Positions 1 through 64,000 of a stretch of DNA of 64,000 nucleotides are shown here, piece after piece (position 1 is the stretch's first letter; each line of letters opens with the position of its first letter). The position numbers were made by a program, and so were the translations under genes. The stretch is from an uncultured Rhodothermales bacterium (GTDB lineage: Bacteria; Bacteroidota; Rhodothermia; Rhodothermales; VXPQ01): assembly GCA_964608315.1 (NCBI GenBank), contig CAZSNF010000006.1:71670-135669 (forward strand), in the 5' to 3' direction. A model generated the notes under the pieces. That model did no database searches. It worked only from the letters and a program-made list of their open reading frames with translations, and was not told the origin of the DNA.

Positions 1-476
1 AAGCGTCGCAGCGCATCGGTCCATGTAGCGAGTTGACGACGTTCTTCAAGATCGAAGCCGAGGCGGCGCATGGTTGCGGCGGTCTTAATCACATTGTCTT
101 CAATCTTGGCCGAACCCACGAAATCCAGCGGCGGCTCTTGCGTGAACTGTGCAAAATCCCGGTACCAATCCTGTCGTTGCTGGCAGAGATAAATGGTGTC
201 CAGAAGGTCTGGACCCGGATGGTCTATGCGGGTGCTGGCGATTGTGCGGAAATCCGGGATTGGAACCCGTTCGACAGGCGGCTCGTCGAGAAAGAAGAAC
301 CCCAGCGGCGCGTGGGTCGCTTTGGCGAAGGCTTCGAGTTGCTTGAGCGTTGGCCGTACCTCCCCTCGTTCCCATTCATTGAGTTTCGGGAAGCGGCGCG
401 CCAGCGCATCGGTGCTGTGCCCGGAGCGCTCACGCGCCCAGCGAAGCAATTTGGGCTGAACAGGGACGCGGTGCAT
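1..476 (-). CDS. XRE-family helix-turn-helix protein, N-terminal 158 aa only (gene runs off the window start). This family is commonly fused to an ImmA/IrrE (COG2856) peptidase domain.
   Basis: Hand translation of the minus strand from ATG at 476-474: MHRVPVQPKLLRWARERSGHSTDALARRFPKLNEWERGEVRPTLKQLEAFAKATHAPLGFFFLDEPPVERVPIPDFRTI... The frame is open to position 1. It is absent from the ORF track because there is no stop in the window. The HTH pattern is recognised from memory. Confidence 0.6.
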   Translation of the reverse strand, partial: MHRVPVQPKLLRWARERSGHSTDALARRFPKLNEWERGEVRPTLKQLEAFAKATHAPLGFFFLDEPPVERVPIPDFRTIASTRIDHPGPDLLDTIYLCQQRQDWYRDFAQFTQEPPLDFVGSAKIEDNVIKTAATMRRLGFDLEERRQLATWTDALRR

Positions 477-771
477 GGTTTCTTGTGTCTTGTCACGGGC
501 CTGAATCCCTTCGCAAACAAGGCAAGTTCCTGTTCGGTTTCCGTTCCATGCGGCGTATTTGAAGCGGTGCGAGACATCGTTTTCAAGGGGCGATCAGGCT
601 TTTTCTTCGTCCTGTAATTTTTTGAGCCTTTCTGAAACCTTTGGAAAATTGTACGTATAATAAAGTGTCGATCATACATGGCCGGGAACGCGCTTCGGCC
701 TGTTCCCGCTATGGAGGAGAAAAGCCCCGCCTGTTTGCGCAGTGCTGGGCTTTTCGCTTACAGGGGGATCT

Positions 772-860
772 GACATCGATTATCTCCCGCTCCACATGGG
801 GGCGTATCTCGGCCCGCAGGTTTTGGCGCCACCCCGGCGCCCCGCCGTTCATGAGGTGTG
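772..860 (-). pseudogene. Relic of a second MNT (nucleotidyltransferase antitoxin) gene; only the C-terminal end is recognisable
   Basis: Positions 772-826 match 4379-4433 (3' end of the intact MNT gene) at 49/55 nt. The minus-strand translation ..NLRAEIRPHVEREIIDV compares with NLRIEIRPYVEREVINV*. There is no intact ORF. Confidence 0.5.
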
Positions 861-1048
861 CATTGCTTGCCCGAACGCCTTATATTATGGGCTGCGACTA
901 GAGGGCCGTTCCCCAAAGCGGCTTAACCTTCTCTGGGCTAGTCGTTCCAGTTTTCAAGACATCTCACTCTGGGTCAGATAGCGTCCCGAACCTTAAAAAC
1001 CCGAAAACGCTGTCCAATCAATCCGAACCATCTCTGATGCCCCTGACG

Positions 1049-1921
1049 TCACACCCGAAACACCTTCATCACTTCGTCTCCAAGGTGGTTGATTACCTTG
1101 ACTGCAATGCGGCCGGATTTCGGTTTGTCGAAAGGCCGGGAGGTGTCGCTGCGCAGCGTTGACCAGGCTTCTGCGTTGATTTCGGCCTTGAGGGTTGTTT
1201 TGAGTGATTTGTAGGGATCGCTGGCGCCGAGGAAGTAAGCATGGCGGACGAAGAAGCTTTCCTCATTGTAATCGGTATCGACGAACCAGCAGGCGATGCC
1301 GTCCGTGTCGTCGCTGCGGATTTCGCCGCTGTTCGGATGGAATACATCGACTCCGTTGATCTTGACCTGGATTTGATCGTTTTCTGCGTCGAGAATGTCG
1401 ATGTCCGGTTCGCCGAAGATGACGAATAGATTGCCCTTTCCGGTGTTTTTGAGATCGTCGGCCATGTGCAGGTCGGCGTTCATGCGAGCCTTGAGAACGG
1501 GGACGCGACCCAGTTTGCTGAATTCCGAGGCGTGGGCGTCGTAGTTGAAGGCGCAGGCGATGAGCACGTCGAATCCGGCGTCCGCAGCTTCGCGGGCGGC
1601 TTCCACGAGATCGGGACGGGAAACGGTGCCGAATTCAGGGCCGATGAAGACGCCTGCACGCTTTTCGCCGCTTGCGCCGCCGCCGGGTTCGGCGTAGCGC
1701 CCTTCTGCGCAGACAAGTTCTCCCGGCCAGGGCCTGAGTACGGAAAAGGCGATGTGATCCCCCTTGTGCGCTTGCTGTACGCCAGCGGTTTTGAGATGGT
1801 CGAGGATCGTTTCAGCGAAGCCCTGCTGTACGCCGTATCCGAGTTTGGCTTCGGCGACATGGCCTATGAGTTCGTCGTTTTCGTCTACGCCGAGGATGCG
1901 GTGCGGGGACAGGCTTTCCAC
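1049..1921 (-). CDS. mod: C-terminal domain fragment of the Type III-like DNA methyltransferase (Mod). The frame is actually open up to 2266.
   Basis: The track start is an internal GTG (Val of GPFTVESLSPHR). The ending ...GRIAVKVINHLGDEVMKVFRV is typical of ~1000-aa Mod proteins paired with ~1000-aa Res. It has no plausible own start or RBS. Confidence 0.7.
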   Translation of the reverse strand: MESLSPHRILGVDENDELIGHVAEAKLGYGVQQGFAETILDHLKTAGVQQAHKGDHIAFSVLRPWPGELVCAEGRYAEPGGGASGEKRAGVFIGPEFGTVSRPDLVEAAREAADAGFDVLIACAFNYDAHASEFSKLGRVPVLKARMNADLHMADDLKNTGKGNLFVIFGEPDIDILDAENDQIQVKINGVDVFHPNSGEIRSDDTDGIACWFVDTDYNEESFFVRHAYFLGASDPYKSLKTTLKAEINAEAWSTLRSDTSRPFDKPKSGRIAVKVINHLGDEVMKVFRV

Positions 1922-2187
1922 TGTGAACGGGCCTGCGACGCGGACGGTTTTATTGTCCTTGTACGGCTTGTCGTAGAGGTATTCGTACTCGGCTTTGGCG
2001 GCGATGGAAGCGTCAATTTCTCGTTGCCGGGCAAGGCGGGCTTCCCAAAAACGTTCGAGCGCTTGTTTGGCCTCGTCGCTCCAGTTGACGTCCGGTTCAC
2101 GCGGGACTTCCCATTCGAGCAGGGCGTTGCATGGCGCCGTTTCGCCGGAGGGCAGCGTTTCTGTCTCTTCAGGCGGCGCGGCGAAGT

Positions 2188-4011
2188 TTATGCGGCGACC
2201 CGCCCGTCCGCCCGCGGCGACGAGAAATGCTGTGTGTGTGTGTGGGGGGGGGGGGTATGTGATTTTTTAGGCAATCCCTTTGTCGCGTCCTGTTGCATTA
2301 TGGCGTTCAGCGCGTCCAGCGCCGCTTCCACGGCCGGTTGCTTTTGCTCCCAGATTACGTCGATTTCGGCGTTGTTGGCGATGGCCTTGAGCGTGATGTG
2401 GGGGACGCGCTCGTACACGAAACCCTGGCGGATGTCATTGTACGTGGGCGCTTCCGAGGGGGCCTTGCGGGCGAGTTCGGCTTCCTTGATTTGGCCGTCG
2501 CGGCTGTCCGCGAGCAGATACCAGGGATAGCGGGCGCCCATGATGCGGGCGCGGGCCAGCGCGAGGGCGACGCGAGAGGTGTCGATGGTGATCCAGCGGC
2601 GGCCCCATTGCTCGGCGACGTACGCGGTGGTGCCGGAGCCGCAGGTGGGGTCGAGGACGAGGTCGCCGGGGTCGGTAGTCATGAGGATGCAGCGCTGGAT
2701 GACCTTTGTACTGGTTTCGACGACATACCTCTTATCAGTTGCACCAGCAGTATCGTTCCAATTCGTTGTCATAGGATAAGCAGTAAAATCATGAAAATAT
2801 CGCTTGTAGGATAATTGATTTCCTGTTTTCACTAACCTCCCAGCCTTACCAAGGTTATCAAGACCCTTTTTGTCAGTCTTCCAACACCAGCGTCCATCAG
2901 AATTGAAAATTTCTTCTTGAAATGTATAACCTTTTAGATCAGCCGGATTGGGTGTTCTTGTGCCACGTATATGATCTAATGCAAAGACTCTTTCATTGTT
3001 AGGAATGAGGGTTGGATTGTAGCGTTCTTGCTGGCTAATACGCCGATAAGTAGTTCCATCAGGCGATTCCACGTTTGTGTAACCTGTAGCTCCGGTCTGC
3101 CCAATGATTTTTTCGAGCCATGCAGGGCGATATTTTGCTTCATTTTTGGATTTAGCATACCAAATTAAATAATCGGATGCCGTTGACATAAGTTTGGATG
3201 TTTGTGCCGTGGCTTTCATAAATGTGATCAAACCGACAAAATTCTCCTCCCCAAACACCTCATCCATCAGCGCCCGCACCCGGTGTACGTTTTCGTCCCC
3301 GATCTGCACGAAAACCGACCCGCTCTCCGTCAATAAGTCCCGGGCCACGGTCAACCGGTCTCGTAAATACGTCAGGTACGAATGAATTCCGTCCCGCCAC
3401 GTATCCCGGAATGCTTTCACTTGCTCCGGCTCGCGGGTGATGTGCTCGGCCTTGCCGTCCTTGACGTCGCGGCTGGTCGTGGACCACTGGAAGTTGGAGT
3501 TGAATTTAATGCCGTACGGCGGGTCGATGTAGATGCACTGCACCTTGCCGCGCAGCCCTTCCCGCTCGGCCAGCGACGCCATTACTTGCAACGAATCGCC
3601 AAGAATCATCCGGTTGGACCAGTTGGCGTCATGCTGGTAGAATTCGGTGCGGGCATCCTCGTTCGGCAAGCCGTTGAAGTCTGCGAACAGGTCCGCCTGC
3701 GCGCTTGCTTCGTCCTCCCCGGTCTCTTTGCTCCGCCGCCGCAAATCGTCGATCAGCGCCTTCGGATGCACTTTCTCCTGAATGAACAGCGGCGGGGCTT
3801 GCACGATCATATCCGACCAGTCCTGCGCATCCTTGCCCCGCCAGACGAGTTGCGGGTCCAGGTCGCGGTTGCGCCGTTCGTACCCCACCGGGACGGGATT
3901 GCGGTCGTCGTCTTCCAGCATGCCTTGATATTCCGCCGTGGGAATATTCTTGCGGGCCGCCTCGTCGTGCTTGAGGGTTTTGATCTTTCGGGTCGATTTC
4001 CGTTTCGGCAT
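2188..4011 (-). CDS. mod: Type III-like site-specific DNA methyltransferase (Mod), N-terminal catalytic + TRD portion (beta-class N6A/N4C)
   Basis: Motif IV IYIDPPYGIKFNSNF lies upstream of motif I VLDPTCGSGTTAYVAEQ (order IV..TRD..I). The frame ends 22 codons after the C12/(CA)n tract (..SHTPPPHTHTQHF..). Confidence 0.85.
   Translation of the reverse strand: MPKRKSTRKIKTLKHDEAARKNIPTAEYQGMLEDDDRNPVPVGYERRNRDLDPQLVWRGKDAQDWSDMIVQAPPLFIQEKVHPKALIDDLRRRSKETGEDEASAQADLFADFNGLPNEDARTEFYQHDANWSNRMILGDSLQVMASLAEREGLRGKVQCIYIDPPYGIKFNSNFQWSTTSRDVKDGKAEHITREPEQVKAFRDTWRDGIHSYLTYLRDRLTVARDLLTESGSVFVQIGDENVHRVRALMDEVFGEENFVGLITFMKATAQTSKLMSTASDYLIWYAKSKNEAKYRPAWLEKIIGQTGATGYTNVESPDGTTYRRISQQERYNPTLIPNNERVFALDHIRGTRTPNPADLKGYTFQEEIFNSDGRWCWKTDKKGLDNLGKAGRLVKTGNQLSYKRYFHDFTAYPMTTNWNDTAGATDKRYVVETSTKVIQRCILMTTDPGDLVLDPTCGSGTTAYVAEQWGRRWITIDTSRVALALARARIMGARYPWYLLADSRDGQIKEAELARKAPSEAPTYNDIRQGFVYERVPHITLKAIANNAEIDVIWEQKQPAVEAALDALNAIMQQDATKGLPKKSHTPPPHTHTQHFSSPRADGRVAA
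2231..2255. repeat. Simple-sequence tract (TG)6T + G12 on the plus strand, i.e. C12(AC)6A on the mod coding strand
   Basis: Read directly: 2231-2243 tgtgtgtgtgtgt, 2244-2255 gggggggggggg. It lies at the junction of the two mod reading frames. Confidence 0.95.
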
Positions 4012-4383
4012 CTATGCAGAGTCCTCGCTGGTGGCCTTCAACAAATTTTGCAATGCCGGGAGCAGTTGCGGGATTGCATCCTGAATGATAGTCCAAATAA
4101 TATGGTCATTGAGGCCCAAGTATCCATGAGCCAGGCGATTTCTCGTTCCCACGATCGCGTACCAAGGGATATCCGGATACTCCTCACGCACCTTGTCCGG
4201 GATATGGGTGGCTGCTTCCCCGATCAACTCGAGATTTCGCAGCGTGGCGTCATACGTGAGTCCGTCCGCGACGAAGGCGTCCTGATCCATATCATGCGTA
4301 TAGGATAACACCTTTTCGCAGAATTCAATCATGTCTCCCACATAGAAACGCCATTCCCGCGCTTCGTGCCTTGTATCAGACAT
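4012..4383 (-). CDS. HEPN-domain (DUF86) toxin of a HEPN/MNT pair
   Basis: Rx4H motif in GTRNRLAHGYLGLN. 123 aa. It overlaps the MNT gene by 8 nt, and its stop abuts the mod ATG (TAGATG). Confidence 0.85.
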   Translation of the reverse strand: MSDTRHEAREWRFYVGDMIEFCEKVLSYTHDMDQDAFVADGLTYDATLRNLELIGEAATHIPDKVREEYPDIPWYAIVGTRNRLAHGYLGLNDHIIWTIIQDAIPQLLPALQNLLKATSEDSA

Positions 4384-4666
4384 TGATTACCTCCCGCTCC
4401 ACATAGGGGCGTATTTCGATCCGCAGGTTTTGGTTTATTGCCATATCCACTGGGCGCCCCAACAAATCTTCGAGATAGCCCTGCGCTCCGAAATAACGCT
4501 GCCAATCGGGAGACCTGTCAAACTGCACCAGAATATCAATGTCGCTATCGTCTGTTGCCTGATTACGGGCAAAGGAGCCGAACAGGGCGAGCCGGGTGAC
4601 GCCGTAGCGTTGGGCAAGGGTCGCCTTGTGCGTTCGGAGCAATCTGAGCACATCGTCTCGCGTCAT
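4376..4666 (-). CDS. MNT minimal nucleotidyltransferase antitoxin
   Basis: GSxxR..DxD signature LFGSFARNQATDDSDIDILV. 96 aa. ATGA overlap with the res stop. Confidence 0.85.
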   Translation of the reverse strand: MTRDDVLRLLRTHKATLAQRYGVTRLALFGSFARNQATDDSDIDILVQFDRSPDWQRYFGAQGYLEDLLGRPVDMAINQNLRIEIRPYVEREVINV

Positions 4667-7600
4667 TGAATTCCCTCGTCGGATGTCAAAACAGGCAGGG
4701 CGATTTCTTGCTCGATCATGCGGTTGAAGCGGGCTTCGATCTTGTCCTCAAAATCCGAAAGGATATCGTAAGCGTCGGTGAATTCGGCAAAAGCCCAACG
4801 GCCGAAACCGCCATGACTGTTTACTCCGGGAATCCAGCAGGTTTCCATCGTGGCCTTCTTTTCCTTGGCGTCTTCCCGTCGATACCCCTTGATTTCCACG
4901 ATCAGGTGCAGCAAGTCATCGTGGCTTCGCCCGTCGTCGACGAGCACGATAAAGTCCGGGACGTACGTACGGATTTCGGAGCCGTACCGATAGGGTACTT
5001 TCAATCCGAGGTTGCGATTCTTGACGTAAGCCCTGACTTGCGGATGGGATTCCGCCACCCGGCAAAATTCCGCTTCCCAGTCGCTGTCGAGGACAGCCCA
5101 ATTGATGTGGCAACGGCGAGAATCGGTTTCGTACCGACAGGCGCTGGACGTATTGAAATGAACGTGCGCGGTGGAGCCGACGGGATTGTAGGGGTCCAGC
5201 ACGGCCTTGACGGGTCGATCGCCCATTTCCGCTCGCGTAATGCCCGCCGTGATGCGTTCGCAGGCCATGTCCGCCAGTTCCTGGTACATGAGTTGCGCCG
5301 GCCAGGTCCCGCCCTTGCAGACGAGGCATTCGTCGAGCCATTGCCTGGAGATGCGCTTGAGTTGGCCGAAGAGGTGCGCTTTGGGCGTTTCGTTCGGGTC
5401 CCGCCATTTCGTATAAAGCAGCCGCCGGGTCAGGTTATAAATCAGGGCGTTGCGTCGAAGCGCTTGCGTATGCCCCAGATCAAGGTTCACGCCTTCCCCG
5501 ATAATTCCCTGATTTCTCGTAATGGACGGTCCGATCATATCCGGCGTGAGTTCCAGCACCGAATCGGCGTTGAACTTGGCCCGGAGTTGTTCCTCTGGCA
5601 ATTCGATGCGATATCCCGCTACCCGGGGGAAGCGAATTTCCAGCGCATCTCGTTCGGGCCGCATTGCTTTTACCTGCACGGTTTCGCGAGGGGGGCGCGG
5701 CGGCACCGCCACAGGCTTTGCCGTAAAGTCGAAGGGAATGCCCAGCACGTCGGCGTACTCGACATTGAATAGTCCCTTTTCGTTCAGTTCGTAGGACTGC
5801 CTGCGCAGCGCTCGCCCGACCACCTGTTCGCAAAGCAACTGGGTTCCAAAGGCGCGTACGCCCAGCACATGGCTGACCGTATTCGCGTCCCATCCTTCCG
5901 TAAGCATCGAGACCGATACGACGCAGCGAATCGAAGCCCCCAGCCGCCCGGGTTTCCCCACGGTGTTCATGACTTCGCGGAGCAGGTCCTGATCGCTGAT
6001 GTGCTCGGCCTGACGCCGGTCGCCGGTGCGTTCGATAATTTCTCTGCGAAACCGCTCGATTTCGTTAGCGGCCATCTTGCGGAAATTTCTGTCCAGCGCA
6101 TCCCCGGACTCCAGTTGTACGCTGTCGATCAATAAAGTCCGGGGCGGGGAATACGGGTTGCCGTCCTCGTCGAAATTGCGAAACAACGCCAGCCGTCCGT
6201 TTTCGAACGTCCTGTTGCCGTCGCCTTGTTCTCGATGGAACCCAGAGATGTAATCGTAGACCAGCTTGGAGGTTGAAGTATTGTTGCAGACCACAATGAA
6301 GCAGGGCGGCACTCGAATGCCTGCTTCATTCCAGGCGTTGAATTCTTTCTCGTAATGACCGTACAGGGCTTCCAGCGCGGTCTGGAGTTCTGTGGGCAGG
6401 CTCAGGGGGTCCAGCGCCTTGCCCGCGCCCCGTTTCTTTTTCGGCATATGGGGGCGTATATGCTCCCACAGATTGCGAAATTTCGGCATCTCGCCGCCGG
6501 GAATATTGTCGGCTACTGGCACCCGGGGAAGTTTCACGATGCCGCATTCGATGGCGTCCATCAGGGAAAAATCGCTCATCGCCCAGGGAAACAGGGTACC
6601 CTCTGCATAACCCGATCCGCGCAGGAAGAACGGGGTTGCCGAAAGGTCTATCACGCGTCGAACGCCCAGTTTTTTGTTCGCTTTTTCAATGCCCGAAATC
6701 CACAACCGGGCGGCTTCGGCATTCTTTTGGGCTTCTTTGCGGTCGTCGCCCTTGAGGATGTCCTCCTCTTTTTCTTCGTCCGGCCTTTCGCGATAGCAAT
6801 GGTGCGCTTCGTCGTTGAGAACCAGAATATTTTTCATGCCCATGAGTTCGGGCATGACGCGTTGCAGCATTTGCCCCTCGGTTTCAAGGGTGTTCAGCTC
6901 CGCGCCCCGTCCCTGAAGCAGGGCGCGCGCCCCCTTGGACAGTTCGAGGCGTTCGCGCTGCTTGAAAGCGTGATAATTGGTGATGACAATTTTGGCCTTC
7001 CCCAGATCGGGAAGCATATCGTTCGGGACCAGCTCGCGGCGTTGATAGTAGCTATCCGGATCGTTCGGCTGCAACACGCGCAGCCGGTCCTTGATGGTAA
7101 TGCCTGGCGTAATCACCAGAAAACCCTGCGTGAATCTGCGGCTCTGCGGGCGACGGACCGCATTGATGGTCTGCCAGGCGATCAACATGGCCATGACCAT
7201 CGTTTTTCCTGCGCCGGTCGCCAATTTAAGCGCAAGGCGGGACAATTCCGGATTGGCGTCGCGGCTCGCGTCCTCAAGGTGCTTGAGGAACCCTTTTGCT
7301 TCCTGTCCCTTGCCTGGCGCTACTTCGGTAAGCCAAATGACGGTTTCTACCGCCTCGATCTGGCAAAAGAAGGGACGAATGTCACTGAAGCGATGCGTTC
7401 GCCAATGCCGGAGCAGGCGGGCGGTTTCCGGCGTTACGCCCTGCTGGTCGGGAGGGAGGTCGCGCCACCGATCTACTTGCCTGCGTACGCCATTGATAAT
7501 ATCCTTCAGGTATTGCTGGTTTTTGGTTTCCAGCTTCCTCGCCGCTTCGTCGAACACCAGCGAAGATTGTTTTTCAGAGGCGCCCTTTCGTTTTCTGGGT

Positions 7601-7746
7601 TTTGGGATGGGCGTGATAAAATCAGCGGACCTGCGCTGCTCGACGATACGCTGGGTTGGCTGGCCGTCCGGGTCCAATTCCCAATGGCGATTGGGGCGCT
7701 CGTAGGGCGAATTCAGAACAGGTTGCTCGAAAAACAGATCGCTCAA
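4663..7746 (-). CDS. res: Type III-like restriction subunit Res (SF2 helicase + C-terminal PD-(D/E)xK nuclease)
   Basis: Walker A LATGAGKTMVMAM, DEAH box LVLNDEAHHCY, C-terminal PDFIVLV...EIKG. The N-terminus FFEQPVLNSPYERPNRHWELD is typical of this family. TTG start in the track. Confidence 0.85.
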   Translation of the reverse strand: MSDLFFEQPVLNSPYERPNRHWELDPDGQPTQRIVEQRRSADFITPIPKPRKRKGASEKQSSLVFDEAARKLETKNQQYLKDIINGVRRQVDRWRDLPPDQQGVTPETARLLRHWRTHRFSDIRPFFCQIEAVETVIWLTEVAPGKGQEAKGFLKHLEDASRDANPELSRLALKLATGAGKTMVMAMLIAWQTINAVRRPQSRRFTQGFLVITPGITIKDRLRVLQPNDPDSYYQRRELVPNDMLPDLGKAKIVITNYHAFKQRERLELSKGARALLQGRGAELNTLETEGQMLQRVMPELMGMKNILVLNDEAHHCYRERPDEEKEEDILKGDDRKEAQKNAEAARLWISGIEKANKKLGVRRVIDLSATPFFLRGSGYAEGTLFPWAMSDFSLMDAIECGIVKLPRVPVADNIPGGEMPKFRNLWEHIRPHMPKKKRGAGKALDPLSLPTELQTALEALYGHYEKEFNAWNEAGIRVPPCFIVVCNNTSTSKLVYDYISGFHREQGDGNRTFENGRLALFRNFDEDGNPYSPPRTLLIDSVQLESGDALDRNFRKMAANEIERFRREIIERTGDRRQAEHISDQDLLREVMNTVGKPGRLGASIRCVVSVSMLTEGWDANTVSHVLGVRAFGTQLLCEQVVGRALRRQSYELNEKGLFNVEYADVLGIPFDFTAKPVAVPPRPPRETVQVKAMRPERDALEIRFPRVAGYRIELPEEQLRAKFNADSVLELTPDMIGPSITRNQGIIGEGVNLDLGHTQALRRNALIYNLTRRLLYTKWRDPNETPKAHLFGQLKRISRQWLDECLVCKGGTWPAQLMYQELADMACERITAGITRAEMGDRPVKAVLDPYNPVGSTAHVHFNTSSACRYETDSRRCHINWAVLDSDWEAEFCRVAESHPQVRAYVKNRNLGLKVPYRYGSEIRTYVPDFIVLVDDGRSHDDLLHLIVEIKGYRREDAKEKKATMETCWIPGVNSHGGFGRWAFAEFTDAYDILSDFEDKIEARFNRMIEQEIALPVLTSDEGIQ

Positions 7747-7789
7747 AACGTGGTGCTCCCTCGGATTAGGTTCACGCTGTGACAGGGCA

Positions 7790-8083
7790 TCACTTACCCC
7801 TTTTGTTTTGAGGCGGCTTGCTTCTTTTGATTATTCTCTCCTCGGATTTTTTAGCGTCTGCGATGCTTGGTTTTTGTTGAATTCGGACTTTTGCGCCGTC
7901 ATGAACAGGGTCAGGGCCTCCTGGCAAATGTTCCTTTAGACGATCTTCAACTCTTCCTCTTTTTGCTACGCCGGTGTACAAGTTGTTTCCCTGGCTGTCC
8001 TCAATCTTGTATACGACGGGCTTGTCTTGGGCAAGTTGTTCAATTCCATCCGCATTGAAAGCGGCACTTTTTTTACCGGCCAT
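7790..8083 (-). CDS. Stand-alone GIY-YIG domain protein (97 aa)
   Basis: VVYKIEDSQGNNLYTGVAKRGRVEDRLKEH (GIY..YxG..R..H) followed by KSEERIIKRSKPPQNKRG (E..lI...P..N). It lies 43 nt upstream of res on the same strand. Confidence 0.65.
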   Translation of the reverse strand: MAGKKSAAFNADGIEQLAQDKPVVYKIEDSQGNNLYTGVAKRGRVEDRLKEHLPGGPDPVHDGAKVRIQQKPSIADAKKSEERIIKRSKPPQNKRGK

Positions 8084-8116
8084 AAATTTTTTCCATGTGG
8101 GGGCTGATTTTGCCTT

Positions 8117-8207
8117 TGGCGGAGAGGGAGGGATTCGAACCCTCGATACGGGGTCGCCGTATACTCCCTTAGCAGGGGAGCGCCTTCAGCCACTCGGCCA
8201 CCTCTCC
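8117..8207 (-). tRNA. tRNA-Ser (anticodon GCU), CCA encoded
   Basis: Minus strand GGAGAGGTGGCCGAGTGGCTGAAGGCGCTCCCCTGCTAAGGGAG-long variable arm-GAGGGTTCGAATCCCTCCCTCTCCGCCA. The anticodon loop CTGCTAA was folded by eye. Confidence 0.9.
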
Positions 8208-8309
8208 CGTTGCGCGTACGGGAACGCATCCCGGCGCATGGCTCATTGGTATTTCAAGGACCCCTGCTAACGCCGAAAAGCGCGCCAGGTTCGACTTCCC
8301 GGCGCCGAT

Positions 8310-9233
8310 TTATCCGGCTTCCAGCGCGTTGGCTCCCGAAACGATCTCGATGATCTCCGTGGTGATGGCGGACTGCCGCGCCCGGTTGTACTTCAGTTTC
8401 AGGTTGCGCAGGAAATCCTCCGCGTTGGACGTGGCGTTATCCATGGCCACCATGCGCGCGCCCTGCTCCGCCGCGTTCGATTCGAGCAGTACGCGCCATA
8501 CCTGGTAGCGCAGGTATCTCGGCAACAGTTCGCGCAGGACGGATTCTGCTTCCGGTTCGAAGATGGAGTCGGAAATTTCGCGCTGGTTTTCCGCCTCGCT
8601 GTCGTCCGCGCCTTTCGCCTCCATGATGGGAGTCAGGAACTGTTTTTTCGGAATGGGCAGAAACGGCTCGACGATCCGGTTCTGGGCGATGGTGTTCCGG
8701 AATTCGTTGTAGACGATCTTGACCTCGTTCCAGGAACCGTTCAGATATCCGTCCACGGCCTGTTCAACGATCTTTCGGGCCGTGTCCAGCTCGACATGGT
8801 CGAACGCGCCGCGAAAATCGCCGACCATCTTGTGCCCTCTGCGGGCGAAATGTTCGTGTCCTTTCCGGCCCGCGGCCAGCACATGCAGGTTGCCCGCCTT
8901 GCGCGCCGCTTCGTACGCCGCCATCGCCTGTTCCGCCTCCTTTACGATATTGGCGTTGAAAGCGCCCGCCAGGCCGCGGTCGGCGGTCACCACGATGAAC
9001 AGGACGCTTTCTTCTGCGTCGCGTTTCTGCAGCAACGGATGTTCCTCGGCGTCGAGTTGTTCCTTTAGCCGACTGATCACGGCGCCCAGTCGGTACGCAT
9101 ACGGCCGCGTGCTGAAGATGCGTTCCTGCGCGCGCCGCAGTTTGGCCGCCGCCACCATTTTCATGGCGCGCGTAACCTGCTGCGTGTTGCGGATCGAGTC
9201 GATCCTGTTTCGTATGTCCCGGAGATTGGCCAT
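8310..9233 (-). CDS. atpG: F-type ATP synthase gamma subunit
   Basis: MANLRDIRNRIDSIRNTQQVTRAMKMVAAAKLRRAQ... and C-terminal ITTEIIEIVSGA. Confidence 0.95.
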   Translation of the reverse strand: MANLRDIRNRIDSIRNTQQVTRAMKMVAAAKLRRAQERIFSTRPYAYRLGAVISRLKEQLDAEEHPLLQKRDAEESVLFIVVTADRGLAGAFNANIVKEAEQAMAAYEAARKAGNLHVLAAGRKGHEHFARRGHKMVGDFRGAFDHVELDTARKIVEQAVDGYLNGSWNEVKIVYNEFRNTIAQNRIVEPFLPIPKKQFLTPIMEAKGADDSEAENQREISDSIFEPEAESVLRELLPRYLRYQVWRVLLESNAAEQGARMVAMDNATSNAEDFLRNLKLKYNRARQSAITTEIIEIVSGANALEAG

Positions 9234-9248
9234 GAATCAGCCTGTGCG

Positions 9249-10838
9249 CTACGCCCGGAAAAGGTCCGCCAGGTCGCTCGCCACGCTGGAGAGCGTCTGC
9301 TGATGCCCGTCCGAGAGGACGCCCGTTTCCCGAATGGCGTCGAGCAGGTCCTGGTGTTGTATCTGCAACTTGCCGATGAATTCGGTTTCCAGTTCGCGCA
9401 GGCGCGCCACCGGCACATCGTCCAGCAGTCCTTTCGTCGCCACGAAGATCACGGCGACCTGTTCTTCCACGGGAACGGGGGCATACTGGCCCTGCTTCAG
9501 AATCTCGACGAGGCGTTCCCCGCGCGTGAGCTGGCGACGGGTGGCCGGATCCAGGTCGGACCCGAATTTGGCGAAGGCTTGCAACTCGCGGTATTGCGCA
9601 AGGTCGATGCGCAATGTGCCCGCCACTTTTTTCATCGCCTTGATTTGCGCATTGCCGCCGACGCGCGATACGGAAATGCCGACATCGATGGCCGGACGCA
9701 CCCCTGCGTTGAAGAGGTTCGTTTCCAGATATATCTGACCGTCCGTAATGGAGATTACATTCGTGGGAATGTAGGCGGAAACGTCTCCGGCCTGCGTTTC
9801 GATGACGGGCAGGGCGGTCAGGGAGCCGCCGCCTTCCACTTTGCCTTGCAGTGATTCCGGCACATCGTTCATCCGGACCGCGACCGATTTCGTTTCGTTG
9901 ATCTTGGCGGCTCTCTCCAGCAGGCGGCTGTGCAGATAAAACACGTCGCCCGGATAGGCTTCGCGCCCCGGCGGACGGCGCAGCAGCAAGGACAGTTCGC
10001 GGTAGGCGACAGCCTGTTTGGAAAGGTCGTCGTAGACCACGAGGGCGTGCCGCCCCGTATCCCGGAAGTATTCCCCGATGCAGGCCCCGGCGTACGGAGC
10101 AATGAATTGCAACGGAGCGGGCGAGGAGGCCGGCGCATTCACAATGACTGTGTAGTTCATTGCGTCGTGCTCTTCGAGCGCCCGCATCACCTGGGCCACG
10201 GTGGATGCTTTTTGCCCGATGGCTACGTAGACGCAAAAAACCGGCTTGTCGGTTGCGTGGGTCGCCTTCTGATTGATGATCGCGTCGATCAGGACGGCGG
10301 TTTTGCCGGTTTGCCGGTCTCCGATCACCAGTTCTCGTTGTCCGCGCCCGATCGGGATCATTGAGTCGATGGCCTTGACGCCCGTCTGGAGGGGTTCGCT
10401 CACCGGTTGTCTGTAGATCACGCCGGGGGCTTTTCGCTCCAGCGGCATTTCAAAAGATTCGCCTGCAATGGGACCTCGTCCGTCTATCGGCTCGCCCAGC
10501 GGATCGATCACGCGCCCCAACATGCCTTCGGAAACGTTGATCGATGCGATACGCCGGGTTCGCCGCGCTTCATGGCCTTCCTTCACCGCCGCGATATCGC
10601 CGAACAGCACGACGCCAATGTTGTCCTCTTCTAGATTGAGGACCATGCCGGTGGCGCCGCTTTCCGGAAACGTAATCAATTCTCCGGCCTGTACGTTGGA
10701 AAGTCCGTAAAGTCGCGCGATGCCGTCCCCTGTTTGCAGGACGGTCCCGACTTCGTAGACGTCGGTTCCCGTTTCCAGATCGCCGAAAGCGTTCTTCAGA
10801 ACCGAGGTAACTTCATCTGGTCGAATGGACGTGGTCAT
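9249..10838 (-). CDS. atpA: F-type ATP synthase alpha subunit (start moved to the [13 protein letters not shown])
   Basis: GDRQTGKTA Walker A. Typical alpha sequence throughout. Confidence 0.95.
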
Positions 10839-10933
10839 AATTTTTCTGTCGTCGGTTACGCATGCGCCTGCTCGCAAGCAACAGATGGCCGTTTCGTCGA
10901 GGCGTGCACGCCGAAATATATGGGATATATGGG

Positions 10934-11479
10934 CTAACGGGTGGTAAGGGACTGGCGCGCGATCCGGTCGCGAAGCGCGTTGAGGCGGTGGCGTACGCTC
11001 CGGTCGTATACCGTATCCCCGATACGCACGACCATTCCGCCAATCAATTCGGCGTCTCGCTGGACATTCAGGCGAATCTGCTTGCCGGTCAATCGTTCAA
11101 GCGCCTCTGTCAGGCCGCGGCGTTCTTCTTCGCTTAATTCCGAGGCGACGCGGGCTTCCGCTTCCACGACGCCGAAGCGCTCGTCATGCAAGCGCCGCCA
11201 TGCCCGGGCGATTCGGCCAAACAGGTTTTCGCGCTGCCTGCCGACCAGCATATGCAGAAACCGCAGCGTCAGATCGTCCAGCCGCGATTCGAATAACGCG
11301 CGGACGACATCCTGCTTTTTCTCGCGGGCCGCGACCGGATTCCGAAAAAGCCGCGCCAGCGCTTCTGACTCGTCCAGCGTCGCTTGCACGAATGCGATAT
11401 CCGCATCGACGCGTTCGACGTTCGAGGCGCGCTCGGCTTCCTCGTACAGTGCGCGGGCGTATCTGCGGGCTACCACCAT
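10934..11479 (-). CDS. atpH: F-type ATP synthase delta (OSCP) subunit
   Basis: [12 protein letters not shown]... and [20 protein letters not shown]. Confidence 0.9.
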
Positions 11480-11480
11480 G

Positions 11481-11556
11481 GGATACTTTGATTAAGTCCG
11501 CAAAGATCAGGGGCTGCGAGGGGTGCGCCGGCAAGGAATGACGAAGCAGCGTGGCC
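11481..11556. repeat. Family-1 repeat, left-arm fragment, inside the atp operon (atpF-atpH spacer)
   Basis: ggatactttgattaagtccgcaaagatcaggggctgcgaggggtgcgccggcaaggaatgacgaagca aligns with the left arm of 14934-15196. Confidence 0.7.
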
Positions 11557-11643
11557 CATGATTCGTTCGCGTCGAGAGCGGGAAAGCGGGGAGTGCGGTT
11601 GTCGGAGCAGGCGGGCGCGCGGGCCGCGGCGGGACAGCGTCGG

Positions 11644-12153
11644 TCAGTTGCGGGGAAGCTGCTCGATAAAACGATCGACCAGTTTGCGATGCCTGTCCGC
11701 ATCCAGCGTCTCTTCGAGAATCTGTTCGGCGGTCCGGATAGCAAGCCCCGCCACTTCATCCCGCAATTCCTCCAGCGCGCGTTGCTTCTCTCGCTCGATT
11801 TCGGCTTGCGCCTGCTCTTGCATCTGCCGGATTCGGGTCTGCGTCTTCTCCATTTCCTCGGCGCGCACCCGTTCGGCCGCCGTACGCGCATCTTGAAGGA
11901 CGCGCCGTGCGTTTTCTTCTGCCGCGCGGCGGGCCTCCTCGTTTTTCTCTCCGGTCTTCCGGGCTTCTTCAAGCGCATGCTCGGCCTTGCGAAGCGAGGC
12001 GTCGATGGTTTCTTCGCGTTCGCTCAATGCGCTCACGATAGGTTTCCATGCGTATTTGCCAAGCACGAACAGCAAAAGCGCAAAGACGATGACCTTGTAG
12101 AAGATCAGTCCCGCATTCGGTTCGAGAAGACTTTGGGCTACGATGATATCCAT
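11644..12153 (-). CDS. atpF: F-type ATP synthase subunit b
   Basis: N-terminal TM helix followed by a long charged helix; operon position. Confidence 0.9.
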   Translation of the reverse strand: MDIIVAQSLLEPNAGLIFYKVIVFALLLFVLGKYAWKPIVSALSEREETIDASLRKAEHALEEARKTGEKNEEARRAAEENARRVLQDARTAAERVRAEEMEKTQTRIRQMQEQAQAEIEREKQRALEELRDEVAGLAIRTAEQILEETLDADRHRKLVDRFIEQLPRN

Positions 12154-12223
12154 GCCAGATCGAGGGTGCGTTTATTCCCTGACGTTTCAGGGGAATTTTC
12201 CAGACGCGCCGCGGGCGGCTCGG

Positions 12224-12475
<252 letters not shown>

Positions 12476-12532
12476 TCAGGTGATGCGAAAAAGGAGGTTC
12501 GATGGTGAGATTCTTCGGCGCCTCGGACGGCG

Positions 12533-13663
12533 TTACCCGGCGAGGGCCGGTTGCTCTTCGGCATGCGTTTTTTCCTCGTGATGTTCCTCCACGGCCATGC
12601 CGAAGAAAATCGCCGACAGCAGCGTGAACACAAAGGCGTGTATGAACGCCACGGCGATCTTGATGAACGAAATGAACAACGTAAATGCGATGCCGACCGG
12701 TGCGACAAGCGTCGCCGCGAGGCTGCCGAACAACACGTTGATCGTGAAAATGATGCCGATCAGACTCAGGATGAGCAGGGAGCCGGACATCATGTTGGCG
12801 AAGAGTCGAAGCGCCAGCGCAAAATGCTTGGCGATCAGGCTGACCAGTTCGATCGGCGCCAGCAGGAATTTGACCAGTACGGGTACTCCCGGAGGCCAGA
12901 ACATGTGCAACCAGTACGCTTTGGTTCCCTGCCGTTGCCCCGCGACGAACGTAAAAGCAGCCAGCGTGAAGGTAACGGCGACGTTGGATGTCGCTGCCCC
13001 TGCATAGGGCACCAGGCCCATCAGGTTGGCGCACAGGATAAACATGAACGCCGTAAGCAGAAACGGCATGAATTGCTGGTACCGGGGACCCACGCACGGC
13101 TTGGCGATTTCGTCGCGCACGAAGATCACGAGCGCTTCGAACATGTTCTGGAAGATGCCTCTCGGCGCGGCGACGCGATCTTCGGGTCGCCGATAGCGTC
13201 GCGCAAGTCTGAGGAAGATCGCTGCAACGATCAGGGCGGCCAGGACGCCGAACACGAGATGGCGCGTGACAGACAGATCCAGCGCAATGGCTCCCTGGAC
13301 CGGTTGCGGTTTGGCGTACAAATGCTCATGATGTTCGATGGCGTCGTGAAGCGCTACGCCATGCAGGACCTCTGCATGTCCGTCATCGTCTTCATGCTCC
13401 ATCACATACCGCTCCGACAACAGCGCGGATCGGGTGGACGGGAATACATCCAGCCCCCAGGGGTCTTTTCTCAGGAAAATCCGCGGCAGTTCGACGGTCC
13501 CGAACGGAGCGAAATCGAGATATACGCCGTCCGCCGTGTGGGCGACGGCATCCATTTCTCCTCCCTCGTCGGCGGCATACGCCGGGCGAGGCCCGGGAAA
13601 TACGCATCCAACTGCGAGAAGCAGGACAATCTGTCGGCAGCATATGTTGGCGTTCAACCCCAT
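12533..13663 (-). CDS. atpB: F-type ATP synthase subunit a (long N-terminal extension)
   Basis: ALALRLFANMMSG motif, multi-TM, operon position. Confidence 0.9.
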   Translation of the reverse strand: MGLNANICCRQIVLLLAVGCVFPGPRPAYAADEGGEMDAVAHTADGVYLDFAPFGTVELPRIFLRKDPWGLDVFPSTRSALLSERYVMEHEDDDGHAEVLHGVALHDAIEHHEHLYAKPQPVQGAIALDLSVTRHLVFGVLAALIVAAIFLRLARRYRRPEDRVAAPRGIFQNMFEALVIFVRDEIAKPCVGPRYQQFMPFLLTAFMFILCANLMGLVPYAGAATSNVAVTFTLAAFTFVAGQRQGTKAYWLHMFWPPGVPVLVKFLLAPIELVSLIAKHFALALRLFANMMSGSLLILSLIGIIFTINVLFGSLAATLVAPVGIAFTLFISFIKIAVAFIHAFVFTLLSAIFFGMAVEEHHEEKTHAEEQPALAG

Positions 13664-13724
13664 GACGAGTATGCGCGAACGGTGCGGCGAGCGAGCCTCC
13701 TGGCCTCGAGGTCTGCGTACGGCG

Positions 13725-14021
13725 CTACGAAGCGGGCGGCTGCTTCTTGTGGAAAAACCGGATTTCGATTACGAGTCCTGCGAGAAACGTTGCGAAAAAG
13801 CTGACCAGCAAAGCGGTGGGCGAGACGGGCAGCCATTGCAACGCCATAACGAGCAGCCCGAGCATGACTGCGATGCGGACTGCCATGGCGCCTGCAACGA
13901 TGGCCAAGGGGTTTCGGGTGCTTTGCAGCGCAATCCGATTCGATAAAAAGCTGATCAGCACGTACGACACGCCCAGCAGGCATCCAAGTCCGATTCCGAG
14001 TCCCAACCCTTCCATTTCCAT
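13725..14021 (-). CDS. AtpI-like small hydrophobic protein (start uncertain: 14021, 14015 or 14096)
   Basis: Hydrophobic ~98-aa ORF directly upstream of atpB. Confidence 0.55.
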   Translation of the reverse strand: MEMEGLGLGIGLGCLLGVSYVLISFLSNRIALQSTRNPLAIVAGAMAVRIAVMLGLLVMALQWLPVSPTALLVSFFATFLAGLVIEIRFFHKKQPPAS

Positions 14022-14160
14022 TGGCTTTCCGTTTCCACAGGCCGCCGGAACGGGCTTCCCGGGCGCATGGGAAATACCGGCCAGGAAATCCGGCATTTTT
14101 TGCTAAAGCACCTAATTTACGGCAAAAGGGTCCGGGGAAAAGCCAATATGCAATGAATTC

Positions 14161-14220
14161 AAGGACACTCTGCATAGTGTCAACAGGCCCTGAATCTGCT
14201 TCGATCAGAGTATCCTTAAA
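14161..14220. repeat. Composite of repeat termini (family-1 end + family-2 end + family-1 end) with no internal sequence
   Basis: aaggacactctg|catagtgtcaacaggccc|tgaatctgcttcgatcagagtatccttaaa. Confidence 0.7.
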
Positions 14221-14228
14221 AGCATTTT

Positions 14229-14480
14229 TCAGACCTGTGGCGGACGCTTCTTCGAGCGGGCTTCGCTTTTCTTTACTCCGCGCGCCAGCAGCACGAACAT
14301 GGAAACCATGCCGATGCAGAATCCGCCCAGAAGAAACCATGGCGTGGTATCAAGCCATTGGTCAAGCAGTACGCCGCCGACAATCCATATCGCCATGGAG
14401 ATCGCCGGTTCCAGCGCCAGAGAGAGATGGGACCCGGCTTCCCTGAAATCGGCGCCGGGATCGCCGTTCGGAGCAGGCAT
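14229..14480 (-). CDS. AtpZ/ATPase_gene1-like small membrane protein (start placed at the MPAPNGD ATG)
   Basis: Two TM helices, position upstream of atpI/atpB. The longer track ORF would overlap the bactofilin gene. Confidence 0.5.
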   Translation of the reverse strand: MPAPNGDPGADFREAGSHLSLALEPAISMAIWIVGGVLLDQWLDTTPWFLLGGFCIGMVSMFVLLARGVKKSEARSKKRPPQV

Positions 14481-14496
14481 GGCGGCTTGGGGCCGG

Positions 14497-14919
14497 TTAT
14501 TTGCGGACGGGCGCAGGACTGGCGTTTCCGACGGGCTTTTCTTGCGCGACGGGAATTTCGCTTGCGTCAATGACCCGGTCTCCCGTGCGGCATTCTCCAT
14601 TGAATATGGCGCCTTCCTCTACCATAAGGCGCCCGACCTGTAAGTTGGCTTCCACCACAGATGTTTTCTGCAACAGGAGGTTGTCGGATACGGTGATGGA
14701 GCCCTTGACGCGCCCGGCGATGGCGAGCGAGCCTCCTTTTATAGTGCCTTCGATGTATCCGCTTTCCGGGATCACCAGTTTGCCCGCGGTTTCCACGAGG
14801 CCCTTGACGCACCCGCTGACGCGTATGTCGCTGGACGATACGAGCGTACCTTCGAAGGTCGTTCCCTCGCTGATGATGCTTACTCTCTGAGAGGTATCGC
14901 CGTTTGTGTGCTTTGCCAT
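14497..14919 (-). CDS. Bactofilin (DUF583) cytoskeletal protein; start at MAKHTNGD
   Basis: Repetitive beta-helix pattern IEGTIKGGSLAIAGRVKGSITVSDNLLLQKTSVVEANLQVGRLMVEEGAIFNG. The track N-terminal extension is repeat sequence. Confidence 0.85.
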   Translation of the reverse strand: MAKHTNGDTSQRVSIISEGTTFEGTLVSSSDIRVSGCVKGLVETAGKLVIPESGYIEGTIKGGSLAIAGRVKGSITVSDNLLLQKTSVVEANLQVGRLMVEEGAIFNGECRTGDRVIDASEIPVAQEKPVGNASPAPVRK

Positions 14920-14933
14920 GGCGTGATGTTTTT

Positions 14934-15196
14934 TTAAGGATACTCTGATTAAATCTGCAAAGTTCAGAGGCTGCGAGAGGCGCGCTGGCAAGGAATGACG
15001 AAGCAATGTGGCAGGTTCCACATAATGAGGAATGACACAGCCAGAGCGCCTCTCGCAGTCTCCAGAAGGGCGCTTCACGTCCGCCATGCCCTGAATCCAG
15101 AGCGTTTACCGCTGATTTCAACGACGCCGGCACAATGTCTTGTACGCACGAACGTGAAGCGCTGATCGAAGTAGATTTAATCAGAGTGTCCTTAAG
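14934..15196. repeat. Family-1 MITE-like structured repeat, full length (reference copy)
   Basis: ~24-nt terminal inverted repeats TTAAGGAyACTCTGATTAAATCT. Internal hairpins CTGCGAGAGGCGC/GCGCCTCTCGCAG and GCGCTTCACGT/ACGTGAAGCGC. Confidence 0.85.
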
Positions 15197-15217
15197 ACGG
15201 TTATAATACGCAAACTG

Positions 15218-16120
15218 CTACATACCAACAAGATACGCACCCGGATCCTGCGCCAGCCCATTACGCCACAGTTCGAAGTGCAAATGCGGCCCTGTGGTGA
15301 ATTCGCCAGAATTGCCGCTTACCGCGATGTTGTCCCGGGCCTGGACCCGGTCTCCTGTGCGTTTGTGCAGTTGCCGATTGTGCTTGTAGACCGAAAGGTA
15401 GCCGTCGGAGTGCTGGATTGCGATGGTGTAGCCGCCTTCCTGGGTCCAGTCCGCCATGACCACATAGCCGTCCCCGATCGCTCGTACGCCCGTGCCTTCT
15501 TCCGCGGCGATGTCTATTCCGTAATGCCCCGTTCTTGCGTCGAATCCGCGCGTTACGAAGCCGTTCACGGGCGCCAGGGCGGGCAATACGATGCCCGGGA
15601 AGTGGTCGCGGGCCGTATTGGCCGTACGCGGACCAGGACGGTTGTTTCCCGGAAGCATATCTATCGTAATGGCGGGCCCCTGGTGATCGGTCCAGTTTGG
15701 CGACGTTTCTCCAGGAGCAGTAGCGGTGTAATTTTGTTCTGGCGAGACGGTTTCCGTTGCGACAGGATCCGCTTCGTCCAGCTCGATGTCGTTGAGAAAA
15801 ACCTGTCGAAGTTGCGCCATATACCGCTCCTGCGCGGCAAGGGAGTCTTCCAGTGCTTCGATGCGCAGTGCGTTCAGTATGGCGTTTTGCCGTATTTCCG
15901 TCGATACCGCTCCCGGCAGTATCCCCTGAAGCGGAGGCAACAGGAACAATAGCGCGAGCACAAGCGCAACGACGCCAAGCACGCCGCCGGATAGCGCCAG
16001 CAGGACATGGCGAGGAACGACCCGGTAGTGCCGGGCCTGCTGGCCGGTGCCTTCGCGGATCACCACAAAGGTCGATATCCCCTTGCCGGGTCTGAAAAGT
16101 TCTTTCAAAAACGAGAACAT
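15218..16120 (-). CDS. Membrane-anchored M23 (LytM) family peptidase
   Basis: N-terminal TM helix; C-terminal HSDGYLSVYKHN...GNSGEFTTGPHLHFELW. Confidence 0.9.
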   Translation of the reverse strand: MFSFLKELFRPGKGISTFVVIREGTGQQARHYRVVPRHVLLALSGGVLGVVALVLALLFLLPPLQGILPGAVSTEIRQNAILNALRIEALEDSLAAQERYMAQLRQVFLNDIELDEADPVATETVSPEQNYTATAPGETSPNWTDHQGPAITIDMLPGNNRPGPRTANTARDHFPGIVLPALAPVNGFVTRGFDARTGHYGIDIAAEEGTGVRAIGDGYVVMADWTQEGGYTIAIQHSDGYLSVYKHNRQLHKRTGDRVQARDNIAVSGNSGEFTTGPHLHFELWRNGLAQDPGAYLVGM

Positions 16121-16312
16121 TATCGAAGCGCCCTCCCCTGGCGCCGCAGGGTCGAAATTGTGGAACCTGCAGGGTTGTTCGGGATTATAAAGCCCTTTTG
16201 CAAACGCTCGCGCAGGCTTGCCGCGTTCGCTTCTGTTCGGCGGGTGCGCGGTCTGTCAATTCCTTGCCGAACGCAATACGAAACGAAAAATACAAAACGG
16301 CGCAGAACGAAC

Positions 16313-16567
16313 ATGCCTCAGCACAAATCAGCAATCAAGCGGGTCCGTCAGAATAACGAACGCCGCGAACGCAATCGGGTTCACCGCGGCGCCATGCGGA
16401 CCATAATGCGCAAATTGCGCGGAACCACTGACCGGGAGGAAGGGCAAGCCCTGCTTTCCCAGGCGAAACATACGCTGGATCGTCTTGCCTCGAGAGGAAT
16501 TATCCACAGGAACAAGGCGGCCAATTACAAGAGCAAACTGGAGAAGCACGTCAACAGTCTGGAATAG
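16313..16567 (+). CDS. rpsT: 30S ribosomal protein S20
   Basis: MPQHKSAIKRVRQNNERRERN..., 84 aa, ATG at 16313. Confidence 0.95.
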   Translation: MPQHKSAIKRVRQNNERRERNRVHRGAMRTIMRKLRGTTDREEGQALLSQAKHTLDRLASRGIIHRNKAANYKSKLEKHVNSLE

Positions 16568-16720
16568 ACGCTGTTCCTGGACACGCTGCCTGTCGCCCGG
16601 AAGCGGCTTGTTTTCGGACGGCGCGCATTTCCATGCAAAAGTTGCGTATTTTCGCAGTTCGTTTCGTACATTACCCCGAACGGTCTCGACCCTCTTCGCA
16701 TCATCCATTCAACCACTGCT

Positions 16721-18241
16721 ATGCCTGTTTCACGGCAATTCTTTTGCTCTGCCTTACTGGCCGGAGCGCTTTCGTTCCTTCTCGTATCGGAAACGTACGC
16801 GCAGAACTTGCGGGCAGACGACGCCTTTTTCGTCAAGCCTCGCGTTGGTCTGTCGTGGCATCTTGGCGATACCGAAAGGTCGCTCTTTAATTTGAATCTG
16901 GACAGCTGGGATTCCGAGTGCTGCGGTACGCCGTACTCGGGCGGCATCGAACTCGGTTATCAGTTCGACCAGAACGGCAGTCTGGCCATTGGGCTTCAGC
17001 GCACCAATCACCCGCTTTCGCTGGTGTATAGCCCGGAGGCTCCTGTAAGCGGCGACGACACTGGAGGAGGGTACACCAGCTTCCAGGCGCTGTACCGCTA
17101 TGGTTCTTCGTCGCGCATAGCGCCGTTCCTGACGGCTGGCGCGCATGTTACGCATGGCAGCGTGGCAAGCACCACATACGGACCGACGCTGGGTTTCGGC
17201 GTTGATATCGTGGTCAGCGACTACGCCTCGATCGTTATCGAAAATGTGTCCAACCTTGCCTTTCCGGACGACGGATTCGACAACACGGATGGAGGAGACG
17301 ACGGCTTTCTTTCCTTTGAAGTGGTTAGCGCATTGACGGCAGGCGTCCGGATCAGCCTCAAAAGCGCTTTCACGCCTGTCGAGATTCTTGGGTCGGCCTG
17401 CCCGACCGTGCTGGGCGCTGGCGAGGATGGTTCTTTTTCCGTGGATACGAATCCCGACGCTACGCAGCCTGTAGAGATTCAATGGGATTTCGGCGACGGC
17501 GGCTCGGCTACGGGCATGGCCGCCACGCACAGTTTCGTGTCTGGCGGCATGTACGAGGTGACGGCTACTGCGGGCAATGGCCGCGAAACGGTTTCTGCGA
17601 TGTGTTCCGTTCAGGTCATAGACGCTCCGACCATCGTAGCGATCGACGCCAGCGATACGCGGTTTGAAGTATGCCAGCCCCAGGAGGTTGCATTCACCGT
17701 GCGCGCGGAGAGCGAAGGCTCCACCACGTATAGCTGGGACTTCGGCGACGGCGGCGCGGGAACGGGCGCGGAAGTATCGCACACGTATTCCGAGGGCGGA
17801 ACCTACACCGTGACCGTGACGGTAGAGAACGAAGGCGGCACGGATACCGAGTCGATTACGATAACGGCGATGCCCTGCCTGGCTTCGATTTGCTACGACA
17901 TCACCGAAATGAATGCGGCGTACTTCGACCGGAATTCAAGTGCATTGACCGACGAAGCTGGTGCGGCGCTTTCGGAAAATGCAGACATTTTCCAGCAGTG
18001 CCCCAATCTTTGCGGCGACGTTGTGGGTTACGCTGCGCCGGGCGAACGCAATGCGCAGCAGCTTTCCGAGGAGCGCGCCCGTATCGTCGAGCAGTTCTAC
18101 ACTGAAAACGGGTTGGCTGCAAGCCGTTTCCAGACCGAAGGCCGCGGCCTGTTGCCGGGCACGACCAAGAAAGAGGGCGCGCAGCAAGCCCGCCGCGTAG
18201 ACACCATACCGGGTACCTGCGCCGGTTACTACGACGATTGA
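16721..18241 (+). CDS. OmpA-family outer membrane protein with two PKD repeats
   Basis: Signal peptide; WDFGDGG..THSF / WDFGDGG..SHTYSEGGTYTVTVTV; C-terminal OmpA-like YFDRNSSAL...RARIV... Confidence 0.85.
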   Translation: MPVSRQFFCSALLAGALSFLLVSETYAQNLRADDAFFVKPRVGLSWHLGDTERSLFNLNLDSWDSECCGTPYSGGIELGYQFDQNGSLAIGLQRTNHPLSLVYSPEAPVSGDDTGGGYTSFQALYRYGSSSRIAPFLTAGAHVTHGSVASTTYGPTLGFGVDIVVSDYASIVIENVSNLAFPDDGFDNTDGGDDGFLSFEVVSALTAGVRISLKSAFTPVEILGSACPTVLGAGEDGSFSVDTNPDATQPVEIQWDFGDGGSATGMAATHSFVSGGMYEVTATAGNGRETVSAMCSVQVIDAPTIVAIDASDTRFEVCQPQEVAFTVRAESEGSTTYSWDFGDGGAGTGAEVSHTYSEGGTYTVTVTVENEGGTDTESITITAMPCLASICYDITEMNAAYFDRNSSALTDEAGAALSENADIFQQCPNLCGDVVGYAAPGERNAQQLSEERARIVEQFYTENGLAASRFQTEGRGLLPGTTKKEGAQQARRVDTIPGTCAGYYDD

Positions 18242-18281
18242 CCGTACGCCGGAAGCGAATCGCGCAAGACGCTGCCGGAAA

Positions 18282-18315
18282 AGCGGGTCCGCCGATCAGG
18301 CGGACCCGCTTTTTT
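18282..18315 (+). terminator. Rho-independent terminator after the OmpA/PKD gene
   Basis: 12-bp perfect stem AGCGGGTCCGCC-gatca-GGCGGACCCGCT followed by TTTTT. Confidence 0.75.
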
Positions 18316-18340
18316 ATGCCCTTTTTCACGTTGTCGCTTT

Positions 18341-18604
18341 CTATAGGAACCTCTGATTAATTCTGCAAAGTTCAGAGGCTGCGCGGGGCGCTCTGGCAAG
18401 GAATGACGAAGCAATGCGGCAGGCCCCGCATAATGAGGAATGACGCGGCCAGCGCGTTCCTCGCAGCCTCCCGAAGGGCGCTTTGCGTCCGCTGCGCCCG
18501 AATACGTAGCGTATGCCGCTGATTGCAACGACGCCGTCATAATGTCGCTGTACGCGCGAACGCGAAGCGCTGATCGAAGTAGATTTAATCAGAGTATCCT
18601 ATAG
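18341..18604. repeat. Family-1 repeat, full length
   Basis: Collinear with 14934-15196 along its whole length. Confidence 0.85.
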
Positions 18605-18625
18605 TCCGTCTTTGCCCGCCATCAT

Positions 18626-19597
18626 ATGACGCCTTCCAATCGCCATACCCGTTCCGAAGCGTTGAGCCGCGCACTCAAGCAGCGCGCTCGCGACCTGGGG
18701 TTCGATGCTTGCGGCGTCGCCAGGGCCGTTCGTCTGGACGAGGAAGCGGAACGGCTGGAGCAATGGCTTCTCGGAGGGCGCCACGCCGGCATGGAATGGA
18801 TGACGAATCATTTCGAAAAACGCATCGACCCGCGCCAGTTGGTAGAGGGGGCCCGTAGCGTAGTGTGCGTTCTGCATAATTATTATTACCCGACGGATTC
18901 GCCCGTCCGTGAGACCGCAGGCAAAATAAGCCGATATGCCCGGGGGGAAGATTACCACCGAGTTATGAAGGAGAAGTTGTACGAACTGTTCGAATGGCTG
19001 GGCAAGGAAGCGGGGGGCGTCGAAGGCCGCGCCTTCGTCGATTCCGCTCCAGTGCTCGAAAAAGCCTGGGCAACGCGGAGCGGATTGGGATGGATAGGCA
19101 AGCACGCGAACCTTATCAACCGGTCGCTCGGGTCGTATTTTTTCATTGGAGAATTGATCGTAGACACGCCGTTGGCCTACGATAGCCCGGCGGAAGACTT
19201 TTGCGGTTCCTGTACGCGTTGCATAGACGCTTGTCCTACGGACGCCATCTATCGTCCCTATGCAGTGGACGCCAATCGGTGCATCTCCTACTGGACCATT
19301 GAGCATCGGGGGGACGATGTGCCGACGGCGCTCCAGGCCGGTTTCGAAAACTGGATATTCGGATGCGATATATGCCAGGAAGCGTGCCCCTGGAACAAGT
19401 TCAAAAAGCCATCCCGGGAAGCGCGCTATGCGCCTCGCTCCGGGATGGTCGATACAGAACTGGCGACATGGGAGGAAATCGACCTGAAAGAATTTCGAAG
19501 GCGTTTCAGAAGGAGTCCCGTCCGCCGCGCCAAATTCGACGGATTCAAGAGAAATGTCCGCATTGCCCGTCGGAATGCGCAAGACTGCGCCGGATAA
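18626..19597 (+). CDS. queG: Epoxyqueuosine reductase
   Basis: CGSCTRCIDACPTDAI, CISYWTIEHRG, CDICQEACPWNKF. Confidence 0.9.
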   Translation: MTPSNRHTRSEALSRALKQRARDLGFDACGVARAVRLDEEAERLEQWLLGGRHAGMEWMTNHFEKRIDPRQLVEGARSVVCVLHNYYYPTDSPVRETAGKISRYARGEDYHRVMKEKLYELFEWLGKEAGGVEGRAFVDSAPVLEKAWATRSGLGWIGKHANLINRSLGSYFFIGELIVDTPLAYDSPAEDFCGSCTRCIDACPTDAIYRPYAVDANRCISYWTIEHRGDDVPTALQAGFENWIFGCDICQEACPWNKFKKPSREARYAPRSGMVDTELATWEEIDLKEFRRRFRRSPVRRAKFDGFKRNVRIARRNAQDCAG

Positions 19598-19606
19598 CGC
19601 CCGGCG

Positions 19607-21175
19607 TTACGCGCCCGGCTCGTCTTCTTTTTTCGGAGCTTCGTTTCCGCCTTGTCCGACCTCCGGGCGAAGCAACGGAAACAGAATGACGTCCCGGATC
19701 GATTCCTGCCCGGTCATCAGCATGGCGAGACGGTCAATGCCGACGCCTAGTCCGGCTGCGGGCGGCATCCCGTACTCCATGGCGCGGAGATAATCTTCGT
19801 CTATCTGCATGGCTTCCTCGTCGCCGTCGGCGCGCAAGCGAGCCTGGTCTTCAAAGCGCTCGCGCTGGTCGATCGGGTCGTTGAGTTCGCTGAACGCATT
19901 GCATATCTCCTTTGCATTGCAGATGAGTTCAAACCGCTCCACCAGTCCGTCTTCTCTGCGATGCCGTTTCGCCAGCGGGCTCAGCGCAATCGGGTAGTCG
20001 GTGACGAAGGTGGGCTGGATCAGGTGCGGTTCCACCTTTTCGCCAAAAATATGGTCGATGAGTTTGCCGGTTCCCATACTGTTGTCCGCCTCCAGCCCAA
20101 GTTGCTGCGCAATATCTGCTATTTCCCGGGCGCTTTTATCGCGCAATTGATGTCCGGTATGCGCTTCGACGGCTTCGAAGAGCGGCAAGCGTTTCCAGGG
20201 ACGGCGGAAGGAGATGGTATGTTCGCCGGCCTGTACGTACGGCGAGCCATGCAATGTGATCGCAATATGCTCGATCATTTCTTCCACAAGGTCCATCATC
20301 CACCGGTAATCCTTGTAGGAGACATACAGCTCCATCATGGTGAATTCCGGATTGTGGAATCGGCTTAGCCCCTCGTTGCGGAAATCCTTGGAAATTTCGT
20401 AGACGCCCGCGAATCCTCCTACCAGAAGCCGCTTCAGATACAACTCGTCCGCTATGCGGAGATAGAGCGTCATATCGAGCGCGTTGTGATGCGTCGTGAA
20501 GGGCCTTGCGCTCGCCCCGCCGTATACGGGCTGCAGGACGGGCGTTTCCACCTCGACATATCCCCGGTCGTCCAGAAAGCGGCGCATGACGGAAATAAGC
20601 TGCGCCCGTTGCCGAAAAACGTTGCGCACACCCGGGTTGACCACGAGATCCGCGTACCGCTGCCGATAACGGAATTCCTTGCTGGTCACTTCGTTATGTA
20701 TGCCTTCGTCGGTTTCCTTGGCCACCGGCAGGGGACGAAGCGATTTCGCCAGGAGTTGAAATTCCTCCGCATGCACGCTGATTTCGCCCATGCGCGTCCG
20801 AAAGGCAAATCCCCGGATTCCGACAATATCTCCGATATCGAGCAGTCGCCGGATGACGTCCCGATAATATCCGTCGGGAAGATCGTCGCGGCGCACGTAA
20901 ACCTGAATGGAGCCGATCGCGTCCTGCACGTCGAGAAAAGCCGCCTTGCCCATGACGCGGAGCGACATGATGCGGCCGGCGATGGACACATCGTATTGAT
21001 CCCGGGGAGGGCGGTCTTCGCCGGGTTGATGCAGGTTGTCGTCGAACGTGTCGAGGATGTGCTTCGTCTCGTGGGTGACGTCCCACGCGTACGGGTACGG
21101 ATCAATGCCTGCCTTGCGAAGCGCATGCAACTCTTCGCGGCGGCGCTTTTGCTGATCGTTCAGCGTTTCCGACAT
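19607..21175 (-). CDS. lysS: Lysine--tRNA ligase (class II)
   Basis: Full-length class II LysRS pattern (…FRNEG…, …GIDRLAMLM…). Confidence 0.95.
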   Translation of the reverse strand: MSETLNDQQKRRREELHALRKAGIDPYPYAWDVTHETKHILDTFDDNLHQPGEDRPPRDQYDVSIAGRIMSLRVMGKAAFLDVQDAIGSIQVYVRRDDLPDGYYRDVIRRLLDIGDIVGIRGFAFRTRMGEISVHAEEFQLLAKSLRPLPVAKETDEGIHNEVTSKEFRYRQRYADLVVNPGVRNVFRQRAQLISVMRRFLDDRGYVEVETPVLQPVYGGASARPFTTHHNALDMTLYLRIADELYLKRLLVGGFAGVYEISKDFRNEGLSRFHNPEFTMMELYVSYKDYRWMMDLVEEMIEHIAITLHGSPYVQAGEHTISFRRPWKRLPLFEAVEAHTGHQLRDKSAREIADIAQQLGLEADNSMGTGKLIDHIFGEKVEPHLIQPTFVTDYPIALSPLAKRHRREDGLVERFELICNAKEICNAFSELNDPIDQRERFEDQARLRADGDEEAMQIDEDYLRAMEYGMPPAAGLGVGIDRLAMLMTGQESIRDVILFPLLRPEVGQGGNEAPKKEDEPGA

Positions 21176-21228
21176 GTGCTCGTCAGGATACCGACCGCAA
21201 TGTCGGCAGGAAAGACATGTTTTTTATG

Positions 21229-21302
21229 TGGGCCCTACTGGATTTGAACCAGTGACCTCTCGCGTGTGAGGCGAGCGCTCTGAACCCCTGAGCTAAGGGC
21301 CC
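21229..21302 (-). tRNA. tRNA-Val (anticodon CAC)
   Basis: Minus strand GGGCCCTTAGCTCAGGGGTTCAGAGCGCTCGCCTCACACGCGAGAGGTCACTGGTTCAAATCCAGTAGGGCCCA; loop CTCACAC. Confidence 0.85.
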
Positions 21303-21386
21303 TTGCACCAACAAAACATTGCAAACCGGCGCGTTGCGTTGCACGCAAGCGCGGGCGTCCCGTTCCAAAACGATCATCAGAGTATC

Positions 21387-22025
21387 CTAAGGATATACGA
21401 CTTCAGCGACCATGGAGCCGTCGGACGTTGCCCGGGGCCGCAGTTCGCGTTTAATGCTGGCGGCTACGAGCGATCGCGTACGGCGCCACGGATAGGCGTG
21501 ATTGCGCGAAAAACGAAACAGCGGATGCAGTGGGGACGAATACGAAGGTTGCTGGGTCATGTTGCCTCTGTAGGCAAGGAACGAGGCGGACTGTGCGGCG
21601 GATACGGTTATGGCGGAGGCGGGTGCGAGGTCGCCGTATTCGGCTTCCACGCCTGAAACGCCCAGCGCCAGCCCCAGCATCAGGATCACCGTTATGGCGT
21701 AGGACGACATGAGGGTCCCCTTTGTGGCGTTTTGGGCAACGACCGGCGAGGGACGGGCGGGGCGGGCGGCCTCGCAGGGAATGCGACTGCGCAGCCGATG
21801 GTGCAGGTTGCCCGAAGCCTGGCAACGATAAGCGTAACGGCACAGGAGCCTGCGCGTGTTGCGGAGTTGCTCGATATGCTCCTCCATGCCCGGGTTGACG
21901 CGCACATACTCCTCGAATACATGGCGAACGAGGGGATCCATGGTCCCGTCCACGTATTCGCAGAGAAACTCGTCCTCGAGGCTTGAGACGTCGTATGGCT
22001 TCGAATCGCTGTACCCGTGAGACAT
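21387..22025 (-). CDS. Putative anti-sigma factor (single TM helix); start at MSHGYSD
   Basis: Downstream of the ECF sigma gene. N-terminal FLCEYVDGTMDP... resembles an anti-sigma N-domain, and there is a central TM helix. No zinc motif is seen. Confidence 0.5.
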   Translation of the reverse strand: MSHGYSDSKPYDVSSLEDEFLCEYVDGTMDPLVRHVFEEYVRVNPGMEEHIEQLRNTRRLLCRYAYRCQASGNLHHRLRSRIPCEAARPARPSPVVAQNATKGTLMSSYAITVILMLGLALGVSGVEAEYGDLAPASAITVSAAQSASFLAYRGNMTQQPSYSSPLHPLFRFSRNHAYPWRRTRSLVAASIKRELRPRATSDGSMVAEVVYP

Positions 22026-22227
22026 AGGCAAACTGAAGGGACGTATAGACGATAAGTAACCGTTTACGATTCCAACGGCGTGTGAAACCTTGCGCGGAAG
22101 GGTATGTGCTTCCGGTCGCCACGATATGGACGCGCAAAGCCGCGAACGGATCCGCAAAAAAACGTTCCGGGCCGTCCGCACCCCCCTTTTGACCCTTTGC
22201 GGGCAAGAAGCGCGGCGCGCCGAGGCC

Positions 22228-22893
22228 TTACGCCTCCTCCTGCACGAAGTAAATATCTCTCAGGAGTATCTGAAGTTTCGTTCTGCCGCGATTAATTCGG
22301 CTTTTTACGGTGCCCATGGGCAATCCCGTAATATCCGCAATTTCCTCGTACGACAGTTGCTGCACATCCCGCAGCACGACGACTTCGCGAAACTCCTCCG
22401 GGATTTGCGCCAGCGCTTCCTGGATGTAGAAATCCTGGATCGTGCTTTCCGCGTCTTTGTCCGGAGAGAACGTTTCGTCCGGCACTTCCATCTCGTACTC
22501 TTCGTCGTTCTTGTTGATCGACTGGAGCGAAGAGATGCGTCGCCGTTTGCGTTTTCGATATTCCGACCGCGCGAGGTTTCCGGCGATCGTGTAGAGCCAT
22601 GTCGAGAATCGGGCAATCCGGCGATACGAGTGCCGGTTGCGATAGACCCGCAGGAAGGTCTCCTGAAGCAGGTCCTCGCATTCTTTTATGTCTCCGACGA
22701 ACCGGTAGATGTAATTGGTGAGCGGGTCTTTGTACCGGCTCACCAGAATGTCGAACGCTTCTACGCTTCCTGCCTGAAACTGCGACATCAAGTCCTCGTC
22801 GCTCATTGGGTTGAGCGCATCCAGGTGCCGCGTATTGGGATTTGCGTTCTTTCGAACCACATGGCGGCGTTTTATGGCTTGCGTGTTGTACAT
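22228..22893 (-). CDS. ECF-type RNA polymerase sigma-70 factor
   Basis: Region 2 LLQETFLRVYRN...FSTWLYTIAGN. Region 4 LSYEEIADITGLPMGTVKSRINRGR. Confidence 0.9.
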   Translation of the reverse strand: MYNTQAIKRRHVVRKNANPNTRHLDALNPMSDEDLMSQFQAGSVEAFDILVSRYKDPLTNYIYRFVGDIKECEDLLQETFLRVYRNRHSYRRIARFSTWLYTIAGNLARSEYRKRKRRRISSLQSINKNDEEYEMEVPDETFSPDKDAESTIQDFYIQEALAQIPEEFREVVVLRDVQQLSYEEIADITGLPMGTVKSRINRGRTKLQILLRDIYFVQEEA

Positions 22894-22977
22894 GGGCGCG
22901 TACCCCCTAACGTAGGCTTGCGTTTATCGCACAAATCGGGAACGTATGACATCTTGTCCTTATTGTGCGGCAATGGG

Positions 22978-24000
22978 TCATGATGAGGGCGAGAGTATTT
23001 TGCGAAGCATCAAGGTCATGACCAGGCGCTCGCTTCTGGCAGACCCTCCCTTTAGTTCGTAATCCGTCGCCAGCAATACGGCAAATGCATTCCGGATCGC
23101 CGGCGTCTTGTATCGGCGGAGGCCTGTCTGGTAATCCTTCAGGAAAAAGGGAGATACGCCAATATGGCGCGCCATGTCCTTTTTAGGCATGGACGGTCCG
23201 CAGGCGCTGAGTTTCCACAGTTTCATGAACCAGGCGTTCAGGACGGAAACAATCATGATTGCTTCTCCGCGTTCATTGGATGCACGCTGCAACATTCGTT
23301 CCATAATGCGAAACGCATCCTGCCCGCGCCGTTCGCCTATGGCTTTTTGCAGTTCGAAGACATTGAATCCCCGACTATGTCCACTGGCGCGTACAATATC
23401 GTCCGCGGAGATCGTTTCCCGTCCGCCGATATACGTTCCGAGTTTTTCTATCTCGCGGACCACGGCGCCCAGGTCGTTTCCCGTATAATCGGCCAGCATT
23501 TGCGCGGCCTCCTGCGTGATTTCGTATCCCTGCTTTTTTGCGCGCCGCTTGATCCAGCCTGGCGTCTGATTGCTATACAGCGGTTTGCTTTCCATGGCCA
23601 CGGCGTGTTCCCGCAATGCCCGGTAGGGATGTCTCGAACGGTCCGGCTTCGACCCGCATACAAGCACGACCACTGCCGCCGGATTCGGGCGCTCCGCATA
23701 TTCCTTGAACAGACGATTGTCCTTCAGCTTGTCGAAGTCCCGCACAATGACTACGCGCCGCTCGCTCATGACGGGCCACGAGGCGCACAATGCAAGCACG
23801 CGCTGCGCATCGGTGTCGGGCCCGTACGCAATATCGAGATTGAAATCCCGTTCGTGCGGGGCCAGGGCGTGCTCCAGCAGGATGTCCTGTAGCTCCTCAA
23901 TCAGAAACGGCTCGTTTCCATAGAAAAAATAGAGCGGCTGAAAACGCCCTTGCCGGAATGCAGAGGCAATGTCTTCGTATGTTTTTTCGCGCGTGGCCAT
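22978..24000 (-). CDS. holA: DNA polymerase III delta subunit
   Basis: PLYFFYGNEPFLIEE..., ~340 aa, typical architecture. Confidence 0.8.
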   Translation of the reverse strand: MATREKTYEDIASAFRQGRFQPLYFFYGNEPFLIEELQDILLEHALAPHERDFNLDIAYGPDTDAQRVLALCASWPVMSERRVVIVRDFDKLKDNRLFKEYAERPNPAAVVVLVCGSKPDRSRHPYRALREHAVAMESKPLYSNQTPGWIKRRAKKQGYEITQEAAQMLADYTGNDLGAVVREIEKLGTYIGGRETISADDIVRASGHSRGFNVFELQKAIGERRGQDAFRIMERMLQRASNERGEAIMIVSVLNAWFMKLWKLSACGPSMPKKDMARHIGVSPFFLKDYQTGLRRYKTPAIRNAFAVLLATDYELKGGSARSERLVMTLMLRKILSPSS

Positions 24001-24076
24001 GTCTGCTTGAGCAGTGCAGGGGATTTTTGGCGAAATAGCCGGGCAGATACGGGTTTCTGGCGTTCTCCCGGAATAA

Positions 24077-24344
24077 TATAGGATGCTCTGATTAAATCTG
24101 CTTCGATCAGCGCTTCACGTTCGTGCGTACAGGACATTGCAATGGCGTCGCTGAAATCAGTGGCAAACGCTGCGGATTCGGGGCATGGCGGACGTGAAGC
24201 GCCCTTGGGGAGGTTTGCGAGGAGCACGCTGGCTGTGTCATTCCTCATTATGCGGGGCCGCCACACTACTTGCTTCGTCATTCCTTGCCAGCGCACTCCT
24301 CGCAAGCCTCTGAACTTTGCACATTTAATCAGAGCATCCTGTAG
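24077..24344. repeat. Family-1 repeat, full length, inverted relative to 14934-15196
   Basis: Reverse complement aligns end to end with the reference copy. Confidence 0.85.
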
Positions 24345-24435
24345 TATCTGTCAGACGAAATTTTTTTGCAATCGTTACACTGTCGGTCCGTTTTTTTCCA
24401 GGGCCGCGTCGCACCCTGATCAGCGTATCCTGAAT

Positions 24436-24972
24436 TTATTTGGGAATATCTTCCCTGCGCGAGGTGAGCCTGCTTTCATGCAGTCGGGCGGCCGCGTCGC
24501 GCAACAGATCGACGTTGCGCCGGACGATATGTCGCGTCAAGCCAAAGAGGTCCGTTGCAGCGCCCTGGACGACGACGGGGCCGGTCCATGCATTGAGGTC
24601 AAGGCCGGCGAGCAAGGCGGTCAGCTCGGAGCGAGCGGATCGGATGCGATCCAGCACGACCTGCATGTCTGCGCGCGCCGGCGCGACTTGATCCAGCAAT
24701 TCCCTTGCATCGGGTACGTTGAGGGAAACGGTTTCGGCTTTCGCCAGACGCGCTACGGCGGGAACGTATATCTCCTCGTCGAAAAGGTGCAGCGCGACAT
24801 ACATTTCCCGAAAGGAGAGGTCGCGCGCCACCGGCCTGCCCTCCAGAATACTTTCCGGAATTCGCTCGAGGTGCTTGCGCAGCATGTCGGTTTCGTCAAT
24901 CAGATACGCCAGTTGACCCAGCAATGCCTGGCGGACTTCGGCTGTGCGGGGCGCGTCGGAGGCGTCGGTCAT
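24436..24972 (-). CDS. Hypothetical protein (possibly a DinB-like helical bundle)
   Basis: Clean 178-aa ORF, 4-nt overlap with the upstream nuoI-like gene. The function call is weak. Confidence 0.4.
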   Translation of the reverse strand: MTDASDAPRTAEVRQALLGQLAYLIDETDMLRKHLERIPESILEGRPVARDLSFREMYVALHLFDEEIYVPAVARLAKAETVSLNVPDARELLDQVAPARADMQVVLDRIRSARSELTALLAGLDLNAWTGPVVVQGAATDLFGLTRHIVRRNVDLLRDAAARLHESRLTSRREDIPK

Positions 24973-25619
24973 TCCACATGGGGGACGGGTTCGGCCGGCG
25001 CCCCGGCGTCGTTTCGCATTTCTTCGGCCAGCGACGCAAGAAAAGAACGATCCCTGAGGCTATGCACGTTGTTTTCCCGCTGGAAATCCCACTGTTCGCC
25101 AAACTGCCGATCCTTCCAGGCTTCGAGCCAGTCGAACCGGTCCTTGAGTCGTTCTGCGGGCATAAGCAGTCGCTCCAGGCCGAATATGGCTTCCTCGCGG
25201 CGCTGGAAGGTCAGGTCGTATTCTTTCGACATGACGATGGCCTCTTCCGGGCAAACTTCTTCGCAATACCCGCAGTAGATGCACCGCAGCATATTGATTT
25301 CGAACCATTCCGGTTCGCGTTCCTTGGGTCCCTCCATTTCGTGCGATTGCATGGAAATAGCCATGGGAGGGCAAGCCCGCGCGCACAGGTTGCAGGAAAC
25401 GCAACGAGGCCGCCCTTCTTCTTCGACCAGCACCGGGCGCCCGCGATAACTGTCCGGGGGGTACCACTGCTCTTCCGGGTACTGGGTGGCGTAGCGCGGC
25501 TGCTGCATCTTGCGGAGGCTGTACCCAAGTCCTTTGAATACTTCCGGAAGATACAGGCGCTCCCAGAAATTGAGCGTACGCTCGTTCTTCTTTTTCGGAG
25601 GCGTCGAATGGCCTTTCAT
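24969..25619 (-). CDS. NuoI-like 2x[4Fe-4S] ferredoxin subunit, stand-alone, with a ~80-aa C-terminal extension
   Basis: CVSCNLCARACP and CIYCGYCEEVCP clusters. The N-terminus FWERLYLPEVFKGLGYSLR is typical of NuoI. Start placed at the MKGH ATG. Confidence 0.75.
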   Translation of the reverse strand: MKGHSTPPKKKNERTLNFWERLYLPEVFKGLGYSLRKMQQPRYATQYPEEQWYPPDSYRGRPVLVEEEGRPRCVSCNLCARACPPMAISMQSHEMEGPKEREPEWFEINMLRCIYCGYCEEVCPEEAIVMSKEYDLTFQRREEAIFGLERLLMPAERLKDRFDWLEAWKDRQFGEQWDFQRENNVHSLRDRSFLASLAEEMRNDAGAPAEPVPHVE

Positions 25620-25775
25620 GGCGGACTCGAAGGAGGCGAAGAAACGGGAAGACGAAAATATGGCCAAACCAAGATACGTTTCGGCGAAGGATATCGCGAG
25701 CCGTTGCCGAGAATATTGCGAAAATAAATCCCGGGTCGCTTGCAGAAAAAACCGCTCCGCGCGGCGCAAGTATTC

Positions 25776-27095
25776 TTACGCCTGTTCGCGTGACTTGGCG
25801 CGAAACACCAGGGTGAGCGGAATCCCCTCGAAATCGAAAGCCTTGCGGAGTTCGTTTTCGAGATAGCGCCGGTATGATTCGCGCACTCCTTTCGGATAGT
25901 TGCAGAAAAAAGCGAATACAGGAGGATTCGTCGCTACCTGAGCGGCATATTTTATCCGCACGAACTGGTTGCGCCATGTGGGAGGATGATGCTTGCCGAT
26001 CGCCTTTTGCATAACCTCGTTCACTTCATGGGTCGGAATGCGCCGCCGCCGCCGCTGGCGCACAGCCATGGCTGCGCGAAGCACCGTCTGGACCCGCTGT
26101 CTCGTCAAGGCAGAGACGAACAATACCGGCACGTAGTCCAGCCTGGGGAGGCGTTTGTATATTTCGCGCTGCCAGTCCCGGGCCGTGTTGGTTTCTTTCT
26201 CGACCAGATCCCATTTGTTGACGGCTATTACGAGGCCTTTTTTGAGTTCCTCCGCCTGTTTCAGAATGCGAATGTCTTGCATTTGCAGCCCATCGGAGGC
26301 GTCGACGAGCAGTACGGCCACGTCGCATGTCGTCAGGGCTCGACGGGTGCGCAGCGTGGCGTAGAATTCTATGTTGCTCGAAACCCGCGCCCGTTTGCGC
26401 AGCCCCGCCGTATCCACCAGCAGAAATTCCTGTCCTTCGAACGCGACGATCGAATGGATTGCGTCCCGGGTGGTGCCCGGGATTTCTGTAACGATAGAGC
26501 GGGAAAATCCAAGTATAGCGTTCGCCAGCGACGACTTGCCGGCATTGGGTTTTCCCACCAGCGCCACGCGAATACGGGCGTCCTCTGCGGGGGATTCCGG
26601 CATATCCGGCAGCGCCGCCGTCAGTGCGTCCAGCATTTCTCCGCTTCCCGTGCCGTTGATTGCGCTTACGGGGTACACCTCGCCCAGGCCGAGTCCATAG
26701 AACACGCCGGATTCCCAACGCTGCTGGTCGTTATCCGACTTGTTGGCCGCCACCAGCACCGGCTTTTTCGTCCGTCGAAGCACGGCCGCCAGTTCCTCGT
26801 CCAGGTCTGTAACGCCGGTCTTTACATCCACGACGAAAAGGATGGCGTCGGCTTCGTCGATAGCAATATGCACCTGCTCGCGAATGGCTTTTGCAAACAC
26901 TTCGGCGTTCGCCGGCGCAAATCCTCCCGTATCTACGGCGTCGAACGTATGTCCTGCCCATTCTACTGCGCCGTACACCCGGTCCCGCGTTACCCCAGGT
27001 TCGTCGTGCACGATGGTTTGTTGCGCCTCCACAAGGCGATTGAAGAGCGTGGATTTGCCCACGTTCGGGCGGCCCACGATAGCGACCAGCCTCAT
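25776..27095 (-). CDS. der: Ribosome biogenesis GTPase Der (EngA)
   Basis: Two G domains GRPNVGKST and GKPNAGKSS plus a KH-like C-terminus. Confidence 0.95.
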   Translation of the reverse strand: MRLVAIVGRPNVGKSTLFNRLVEAQQTIVHDEPGVTRDRVYGAVEWAGHTFDAVDTGGFAPANAEVFAKAIREQVHIAIDEADAILFVVDVKTGVTDLDEELAAVLRRTKKPVLVAANKSDNDQQRWESGVFYGLGLGEVYPVSAINGTGSGEMLDALTAALPDMPESPAEDARIRVALVGKPNAGKSSLANAILGFSRSIVTEIPGTTRDAIHSIVAFEGQEFLLVDTAGLRKRARVSSNIEFYATLRTRRALTTCDVAVLLVDASDGLQMQDIRILKQAEELKKGLVIAVNKWDLVEKETNTARDWQREIYKRLPRLDYVPVLFVSALTRQRVQTVLRAAMAVRQRRRRRIPTHEVNEVMQKAIGKHHPPTWRNQFVRIKYAAQVATNPPVFAFFCNYPKGVRESYRRYLENELRKAFDFEGIPLTLVFRAKSREQA

Positions 27096-27147
27096 GGATT
27101 ATGTCCCCTCCGGCGATTTGTCCATAGCGATTCCATCAGCGTACCCT

Positions 27148-27957
27148 TTACAGCCACCACCATAGTCCCAGGCCGCCCGCAAGGAAGCAATACCAGGCGA
27201 ACCAGACCAGATTTCCCTGCTGCACCAAATGGATTACTGTTTTGATGGCCCATACGCCGGATCCGTACGCTACGAGCGTACCCGTCAGGATCGGAAGCAA
27301 ATTCGCGAAACTTCCGGATTGCGCAAGGCCTATGGCCTCAATGCCCGCGGCGCCTGCAATGACGGGCACGGACATCAGGAAGGAAAAAGCGACGGCCTGC
27401 GCGGGGCGCACGTTCTGATAGATTGCAGCGCAGATTGTGGCTCCCGAGCGGGAGATTCCGGGGATCATTGCAAGTCCTTGCGCGGCGCCCGTCGCAATCG
27501 CTTTCCAGGCGGACATATCTCCTTCGGGATGCGGGCGCATTCTGGTCAGGAACAGCAATCCGCCTGTAACAAGCAGCATGCCTGCGGCGATATGCGGCGC
27601 CGAAAAAATAGCCTCCAGAGGCTCCCGAAATAATACGTACAGTATTCCGGTAGGGATCATGGAGAGCAGGATGAACGTCGCCAGCCGAAAATGCTCGTCT
27701 TTGCGGTATTGCCGGCCGACGACGCCGGGGCGTCGCAGGCCTTCCCGTACGCTCCGCGCGACATCGAGGATGCGCGCCCGGTATACCGTGCCGATACTCA
27801 GGACCGTGCCGAAATGTACGAAGACTTCAAAGGTAATGTGGTCGGTTTCCAGACCCAGTCCGTGCCGGACAAGGACAAGATGCCCGGAGGAAGACACGGG
27901 GAGGAATTCCGTGATCCCCTGAATGAGGCCAAGAAGCACTGCTTCCCACCAGGTCAT
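27148..27957 (-). CDS. uppP: Undecaprenyl-diphosphate phosphatase; start at MTWWEAV
   Basis: GITEFLPVSSSGHL and PGISRSGATI motifs. Confidence 0.9.
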   Translation of the reverse strand: MTWWEAVLLGLIQGITEFLPVSSSGHLVLVRHGLGLETDHITFEVFVHFGTVLSIGTVYRARILDVARSVREGLRRPGVVGRQYRKDEHFRLATFILLSMIPTGILYVLFREPLEAIFSAPHIAAGMLLVTGGLLFLTRMRPHPEGDMSAWKAIATGAAQGLAMIPGISRSGATICAAIYQNVRPAQAVAFSFLMSVPVIAGAAGIEAIGLAQSGSFANLLPILTGTLVAYGSGVWAIKTVIHLVQQGNLVWFAWYCFLAGGLGLWWWL

Positions 27958-28039
27958 GATTTGAATCGCGTGTAGAATCGGGACGAATATGCGCGCAGGG
28001 AGCGCATCAAAGATAAGGCAAGCGACGCTTCCTGCGTAT

Positions 28040-28135
28040 GCCGTGCGGAAGACGGCCTGTGTCATTCCTCATTATGCGGAGCCTGTCGCATTGCTGCATA
28101 GTGTTAACAGGCACTAATCAGAGTATTCCGGGGAA
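28040..28135. repeat. Chimeric repeat fragment (family-1 internal piece + family-2 terminus + family-1 terminus)
   Basis: ctgtgtcattcctcattatgcgg.. then cattgctgcatagtgttaacaggc then actaatcagagtattcc. Confidence 0.65.
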
Positions 28136-29778
28136 GGGTCCGGCAGTCCAGGTTCCACGAGCAACACCGTTTCGCGTTCCGTTGTTACGGCGCCGGGCGG
28201 CCCGCCTTTCGCCTTGCGCACGTATTTGCGTTCGGCGACCGTCACGGGCGCAAGGCCGCTGCCCCGGGCCTTGCTGAACCAGGCGGCGATGGATGCGGCT
28301 TGCCGGATTATGGCGGCGTCGGGCGCGGCGTTGCGATGGGGCAGCCGGAGTACGGCGTGTACCCCCGGTACGCCGCGGGCGTGCATCCACAGGTCGTATT
28401 TTTGCGCATGCCGAAACGTCAGTTCGTCGTTCTGGCGGGCATTGCGGCCTGCCCAGACCTCGTACCCTGCCCTCAGGCGAAATCGTCGAAAGGGGATGTG
28501 CCTTGCTTGCTGTTTCGAATCGTTCAGGAAGCGGGCCAGCAGGTCCTCCCGGTCCATACGAAAATCGCGCAAGGCCTGCAGGGTTTTTATTGCGCGCAGC
28601 GCATCCAGCAATTCCCGTACTTCCCGCGCGCCTTGCACGGTTTCCGCCCTTCGGCGTTCGGCGGTTTTGCGCGCCGTTCGCGCGCGGCGGGCCCGTTCAT
28701 AAAAATGCCGGGCGTTTTCTATAGCCGAGAGCGCGGGGTCGAGGGGTACGGTTATGTTTTCTCCTTCCGAAAACAGGTTTTGCAGGGAGGCTTCCTCGGC
28801 GCCTCGAGGAATATCCTGCGCTTGCGCCGTCAGTAGGTGCCCCCAGGTTTCGTACTGATCGGCCCGGCTCTCCCGGGATTCGGCTTCCTGCATATGTTGC
28901 AGGCGGCGGTCGTATTGTCGCACGGCGCGCTCAAGCGCCTTTTCGAGGGGGTCGAACAGTTCCCGGAAGCGTTGATGCGCCAGGGATCGGCGGACGCCTT
29001 CCCGGACCGCCTGCCCGACGGTTTCAAAGGATTCTTCCTCCAGGTCGCGGACATGCTCCAGCGCGATGAGCGAAAAAAGCGGAGCGCCTTGTTCGTCCCG
29101 GTATATGCGGGGCGCCGGCGCGAGGAGGTCCCGCCGCACCGTTTCCGCGGCGTGGAACAGCGCCTCCCGATCCTTTGGAGACGTCTCGGCGGGCGCGTTC
29201 GGGTTCAACCCGGCGCGCACGGCGATTTCGGCGCCAAGCGTACGGTCGAACAATGGACACGCACGGCATACCGCTTGCGTAATCGAGCGCCCTTTGGGGT
29301 CGTAGCGGGCTGTGAACGCCGCTTCGTCGCCGGGGTAAGGCGCCGGACGCGGGGCGGGGGGCGCCGCGCCTGCGAGCGCGCTATCATTCCGAAACGCGGA
29401 CAGGATTCGGTTGCTCGCCACGAGAAACACATTGGCGCGCGGGCCGAACAATGCAACCTGAAAGGTTATGCCTCCGGAGAGGTCCAGAAAGAGCATGCGA
29501 TCCCGGTCGGCTATCCGCAGGGATTCCAGCCGGCTCCCGATGGCTTGCTCGAACAGCGTTGCGGCGTTGCGGCGGGCCCGGGCGTACCCGTCTGTGGAAA
29601 AGATAAAAAGAAGCGGGGGGCGGACGCCTGCGCGGAGCGTTTGGGCGCCATCCCGACCCGCAAAGGTCAGGGAAAGTTCGTCCCGTTCTTGTGACCAGAC
29701 ATCCTCGAGCGTACGTCCGACGAGCGACGTTCGCCATTCCGTAGCCAGGGCGCGCAGCGTATGGTAGTTCGCAATCAT
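28114..29778 (-). CDS. NFACT-family protein (FbpA/RqcH-like, DUF814)
   Basis: FRRFRLRAGYEVWAGRNARQNDELTFRHAQKYDLWMHARGVPGVHAVL. Confidence 0.8.
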   Translation of the reverse strand: MIANYHTLRALATEWRTSLVGRTLEDVWSQERDELSLTFAGRDGAQTLRAGVRPPLLFIFSTDGYARARRNAATLFEQAIGSRLESLRIADRDRMLFLDLSGGITFQVALFGPRANVFLVASNRILSAFRNDSALAGAAPPAPRPAPYPGDEAAFTARYDPKGRSITQAVCRACPLFDRTLGAEIAVRAGLNPNAPAETSPKDREALFHAAETVRRDLLAPAPRIYRDEQGAPLFSLIALEHVRDLEEESFETVGQAVREGVRRSLAHQRFRELFDPLEKALERAVRQYDRRLQHMQEAESRESRADQYETWGHLLTAQAQDIPRGAEEASLQNLFSEGENITVPLDPALSAIENARHFYERARRARTARKTAERRRAETVQGAREVRELLDALRAIKTLQALRDFRMDREDLLARFLNDSKQQARHIPFRRFRLRAGYEVWAGRNARQNDELTFRHAQKYDLWMHARGVPGVHAVLRLPHRNAAPDAAIIRQAASIAAWFSKARGSGLAPVTVAERKYVRKAKGGPPGAVTTERETVLLVEPGLPDPSPEYSD

Positions 29779-30977
29779 TGCGGCGTATCCTGTTCCGCTG
29801 CGTCGAGCGCCCGGACAATGGCGCTACAAGCGTCGTCGAGCACGTCGAAGGAGATGGTCAGGGGCGGAGCAATGCGGACCAGACAGTCCGAATGCAAGGT
29901 CCATCCAAGCAATACGCCGTCCTCCAGGCATTGGCGCACCGTGCGCGCGGTCAGCCGGGCGTCGCGAAGTTGCATGCCCAGCATGGCGCCTCGTCCCCGC
30001 AGCGCGATGATCGCCGGGTGTCGCAAACGCTCCCGGATGCGTTCTTCTATGACGCGGGCGCGGGCCGGAAGCGCTTCGTCGAGCAACACATGCAAGGCGG
30101 CCAGCGCGGCGGCGCAAGATACCGGATGGCCGCCGAAGGTGGTTACGTGACTCAGAGGGGGATTTCTTCGCAGGGCCTGAAACAGTTCTGCGCTGGAAAC
30201 GAATGCGCCCAGCGGCATGCCGCCGCCAAAGGCTTTCGCAACAGTCAGAATATCGGGAACGACGCCGAATTGCTCGAACGCAAAAAGCGATCCGGTGCGA
30301 CCGAACCCCGTTTGCACCTCGTCGAAGATCAGGAGGGCCCCGGTTTCGTCGCAGCGCGCCCGCAATGCCTGCATCCAGCGCTCCGACGGGACGTTCATGC
30401 CGCCTTCCCCCTGAACAGGCTCGGTAATAACGCAAGCGGTGTGCTTGCCTATGGCCTGCAAGGCGCGCTCGTCGTCGAAAGGCAGCATATCCACGTTGGG
30501 CAGCAGCGGGCGAAAGGGTTCCTGGTACACGGGCCGTCCGGTTACGGACAATGATCCATGCGTATCGCCGTGAAACGATCCTTCGAAAGCCACGATGTTC
30601 GACCGTCCCGTTGCTTTTTTCGCCAGTTTGAGGGCGCCTTCGTTGGCCTCGGTTCCGGAATTGGTGAAGTAGGTTACCTGCAAGGAAGGCGGCAAGCGCC
30701 GGGCCAGGCATTCTGCAAGGTCTGTTTGCGGTCGCTGCACGAATTCTCCGTAGACCATCACGTGCATATGACGCGCTGCTTGCTTGCGGACCGCCTCCAC
30801 CACCGCCGGATGTCCGTGCCCCAGCGACGAAACGGCGACGCCGCTGATCATATCCACGATGCGGCGCTGGTCCGAAAGGTACAGGTAGGGGCCTTCGGCC
30901 CGGTCTATGACGAGCCCAAGCGGCGTATCGCTTGTCCACGCCATGAATTTTCCGAATCGTTCCTGAAGTAACGACAT
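29775..30977 (-). CDS. Class III PLP-dependent aminotransferase (acetylornithine/ornithine type)
   Basis: SGTEANEGALKLA, DEVQTGFGRTG, TVAKAFGGGMPLGAF. Confidence 0.85.
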   Translation of the reverse strand: MSLLQERFGKFMAWTSDTPLGLVIDRAEGPYLYLSDQRRIVDMISGVAVSSLGHGHPAVVEAVRKQAARHMHVMVYGEFVQRPQTDLAECLARRLPPSLQVTYFTNSGTEANEGALKLAKKATGRSNIVAFEGSFHGDTHGSLSVTGRPVYQEPFRPLLPNVDMLPFDDERALQAIGKHTACVITEPVQGEGGMNVPSERWMQALRARCDETGALLIFDEVQTGFGRTGSLFAFEQFGVVPDILTVAKAFGGGMPLGAFVSSAELFQALRRNPPLSHVTTFGGHPVSCAAALAALHVLLDEALPARARVIEERIRERLRHPAIIALRGRGAMLGMQLRDARLTARTVRQCLEDGVLLGWTLHSDCLVRIAPPLTISFDVLDDACSAIVRALDAAEQDTPQ

Positions 30978-31035
30978 AGCCGAGTTTTTCGCCGGTTAGT
31001 CTGGCTGCGCGCAGCGGTTTTGGGCAACGTCTCCC

Positions 31036-31301
31036 GTAAGGAAACTCTGATTAAATGTGCAAAGTTCAGAGGCTGCGAGAGGCGCTCTGGCAAGGAATGA
31101 CGAAGCAAGTAGTGTGGCGGCCCCGCATAATGAGGAATGACACAGTTAGCGCGCCTCTCGCAGTCTCCCGAAGGGCGCTTCACGTCCGCCATGCCCCGAA
31201 TCCGAAGCGTCCAGCGCTGATTTTATCGCCGCCATCATGACGTTACTTTACGCACGAACGTGAAGCGCTGATCAAAGTAGATTTAATCAGAGTTTCCGTA
31301 A
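31036..31301. repeat. Family-1 repeat, full length
   Basis: Collinear with 14934-15196. Confidence 0.85.
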
Positions 31302-31611
31302 ATAAATACGCGGCGGCGCGTTCGAATGCAATGTTTTGGAAGCCGGGAACCTGTACGCAGGTTTTTTGTGAAAGCGGTAACGGGTTTTTATGTCCGAACC
31401 GACTGTATTAACGCGTATAACGAGCCCGTTATACCCATTCGGTCCCGGAAAGTCATAAAAAAACCTGGTCCTGTCCGGCGTCGGTCGCCCGCCGATTCCC
31501 GGATCAGCCGGACCAGGACGCCCGGACATAGCGCGCGGCCCTGTTTCTGCCCTTCCACCCTTTGCGCCGCCGCTTGCCGCGTCGTTATTTCCTTCGTCGC
31601 AACGACATGCC

Positions 31612-33033
31612 ATGATTACTACGATCGCCCAAGCCCTTTTTGATCGCCTGATCGCCGCATTTCCGCCGGATCGCGTCTACGGACGTTCGGATATCCGACG
31701 CGCACCCATGCCCCGCGCGCTTGCAGATTATCTCGAACAAGTGCTGCATATGAAACTGCGGGATGCGCTCCGGGAAAGCCATCTCCGGGAAGCCTGGATA
31801 GACGCGCAGGCGACAGAAGTTAACGAGGCGCGCGCTCATTTTTTCAATATCGTCGCTCGTCATCAGGGTTTTCCGGCTTCTGCGTGGGCCGATTTTCTGA
31901 AAAATGCGTGCCATCAGACGCTGTATCTCGTTATTCAGCCGACGGCGTCCCTGATCGACTCGGTGTTCGACCCCCTCGGCAATCCGGCGCCTGCGGACAC
32001 GATGCGCGATCGCATGGGACTGTATCCCGCGCGGATTCCCTGTCGGGATAAACTCGAAACCTGGCTGGATGAGCAGGGGGACGAACCGGTCGGGCGGGAT
32101 TCGTTCGAAGCATTCGTGCGCGAGGCGGATCGGCAATTGGCGGAGGACAGTTCGCCAGCCGAATGGCTGCGTTTGCTGGATCCGCTGGTCAAGGTGCTTG
32201 GCACCGCCGGGCATCGCGAAATTCCCGTAGAGTTCGCAGAAGCGTTTTTGCGCGAAAAAGGCGCCGACGCCCTGTTGCAGTATCTCGGACAGTTGTACGA
32301 TTCGAAGGGAAGCATTCCCGTCGATAAGCTGGAAGCGTTTTTTACGTCTGGCGTGGCGCAAACCGAAGAATCCGTCGAAGAGACGCCCCGGGAGCATGCA
32401 AAACCGCCGGAGCAGTCCCGGCCGGCGGAACCCCGGGCCCCGCAGCCTTTGTGGAAATGGTTTGCGAAACATTCGGACGACGATGCATCCGCCGACGCAA
32501 CGCCTTCCGAACCCGCTTCGCTCGACCAGAACGGAAGCGCGGCGCCGGAGCCGCTCTGGAAACAATTTCGTCCGGATTCGGCGCCTGCCGAAGAAACGCT
32601 CGAAGAGGCTCCCGCAACGGAACCAGTTCCTGTGGAAAACGGCGCGCCCGGCGCGCTCGAACTTGTTGCGCCGCCAAAATCTTCTGCCCGGATTCTGGCG
32701 TCCGAATCCAGTCCTGCGGCGTCGTTGCCGGAAGATCCCGATGCTTCCAGTGCGGCGCCGGGCGGGAGCAATGGGTCCGGAGGTCTGGCGGATATTGAAT
32801 ATGCCGTGCTTGGGAAGCGCGGTGCGCGAAACAGGGGCCTTTTCGTGGAATGTCTTTTTCAGGGGCAGGAGGACGCCTACGAAGCGGTTTTGCAGCGCCT
32901 GCATGGGGCGAGGGACTGGTCGGAGGCGTCGCAAACCATTGCAAACGAGGTGTTTATGAAATACCAGGTGAATATCTACAGTCCGCCTGCCGTCACCTTT
33001 ACCGAGGCCGTAGAGGCCCGGTACGGCGTTTGA
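31612..33033 (+). CDS. Hypothetical protein with a central low-complexity acidic/Pro-rich region
   Basis: Protein-like N- and C-terminal domains. The longer opposite-strand ORF (31585..33528) is R/G/P-rich junk. Confidence 0.7.
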   Translation: MITTIAQALFDRLIAAFPPDRVYGRSDIRRAPMPRALADYLEQVLHMKLRDALRESHLREAWIDAQATEVNEARAHFFNIVARHQGFPASAWADFLKNACHQTLYLVIQPTASLIDSVFDPLGNPAPADTMRDRMGLYPARIPCRDKLETWLDEQGDEPVGRDSFEAFVREADRQLAEDSSPAEWLRLLDPLVKVLGTAGHREIPVEFAEAFLREKGADALLQYLGQLYDSKGSIPVDKLEAFFTSGVAQTEESVEETPREHAKPPEQSRPAEPRAPQPLWKWFAKHSDDDASADATPSEPASLDQNGSAAPEPLWKQFRPDSAPAEETLEEAPATEPVPVENGAPGALELVAPPKSSARILASESSPAASLPEDPDASSAAPGGSNGSGGLADIEYAVLGKRGARNRGLFVECLFQGQEDAYEAVLQRLHGARDWSEASQTIANEVFMKYQVNIYSPPAVTFTEAVEARYGV

Positions 33034-33042
33034 GCCGCGCGC

Positions 33043-34596
33043 ATGGATGATCGCAAAAACAAGCGAGCCGACCTGGAAAACCGCCGTGAAGAGGCGCTTC
33101 TTGGCGGGGGAGCGGCGCGTATTGCACAGCAACGCGAAAGGGGAAAATTGACCGCCCGCGAGCGGATCGATGTGCTTCTGGACGCCGGGTCCTTTCAGGA
33201 AACCGGGATGTTCGTGCGGCATCAGGCGCGGGATTTCGGGCTTGCCGATCAGCGGCCCTACGGCGACGGCGTGGTTACGGGCTTCGGCGCGATCAACGGA
33301 CGCCTCGTCTATGTATACAGTCAGGATTTTACCGTCTTCGGCGGATCGCTGGGGCTTGCTCACGCTCGAAAGGTCACCCGCCTCATGGATTTGGCGCTGG
33401 AGAACGGGGCGCCTGTCGTGGGGCTGAACGATTCCGGGGGCGCGCGCATACAGGAAGGCGTCGATTCGCTGGGGGGCTATGCGGAGATTTTTCTTCTGAA
33501 TACCATGGCGTCGGGCGTGGTGCCGCAATTATCCGCGGTTTTGGGTCCATGCGCCGGGGGCGCAGTGTACAGCCCGGCGCTCACCGACTTCGTTTTTATG
33601 GCGAAGAACACAAGCTATATGTTCGTGACGGGGCCGAATGTGGTCAAGACGGTAACCCGGGAAGAAGTGACCGCCGAGGAACTGGGCGGAGCGCGCACCC
33701 ATACCGAAAAGAGCGGCGTTGCGCACGTGGCCTGCGAGAATGAAGTGGAATGTTTGCGCCGGATACGCGATCTCTTGCAGTATATTCCGCAGAATTGCGA
33801 GGAGGCTCCTCCGTTTGTCCCCACCGACGACCCCCCGGATCGCATGGACGAAGCGCTTAACGATATTGTGCCGGAGCATCCGAACAAGCCCTATGATATG
33901 CTGGAAGCGATCCGGATGCTTGTAGACGACCGCAATTTTTTCGAAATTCAGGCCGACTTTGCGCCGAATCTGCTGGTCGGGTTTGCCCGGGTCGGAGGGC
34001 GATCTGTCGGCGTGGTTGCGAATAATCCGGCGGCGCTGGCGGGCGTACTGGATATGGACGCTTCGGTCAAGGGCGCGCGTTTCGTGCGGTTTTGCGACGC
34101 CTTCAATATTCCGTTGCTGGTGCTGGTGGACGTCCCCGGTTTCATGCCGGGAACCGATCAGGAGTGGGGAGGCATTATTCGGCATGGCGCCAAACTGCTC
34201 TATGCGTTTTGCGAAGCGACTGTCCCCAAAATCACTGTCGTCACGCGCAAGGCGTACGGAGGCGCTTACGATGTGATGAATTCGAAGCATATTCGGGGAG
34301 ATTTGAATTTTGCCTGGCCCACGGCGGAAATCGCCGTCATGGGACCGAAGGGCGCCGTCGAAATTATCTACAAGCGTCAACTGGCCGAGGCGGACGATCC
34401 CGCCGAGGCGGAAGAAGATTTTGTCCGGCAGTACCGGGATACGTTCGCGAATCCCTATATCGCCGCCGGGCAAGGGTATGTAGACGACATTATCCTGCCT
34501 GCCGAAACCCGGTATCGACTTGTTCGGGGGTTCGATATGCTGCGGAACAAAGTGGCCCGCAACCCCCGGAAAAAACACGGGAATATCCCTTTGTAG
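33043..34596 (+). CDS. pccB: Acyl-CoA (propionyl/methylmalonyl) carboxyltransferase beta subunit
   Basis: Full-length carboxyltransferase pattern (GGARIQEG..., ...GGAYDVM...). Confidence 0.9.
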
Positions 34597-34639
34597 GCCC
34601 CGTGCTGTTTGTGGTATTCGCTCACGAAACCGAAACGCA

Positions 34640-35254
34640 ATGAAAACCCGAATCCTGTTGTTCGCAGCGACCTGTGCGCTTGCAGCCTGTGGTTCTGACG
34701 AAGCGGAGAAACAAGCGGCGGCGGAAGCCCTGATGCAAGAAAAGGTTACGGCGGCGTACGAAGCGGAGGCAATGGCTTACGAAGCGTCGGCGGCGGCGGC
34801 CGAAGCAGCAGCCGCGGCGCGGGAAGCGGAGGCGGATGCGCACGAAGCGGATGCGCAGACGCAATATGCTTCGAGCAGTCGGGAGCGGGCTTCGGATGCG
34901 CTGCGGTATGTTCCGACTGCGCGGGAGCGGGCTTCGGATGCGCGACGGAATGCTTCGACTGCGCGGGAGGCGGCTTCAGATGCGCGGGCGTGGGCTTCGG
35001 ATGCGCCACAGTATGCTTCGAATGCCCGGGAGGCGGCCTCGGCGGCGCGGGGGTATGCTTTGGATGCGCGGGAAGGCGCGCGGGAGGCGGACTCTCTCAG
35101 GATGCTTTCCCCGGCGAGCGCAACGGCGATATTGTGGGAGAAGGTGGTGCAGGCGGAGGAAGCGTCCGAGGCGGTGGAGGAGCGGGAGGCGGAGGCGTGG
35201 GAAATGGCGGCGCAGGCATGGGACGCGGTTGGGGAGGCGTACGACGGGGAGTAA
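34640..35254 (+). CDS. Ala-rich repeat lipoprotein
   Basis: Lipobox LAAC at MKTRILLFAATCALAACGS. Tandem ~14-aa RE(R/A)ASDA.. repeats. Confidence 0.65.
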   Translation: MKTRILLFAATCALAACGSDEAEKQAAAEALMQEKVTAAYEAEAMAYEASAAAAEAAAAAREAEADAHEADAQTQYASSSRERASDALRYVPTARERASDARRNASTAREAASDARAWASDAPQYASNAREAASAARGYALDAREGAREADSLRMLSPASATAILWEKVVQAEEASEAVEEREAEAWEMAAQAWDAVGEAYDGE

Positions 35255-35260
35255 CGTGCG

Positions 35261-36013
35261 TTATCCGAATAGCGCCCGCAGGTATTCCCGCCGCATCTTC
35301 GCAATGGCGGCGATGGAGATTTGTTTCGGGCAAACGGCTTCGCATTCTCCGTGGTTCGAGCAGTCGCCGAAGCCTTCGGCCTGCATCTGATCCACCATGC
35401 GCACGACCCGTTCCTTGCGTTCGGCCTGGCCTTGCGGGAGGTGCGCAAGATGGGCTATTTTCGCGCCGGTAAACAAGGAAGCGGACGCATTCGGACAGGA
35501 GGCGACGCAGGCTCCGCACCCGATGCAGGCGGCGAAATCGAATGCTTCGTCTACGTCTTTCTTCGGAATGGGCAAGCTGTTCGCATCCGGCGCGCCGCCC
35601 GTATCCACGGACACGTAGCCGCCCGCCGCAATAATACGGTCGAATGCGCTGCGGTCCACCACCAGGTCCTTGATGATGGGAAACGCTTCGGCGCGGAACG
35701 GTTCGACGACAATGGTGTCTCCGTCCTTGTAATGCCGCATATGCAACTGGCACACGGCCGTAGCCTTCATGGGGCCGTGCGCAATGCCTCCCACCACGAG
35801 GCCGCATGAGCCGCAAATGCCTTCGCGGCAGTCGTTGTCGAATTCGACCGGGTCTTCCCCCTTATGGATGAGTTCTTCGTTCAACACGTCCAGCGCCTCG
35901 AGGAAGGACATATCCTCGTTCAGGTTGTCGAGCGTGTAATCGACCAGCCTTCCCTTTGCGTCCGGTCCGGACTGCCGCCAGACTTTCAAGTGTATGGTCA
36001 TCGTTTGCGCCAT
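35261..36013 (-). CDS. sdhB: Succinate dehydrogenase iron-sulfur subunit
   Basis: [34 protein letters not shown]. Confidence 0.95.
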
Positions 36014-36070
36014 GGGGCTGCGAAATGGTTCAGATCAGAGTATCCTCAGGGCTTCGACAAACGCGCTGCG

Positions 36071-37987
<1,917 letters not shown>

Positions 37988-37997
37988 AGCGGTAGCG

Positions 37998-38711
37998 TTA
38001 CAGGGCGGAGAAGTAAATGTACAGGGGGAGCGCGATAAAACCGACGGCGACGCCGACGGCAAGCAGGGCGGCGATTCCGTAGATCAGCGGCGTCAGGCGC
38101 CGATTCATGGCGCCGAGGGACTGAAGCGCGCTCCATACGCCGTGCCGCAAATGAAATCCGAGCAAGATCATGACGGCGGCATATCCGAAGGCATAGAGTG
38201 GGCGCTGGAATTTTTCGGTAACCAGTCGTTTCAGGTCCCGGATCTGTTCGCCTTCCGCCAGCAGACTATATCCCTCTGCGATTCCCGGGCCGAACTTGAA
38301 GGACTTGATGTGGATTACGAGAAAAACGAGCAGCACGACGCCGGTCAGGATCATGGTTCGGGAACTCGGCGATTGCAAGCCGGGCCGTCCGGCGCTTCGA
38401 TAGACGTCGTATCCGCGTTTCCTGGCGCGCCGTTTGCCGAGGTAGATATTGACGCCGAGGATCGCATGGATGACGAGGCAAACGACCAGCAGGATTTCGG
38501 CGGCGTAGAGCAGCGGCCCCAGGCTCATCAGCTTGTGCGCGTATTCGTTGTAGGCTTCGCCTGCGCCGAAGTAGCTCAGGTTTCCCGCCATGTGGAGGAT
38601 TACGAATCCTGCCCAGGCGAGGCCTGTAACCCCGGTCAGTATTTTTTTGCCGATCGGAGAGGCAAGGGCCGACAGGATATCCGGCTTGTCGCGTGTGGTC
38701 CGGGGCGTCAT
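37998..38711 (-). CDS. sdhC: Succinate dehydrogenase cytochrome b558 subunit (type B)
   Basis: Five-TM protein directly upstream of sdhA. Confidence 0.85.
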
Positions 38712-38924
38712 GATGCAGGGCGAGCGTTGCGACGCAGGGCCTTTTCGGGCTCTGATCGGGGTGTTTCAGGCGTGTCGGGGGTGAAAAAGAATGCAAAGAA
38801 GATAATAAATAGTAAGTTTCATTGGATTATTACAAAGTTTATGAATATACTGTCTGTTGCCCGGAATCAAATCGCATGTTCCGGGCCTGCATTTTGAAAC
38901 CACTCGCCATACGGAGGCCAAACT

Positions 38925-39170
38925 ATGACGAAATTACGTACTCTTTCCATAATGACGCTTGCCATCGCCTTGATGGCGCTCGTCGGCTGTGGCGGACAGC
39001 AAGCCGACAGCGAAGACGCCATGATGGACGACCATGAGATGGAGATGGAAAGCCATGACATGGATATGGAAGCCGAAGGGATGGATATGGATATGGAAGC
39101 CGATGACATGGAAATGGAGGGAGACGGGGACGATATGGAGATGATGGAAGGGGAGGAGATGGAGGAATAA
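38925..39170 (+). CDS. Small Met/Asp/Glu-rich lipoprotein
   Basis: GGAGG 7 nt before the ATG. Signal peptide plus lipobox LVGC. The mature 60 aa contain 15 Met, 28 Asp/Glu, 2 His and no Lys/Arg. Confidence 0.65.
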   Translation: MTKLRTLSIMTLAIALMALVGCGGQQADSEDAMMDDHEMEMESHDMDMEAEGMDMDMEADDMEMEGDGDDMEMMEGEEMEE

Positions 39171-39278
39171 CTCTGCCCCCCGGACCGGCGCCACACGGCC
39201 TGTGATCGGAGCGTTTTCGGTCGCAGGCTGTCGCATGTCTTTTTTCTCGCTTCCTCGAAGACGAGGGAGCGAGACGCG

Positions 39279-40520
39279 TTACTTTCTTTCGCGGATCGGG
39301 AGTACGCGTTTTTCTCGCGGACCTGCGTACGCAGCCTTCGGGCGAATCAGCTTGTTGTTGCTCCACTGCTCCTGCAGATGCGCGCTCCAGCCCGCCGTAC
39401 GGCTCAGGGCGAAGATGGGCGTGTACAGGTCGATAGCAATGCCGAGCGCGTAGTAGATGGAGGCGCTGAAGAAGTCTACGTTGGGATACAGCCCTTTTTC
39501 CGTCTCCATTACGTCCATCATTTCCAGGCTCATGGCATGCCATTTCAGGGAGCCGGCTTCTTCGCCGAATCCCCTGGCCATGTCTTTGAGGATGCTTGCG
39601 CGCGGGTCTATAGTCTTGTAGACCCGGTGCCCGAACCCCATAATGCGTTCCCGCCGCGCCAGTTTAGCCAGAATATAGTCCGCTGGCCGCTGGCCGGACC
39701 GGTCGATTTCGAGCAGCATGTGCATCACTTCCTGATTGGCCCCGCCGTGCAACGGGCCCTTCAGCGCTGCGACGCCGCCCGTTATAGCCGAGTAGATATC
39801 CGATAGCGTAGCTCCGATAACGCGGCTTGCAAAGGTCGAAGCGTTTAGCCCGTGTTCCGCGTGCAGGACAAGGCAAGCGTCGAACGTGCGTTCGGCCATT
39901 TCGCCGGGCCGTTTCCCCGTAAGCATGTAGAGGAAATTGTGCGCATGCGAGCAATCCATGCGGGGCGGCACCGGTTCTTTGCCGTTGCGCAGCCGGTCGA
40001 TCGCGGCGATAATTCCCGGAACGCGCGCGACGATCCGGATGGACTTTCTGTAATTCGCTTCCGGAGCGTTGTCGTCGGCCTCTTCATCGAAAAGACCGAG
40101 CGCAGAAACCGCCGTTCGGAGCATGGCCATGGGGCTGGCGCCTTCGGGCATGCGCTCCAGAACGCCCCACAGGCCCTCCGGCAAGACGAGGGCTGCGCGC
40201 AATTGGTCTTTTGCCTGGTCCAGCCGAGCCTGATTGGGCAGGTCGCCGTCCAGAAGAAGACAAAGCACTTCCTCGTAGGAAGCGTTGCGAGCGAGATCGC
40301 GGATATCGTAGCCGCGATACAGCAGGCGTCCGGCTTTTCCGTTGACGAGAGCGATATGCGAATCCAGCGCAACGACATCCGCGAGGCCTTGCGCCTTCGT
40401 CGTCGCATATCCTGCTTTTTCGGGATCTTTAGAGGCGTTCTTCGGGGTGGAGGAGGGCATGGGGGGGCGATAACGGTCTTTGCTCAAGTCGTCCCGCGAC
40501 GGAACGACGCTGCTATTCAT
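39279..40520 (-). CDS. gltA: Citrate synthase (start uncertain)
   Basis: GFGHRVYKTIDPRA and typical flanks. Confidence 0.95.
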   Translation of the reverse strand: MNSSVVPSRDDLSKDRYRPPMPSSTPKNASKDPEKAGYATTKAQGLADVVALDSHIALVNGKAGRLLYRGYDIRDLARNASYEEVLCLLLDGDLPNQARLDQAKDQLRAALVLPEGLWGVLERMPEGASPMAMLRTAVSALGLFDEEADDNAPEANYRKSIRIVARVPGIIAAIDRLRNGKEPVPPRMDCSHAHNFLYMLTGKRPGEMAERTFDACLVLHAEHGLNASTFASRVIGATLSDIYSAITGGVAALKGPLHGGANQEVMHMLLEIDRSGQRPADYILAKLARRERIMGFGHRVYKTIDPRASILKDMARGFGEEAGSLKWHAMSLEMMDVMETEKGLYPNVDFFSASIYYALGIAIDLYTPIFALSRTAGWSAHLQEQWSNNKLIRPKAAYAGPREKRVLPIRERK

Positions 40521-41070
40521 TATGGGGTGATTTTATGCGTCTGGCGCCCAAAATCTGCTTTTTCGGAATAAGTAAGCCTGTAAAATACGCGAAAACCGGG
40601 ACAAAGTGCCGCCGCGTCGGCGGGATCATTTCGGTTCGAGCGGCATGTAATGTAACGGAAAATGTGAATTTTCTTTAGGATACCCGGTTGGGTCGCCGAT
40701 CTTCACACACGAAATTTTTACAAGTTTTCAAGGAGCGTAGCACGTTGTCCTTGAGTCGGTTTTGCGATACCGTTTTTCGTAAGCGACGCATTTTGCGCGT
40801 TGCGCATGCGCGGGGCGGAGCCCCCATTCCGAATAGTCCGTTTGCGCGGTCTGTTCCTGTGGTTTGGCGGCGCTTCGAGTTCGACGGCGCACTTTCTGAA
40901 CGGCGTTCCCCGGGAGGTTTTGCGCCTGCCGTACGGAATGCTTGCTTGCATCCAGTCGAAAATGCCGTTGGGGCTTTGTGGATGCATCGTTCAGGCGCAA
41001 CGCCCGGTCCGATGGGGCCGAGTGCGCGGCGCATCGACCGACTCGCCGAAAGCGTGCGCTCACGTTTTAT

Positions 41071-42951
41071 ATGGGTAAGGAAATTGTCATCAATGCAGAA
41101 AAGGCGCAAACGCGGATAGCCATCCTGGAAAATGGAAAGCTCGCAGAACTCTACATAGAGAATCCCGATAATTCGCGAACGATCGGCGATATTTATCTGG
41201 GCAGGGTATGCAAGGTCATGCCCAGCATCCAGGCCGCGTTCGTGGATATTGGGCGCAAACAGGACGCCTTTCTTCATTTTTCCGATTTGTCGGACGACCT
41301 CGGGCAGTTGCTCGAATTCGTTTCGTCGAAGCGCCCCGATGTGTCGCGCACGGTTAATCGAAACCGCAAGCCGCCGAGAAAACGGGGGCCGCGCCGCAAA
41401 CCGCACCGCAATCGCGGCGCGTCCAGGCGCGGAGACGAAAAGGCTTCCTTTGAGCGGGCCGTGAAAATTCGCGTCCGGCGCCGCATTGCGCAACGCTTGT
41501 CCAGAAAAACGGATAAGGTTCGCCGCTCTGCCGCTCCGCCTGAAAAGTACCTGAAAGCCAATCAGCGGATTCTGGTCAAGGTTGTCAAGGAGCCGATTTC
41601 GACCAAGGGCAGCCGCGTTTCCACGGATATATCGATGGCCGGGCGTTTTCTGGTCCTGGTTCCGTTCGGAAACTATGTAGCGGTGTCGAAGCAAATTCAT
41701 TCCTACAAGGAGCGTCGTCGCCTCAAGACGCTGGCCAAAAGTCTGGTTCCCCCGGGCATAGGCCTGATCGTGCGCACCGTGGCCCAGGGGAAAGACGCAA
41801 AAACGCTCGATACGGATTTAAGGCTGTTGCTCGACAAATGGCGCAAGATGGAAGAGAAACTTGCGGGCCGTCCCAGACCGCCCATGCTGGCGCACCGCGA
41901 CGTGAACATGCTTTCGTCGGTTATACGCGACCGGGTCTCCGAGGATTACGACCGGGTGCTGATCGATAACGAGCGGCTCTATCGCAACGTCAGGAATTAT
42001 ATTCAGGCGGTTGCGCCGCAAATGGCCGACGCCGTTCAGCATCACAGCGGGAACAAGCATGTGTTCGAGGCGGCGGGCGTCCAGAACGAAATACAGGAGG
42101 CGTTTTCGGAGCGCGTTAATTTGCCCGGCGGCGGATATCTTTTCATCGAGCATACGGAGGCCATGCACGTGGTGGACGTGAACTCCGGCAGGGCGGGTCG
42201 CGGGCTATCGCAGGAAGAAAGTTCGGTGAAGGTGAATCTGGAAGCTGCGCGGGCTATCGCAAGGCAAGTTCGTCTGCGGGATCTTGGCGGCATCATTGTG
42301 GTGGATTTCATCGATCTCCGGGACGAAAGGAACCGCAGGAAAATTTTCGACGAGATCAGGAAGGAATTCAGAAAGGACCGCGCCGTGACGAAGGTGCTGC
42401 CCATGAGCGATTTCGGGCTTATTCAGATTACCCGACAGCGTTTGCGCCCAAGCGTTACGGTGGACGCCAATTCCCCGGAGTTTCCGGCGCAGAACGGTTC
42501 TTCCTCGAATCCGAATACGCAGGCTCCTGAGCCGCGCGAAACGTCCCCTCCGGAAAACAAGCCTGCGAAGACAAAATCTCCGGCCCCGAAACCGTCCGGG
42601 AGCACGGAGAAAAAAGAATCGAAACGGTCTCCCGGAAGGGGACGCGGGATCGCCCGGGGAAGGCGTCCGGATCCAGTCGTCGTGCTGCAGGAAATCGAGC
42701 AGTGGATGGCGGCGTACAGAGCAACAGACGGCCCGCGGAACCTGACGTTATGGACGCATCCGTTTACGGCGGCTTGGCTCAAGGGCAAAATCGCCGGCAT
42801 TCGCGTAGGTTTTTTTCTGAAACATTCCTTGCGCATGCGTCTCAAAACAGACGGAAGGATGTCGCCGTACGCATTCCGCATTACCGATACCCGGTCCGGG
42901 GAGGACCTCACCCGGCATGTTGCGTTGCCGAAAAGGGGACAGTCCGGTTAG
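41071..42951 (+). CDS. rng: RNase E/G family ribonuclease
   Basis: S1 domain GDIYLGRVCKVMPSIQAAFVDIG, catalytic HVVDVNSG, IVVDFIDL. Confidence 0.9.
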   Translation: MGKEIVINAEKAQTRIAILENGKLAELYIENPDNSRTIGDIYLGRVCKVMPSIQAAFVDIGRKQDAFLHFSDLSDDLGQLLEFVSSKRPDVSRTVNRNRKPPRKRGPRRKPHRNRGASRRGDEKASFERAVKIRVRRRIAQRLSRKTDKVRRSAAPPEKYLKANQRILVKVVKEPISTKGSRVSTDISMAGRFLVLVPFGNYVAVSKQIHSYKERRRLKTLAKSLVPPGIGLIVRTVAQGKDAKTLDTDLRLLLDKWRKMEEKLAGRPRPPMLAHRDVNMLSSVIRDRVSEDYDRVLIDNERLYRNVRNYIQAVAPQMADAVQHHSGNKHVFEAAGVQNEIQEAFSERVNLPGGGYLFIEHTEAMHVVDVNSGRAGRGLSQEESSVKVNLEAARAIARQVRLRDLGGIIVVDFIDLRDERNRRKIFDEIRKEFRKDRAVTKVLPMSDFGLIQITRQRLRPSVTVDANSPEFPAQNGSSSNPNTQAPEPRETSPPENKPAKTKSPAPKPSGSTEKKESKRSPGRGRGIARGRRPDPVVVLQEIEQWMAAYRATDGPRNLTLWTHPFTAAWLKGKIAGIRVGFFLKHSLRMRLKTDGRMSPYAFRITDTRSGEDLTRHVALPKRGQSG

Positions 42952-43141
42952 GGCCTGTTAACACTATGCAGCGGCGCTTGGCATGGCAGGAAAACAGGCC
43001 CCGCCCTTCGGGTTCCGCCGGTCACGGCGTTACTCTTCGTTGCTCGTCGCTCATTTGGAACCACCAAACTTCACTCCTCGCGCCTTGAATGACGCCGTGC
43101 CTGACGGAACAGAGCATTGCTGCATAGTGTTGACAGGCCCT
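42950..43141. repeat. Family-2 MITE-like repeat (192 bp) with 23-nt terminal inverted repeats
   Basis: AGGGCCTGTTAACACTATGCAGC ... GCTGCATAGTGTTGACAGGCCCT (22/23 complementary). It starts on the rng stop codon. Confidence 0.8.
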
Positions 43142-43191
43142 GGATCGGGTCGGACGGTCACGCCGCCGCTTTCGCTACTTTTGGCCAGATT

Positions 43192-43974
43192 ATGCCTCAT
43201 CGCGGAACTTCGTTAGCCCCGGTTGCGGGCGTTGCGGCCATGGCGTTGCTCGTTTTTGCTTCGATTGCGGCGGTTTCGGATGCCCGGGCGCAGCTTTTTT
43301 CTTACGGAAGGGTCGCGCAACAACGCACGACCACGGTTGCGCTTGCATGGCAGGCCGTCGATTTCCAGCCGCAAGGGGGGAAGCCGGGCGAAGAGGCTCC
43401 GGCCTTCACGGGTCCGGCGTATGGCTTATTGTACCTGCGGGGCAATCTTTCTGCATCCATCGCATACGGCCCGGAAAATACTGCCGAGGGACCCGACACG
43501 CGGTTACTCGACTTTTCTATAGAAACCTGGAACCGTCTTTTTGCGATCGGGAAGTCGGAGGCCGTCCGATTATACATTCCCCTGACGCTTCAATCCAACT
43601 ATCGCCGCGTGAATCTGGCGGGACAGGCGGACGCTCCGTTTTCGTCGTTTCAGGTAACGGCGCTCGGTTTGGGCGCGGGCCTTGGCGGCAGTGCGGAACG
43701 CGGCAAGAAAGTTCTATTCGAGGCGCGGGCGGCTCCGGTTCTGGGCGTTGCGCTGCGGTCCTTCGGAGGCAGCGCGGGCCTGTCCTGGCTGGTGGATGCG
43801 AGCGCGCGCCTGCATGTTCGCGAGGCGTTCGGGCGCCTGGGCATATCGGCGGGGTACGGATTCCGCGTACAAGCCTGGCGGGCGGGCGATGCGGACTTGT
43901 TGCTGGATCCCGACCAGACCAGAGTGGATCACCGCGGCTCGCGGCATATGGTCGCCCTGGGCCTGAGTTGGTGA
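43192..43974 (+). CDS. Hypothetical secreted protein, probable outer-membrane beta-barrel
   Basis: Signal peptide ..AAVSDARAQ, alternating beta pattern, C-terminal ..VALGLSW. Confidence 0.55.
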   Translation: MPHRGTSLAPVAGVAAMALLVFASIAAVSDARAQLFSYGRVAQQRTTTVALAWQAVDFQPQGGKPGEEAPAFTGPAYGLLYLRGNLSASIAYGPENTAEGPDTRLLDFSIETWNRLFAIGKSEAVRLYIPLTLQSNYRRVNLAGQADAPFSSFQVTALGLGAGLGGSAERGKKVLFEARAAPVLGVALRSFGGSAGLSWLVDASARLHVREAFGRLGISAGYGFRVQAWRAGDADLLLDPDQTRVDHRGSRHMVALGLSW

Positions 43975-44024
43975 CCGCGCACTCCGAACATCCCGATATT
44001 TTTTGTCCCTGAACCTGGTGTCCC

Positions 44025-44318
44025 ATGACGACCAAACATATCCTTGAAGAACTCAAGGAAGCGGCTGCCGGGTTCGGCCTGGAGGTGCGCATGGAAAAAG
44101 GGCATTTTCGAGGCGGACGGTGCAAGGTTGGCGACGAACACATGATTGTGCTGAACAAGCAGCATCTTCCCGAAATGCAATTGATTGTGTTGGCCAGCAG
44201 CTTGCGGGACTTGCCTGTCGACGATATTTTTTTGAAACCTGCCGTGCGCGCCGCCGTCGAGGAAGTGTGGCGGCGACACGAGCCGGAGGCGATATACGAA
44301 GCGGATGATACGGAGTGA
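44025..44318 (+). CDS. Hypothetical small protein (97 aa)
   Basis: Protein-like composition; overlaps the next gene by 14 nt. Confidence 0.55.
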   Translation: MTTKHILEELKEAAAGFGLEVRMEKGHFRGGRCKVGDEHMIVLNKQHLPEMQLIVLASSLRDLPVDDIFLKPAVRAAVEEVWRRHEPEAIYEADDTE

Positions 44319-45108
44319 GGATCGCATTCGAGTAACCCTTCTCGGTACGGGCACCTCCACCGGCGTACCCGTTATCGGGTGCGCGTGCCCGGTATGCGCA
44401 TCGGCGGACCCGCGCGACAAGCGCACCCGCAGCGCATGCGCTCTGGAGACGCAGGGGCTGCGTATTCTTATCGACATCGGACCGGATTTTCGCGAGCAGG
44501 CGCTTCGCGAAGGGATCCGGCATATCGACGCCGTGCTGTTCACGCATCACCATTTCGACCATGTGGGCGGCATGGACGACCTGCGTCCGTTCCTGTTTGA
44601 AAATCGGCGGCCCATTACGTGCTACGCCCGCTGCAATACGGTGCAGGTTTTGCGAAAGATGTTCACCTATATTTTCGAAGATCGTTCGTATCCCGGCGTT
44701 CCCGATCTGAAGTTGCAAATTGTCGAGGGGCCTTTTACCGTAACCGGACGCCGCGATGCGGCGCAGTCCATATCCGTGACGCCTATCGATGCGTATCACG
44801 GGGACCTGCCCCTGTTCGGGTACCGGATAGGGAAGTTCGCCTACCTGACGGACACCAACCGGATTCCGGAAAAAAGCTTCGACTTGCTGCATGACCTGGA
44901 TGTGCTGGTGCTCGACGCCTTGCGCGAGGACGGGCACCCGACGCATTTTTCCTTTCGGGAGGCGATTCGGGCCGCGCAGCGCATCGGCGCGCGGCAGACT
45001 TATTTCACCCATATGACGCATAGCACGTTACACGCCGACGCCGAGGCCCGCTTGCCGGAAGGCATCCGGCTCGGTTACGACGGGCTGGTTTTCGAAACAG
45101 GGGCGTGA
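44305..45108 (+). CDS. MBL-fold metallo-hydrolase (PhnP-like, COG1235)
   Basis: LGTGTSTGVP, CxCxxC, THHHFDH. Confidence 0.85.
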   Translation: MIRSEDRIRVTLLGTGTSTGVPVIGCACPVCASADPRDKRTRSACALETQGLRILIDIGPDFREQALREGIRHIDAVLFTHHHFDHVGGMDDLRPFLFENRRPITCYARCNTVQVLRKMFTYIFEDRSYPGVPDLKLQIVEGPFTVTGRRDAAQSISVTPIDAYHGDLPLFGYRIGKFAYLTDTNRIPEKSFDLLHDLDVLVLDALREDGHPTHFSFREAIRAAQRIGARQTYFTHMTHSTLHADAEARLPEGIRLGYDGLVFETGA

Positions 45109-45128
45109 GGGCGCGGTTCGTTCTTGCC

Positions 45129-45268
45129 GCCTCCCGAAGAGCGCTTCACGCCTGCGACGCCCCGAAACCGCAGCGTTTTGCGCTGATTTCAAGGATGGAA
45201 TCATGACGGCCTGTACTTGCGTAAGCGAAGCGCTGATCGAAGTGGACTTGACAAGAGAGCATCCTTTA
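45129..45268. repeat. Family-1 repeat, diverged right half
   Basis: cctcccgaagagcgcttcacgcc...gcgaagcgctgatcgaagtggactt...gagcatcct. Confidence 0.6.
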
Positions 45269-45295
45269 CTTGCATGATCGCTCCGGAGGATACCT

Positions 45296-45727
45296 GTGAA
45301 ACTGTTCGTACTCAATGGCCCCAACCTGAACCTGCTCGGTACGCGCGAACCGGAAACCTACGGGACGACCACGCTGGCCGACATGCAGGACGCTCTGTGC
45401 GCCTTGTTTCCCGAGGTGGATTTCCGGTTTGTCCAGAGCAATCACGAGGGGCGCCTGATTGATGCGTTGCATGAGGCGGCCCGGGAGGGCGCGGCGGGCG
45501 TGGCGTTTAATCCCGGCGCCTTTACGCATACGTCCGTCGCGCTGCGGGACGCCGTGGCGGCGATAGACGTACCCGTTATCGAGGTGCATTTGTCGAATGT
45601 GCACGCCCGCGAGTCTTTTCGGCGTCGGTCCATGATCGCCGCCGTATCGGCCGGGCAGATCGTGGGTCTGGGCGCGAAAGGCTACGAACTGGCCGTACGC
45701 TACTTTCTGGACAGCGCCGGGGCGTAA
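45296..45727 (+). CDS. aroQ: Type II 3-dehydroquinate dehydratase (GTG start, GGAGGA upstream)
   Basis: KLFVLNGPNLNLLGTREPETYG ... IEVHLSNVHARE. Confidence 0.95.
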   Translation: MKLFVLNGPNLNLLGTREPETYGTTTLADMQDALCALFPEVDFRFVQSNHEGRLIDALHEAAREGAAGVAFNPGAFTHTSVALRDAVAAIDVPVIEVHLSNVHARESFRRRSMIAAVSAGQIVGLGAKGYELAVRYFLDSAGA

Positions 45728-47463
45728 TGCGCATGAGCGACGTTTCTCGCGAACCCGCACCCCCCCCCGATTCGGAAGATCGGAAAGGTTCTGTCGGGCA
45801 AGACGATGCGGCGGGATCGCCGCGCAGGAATGCGGCCGGCGTGGTGGCGGGCGGCATTCTTGCAAGTCGCCTCGCGGGATTCGTGCGGGAGCGGGTGGTT
45901 GCCCATTTTTTTGGACTGGGCGCGTACGCGGATGTTTTTCAGGTAGCGTTCCGGGGGCCGAACCTGTTGCAGAACCTGCTGGGCGAGGGCACGATTTCGG
46001 CGGCGTTCATTCCCATCTATTCGAAAATGATCGCGCAGGGGCGCGAACGGGAAGCCGGGCGGTTCGCCGGGGCGATTTTCGGGTTGTTGCTGGCGCTTAC
46101 TGCGCTACTGAGTCTGGCGGGCATACTGCTGGCGGAACCTGTCGTAACAGTTTTTGCGGCAGGCTTCCGGGCCGACGCCGCCGCCGTGGCCGCGGGGGAA
46201 CTGTCGGTCAACCGATTCGAACTAGCCGTGCGGGCCGTGCGCATCATCTTTCCCATGACCGGCTTGCTGGTGCTGGCGGCGTGGTGTCTGGGCGTACTGA
46301 ATAGTCACCGGCGGTTTTTTCTGCCGTACTTTGCCCCGGCGCTATGGAATGCAGCAATCATCGGCGCGCTGATTGTCGGGGCGAGGATGACGCTGGGTTC
46401 GGCGGAAGGCGTTCGGACCGATCTGCTGTTCGCTGCTTTCTACGGGGCTTTTCTGGGCGGTTTCCTGCAATTCGCAGTGCAGGCTCCTCTGGTGTTTCGG
46501 CTGCTTCGCGGCTTCCGTCTTTCCTTGTCTGCGAAGGTGGCGGGGGTTCGGGAAGCCCTGCGCGCCTTCGGACCGGCTGTCGCCGGGCGCGGCGTCTACC
46601 AGGTATCGTCCTATCTTGACCTTTTGCTGGCTTCCTGCCTTGCGGCCGGCGCCGTGTCAGCGTTGCGGCCGGCGCAGATGTTGTACGTCCTGCCGATAAG
46701 TCTTTTCGGGATGTCTGTGGCGGCGTCGGAATTGCCCGAGCTTTCGCGTTTCGGAAAGGGGAAATCCGAAGCCTTCGCGCAGCGCCTGGTTCGGTCTCTT
46801 CGCCAGATGCTCTTTCTGACGATTCCCACGTGTATCGGGTACCTTGCGTTCGGCCTGCTTATCGTGGGGGCGCTTTTTCGCACCGGGGAGTTTGGTTCCG
46901 AGGACGCCTGGCTGGTTTATCTGGTGCTGGCCGGGTATTCGCTGGGACTGCTGGCCACGGCCATGTCTCGCCTGCTGCAAAATGCGTTCTATGCGCGCAA
47001 GAATACGCGCACCCCGGCTCGCATCGCTGTCTTGCGCGTGGTCGTGTCTACGATTGCGGCTGTTCCCGCCATGCTTCTGCTGGACGGCGTCGCCGTGGGC
47101 GCGGTTGCGGGTGCGTCGCTGGAAACGCGTACGTTGTATCTGGGCAGTCTGGGGCTGGCCGCGGGCGCGACCGTCGGAGCATGGGTTGAATTATGGCGTC
47201 TCCAACGGTCGCTCGGCGTCTTGCTCCCCGCTTTTCGTTTGCCCTGGACGGGCGTACGCCGCATGACGGCGACGGCCCTGATTGCGGCGGCGCCGGCCGG
47301 GGCCGTATGGTTTTTGTTGCCTCGCCTGCCTGTTGCGATCGAAGCGTTGATCGTGGTATCGATATATGCGGCAGGGTATCTGGCTATCGCCTATGCGCAG
47401 CGCGTCCCCGAAATGGATCGTCTGTCCAGGCGGTTCGTTCGCCGCGGCAAGCGGGACGGGTAA
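45727..47463 (+). CDS. murJ: Lipid II flippase MurJ
   Basis: SRLAGFVRERVVAHFFG...FRGPNLLQNLLGEGTISAAFIP, multi-TM. Confidence 0.9.
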   Translation: MRMSDVSREPAPPPDSEDRKGSVGQDDAAGSPRRNAAGVVAGGILASRLAGFVRERVVAHFFGLGAYADVFQVAFRGPNLLQNLLGEGTISAAFIPIYSKMIAQGREREAGRFAGAIFGLLLALTALLSLAGILLAEPVVTVFAAGFRADAAAVAAGELSVNRFELAVRAVRIIFPMTGLLVLAAWCLGVLNSHRRFFLPYFAPALWNAAIIGALIVGARMTLGSAEGVRTDLLFAAFYGAFLGGFLQFAVQAPLVFRLLRGFRLSLSAKVAGVREALRAFGPAVAGRGVYQVSSYLDLLLASCLAAGAVSALRPAQMLYVLPISLFGMSVAASELPELSRFGKGKSEAFAQRLVRSLRQMLFLTIPTCIGYLAFGLLIVGALFRTGEFGSEDAWLVYLVLAGYSLGLLATAMSRLLQNAFYARKNTRTPARIAVLRVVVSTIAAVPAMLLLDGVAVGAVAGASLETRTLYLGSLGLAAGATVGAWVELWRLQRSLGVLLPAFRLPWTGVRRMTATALIAAAPAGAVWFLLPRLPVAIEALIVVSIYAAGYLAIAYAQRVPEMDRLSRRFVRRGKRDG

Positions 47464-47466
47464 TGG

Positions 47467-47534
47467 GGCCTGCCATGCTGCTTCGTCATTTCTTGCCAGC
47501 ACGCCTCTCGCAGGCCCTAATCAGAGTATCCTGA
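47467..47534. repeat. Family-1 repeat fragment (left arm, inverted)
   Basis: gcttcgtcatttcttgccagcacgcctctcgcaggccctaatcagagtatcct. Confidence 0.6.
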
Positions 47535-47635
47535 AATGGCCCGCCGGGCGCGTACGATTCCGGCATCTTTTTTGTTACATATTCTGATGGTAATTGCGTT
47601 CGGCCCTGCGTTTTGCAGCCTTAACCAGCGTATCC

Positions 47636-47986
47636 TCAGTCGGACAGTTCCTCATACGCATGGACTTCGATATGCGCATGCGATCGGCCCATCCATTCCC
47701 CAGGATACAGACGGCCCGTTACGCGGAGGCGGGCCGGGGTTTCCACAGCTTCCGGGAATACGAGGAGGTACGCATTGCCGTCCGATGTTTCCAGTATGTA
47801 CTCGGCAAAAGGCTCGTTGCCCCGCACGGCGACCACCCCTTCTACCGTGATTATGTCGGCAGCGGGTTCGCGATTCGCGGCGCAGGAAGCAAGGCCCATA
47901 AACAACAGGCAGGCCATGTACGCTCCAGACGCATGGTATCGAGGCGAGCGGACGCGGGACGGTTTCGCGCGTTGGATTCGTTTCAT
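47636..47986 (-). CDS. Hypothetical small lipoprotein (start uncertain)
   Basis: Lipobox LASC in ..MACLLFMGLASCAAN. Confidence 0.55.
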   Translation of the reverse strand: MKRIQRAKPSRVRSPRYHASGAYMACLLFMGLASCAANREPAADIITVEGVVAVRGNEPFAEYILETSDGNAYLLVFPEAVETPARLRVTGRLYPGEWMGRSHAHIEVHAYEELSD

Positions 47987-48184
47987 TCTCGGCGGGCTTT
48001 TTTACCGGGGGCTGGCTGTTGTTTCGTAACGCAAACCACAGGGCGCGGTTTACGGGCCGTTTGCCTGTTTGGGTACAAGGTACGTATTTTCGTCGTTGTA
48101 AAACCTTTTGGCATATTCCGTCGCAATTTCGTAATATGAATTATCCCTTGTCGCGCTCGCCAAAAACGTTTTCTCATTCTCCCC

Positions 48185-50872
48185 ATGGCCAGACGTTCCG
48201 TTTCTTGTCTTTCGTCCGTTTTCTGTCTCGCCTTGTTGCTCGCTGTCTCGCCAGCGTTCGGACAATCCCTGGGCGCGCTTGAAACCATGCAGCCGCCGCT
48301 CGCCGGGGATGGTCCTGCCTTGTCGGCAGACGACGAGAGGCGCATCATTCATGTAACGGATCGGCTGGCCCGCATGCCGGAGTCCATCGCGGCCTTGCGG
48401 GCGTACCATGAAGCCAGAGCGCTGGGTTTGTTGCCCGTCGCCAAGGCTGCGGTGCCGTACGATATCGGCGACGAGAAAGAGTTCAATGTGCTGAAGAATC
48501 TTCTATCAGACAATGCACGCTGGGAAACGCGCGCGTTCACGCTGGCGGCTGAAAGCGATATCGCCAATATCTGGGTTGCGAACGATCAGCAGGGCGTCGC
48601 TACGGACGAGCAACTTGCGGAGATCAATACTTATGTGCTTTCCGAAACTCCCGAAGGTTCCTGGCGGCCGGAGCGGGGCATCATAGCGAACAGCCACGAG
48701 GTATTCGGCGATCCGCCGAATGCTCCCGATGCGGACGGCAAGGTCGACATACTGTTTTTCGATATCGAGGAGGGCGACGACGACTGCTGCATACTCGGCT
48801 TCGTTACGGCGTTAGACCTCGACCCCAATCCTGATTCCGGCGAGGGGAATGCGGCCAATATTGTTTACATGGATCTGCCCGACGGCATACAATTACAAGG
48901 GGGGGGCGCCCTTAGGCTGTCAGGCACCCTGGCGCACGAGTACCAGCACCTCATTCATTATGCTTATCAGGATGTTAACTTCAACGGTCCCTGCTCCACC
49001 TGCGAACTTACCTTCGTCAACGAAGGCTTGTCGGAGTGGTCTGAATTGCTGCACGGATTTCCCCTCCGGAACATTCGGTATCTGAGCGATCCGAACGCAT
49101 ATGGCGTTCGGTTGTTTACCTGGCGTCACGACGGAACGATTCGACAAGTTGAAAACGATTACGAGCGATCCGGGCTTTTTACTACCTACATTGCGGATCG
49201 CATCGGTCGGGAATCTACCGGATCCATCGTACGCGCAAAATGCCCCGTGGGCGCCACTTTTTGCCCGATAGGTTCGTGGCTTAAAGGCGCAGCAGGGTAC
49301 GAATTTGTGTTGGGCGAGCATAATCTTTCGCTCGCGGGTATCGTAGCGGATTTTCACGCCGCAAATTTTATCAACGACGCCAGCGTAGGCGCGAAATATG
49401 CTTACCAGGCTCCCGCCAGGCAAGACATAAAAGCGGTTTCTACCGTGAGCGTGGACGCCACAACGGATATTTCTCCTTTCGAGAGGACGGTGAATGTGTC
49501 GAGCGGCGCGGTAGAGTATTTGACTTGGAAGGACGTGACGAATCTTTCGCTGAAAATCCGGGATTTTGGAAGTACAGATGGCGGCGGGCCAGACGAGGGC
49601 GGGTCGGAGAGCACCCGGATCGGAATGGTCGAAGGCGCAAGCAGTCGTCGGGACAATTTGTCGTTGCGGTTGTTCGCCAAAACGAAAACGGGGGCGAAGC
49701 AGGTCATAGACCTGGACTCCGCTACGCAAGATCATGTCGTGAACGGAGAATATGAGCAAGTTACCCTGATCGTCGTGAACGCGCAGGTGGTGGAGAGTTT
49801 CGATGCTCCGTCCATCAAACTGCATATTACCGGCAGATGGGGGAATAGCCCTGAGTTCGATGTGACCACCGTGTCGTACGAAAGGGGCCAGAACGAGGAC
49901 CATATATACCTTGACGGGGACGAAGAGGATGTATTGGCTCAGATTTTTCCGGTGCCCGCCGGAGCGCGTCTGTCAAATGTCTTTGTAGCGCCGGTGTATG
50001 ATAACCAGTTTCGCAATGGAATGGCGCCCGCCGGAGCGCCTCGGGATTTTACCCTGAAGGTGTGGGACGTGCAATACAGACAAGTGGTATATGAAGAAGA
50101 CGATACAACGGATCCGCCCACGCCTCTTCGCAGTTGGCGGGTTCCGTTTCCCGGCCGCGAACTTTATAGCCAGGACATGGACGAATCTGCAGGCGCGTCG
50201 CATATAAACTTTCAGGGTGCTGGCGAGCCCAGCGCGTATTCGTTCCTGAGGGTCAATCTTCCGTTGGACGAACAGGCGCTTTCTGCGCTTCCGGATTCTA
50301 TTTTCATTGGCTTGGCCAACAAGGGGGTTGATAATAATTACCTTGTCTCCACGACGGCCCGAAGCGTTCCGGGCCATGCGCAGGATACGCTGGCCTACTG
50401 GTATGGAACCATCGAAAACGAAGATGGCGACGAGGTTACGGGCTGGCGTCCCATGGCGAGTCTTCGGCTATGCCGCAAGGAGGACCGCAACTGCGATACG
50501 AACGACGACGAAGACGGGTGGTTTTCACTGGCGGGCCAGGTGTTTCCCATGCGCGCCCGGTTTCGTACCCCCCTGGTTACGTCCGCGGAAGATCCTCTGG
50601 AACTTCCCTCTGGCGTGACGCTGGCGCAGAACTATCCGAATCCGTTCAATCCAGCCACCTCGATTACCTGGACGCAACCGGCTTCCGCTCCGGTTCGGCT
50701 ATCCGTGTACAATCTGCTGGGACAGAAGGTGGCCATGCCGGTGGATGGCCTGCGCCCGGCGGGCAAACATGAAGTGCGCCTGGACGGTTCCGGGTGGGCC
50801 AGCGGCGTGTACGTCTATGTGCTCGAAACAGGGGTGCATATAGCTACCCGGCGCATGGTGCTGCTGAAATAA
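48185..50872 (+). CDS. Secreted HExxH metalloprotease-like protein with a T9SS C-terminal sorting domain
   Basis: Signal peptide; TLAHEYQHLIHY; C-terminal LAQNYPNPFNPATSITW...SGVYVYVLETG...MVLLK. Confidence 0.8.
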   Translation: MARRSVSCLSSVFCLALLLAVSPAFGQSLGALETMQPPLAGDGPALSADDERRIIHVTDRLARMPESIAALRAYHEARALGLLPVAKAAVPYDIGDEKEFNVLKNLLSDNARWETRAFTLAAESDIANIWVANDQQGVATDEQLAEINTYVLSETPEGSWRPERGIIANSHEVFGDPPNAPDADGKVDILFFDIEEGDDDCCILGFVTALDLDPNPDSGEGNAANIVYMDLPDGIQLQGGGALRLSGTLAHEYQHLIHYAYQDVNFNGPCSTCELTFVNEGLSEWSELLHGFPLRNIRYLSDPNAYGVRLFTWRHDGTIRQVENDYERSGLFTTYIADRIGRESTGSIVRAKCPVGATFCPIGSWLKGAAGYEFVLGEHNLSLAGIVADFHAANFINDASVGAKYAYQAPARQDIKAVSTVSVDATTDISPFERTVNVSSGAVEYLTWKDVTNLSLKIRDFGSTDGGGPDEGGSESTRIGMVEGASSRRDNLSLRLFAKTKTGAKQVIDLDSATQDHVVNGEYEQVTLIVVNAQVVESFDAPSIKLHITGRWGNSPEFDVTTVSYERGQNEDHIYLDGDEEDVLAQIFPVPAGARLSNVFVAPVYDNQFRNGMAPAGAPRDFTLKVWDVQYRQVVYEEDDTTDPPTPLRSWRVPFPGRELYSQDMDESAGASHINFQGAGEPSAYSFLRVNLPLDEQALSALPDSIFIGLANKGVDNNYLVSTTARSVPGHAQDTLAYWYGTIENEDGDEVTGWRPMASLRLCRKEDRNCDTNDDEDGWFSLAGQVFPMRARFRTPLVTSAEDPLELPSGVTLAQNYPNPFNPATSITWTQPASAPVRLSVYNLLGQKVAMPVDGLRPAGKHEVRLDGSGWASGVYVYVLETGVHIATRRMVLLK

Positions 50873-50876
50873 AGCA

Positions 50877-50922
50877 CACTTAATCAGAGCATCCTTAACA
50901 GGCCCTGATCAGCGTATCCTTT
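50877..50922. repeat. Composite of repeat termini only
   Basis: acttaatcagagcatcct|taacaggccc|tgatcagcgtatcct. Confidence 0.6.
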
Positions 50923-51310
50923 ATTCGTTTTCGTCCCGGTTGTTGTACTTGTGGCGTTCGTTGGAGCGGGTTTCGTCGATAACCCGTTCGAACAGCCGTC
51001 GCACGGCGGCGTCGGAAAGGGGCCCCTCGTTTTCGGCGATTACATTGCGGATGACTTCGGCTTCCCGTTTCGGGATATAAACCGGCCAGCCCATTTTTTT
51101 CTTTATTGCGCCGATGACATTGGCGCACTCCACCCGTTCGTTCATCACAAGCAGCATGATGCGGTCCAGAATATCTATGCGTTGTCGCCAGGGCGTCATA
51201 TCGCTTTCGGATGGATGCGCCGGCGTGGCGGGAGCCTCCTCGGCAAGATGATCCATCAGGTCCTGCATGGCTTGCAGCAGGTTTTCCGGCGGTTTCGATC
51301 CGGAGGGCAT
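50921..51310 (-). CDS. Chorismate mutase (AroQ class)
   Basis: WRQRIDILDRIMLLVMNER...KREAEVIRNV...GPLSDAAVRRLFERVIDETR. Confidence 0.8.
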   Translation of the reverse strand: MPSGSKPPENLLQAMQDLMDHLAEEAPATPAHPSESDMTPWRQRIDILDRIMLLVMNERVECANVIGAIKKKMGWPVYIPKREAEVIRNVIAENEGPLSDAAVRRLFERVIDETRSNERHKYNNRDENE

Positions 51311-51367
51311 GGAGCGTACTTCAGTTGGGAGAAATGCTGGGCGGCGTTGGGTTTGGGCGGTTTCGCG

Positions 51368-52405
51368 TTACGGAAACGTTGCAAGGGGAAGGTTCGGTTC
51401 CATGACAGGGTTATCCAGGGCGTCCGTTCGCCCGGCGGAAAGCCGGATATGCGCGGCAAAGGCAATCATGGCGGCATTGTCTATGCAATATGCAAGCGGG
51501 GGCATGCATATGCGTACGTTGCATGTTTCGCCCAACGTTTTCGCCCGTTGCCTGAGTCGGGCGTTGGCGGAAACGCCTCCTGCGATATGTACGTCGCGTA
51601 CGCCGGTCTCCTTAATGGCTCGGCCCAGGGGGTCGATCAGCATATCCACGACGGCTTCCTGGAACGCGGCGCACAGATCGGGCAAGCGATGTTTCATGAG
51701 CGCTGCGCGCTTTTTATCGCCCAATCCGTTCAGGTAATAAAGCACGGAGGTTTTGAGTCCGCTAAACGAAAAATCGTATCCGTCGAGGCGAGCGCGGGGA
51801 AAGGAATGGAAATTCGGGTCCCCCTGCGCCGCAAGGCGGTCGATGGCGGGGCCGCCCGGATATCCGAGATCAAGGAGCCGGGCGACCTTGTCGAAGGCTT
51901 CTCCCGCAGCGTCATCGCGGGTCGTTCCGAGGGTGCGAAGCGCCAACCCTTTTTCCACAAGGACCAGTTGCGTATGTCCGCCGGACACGATCAGGCATAG
52001 CCAGGGGCATTTCGGCAATGACCGACCGATGGATGCAGAGAAGATGTGTCCTTCGAGGTGATTGATTCCCATGACGGGCACGCCCAGCCCCAATGCGTAT
52101 GCCCGGGCAAAGCCGAGCCCGACGAGCAACGATCCGGCCAGGCCCGGCCCGCGGGTTACCGCCACGGCGGTGAGGTCGGACGGCGCGACGTCGGCCTTTT
52201 GGAGGGCTGTGCGCACTACCGGAACGATACGGCGCTGGTGCGCGCGCGAGGCGAGTTCGGGCACGACCCCGCCGAAGCGGGCGTGTATCTGCTGCGAAGC
52301 CATTTCGCTGGACAGCGCCTTGCCGTTGGCTATTACGGCGGCCGCGGTATCGTCGCAGGAACTTTCGATACCCAATATGAAGGAATCGTTTGACACAGGA
52401 GTCAA
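51368..52405 (-). CDS. tsaD: tRNA N6-adenosine threonylcarbamoyltransferase (TTG start in the track)
   Basis: ILGIESSCDDTAAAV, HLEGH, GGVSAN. Confidence 0.95.
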   Translation of the reverse strand: MTPVSNDSFILGIESSCDDTAAAVIANGKALSSEMASQQIHARFGGVVPELASRAHQRRIVPVVRTALQKADVAPSDLTAVAVTRGPGLAGSLLVGLGFARAYALGLGVPVMGINHLEGHIFSASIGRSLPKCPWLCLIVSGGHTQLVLVEKGLALRTLGTTRDDAAGEAFDKVARLLDLGYPGGPAIDRLAAQGDPNFHSFPRARLDGYDFSFSGLKTSVLYYLNGLGDKKRAALMKHRLPDLCAAFQEAVVDMLIDPLGRAIKETGVRDVHIAGGVSANARLRQRAKTLGETCNVRICMPPLAYCIDNAAMIAFAAHIRLSAGRTDALDNPVMEPNLPLATFP

Positions 52406-52409
52406 TAGT

Positions 52410-52490
52410 TGGCGGATTGCGGCAATGGGGGATGTGAAGCGCCCTTCGCAGTCTCTGAACTTTGCAGATTTAAGCAGCGTATCCCTAAAA
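52410..52490. repeat. Family-1 repeat, internally deleted copy (inverted)
   Basis: gatgtgaagcgcccttcgcagtctctgaactttgcagatttaagcagcgtatccct. Confidence 0.6.
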
Positions 52491-52603
52491 TACAGGATAT
52501 GCCGATCAAAACCGCTTTGCTCAGCGCACCCTTCGCAACTTTTGCGCTTTGCGGACGTAATCTAACGTATCCGGGGTTTCTTGCCCGGGAATATCGATTC
52601 GTC

Positions 52604-52632
52604 TTGACAAATAGTTCCGCAGCGTCTATTAT
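52604..52632 (+). promoter_or_regulatory. Candidate sigma-70 type promoter TTGACA-17 nt-TATTAT
   Basis: Exact -35 at 52604-52609, -10 at 52627-52632, ~95 nt upstream of the 52728 ATG. It is unknown whether this phylum uses this consensus. Confidence 0.35.
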
Positions 52633-52727
52633 GGGAGCATAATGGGGGTTTCCGTGTTGTGGCCTCCCGGTATTTCCATCGTATTCGCCAAGCGGCGCCC
52701 GATTACGCGCCCCAAACCGTATTTCTT

Positions 52728-53315
52728 ATGATGCGAAACAGGCTGTTTCTTCTTTGGCTGGTCGTGTTTTTTGGCATAGCTGTCCCTGCGCAGGCCCAGT
52801 ATCGGCAAGACGTACGGAATCAGCAAGTGCAGTCCCGCCTCTACGATGCTTCGTCGGGCGCAACGTTTTCGTTGAACCGGCTCTTTAGCCCGCAGCATTT
52901 TCGGATGGGGCATTCGTACGAAATGTCTTTTGGTTCGTTTGGCGGCATGAGCACTTCGCTCGGCATGTACACGAACACCATGCGCTTTCAGTTCAACAGC
53001 AAACTGGCGGGCCGGGTGGATCTGGCGTACGCCTTTTCGCCCTTCGGCGGAGCGAATATGCCGGGCGCCTCGGAAGGAATGCAGGGCCGGTTTCTGCTGC
53101 GCAATGCGGAGATTGCCTATCGTCCTTCCGACAAGGTGCAATTGCATTTTTCCGTCCGGCAAAGCCCGTATGGAGGATACATGAGTCCGTATGGGTATGG
53201 CGGGTATGGAAGGCATGGCCCTGCTTTCGGGTACCGGCCGTATTACGGCGGGAGCATGATGCATATGCGCGTGGGGTCCGCCGACAATCTTTTCTGGAAC
53301 GATACGCTTCGGTAG
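52728..53315 (+). CDS. Hypothetical secreted protein, Gly/Tyr-rich C-terminus
   Basis: Signal peptide ..FFGIAVPAQAQ, beta-rich body. Confidence 0.55.
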   Translation: MMRNRLFLLWLVVFFGIAVPAQAQYRQDVRNQQVQSRLYDASSGATFSLNRLFSPQHFRMGHSYEMSFGSFGGMSTSLGMYTNTMRFQFNSKLAGRVDLAYAFSPFGGANMPGASEGMQGRFLLRNAEIAYRPSDKVQLHFSVRQSPYGGYMSPYGYGGYGRHGPAFGYRPYYGGSMMHMRVGSADNLFWNDTLR

Positions 53316-53352
53316 GCAAGGCGGCTGCGTCCTCGAATTTTCCTTGCCGGCT

Positions 53353-53775
53353 ATGGCTCGCTGGAAGCATCGTTTCATGGGGGCGGCCATTGCGGTGCTT
53401 GGTTTCCTGGCCTTTGTGCTCGCCTACGGTTTTGTAACGCGCGTGGCCACATTGCCTGATCGGCAAAACAAAACCGCCCGGGATATCGTGCAGGTCGAGG
53501 TTCGCAATGGATGCGGCGTCGACGGTCTGGCGGGCGCCATGGCGACATTCCTGCGCGAGCGCGGCTACGACGTGGTGGAGACGGGAGATTACGAAACGTT
53601 CGGCGTCGCCCGCTCCATGGTGATCGACCGGGTTGGAGATATGGAAGCGGCGCGCAAGATGGCCGAAGCATTGGGGATACGACAGATCGAACAGGATATT
53701 CGCCCGGACTATTTTCTGGATGCTTCCGTGGTGATCGGTCTGGATTACGAAACGTTGCACCCTTTCAGGAAATGA
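53353..53775 (+). CDS. LytR_C domain-containing protein
   Basis: TM helix then VQVEVRNGCGVDGLAGAMATFLRERGYDVVETGD. Confidence 0.7.
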   Translation: MARWKHRFMGAAIAVLGFLAFVLAYGFVTRVATLPDRQNKTARDIVQVEVRNGCGVDGLAGAMATFLRERGYDVVETGDYETFGVARSMVIDRVGDMEAARKMAEALGIRQIEQDIRPDYFLDASVVIGLDYETLHPFRK

Positions 53776-54176
53776 AGAATTCGTTGGATACTTCGCCTGC
53801 CATGGTAGCGCATGTCGTCGAGGCCATGCTGGACAAGAAGGCCCGGGACGTTACCGTGATGGACATGCGGGAGGTCGCCGGCTTCGTCGATTATTTTGTG
53901 ATAGGCACGGGTGATTCAGAATTGCAAATCAAGGCGATCGCCGAGGCAATCAGGGAGCGGGTGCGTACGGAATGCGACGAGAAACCGTGGCATATGGAAG
54001 GCGCCGATGCATGGCAATGGGTGCTGCTGGATTATGTAGATGTGGTGGCGCATGTGTTCAGTCCGGACAAGCGCGCATTTTACGACCTGGAAAGGTTGTG
54101 GGGCGATGCTCCGAAAAAACAGGCGGATTCGGCCGGATTGCTGCAAGAAAACAGTTCCCGCGCATCGGGAAGCTGA
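53772..54176 (+). CDS. rsfS: Ribosome silencing factor RsfS (ATGA overlap with the upstream gene)
   Basis: DKKARDVTVMDMREVAGFVDYFVIGTG...WVLLDYVDVVAHVF. Confidence 0.9.
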   Translation: MKNSLDTSPAMVAHVVEAMLDKKARDVTVMDMREVAGFVDYFVIGTGDSELQIKAIAEAIRERVRTECDEKPWHMEGADAWQWVLLDYVDVVAHVFSPDKRAFYDLERLWGDAPKKQADSAGLLQENSSRASGS

Positions 54177-54319
54177 TCAGAGTCACCCGAAGGGCGCTCC
54201 ACGTCCGCCATGTCCCGAATCCGTAGCGTTTACCGCTGATTTCAACGACGCCGGCACAATGTCCTGCACACACGAACGCGAAGCGCTGATCGAAGTAGAT
54301 TTAATCAGAGTATCCTAAG
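54172..54319. repeat. Family-1 repeat, right half
   Basis: Collinear with the right half of 14934-15196; begins on the rsfS stop codon. Confidence 0.75.
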
Positions 54320-54354
54320 GATTTCCCTGCGACCGAACCCCGGTTTGTTCGGGG

Positions 54355-54720
54355 TCAGGCGATTTCGTCCTCTTCAAAGAGGATCGTAAGGCTGGGAAGG
54401 AGGTTGTGCCGCCTCGCCAGTTTGAGCAGGGCGCCTGCGATTTCCTCCGGGGACTGAAAGGAAGCATTCTCCTTGCTGTCCGCGGCCAGTTCGTAGCCGA
54501 TGGCTTCTTCTCCTTCTCCGTCTCGCGTCCAGGCGGTGGCTTCCTCAATGGCGAACGCGCCGTCCTCGGGCATGAACGAAGCGATAAAGCGTTCCCGTTT
54601 TTTGCGGGGATCGATCAGGCTGAGGCAACCGATGGCGCCGTATTCGTCGTCGTAGAAGAGGGTTTCCCCAATCAGTATGCGGATAAATTGTTCGAGGTCC
54701 AGGGATTTGCTTGCAGCCAT
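54355..54720 (-). CDS. Hypothetical protein (121 aa)
   Basis: Clean ORF with acidic protein-like composition. Confidence 0.5.
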   Translation of the reverse strand: MAASKSLDLEQFIRILIGETLFYDDEYGAIGCLSLIDPRKKRERFIASFMPEDGAFAIEEATAWTRDGEGEEAIGYELAADSKENASFQSPEEIAGALLKLARRHNLLPSLTILFEEDEIA

Positions 54721-54813
54721 CGTTTCGGGAATGTGCGCGTAGTGGTTTTTTCGATGCGTAGCGCGGGGTACCCGGATCATGCAAAGAGGATCCCATGGCG
54801 CGCCGCTGAGGGT

Positions 54814-55572
54814 TTACTCATTGAGAAAATCGGCGAGAAATTCGTTGGCGACAACGCCGCTGACATGGCGGACTTCCGCTTCGAACAGGCTGGCGAAGTG
54901 ATGGACAATCTTTTCCTTCGCGTCTTGCGGGGCGACGGGGCCTCCCGTTTCCTTTTCAAGGGATGTTACGTTGGCGTCTGCAATTCCGCAGGGCACGATG
55001 TGCGAAAACCAGCTCAGGTCAGGGTTTGCGTTAAGCGCAAACCCGTGCATGGTTACCCATCGGCTGCACCGTATGCCCATGGCGCATATCTTTCGGGCCG
55101 TTGCGCTTCCCGGGGTTGTCGACGAATCAGCGTCAACCCAGACGCCGGTGCGTCCTGCAATGCGTCCGCATCGTACGCCGTACGATGTGCAAACGTTTAT
55201 GATCGTTTGTTCGATCAGGCGCAAGTATCGGTGTATGTCGGCAACGAACCGGTCCAGGTCCAGAATCGGGTAGCCTACGATTTGTCCCGGTCCATGCCAG
55301 GTAATGTCTCCGCCGCGATCAATTTCAATGAATTCTGCGCCGCGTTGTTGAAGCAGGGCTTCGGAGACGAGCAGGTTTTGCCGATCCCCGCTTTTCCCGA
55401 TCGTGTAAACGGGGGGGTGTTCGACGAACAGAAATACATGCGGGAGGATTTCCGGGGGCGTACGCCGCTTCGCCGTAATGAGTCGCTGCTGGATACGCTG
55501 TTGCAACGCCCAGGCTGGCCGATAATCCAGCTGGCCGATGTCGCAGGCCATAACGAATCTGGATGTGCTCAT
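54814..55572 (-). CDS. lipB: Octanoyltransferase
   Basis: EHPPVYTIG, RGGDITWHGPGQ, KICAMGIR. Confidence 0.95.
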   Translation of the reverse strand: MSTSRFVMACDIGQLDYRPAWALQQRIQQRLITAKRRTPPEILPHVFLFVEHPPVYTIGKSGDRQNLLVSEALLQQRGAEFIEIDRGGDITWHGPGQIVGYPILDLDRFVADIHRYLRLIEQTIINVCTSYGVRCGRIAGRTGVWVDADSSTTPGSATARKICAMGIRCSRWVTMHGFALNANPDLSWFSHIVPCGIADANVTSLEKETGGPVAPQDAKEKIVHHFASLFEAEVRHVSGVVANEFLADFLNE

Positions 55573-55599
55573 GTCAGGCGGCCTCCGCGCCCTGTCGAG

Positions 55600-58500
55600 T
55601 CAGTTGGCGATGCTCAACCGGAAATTGAACCCGCCGTTGATGCTTGTAGACGAAGGCGTCCGGCTGTCTTCGCTGATAAAGTTCTCGTAGCGAAGCGTGA
55701 AGTCCGTGCTGACGCGATTGCTGATCTGATAGGAAATACGGGGCGCAACCGTATAGCGTTTCGAGGCGGAAATGACGGATACGTTGTCTCCCTTGAGCGC
55801 ATCCCCGACCACGAATGTTTCGCGCCGGTCGATGTAATCCGTCAGGGCTCGCCGCAGCAAAAGGCGCCGGTCGCTCAGGTTGGCCACGGACATGCTTAAA
55901 CTGAAGCTGATCCGGTTGTTTATTTTTTTCAGGAAGGGCAGCTTCATGCCGGATCTGGAATAGTTGGCCGTCACGGTGATTTGGCTGTTGTTGTTTTCCG
56001 ACACTTCAAAGTTGGTGGTGCTCAGCGCGTACGAGGTGCTCTTTTCCCAAGTGACGGTTGTTTGCAAGTTGCCCTTGAAGGACAGATCCAGTCCGATCAG
56101 GGGCTGGAACCGCTCGTTGACCCGAATGCTTCCGACTTCGTCTGTGGGGATGGTGAATACGATTTGTTGTCCGCTCAGGTCAAAAGCACGAGTCGAGTCG
56201 TTCGAAATCACATTGCGGCGGTAATCCGTGGCGTAGTCCGAACTGTAGCCATGCCGGAGGCTCGCGTTCGTAACCAGACTGCGAATGATGGGCCATTGCC
56301 CGATTCCCGACCAGGTAATTTGCCATCCAGGCATGGGGAAGGGCAGAAATCCGCGGGAATCTACGGCGCCCGGGCCGGACAGGAAGGCGTCCTGAAAATC
56401 GTCGACAATGGATTCGTTGGTGAGCACAATGCGCCCGTCTCCATTTTCGTCGCCGATGCGTCCGGGGTCTTCGGCGCGTGCGTCGTCCTGTCGATACGTT
56501 TCCAGCTGTCTGGCGAACAGGTCCAGGTAGCCCGCTCCGAAAACCCACACGGAAGCCCGGTTCGATCCGGCGAGCGTTTCTGTGATCGTGATGGGGTCCG
56601 GTCGGTACGTCCGGTTGGCGCTGTGGCTCCAGTTGGCGCTCCATGTCAGGTTAATCTGGAGAGACCGGGTCGGATTGAGCGTGGTGCGGCCTTGTATTTG
56701 TTTCCGGTCCGACAAGGCGTCTTGCACCTGTAGCCGGTCGCTGACGATGCGCTGTTCGAGGGGCAGGTCTCTGTCCAGGCCGAACCGGTATCCGAGTGGC
56801 GGTCCGGCATTATGGAAAAGGGCGTCTATCAGGCTGTAGGGCGTATTCACATCCAGGATGTCGCCATTGTCGTCCAGTATGAGTTGCCCCACGTTGCTGG
56901 AATTGCTGCTTTGGCTTGCGCTGTATGTGACCGTAAGTTCCCGGATGCCCGTGGCGGCCAGCAGGGTGCGGCGAGCCAGCGACGCCGGGTTGGGCAACAG
57001 GGTAGCGAGGAAGTCGGGCCCGCTTTCTTCTTTTGTTTCGCCGTCGTCTGTGTTTGCGTCGGGGGTTTCGGTATCGTCGTCGGTTGCCGCGGGCTGGCCG
57101 TCCGGCGCGTCCTCTTCTTGCGCAGGGGGCGTTTCCTCTGGTTCGGGCAGTACATCCTCGTTTGCGCCGTCCTGTATCGCATCTTCCTCGTTCCCTGCTT
57201 CCCTTGCGGCTTCCTCAGCGGCTTTTTCTCTTGCCTTGCGTTCTTTTTCTTCCTGTTTCAGACGTTCTTTTTCCTCGCGGGCTGCTTCCCGGAGACGCTT
57301 GCGTTCCTCTTTTTCGGCGGCTCGTTGTTGCTGGCGCTGCGCTCGCGCGTCGGATTGTTCCTGTCGGTACCGCTTTTCCGCCTCTTCCATCGCTTCGTAG
57401 AACGGTATTTTTCGGAACAGTTCCTGTATGCGGAGTGTGTTGCCGCCGCGTATTTCGGACTGGTTGCTTGTCGATGCGCCGGTATAGCGGCCAACCGAAC
57501 CGTTCCGCCAGTTGAATTGCGAGCTCCAGGTGATATCCTGCAGGTCAAACCATGACAGCGCGGCGGGCATTCTCGGATTGAAGGCGGCCGTAAAACTTTC
57601 GCTGTGCTGATCGGTCCGAACGCCTTCGTGTCCGGAGAAAATGCGGTTGATAACTTGTCCCGCTCCAACCACGCGGAGTTGGCTTACTTCGAACCGCGTG
57701 TCGTCTTCGCCAATCAGGCCCGCCGCAAGGGCGGCTTGTTCCGTCGTATTGGCGAAAACGCTTTCGTTGCCGAGGCTATCGACGCGGATGACGGTAAACA
57801 GGGTATCTACCCCTGCCGCATTCAGGCTTTGGCTGGTGCTGGCCGTATACGACAGGTTGAGAAACTGGAACGGATCGTACTGGAAATTGCCGTTGCGCCG
57901 ATGCGAAAGCGCATGCGACTGGCGCAGCGGAAATTCGACCAGTTCCGGCAGGGATTGCGCAGTGGCGTTCGGGAGGTCCCGCCGCCGGTCTTGCGACTCG
58001 GAGAAAGTGCGCGATGCGGTGGCTCCGGTCGAGATGATTCGGGGCGCGTAATTGAAATTCAGCCCGCCAAGAGGGCCGCCCAATATGGGGACATTTTCGA
58101 GGAACCAGAACGGACGCACTGTGCGCGGCCTGCGAACATTCAGCCGGTAGGTGAGGGAAGAATTCCATCGTTGGCTGTCCCGTTGCCGTTGGGACGGATT
58201 GCTGGCGCTTGCATTCGAAGAGGAAAAACTCAAGGCAACGCCGTCCACCGTATTGCGCAACACCCGCGAGTCGGACCCCGATTTACCTATTCGGATGCTG
58301 TAGGATCGCGTGACGGATCGGGTTTGGGCCGATTCGATGATTTCCTCTTTTTTCTGTTCGCGTTCCGCCTCGCTCAATTCCTCGTTCCGGTCGGCCTGCG
58401 AAAGGAGTTCTTCCAGCCGAATATCTCCTCGATTGGGCGAGAAACGGGGCGTGGAAGTCTGGTTGGATACCTGGGCCGAGGCGGGAAGCGTCCAGCCGTA

Positions 58501-61500
58501 CCGTTCCGGGATGAATTTGTCGAGATTCACATCGGTCGTAACGCTCCAGTTGGAGATGTTGACCTGTTCGCGATCGCCCAGGGTGCTTTCCAGTCCGCCG
58601 AAGCCGTCGGTCTGGTGTTGCCAGGTGGCCCTGACCGTGGCCAGGTCGGCCAGCTTGACGTCTGCATTGCCCACGGCGGCCCACCCATTCGTTTCGTCGT
58701 AGCCGGACACTCTGAGTTCGTTCACCCAGACGGTCACATCCTTGAGAATATTCTCGGGGCGGATATTCCGGACGCCGGCAATGGTCGAATCGGCTCCGTT
58801 GCGAATGCCGAGCACAATAGTGTTTATGTTGCCCAGCGAGGGCGTTCCCTTGACGCCAAGGCGGGCGCCCGGGGGCGCAAATTCGGGAATATCGGGGCTG
58901 AGCGGCACATCCTGAATGTCCGACCAGTAGACGCTGTCTGTCGGGAAAGCCCGGTCGTCGCGCGATACCTTGAGCTGGTTCAGGGCGCCCAATTTGATAT
59001 TTACCGAGTTCAGATCAATGAGCTCGCCGCCAACCATGCGATTGGTTTGCCAGATTTCGTCGGCGTCCGTCGACGCGATCGAGCTGGGAGACAGCGGCAT
59101 TTCGTACTCGTAGTAGTCGTTCGTTTCGTTCGCGCCGAGACGCATGAAGAAGCGAACGTTGTCTCTTTCTTCGATGGGCGCGCCGTCTCCCTGTTCGCCG
59201 TGCATGTGCAGAAACATGCGCAGGTTCGAGTATTTCAGCAAATCTACCTCCTGCTGGTACGTTTTGAAGATAGCCTGTTGCTTGCCGGGCATAAGGTTTT
59301 CCACCCGCAGGGCCATGGCCTGTTCGCGCGCGTTCTGGAGCGCCGCGCTGGTGGTGCGAATCTGGCTTATGATTGTGCCGTTGGGCGGGGCGTACGTACT
59401 GCTGTTTTCCTCATTGTTGATGCTCGAAACGGAGAGGCGGGTCTGGTCTCGCAGCATGTCGCCCGGAAGGTCTCGTTCGCGCGAGACCACCTCGGATTTT
59501 TGCCATTGGGCCCCTACCAGTTCGAACGTTGGGAAGCGGAGCGTGATCGGGTTATCGTGCCCCGTAGTCCATACCCGGATCGATTCGATGAGGCTGAAGT
59601 CCTGTATATTGCCCACTCGTCGCGAGAAATCCCGGATAGGGATGCGGATCTGATACCAGCCGTCGTTTGTTTCTGTGACGACATAGTCGTTTACGCGCTC
59701 TGGTCTGGCAAGCGAGTCGAGCACAGTGGGCGACAGGGGCAATTCGTACTGGAAGTAGCTATTGTCGATGTCGGCCGCCGAATTGAGGTTCAGGTCCTCG
59801 GTGTCGGGAAGGCGCGAATTACCCCGGTTGCCGTATAGCGAAGGAGCCAATTTTTGCTGCGCCTCGAAAGAGTTGATTTCCGTGCCTGGAAAGTAGCGGG
59901 AGAATCGCTCCTGTACGCTGGCGCCGTTCGGGTAGTACGTCGGGTTTTCGAAGTATCCGTTCGCGCCGAAATAGAAGAAGTCGTCGCCAGACGGGTCGAG
60001 GCGGGCCTTCGCTGCCTCGGCGCGGTAACGGGGGTCGGATATCCCGTCGTCGAGGGCGTCGAGAAAGTCGCGAAAATGGGCTTGCTCGGTTATCAGGGCG
60101 TCGTAATCCTCCGGGGAGTAAGAAGCCAGTCCGTCCAGGCCAAGGTCTTCCGTGCGTTGCCCCTCTACGTCGATCGTAACATTCTGCGTACCGCTGGCGG
60201 TACGACCCCATGAATCCAGATCGCGTACGCTGGCGCTGGCGAGGGTAAGCCCGTCTTCCGTGTTCAGCAGGCCATTGGGCAGGACATCTTCCGAAATAGA
60301 GCCCAGGTCCACGAACAACTTTGCATCCCGGTGAACACGTCCTCCCTTTTCGGGAAACACCTTCACGATAAACTCGACGAACTCGATGTTTTTGGTGGAG
60401 AAGTCGGTGTAGCCTTCCGGTAACCGTTGCACCATGCCTCCCCACGTATTCCGCGGATCGTCAAGAAAGCCCTGCAGGTCTCTCGTGTAGTTGTACGGGC
60501 CGCGTTGATGGGGCGTGAAATAGACGTCCAGGGGCTGCAATAATGTATTCTGCTCTCCTGAGGTATCCTTGTTCGGCAAGACATCTCTTACATTGACTCC
60601 GCAGATCGCCGGGTCTATCGCAGCGCAATTCGCGCTTCTTCCGATCAGGTCTTCCAGCGTGTTCTGGTGTAGCGAGTACCAGCCCATCACGGCTCGCCAG
60701 TTCGTGCGCAAGGAATCCGATGTGGCGCCCGAGAAATCGTCGGGGAGTACGCCGATCGAATCGGGGGCGGAAGCAAGGCGCCATCCGCCGGCTTGCCGCA
60801 ACGAGTACGTATTTTCGAAACCCTCGAAATCGTCGAGATAGGAAATGCCCCGCAATTCGTCCCTTTCGAAATCCTGTCCAATATCCTGGAGCGCATCCCG
60901 CGATTTTTCGAACGCATTCGTGGGGTTCGCTCCAGGGCGGAGTTGCGCAAATTCCCCGGATATCCGGATATGGCTGGGCGCCCGGGTCTGGATGAGCGGA
61001 AGAGCGTCTACGGCCCTCGTGAGCCACAGGGGTTCGATGTTCAGCTGGCCGTCCAGGCCCCAGATGGTGTTGGAGATCGGTTCTTCCCCGATGCGGTATT
61101 TGTCTATAGGCGATTTCTGGTTCAGACTGAACAGGGTACTGCCGAAGGCGAGTTCGTCGCTGGCGAGATAGTCCATCCGCGCGCCGAGCAACGTTTTGGT
61201 TTGAATATTGAAATACGAGTTCTGCTCGTAATCGATTTTGACGTCGCGGCCTCCGATCAGGTAGGCGTCATTGATGATCGTGACCGTGCCGCCCTGGTAG
61301 TCCACGACGAAATCCGTGTCTTCCTCCAGTCTGTTGCCGCCGGACGTGACAACCACGGATCCTTCGATGAGTCCCGAAAAAGCGCGCAGGTCGAAGAAAT
61401 CCTGTGCGGCGCCTTTGTAGGACCCCCGAATACGGTACACATCGAATTGCGACTGGCGCACGGCCAGTTCTTTCTTTTGCGTATAGAGGCCGGCGTACGC

Positions 61501-63618
61501 ATATTTGCTTTTGCGGGCCTGCTTTTGCGATTCGGGGATGTCCAGCTCGTCGATAATATTTTCTATATGGCTGCCGAACGGTTCGAGCGAAGGAAAAACA
61601 AGTTCGCCCTTTGCCGGCTTGATCGTGAAGTTGACGAGGTAATCGAAAAGGTCGTCGGGGCGTTCCGCGCCGTCTTCGTTGAGGCGGTCGAGCCCGAGAA
61701 GCTGGAGAAGCGTTTGCCGTTTGGCGCCGTTCAGCTCAGGCACGACGGTTGCCGCCGGACTGCCCGGAGGCTGATATTCCACTTGCAATTCGAACTCGTT
61801 CGGATTCAGTCCCCGCCCGGGAACCCGGTAAATGTTGCGCAATTCGAGGTACCATGCCGCCGGGTTGAAATTCCCTGCGGGGTTGGGCTGCCGAAGCTGG
61901 ACAGGCTTGAGCAGTTTCAGCACAAGGCGGTCCGAATTCTGTCCGCCGGAGGCGCCCCCGGTTTCTGACGAGAAATCCCCCACCTGATATGTTTGTCCAT
62001 TCGCCCGAAAACGAAACGCTACGGCCAGCGCTTCGTTTTCCTGGATGCGCTGTCGCAAGGAGACGTACCCGAGCACATTGTCGAAATCAAAATCGATTCC
62101 CCGGCGGAGTTTTTTGAACTTGCCTACCTGAAAGTCGTCGTCGTTCAGGCCCAGCGAAGCGAGGTAATCCTGCGGCTTGGCGTCGCCGTCCCGGAGCTCC
62201 GTATCCAGCGTGGCCTGAGGGTATCGCCAGGCTTCGGTTCCGGGAAGGACTTGCTCCGTATAGCCGTTGGCCAGACGCACGACGTCTGGCGATTCTCCAA
62301 GATCGACCAGCGCCACGGCTTGCCGTACGTTTTCCTCTTCGGCAGTGGTGCGCTCCAGTTTCCATATCTCAATATCTGTGATGCTTTCGAAGCCGTTCGC
62401 AACGAACACTTGCGGCGGATTCTGCAGGGCGTCCTCCCAGCGATTGCGAAAATAGTAGGCCAGGAAATAGTGCGTATTTTCGCTGTATTCCGTCGGTTTT
62501 ATATCGAATTCCGTCGTTTGGGCGCCGCCTTCGATCGACAAACTGTTTGCCTGACCTTTTTGCTGGCTCGCCACCGTCGTGAGGCGCAAGCCACCCAACT
62601 GGAATTCGGTTTTTATGCCGAACAGGCTTTGTCCGCCGCGAATCAGGCGCGAGGGCGTTGACAGATTGACATTCCCGGCTTCGAAATTTTGAATAATTTC
62701 GTCCTCGTACCCCGTGTATTGCAGGCGGAGCTGGTTCTGGAAATCGAATTGATTCTGCGTATCCCAATCAATGTCGATATCGAGTTTGTCCCCGATCGAA
62801 CCGGTAATGCCGAGGCGAATGTCTTGCGTGAATTCCGGAGAAAGCCGCCCGGACCGGCCCGTAACGGCTACCTGCTGATCGCTTTTTCGGTATTCGAAAC
62901 CAGCCTGGATGCTGGCTTGCCCGTTCACGGTCAGGCTCACCGTGGATGCGCCGAATATCGTACTGAAAGCGCTTCGTCGCCCGCCGGGTATGGCGATATT
63001 GAATCCAAGGCCGCCCCGGGACCTCTGGCGGCGTTGCTGGGCTTTTTGCTCGCTGACGATACGCCAGTTGTCGGTGAGCCAGGCGTTCAGGCGGCGTTCC
63101 CGATACGCATCGAAGTCGATGACGAGCGGGTATCGCACCTCGCTTTCTCCCACGAATTCCCGGACGATGAATTCCTGCCGGGTAGAATCCAGCTCTACTT
63201 CATGTCGCCAGTAATTGCCCAGCGCGGGAAAGAAGGGGCGGCGAATCCGCTGCACCGGGGCGGCCATCCGCTGGTCCGGTTTTGCAGGCGGAAGGTAGAA
63301 GTTCGCCCTGCGCAAAATGGCGGCGTCGGTGGTGTCGTCGGCCCCGGTCTTGTCGCCGAAAATTTTTGCAAAGGTGATGTTGCCCCGGACTTTGTCGCCA
63401 AAAATCGTATCGAAGGTGACTGGACTCCATGGTTCGCCGCCGAAAATAGTTTTTAAGGTGACGGGGTCTGCGTCGCGTACGGCGGCGGACGTATCGGCGG
63501 GCGCGTCGTCTTCGAGGGGCGGGGGAGTAACCTGCGCGTTGCCGCGCTGCGCCGTCAGGCCATGAAGCAAAAGTGCAACGACCATGGCGCCTGCCGCATG
63601 CAAACAGGGCGCTTTCAT
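55600..63618 (-). CDS. sprA: T9SS translocon / cell-surface protein SprA (start placed at the MKAPCLH signal peptide)
   Basis: ~2670-aa beta-rich giant ORF of the size and composition typical of SprA; the genome also encodes a T9SS-CTD cargo. Confidence 0.8.
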   Translation of the reverse strand: MKAPCLHAAGAMVVALLLHGLTAQRGNAQVTPPPLEDDAPADTSAAVRDADPVTLKTIFGGEPWSPVTFDTIFGDKVRGNITFAKIFGDKTGADDTTDAAILRRANFYLPPAKPDQRMAAPVQRIRRPFFPALGNYWRHEVELDSTRQEFIVREFVGESEVRYPLVIDFDAYRERRLNAWLTDNWRIVSEQKAQQRRQRSRGGLGFNIAIPGGRRSAFSTIFGASTVSLTVNGQASIQAGFEYRKSDQQVAVTGRSGRLSPEFTQDIRLGITGSIGDKLDIDIDWDTQNQFDFQNQLRLQYTGYEDEIIQNFEAGNVNLSTPSRLIRGGQSLFGIKTEFQLGGLRLTTVASQQKGQANSLSIEGGAQTTEFDIKPTEYSENTHYFLAYYFRNRWEDALQNPPQVFVANGFESITDIEIWKLERTTAEEENVRQAVALVDLGESPDVVRLANGYTEQVLPGTEAWRYPQATLDTELRDGDAKPQDYLASLGLNDDDFQVGKFKKLRRGIDFDFDNVLGYVSLRQRIQENEALAVAFRFRANGQTYQVGDFSSETGGASGGQNSDRLVLKLLKPVQLRQPNPAGNFNPAAWYLELRNIYRVPGRGLNPNEFELQVEYQPPGSPAATVVPELNGAKRQTLLQLLGLDRLNEDGAERPDDLFDYLVNFTIKPAKGELVFPSLEPFGSHIENIIDELDIPESQKQARKSKYAYAGLYTQKKELAVRQSQFDVYRIRGSYKGAAQDFFDLRAFSGLIEGSVVVTSGGNRLEEDTDFVVDYQGGTVTIINDAYLIGGRDVKIDYEQNSYFNIQTKTLLGARMDYLASDELAFGSTLFSLNQKSPIDKYRIGEEPISNTIWGLDGQLNIEPLWLTRAVDALPLIQTRAPSHIRISGEFAQLRPGANPTNAFEKSRDALQDIGQDFERDELRGISYLDDFEGFENTYSLRQAGGWRLASAPDSIGVLPDDFSGATSDSLRTNWRAVMGWYSLHQNTLEDLIGRSANCAAIDPAICGVNVRDVLPNKDTSGEQNTLLQPLDVYFTPHQRGPYNYTRDLQGFLDDPRNTWGGMVQRLPEGYTDFSTKNIEFVEFIVKVFPEKGGRVHRDAKLFVDLGSISEDVLPNGLLNTEDGLTLASASVRDLDSWGRTASGTQNVTIDVEGQRTEDLGLDGLASYSPEDYDALITEQAHFRDFLDALDDGISDPRYRAEAAKARLDPSGDDFFYFGANGYFENPTYYPNGASVQERFSRYFPGTEINSFEAQQKLAPSLYGNRGNSRLPDTEDLNLNSAADIDNSYFQYELPLSPTVLDSLARPERVNDYVVTETNDGWYQIRIPIRDFSRRVGNIQDFSLIESIRVWTTGHDNPITLRFPTFELVGAQWQKSEVVSRERDLPGDMLRDQTRLSVSSINNEENSSTYAPPNGTIISQIRTTSAALQNAREQAMALRVENLMPGKQQAIFKTYQQEVDLLKYSNLRMFLHMHGEQGDGAPIEERDNVRFFMRLGANETNDYYEYEMPLSPSSIASTDADEIWQTNRMVGGELIDLNSVNIKLGALNQLKVSRDDRAFPTDSVYWSDIQDVPLSPDIPEFAPPGARLGVKGTPSLGNINTIVLGIRNGADSTIAGVRNIRPENILKDVTVWVNELRVSGYDETNGWAAVGNADVKLADLATVRATWQHQTDGFGGLESTLGDREQVNISNWSVTTDVNLDKFIPERYGWTLPASAQVSNQTSTPRFSPNRGDIRLEELLSQADRNEELSEAEREQKKEEIIESAQTRSVTRSYSIRIGKSGSDSRVLRNTVDGVALSFSSSNASASNPSQRQRDSQRWNSSLTYRLNVRRPRTVRPFWFLENVPILGGPLGGLNFNYAPRIISTGATASRTFSESQDRRRDLPNATAQSLPELVEFPLRQSHALSHRRNGNFQYDPFQFLNLSYTASTSQSLNAAGVDTLFTVIRVDSLGNESVFANTTEQAALAAGLIGEDDTRFEVSQLRVVGAGQVINRIFSGHEGVRTDQHSESFTAAFNPRMPAALSWFDLQDITWSSQFNWRNGSVGRYTGASTSNQSEIRGGNTLRIQELFRKIPFYEAMEEAEKRYRQEQSDARAQRQQQRAAEKEERKRLREAAREEKERLKQEEKERKAREKAAEEAAREAGNEEDAIQDGANEDVLPEPEETPPAQEEDAPDGQPAATDDDTETPDANTDDGETKEESGPDFLATLLPNPASLARRTLLAATGIRELTVTYSASQSSNSSNVGQLILDDNGDILDVNTPYSLIDALFHNAGPPLGYRFGLDRDLPLEQRIVSDRLQVQDALSDRKQIQGRTTLNPTRSLQINLTWSANWSHSANRTYRPDPITITETLAGSNRASVWVFGAGYLDLFARQLETYRQDDARAEDPGRIGDENGDGRIVLTNESIVDDFQDAFLSGPGAVDSRGFLPFPMPGWQITWSGIGQWPIIRSLVTNASLRHGYSSDYATDYRRNVISNDSTRAFDLSGQQIVFTIPTDEVGSIRVNERFQPLIGLDLSFKGNLQTTVTWEKSTSYALSTTNFEVSENNNSQITVTANYSRSGMKLPFLKKINNRISFSLSMSVANLSDRRLLLRRALTDYIDRRETFVVGDALKGDNVSVISASKRYTVAPRISYQISNRVSTDFTLRYENFISEDSRTPSSTSINGGFNFRLSIAN

Positions 63619-64000
63619 GCGGCGGAGACGCTTTTTCCCCGTTATGCGTACGGCGTACGAACTCACCCGACTTCTTTGCGAATATCCTGAATAACTGCGA
63701 TGTATGGACAACCTGAAATCCGATTCCATGGCGGTTTTTTCGCCGCAGGGATTCAGGGTTCCGATAGAGATAGAGTGCGCCGAAGGTCCGTCGCAGGGCG
63801 TTATAGCGTCCTGCGACGGATTTGTCGACAGTCCTCATTCTTTATAGAAAACGGTAGCAGAAGCGCGCAGAAAGCAGGTTTTGTATCGCAGGTTCGGGCG
63901 AGGCGCCGAATCGAAAGGGCCGCTTGTTCGGGAAAGCAATGTGCAGAACAGGAAGCGTTGCCGGTTCGGCAGGCGTTCTTTCCTACGAATCAGGGGAAAA

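Follow-up and report, generated by a model that had tools for sequence, protein, structure and literature searches.

In the Type III-like restriction-modification operon of an uncultured sponge-metagenome Rhodothermales bacterium, the methyltransferase gene (mod) probably carries a hypermutable repeat which gives reversible ON/OFF phase variation by strand slippage. According to this reading, (i) slipped-strand mispairing at replication would add or remove a single C or a single CA unit of the tract; (ii) such a change would decide whether the C-terminal half of the protein (357 codons) is read in the frame of the N-terminal methyltransferase and target-recognition domain (TRD) module; and (iii) the population would alternate between a full-length Mod (987 aa, ON) and a truncated Mod (606-641 aa, in the two OFF frames). 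For such a switch we infer an appreciable and reversible rate of slippage within populations, a requirement of the C-terminal half for Mod or Res function, and an effect on gene expression. The relevant features of the window (the whole stretch of 64 kb of DNA that was analysed) are the following:

1049..2266, minus strand: mod, second reading frame (ORF; profile positions 616-983; omega 0.06-0.13)
2123..2286, minus strand: optional linker of the Mod family, ~55 aa, which holds the repeat (homologue comparison)
2231..2255, minus strand: compound simple-sequence repeat, C12 (2255..2244) plus (AC)6A (2243..2231) (sequence; homologous repeat site in relatives)
2188..4011, minus strand: mod, N-terminal frame as assembled, 607 aa (ORF; PF01555 at residues 157-484; PADLOC profile)
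2652..2626, minus strand: motif I DPTCGSGTT, residues 454-462 (sequence)
2662..3114, minus strand: TRD, approximate, residues ~300-450 (identity profile; block unalignable between relatives L087 and L090)
3525..3514, minus strand: motif IV DPPY, residues 163-166 (sequence)
4012..4383, minus strand: hepT-like RNase toxin gene, with its TAG stop immediately before the mod ATG
4376..4666, minus strand: mntA-like nucleotidyltransferase antitoxin gene, whose ATG overlaps the res stop (ATGA)
4663..7746, minus strand: res, 1027 aa, Type III-like restriction subunit with SF2 helicase and endonuclease domains, the latter C-terminal (ResIII 128-373, RE_endonuc 885-964)
8117..8207, minus strand: tRNA-Ser(GCT), upstream edge of the restriction-modification island, between atpG and res

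The minus-strand sequence at the break of mod is ...AAAAAATCACATA-C12-(AC)6A-GCATTTCTCG, and this tract is the frameshift point between a 607-aa ORF at 4011..2188 and another open frame at 2266..1049. The frame of the ATG at 4011 reads ..KKSHTPPPHTHTQHFSSPRADGRVAA up to its stop at 2188 (607 aa), its ~14 final codons, past the tract, being out of frame. The second frame reads YPPPPHTHTAFLVAAGG...LLEWEVPRE..., and in it no ATG, GTG or TTG precedes the GTG at 1921, which encodes the Val of TVESL, so that the first conventional start of the window lies 67 codons inside the conserved C-terminal region. By frame computation, one additional C gives 987 aa and the loss of one CA unit gives 986 aa, with no internal stop in either case. 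The original prediction had placed the split of mod exactly at a C12-(CA)6 tract, had taken the "start" of the ORF 1049..1921 for an internal GTG, and had calculated that C13 or the loss of one CA unit would fuse a Mod of about 990 aa; tract, frames, coordinates and arithmetic are all borne out. Its view that the tract was unlikely to arise by chance agrees with the absence of the 20-nt core of the pattern from all 100 dinucleotide-preserving shuffles. C11(CA)7 is an equivalent notation for the same repeat. In the NCBI annotation, mod appears as two separate ORFs (607-aa and 290-aa fragments).

Nowhere else in the 64 kb is there a homopolymer (runners-up, C9 and G8) or a dinucleotide repeat as long as those of the tract, which lies at codon ~587 of 987 (~60% of the ORF), inside an inter-domain linker. 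A REBASE survey counts as slipping tracts mononucleotide runs of at least 9 and dinucleotide repeats of at least 5 units (Atack et al. 2018, PMC5909438), and both parts of the tract (C12 and 6.5-7 CA units) exceed these limits. Among the window's homopolymers of at least 7 nt, it is the sole one where two long same-strand open frames abut, and none of the others breaks a gene; therefore, there is no sign of a systematic indel error of the assembly. As assembled, mod is OFF, one step short of ON, although the length of the C run comes from a short-read metagenome consensus and may be wrong: the claim that the gene had been caught OFF holds for the assembly and depends on that length.

The 607-aa frame contains a complete beta-class N6/N4 methyltransferase module. 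Its motifs follow the order IV, TRD, I of the beta-class N6-adenine/N4-cytosine methyltransferases, as expected of a Type III Mod, the PADLOC profile MTase_III (PDLC03632) matches with E 1e-237, and the best PDB matches are the Type III Mods 6k0w, 4zcf and 7dsu. The conserved C-terminal half extends over 357 codons, from LLEWEVPRE (2122) as far as the stop (1049); it has no match in Pfam, NCBIfam or PDB (the latter by profile search), and the AlphaFold2 model of the repaired Mod (mean pLDDT 46.7) is too poor for a fold search. Encoded next to Mod is a Res that combines SF2 helicase motifs with a PD-(D/E)XK-type endonuclease domain at its C terminus; it scores 1359 bits against the NCBIfam "BPTD_3080 family restriction endonuclease" (cut-off 800), is matched only marginally by PADLOC REase_III (E ~2e-4) and has no sequence-level match in PDB. 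The genes are arranged as res-mntA-hepT-mod, with overlapping or abutting codons, and the relatives have the same order. With res first, the locus departs from the canonical mod-res order of Type III systems, which is typical but not strictly defining. In the relatives, the tRNA-Ser(GCT) likewise follows atpG. Candidate ORFs 3' of mod had no match in the protein collection.

In over 100 homologues, a single protein of ~930 aa aligns collinearly with the two halves of the window Mod (67-75% identity, 100% coverage). One and the same PADLOC MTase_III profile, 983 positions long, is matched by the N fragment over positions 73-612 and by the C fragment over 616-983, and none of the ~280 homologues examined is naturally split at the position of the tract. 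The possibility of two natural genes is thereby refuted, and the collinearity assumed by the original prediction is upheld. Among the matches listed, the closest GTDB species representative is 69% identical and these representatives belong to unrelated phyla. Since no comparable dinucleotide tract occurs in 80 species-level homologues (among the matches listed) or in 80 metagenome loci, the repeat is a clade-specific acquisition and not a feature of the family. The linker segment itself is missing from most Mod homologues; its post-tract part (AFLVAAGGRAGRRINF..LPSGETAP.NA) is conserved even in homologues that have no repeat whatsoever, such as P0284 and P0058, which contain the segment. A protein-based JGI metagenome scan recovered family members with the optional linker, all of them without the repeat, and a JGI metagenome scan for the exact DNA pattern of the linker gave no match. 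The 55-aa "insertion" was also considered as a mobile element or MITE, an idea that was dropped because the segment is a translated, optional part of the family, with conservation at the protein level in distant homologues.

Eight syntenic sponge-metagenome assemblies have a repeat at the same site of mod, with differing lengths and even motifs:

L001: (CA)10, in frame
L094: (CA)13, out of frame
L091: (CA)16, out of frame
L087, L090 and L092: (CA)17 each, out of frame
L095: (CA)19, out of frame
L096: (GA)14G(TG)11, out of frame

Thus, the length of the tract varies between assemblies, in and out of frame, and the comparison of strains supports the idea of phase variation. The seven out-of-frame relatives occupy both OFF frames, and each of those tested is a single repeat unit away from an ORF of 985-991 aa. 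The L092 contig stops ~40 nt past its tract, and the same-strain Logan contigs L083-L086, L088, L089 and L093 end ~140-520 nt into mod, short of it. The strain of the window is present in the runs SRR8304769-SRR8304772 and SRR22586457, and the relatives belong to the runs SRR16351681, SRR16351685 and SRR22586460 and the BioSamples SAMN22237329/30/34/35/40. Two pairs, L087/L094 (compared over 9,835 bp) and L090/L091 (over 15,607 bp), are free of substitutions, and each has the tract as its sole gap. Both pairs compare different assembly pipelines (an ENA re-assembly and an NCBI MAG), and their length differences may be repeat-collapse artefacts of assembly. Including the window, eight of nine sequences are OFF, for which random drift over three frames gives P about 0.14 (at least 8 of 9, the samples being non-independent); this predominance fits random drift and, likewise, a gene rarely needed intact.

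The C-terminal half measures 357 codons in each of six alleles, with an omega of 0.06-0.13 at dS up to 0.65, a low value that holds even between alleles that are all OFF. The N-terminal half has an omega of ~0.25, and the linker is poorly conserved (~0.5). No further lesions (stops or indels) were found in any of the six alleles compared, at dS 0.35-0.65. Judging from these substitution patterns, purifying selection acts on both halves of Mod. Within the N-terminal half, the TRD (residues ~300-450) shows 12-40% identity between sponge-clade alleles, as against 85-100% in its flanks (identity profile), and L087 and L090, at 97.6% identity outside the TRD block, cannot be aligned within it. The alignments thus indicate that the target-recognition block is replaced between alleles on near-identical backbones, in a process still under way. 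Several central TRD alleles on a conserved backbone are characteristic of phasevarions, and the literature on them regards TRD replacement and variable tracts, taken together, as diagnostic (PMC5909438).

Some of these observations can be read in other ways. Library PCR, sequencing and assembly are all prone to errors at long G/C homopolymers, and a consensus error may be suspected, in which case the true run would be C13 (or C10), mod would be intact, and the repeat would be a low-complexity linker that is tolerated but does not act as a switch. The survey noted the collapse of repeats in short-read assemblies (PMC5909438), assemblies of the same strain disagree here about tract length, and L001 is in frame, with the linker under weak constraint. 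Such an error is, nevertheless, unlikely to account for the locus, because in seven of the eight relatives the frame is broken at dinucleotide tracts of 26-51 nt, a length that 150-nt reads easily span; as these relatives occupy both OFF frames, out-of-frame states are not peculiar to a C run. Besides, no further homopolymer of the window disrupts a frame, and a copy that was truly ON would remain an unstable repeat inside a coding frame. That the expansion of the repeat inactivated mod, leaving a decaying pseudogene in which tract variation is neutral noise in dead DNA, is very improbable: eight of nine sequences are indeed out of frame, NCBI annotates two ORFs, and sponge symbionts are rich in defence genes (PMC9531527), some of them possibly redundant, but six alleles diverged to dS 0.35-0.65 have gained no extra stop or indel, the part 3' of the frameshift has kept its length and its omega of 0.06-0.13, res, mntA and hepT remain intact throughout, and TRD replacement continues.

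The strong constraint on the C-terminal half in alleles that are all OFF implies that this half must be translated somehow. Expression independent of the frame would provide for it, either as separate halves (re-initiation at the TTG or CTG of LLEWEV, resulting in a split Mod) or through slippage of RNA polymerase or the ribosome on the repeat, which would bring some of the products back into frame; the tract would then tune the amount or form of Mod, with no switching off. In L087, L090 and L091, the codon with which the conserved C-terminal half opens is a TTG, with an overlap of 26 nt by the upstream ORF in one of the OFF frames. Bacteria are known to undergo transcriptional slippage at long homopolymers, chiefly runs of A or T; rescue by slippage has not, to our knowledge, been reported for (CA)n tracts. 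The window and L001, however, have CTG and not TTG at that codon, the first conventional start of the window comes 67 codons later, and the ~280 homologues include no natural split there, all of which makes this explanation an improbable one.

If mod is phase-variable, as we favour, the consequences of the OFF state depend on the position of the tract. Type III systems cleave in an ATP-dependent manner ~25-27 bp from asymmetric, hemimethylated sites, and their Res is inactive without Mod. Since Res acts only when complexed with Mod, the switch should toggle at least restriction and probably also methylation. The prediction that both would be toggled is weakened as regards methylation: because the tract follows the whole catalytic/TRD module (Pfam 157-484), the OFF state would give a Mod-sized truncated protein and would not necessarily abolish methylation. 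As a more tentative proposal, and an unlikely one, a domain-level switch might operate, in which the OFF state keeps an active stand-alone methyltransferase of ~600 aa and loses a C-terminal half that possibly couples Mod to Res; it would be in keeping with the predominance of OFF and with both halves being strongly constrained. In a phasevarion, reversible switching also changes methylation across the genome and thereby the expression of a regulon; a regulatory role of this sort would be hypothetical for the window mod.

The mechanism proposed here is already known, and what is new is the host and the position of the tract. In the phase-variable Type III mods, i.e., the phasevarions (modA of Haemophilus influenzae and Neisseria, modH of Helicobacter pylori and the GA[n] mods of Mycoplasma) (Atack et al. 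2018, PMC5909438), the length of an intragenic repeat likewise sets the frame of a beta-class N6-adenine Mod, and they have in common with the window locus a strain-variable tract length, several TRD alleles and a partner Res that depends on Mod. They differ from it in several respects: (i) in the window, the tract lies in an optional linker after the methylase/TRD module, and OFF leaves a Mod-sized protein; (ii) the window repeat is a compound of a C run and CA units, and its motif turns over in relatives, to (CA)n or (GA)n(TG)n; (iii) the window Mod has ~990 aa, with an extra conserved C-terminal half of 357 aa; (iv) res comes first, and a toxin-antitoxin pair is nested ahead of mod; and (v) the host is an uncultured sponge-associated member of the Rhodothermales and not a host-adapted pathogen. 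In classic phasevarion mods, the repeats are usually 5'-proximal.

As to EcoP15I-type enzymes (EcoP15I, PDB 4ZCF; Mods 6K0W and 7DSU), residues ~119-466 of the window Mod align to 80-450 of EcoP15I Mod (E 1e-21, family profile), and both share the order motif IV, TRD, motif I, as well as the helicase and endonuclease domains of Res. By contrast, the window Mod has a large extra C-terminal region that finds no match in solved structures, the gene order is res-mod instead of mod-res, and the window Res is filed under the BPTD_3080 family. A further parallel is the Type IIG enzyme cj0031 of Campylobacter jejuni, likewise a restriction-modification ORF with a G/C homopolymer, whose ON/OFF frameshift is reported to change site-specific methylation (PMC4889913); there, the enzyme is a single polypeptide, whereas the window system consists of two subunits.

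The novelty claimed by the original prediction probably stands for the host group, such a switch not being known to have been described in the Rhodothermales. It does not extend to repeat-bearing Type III mods as such, already widespread: 17.4% of the Type III mods in REBASE carry repeats, and the survey flagged such genes in some environmental species and asked why they are found there (PMC5909438). Phase-variable Type III methyltransferases have so far been studied almost wholly in host-adapted pathogens, and the locus is a concrete, strain-compared case in an uncultured lineage of marine-sponge symbionts. In sponge communities, phage pressure and the enrichment of defence genes are prominent (PMC9531527). 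The locus offers several natural alleles that differ in TRD and tract state, and loci of this kind are prone to mis-annotation in MAGs, as two genes or as pseudogenes. Finally, the mid-gene tract is a natural experiment on the C-terminal half of a widespread family of ~930-aa Mods. Should the domain-level switch be true, restriction would go off while protective or regulatory methylation stayed on ("defence off, epigenome on"), in contrast with the all-or-nothing switch of classic phasevarions.

The original prediction had placed a break in the Type III methyltransferase gene (mod) exactly at a C12-(CA)6 tract, and sequence and ORF checks agree with it on the tract, both reading frames and the stop position. 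The minus strand reads AAAAAATCACATA-C12-(AC)6A-GCATTTCTCG across the tract, whose two parts were located by sequence inspection:

2255..2244, minus strand, C12 run
2243..2231, minus strand, (AC)6A repeat

Translation starting at the ATG at 4011 crosses the tract as ..KKSHTPPPHTHTQHF.. and stops at 2188, giving a 607-aa N fragment. A second frame (the C fragment) is open from 2266 to 1049, reading YPPPPHTHTAFLVAAGG..LLEWEVPRE.., and its earliest conventional start is a GTG at 1921, within GPFTVESL. As had been calculated, one C more or one CA less fuses both frames into a single ORF of 987 aa (the repaired Mod) or 986 aa, respectively. The tract lies at codon ~587 of 987, beyond the complete catalytic/target-recognition domain (TRD) module. 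It is the window's longest homopolymer and longest dinucleotide repeat and, among the window homopolymers of at least 7 nt, the only one where two long same-strand frames abut. Its 20-nt core pattern appeared in 0 of 100 shuffles, in line with the claim that a chance origin is unlikely.

The N fragment holds the whole N6_N4_Mtase domain (residues 157-484), with DPPY (163-166) and DPTCGSGTT (454-462) in beta-class order, and its best solved-structure matches are Type III Mods (6k0w, EcoP15I 4zcf and 7dsu). One 983-position PADLOC profile, 'Type III methyltransferase', matches the N fragment over positions 73-612 and the C fragment over 616-983. Among the matches listed, the best 120 homologues are almost all single proteins of ~930 aa, most of them with 67-75% identity and end-to-end cover of the repaired query. 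Given this shared profile and these single-protein homologues, both ORFs constitute one gene, and alignment of full-length homologues, collinear with both ORFs, bears out the predicted single Mod of about 990 aa. The option of two natural genes is refuted by the collinear single-protein homologues and by the one profile spanning both halves. The C-terminal half has no match in Pfam, NCBIfam or PDB, and the predicted structure of the repaired Mod has a pLDDT of 46.7.

Upstream of mod, on the same strand, are located res, mntA and hepT. All four genes, mod included, are tightly packed downstream of atpG and tRNA-Ser: the mntA start overlaps the res stop (ATGA), and the mod ATG directly follows the hepT stop (TAG-ATG). 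The 1027-aa Res combines a ResIII helicase with an endonuclease domain at its C-terminus ('BPTD_3080 family restriction endonuclease' in NCBIfam). Nested between res and mod is a MntA/HepT-type toxin-antitoxin (TA) pair (4012-4666, minus strand), which may be a stabiliser of the restriction-modification (R-M) island or a second defence module. In the syntenic relative L001, a DUF1828 gene replaces this pair; in other relatives, DUF1828 lies farther downstream. Two relatives (L087:13389-18377 and L090:13377-20010) carry, downstream of mod, a string of defence-type genes (DUF3800 fragment, Peptidase_M78, DUF1828, NucS_C and a Schlafen/AlbA_2-HATPase protein), and in L001 three ORFs, paralogous to one another, give faint HSDR_N matches. 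Because the defence-type genes downstream of mod vary among relatives, the R-M operon is part of a variable defence island adjoining tRNA-Ser.

Comparison of the tract in relatives, as the original prediction had proposed, covered eight syntenic assemblies (metagenome sets KELL22-1 and NGUY21-1, plus two NCBI MAGs). All eight carry a repeat at exactly the window's tract site, of varied length and motif and mostly out of frame.

Tract alleles at the mod locus (lengths are assembly consensus, compared between assemblies)
Window: C12(AC)6A, out of frame, NCBI contig
L001: (CA)10, in frame, NGUY21-1 metagenome
L094: (CA)13, out of frame, NCBI MAG GCA_022825385.1
L091: (CA)16, out of frame, NCBI MAG GCA_022820225.1
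L087: (CA)17, out of frame, KELL22-1, SAMN22237330
L090: (CA)17, out of frame, KELL22-1, SAMN22237334
L092: (CA)17, as L090, contig end just past tract, KELL22-1, SAMN22237335
L095: (CA)19, out of frame, KELL22-1, SAMN22237329
L096: (GA)14G(TG)11, out of frame, KELL22-1, SAMN22237340

Both alternative frames are represented among the out-of-frame alleles, and in every one tested the gain or loss of one repeat unit yields an ORF of 985-991 aa. The tract is the sole gap in two otherwise identical pairs, L087 and L094 (9,835 bp) and L090 and L091 (15,607 bp). A census of 80 homologues at species level and 80 loci from metagenomes found no comparable dinucleotide tract.

Among more distant homologues, a Dehalococcoidia MAG (OZ247429.1, L003:11756-11765) carries a C10 run that stays in frame, immediately following EWEIPRD in the next variable loop; this run is a candidate for a second, independent repeat switch in the Mod family. 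One in-frame stop each is present, at similar positions, in the mod homologues of two unrelated genomes, Candidatus Multivorans sp. (L015, codon 466) and a Rhodanobacteraceae MAG (L081, codon 479), beyond which the same frame runs on to the normal end; these stops could reflect a nonsense pseudogene, recoding or sequencing error. All operon-bearing short contigs of the same strain (L083-L086, L088, L089 and L093), each from the assembly of a single sequencing run, end ~140-520 nt into mod, well ahead of the TRD and the repeat, which is consistent with co-existing strains diverging within mod in the same samples.

In the window Mod, ~55 residues that most homologues lack separate the methylase module from the conserved C-terminal half. 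The post-tract segment, FLVAAGGR.GRRI.F..LPSGETAP.NALLEWEVPRE, recurs repeat-free at the protein level in distant homologues (P0058, P0284 and L098-L100), which rules out a foreign insertion. Since the post-tract part is conserved there without the repeat, the latter originated in a poorly conserved part of an optional linker (dN/dS ~0.5), where Pro or His-Thr runs are evidently tolerated. The N half has a dN/dS of ~0.25; the 357 codons after the frameshift, equal in length in six alleles, have 0.06-0.13 (dS up to 0.65), including comparisons in which every allele is out of frame. The mod alleles contain no further lesions. Mod residues ~300-450 (window 2662-3114, minus strand) show 12-40% identity between alleles, with flanks at 85-100%, and are unalignable even between loci 97.6% identical elsewhere, which amounts to TRD replacement.

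Phase-variable mod genes are called by a combined comparative signature (PMC5909438): (i) a repeat above slippage thresholds; (ii) length and motif polymorphism limited to the repeat; (iii) mostly out-of-frame (OFF) states, each one step from the in-frame (ON) state; (iv) purifying selection on both halves; and (v) TRD allelism. The comparative data contain all five elements at the mod locus, and the candidate phase-variation switch of the original prediction is supported by tract polymorphism, purifying selection on both halves and TRD allelism. Slipped-strand mispairing, which would alter tract length and reversibly bring the C-terminal half into frame or out of it, is probably the mechanism and the likeliest one.

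Pseudogene decay is strongly opposed by the selection data and is very improbable. A consensus error at a merely tolerated repeat is unlikely; the two within-strain length differences, which come from different assembly pipelines, could reflect repeat collapse, and the C-run length in the window could itself be a consensus error, so the window's OFF call is uncertain. Expression might also be independent of the DNA frame, through a split two-polypeptide Mod or slippage rescue during expression, an explanation kept in play by three relatives in which the C half has TTG as its first conserved codon; however, the window has CTG there, no homologue examined is a naturally split Mod, and this explanation is unlikely as well.

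Other repeats occur in the window. The second-longest homopolymer, a C9 run (45760-45768, plus strand), lies 33 nt past the annotated ATG of a murJ-like ORF (45727..47463). It is read in frame (PPP) and precedes the Pfam MurJ match, which begins at residue 58; it may belong to an N-terminal extension that is dispensable, or the true start may come after it. A G8 run (48899-48906, plus strand) is in frame inside an 895-aa ORF (48185..50872) whose product ends in a sorting domain for type IX secretion. Phase variation typically targets surface proteins, but 8 nt falls short of the usual threshold.

For the lysyl-tRNA synthetase encoded in the window, the best named matches come from Rhodothermaceae/Rhodothermales (73-79% identity); SprA and a Por_Secre_tail protein, components of type IX secretion, are encoded as well. 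Identical or near-identical proteins also occur in sequencing-run assemblies, and the metagenome label suggests that the host, an uncultured Rhodothermales bacterium, is probably sponge-associated. Type III mods switched by simple-sequence repeats (SSR) are a well-established kind; SSR-bearing genes make up 17.4% of REBASE Type III mods, some from environmental species (PMC5909438). A limited literature search found no report of one in sponge symbionts or Rhodothermales. Several features are unusual here: the tract lies mid-gene in a linker, the repeat is compound and shifts its motif, the gene order is res-TA-mod, and the C-terminal half is large.

In classic phasevarion mods the repeat is near the 5' end, whereas here it follows the catalytic/TRD module, and the 606-641-aa OFF product is similar in size to a whole EcoP15I-type Mod. 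Because the tract comes after a complete methylase module and the C half has no known match, OFF may either abolish methylation or merely uncouple Mod from Res. As the TRD has been replaced between alleles, these probably differ in specificity, and such swaps imply frequent recombinational exchange in the symbiont clade.
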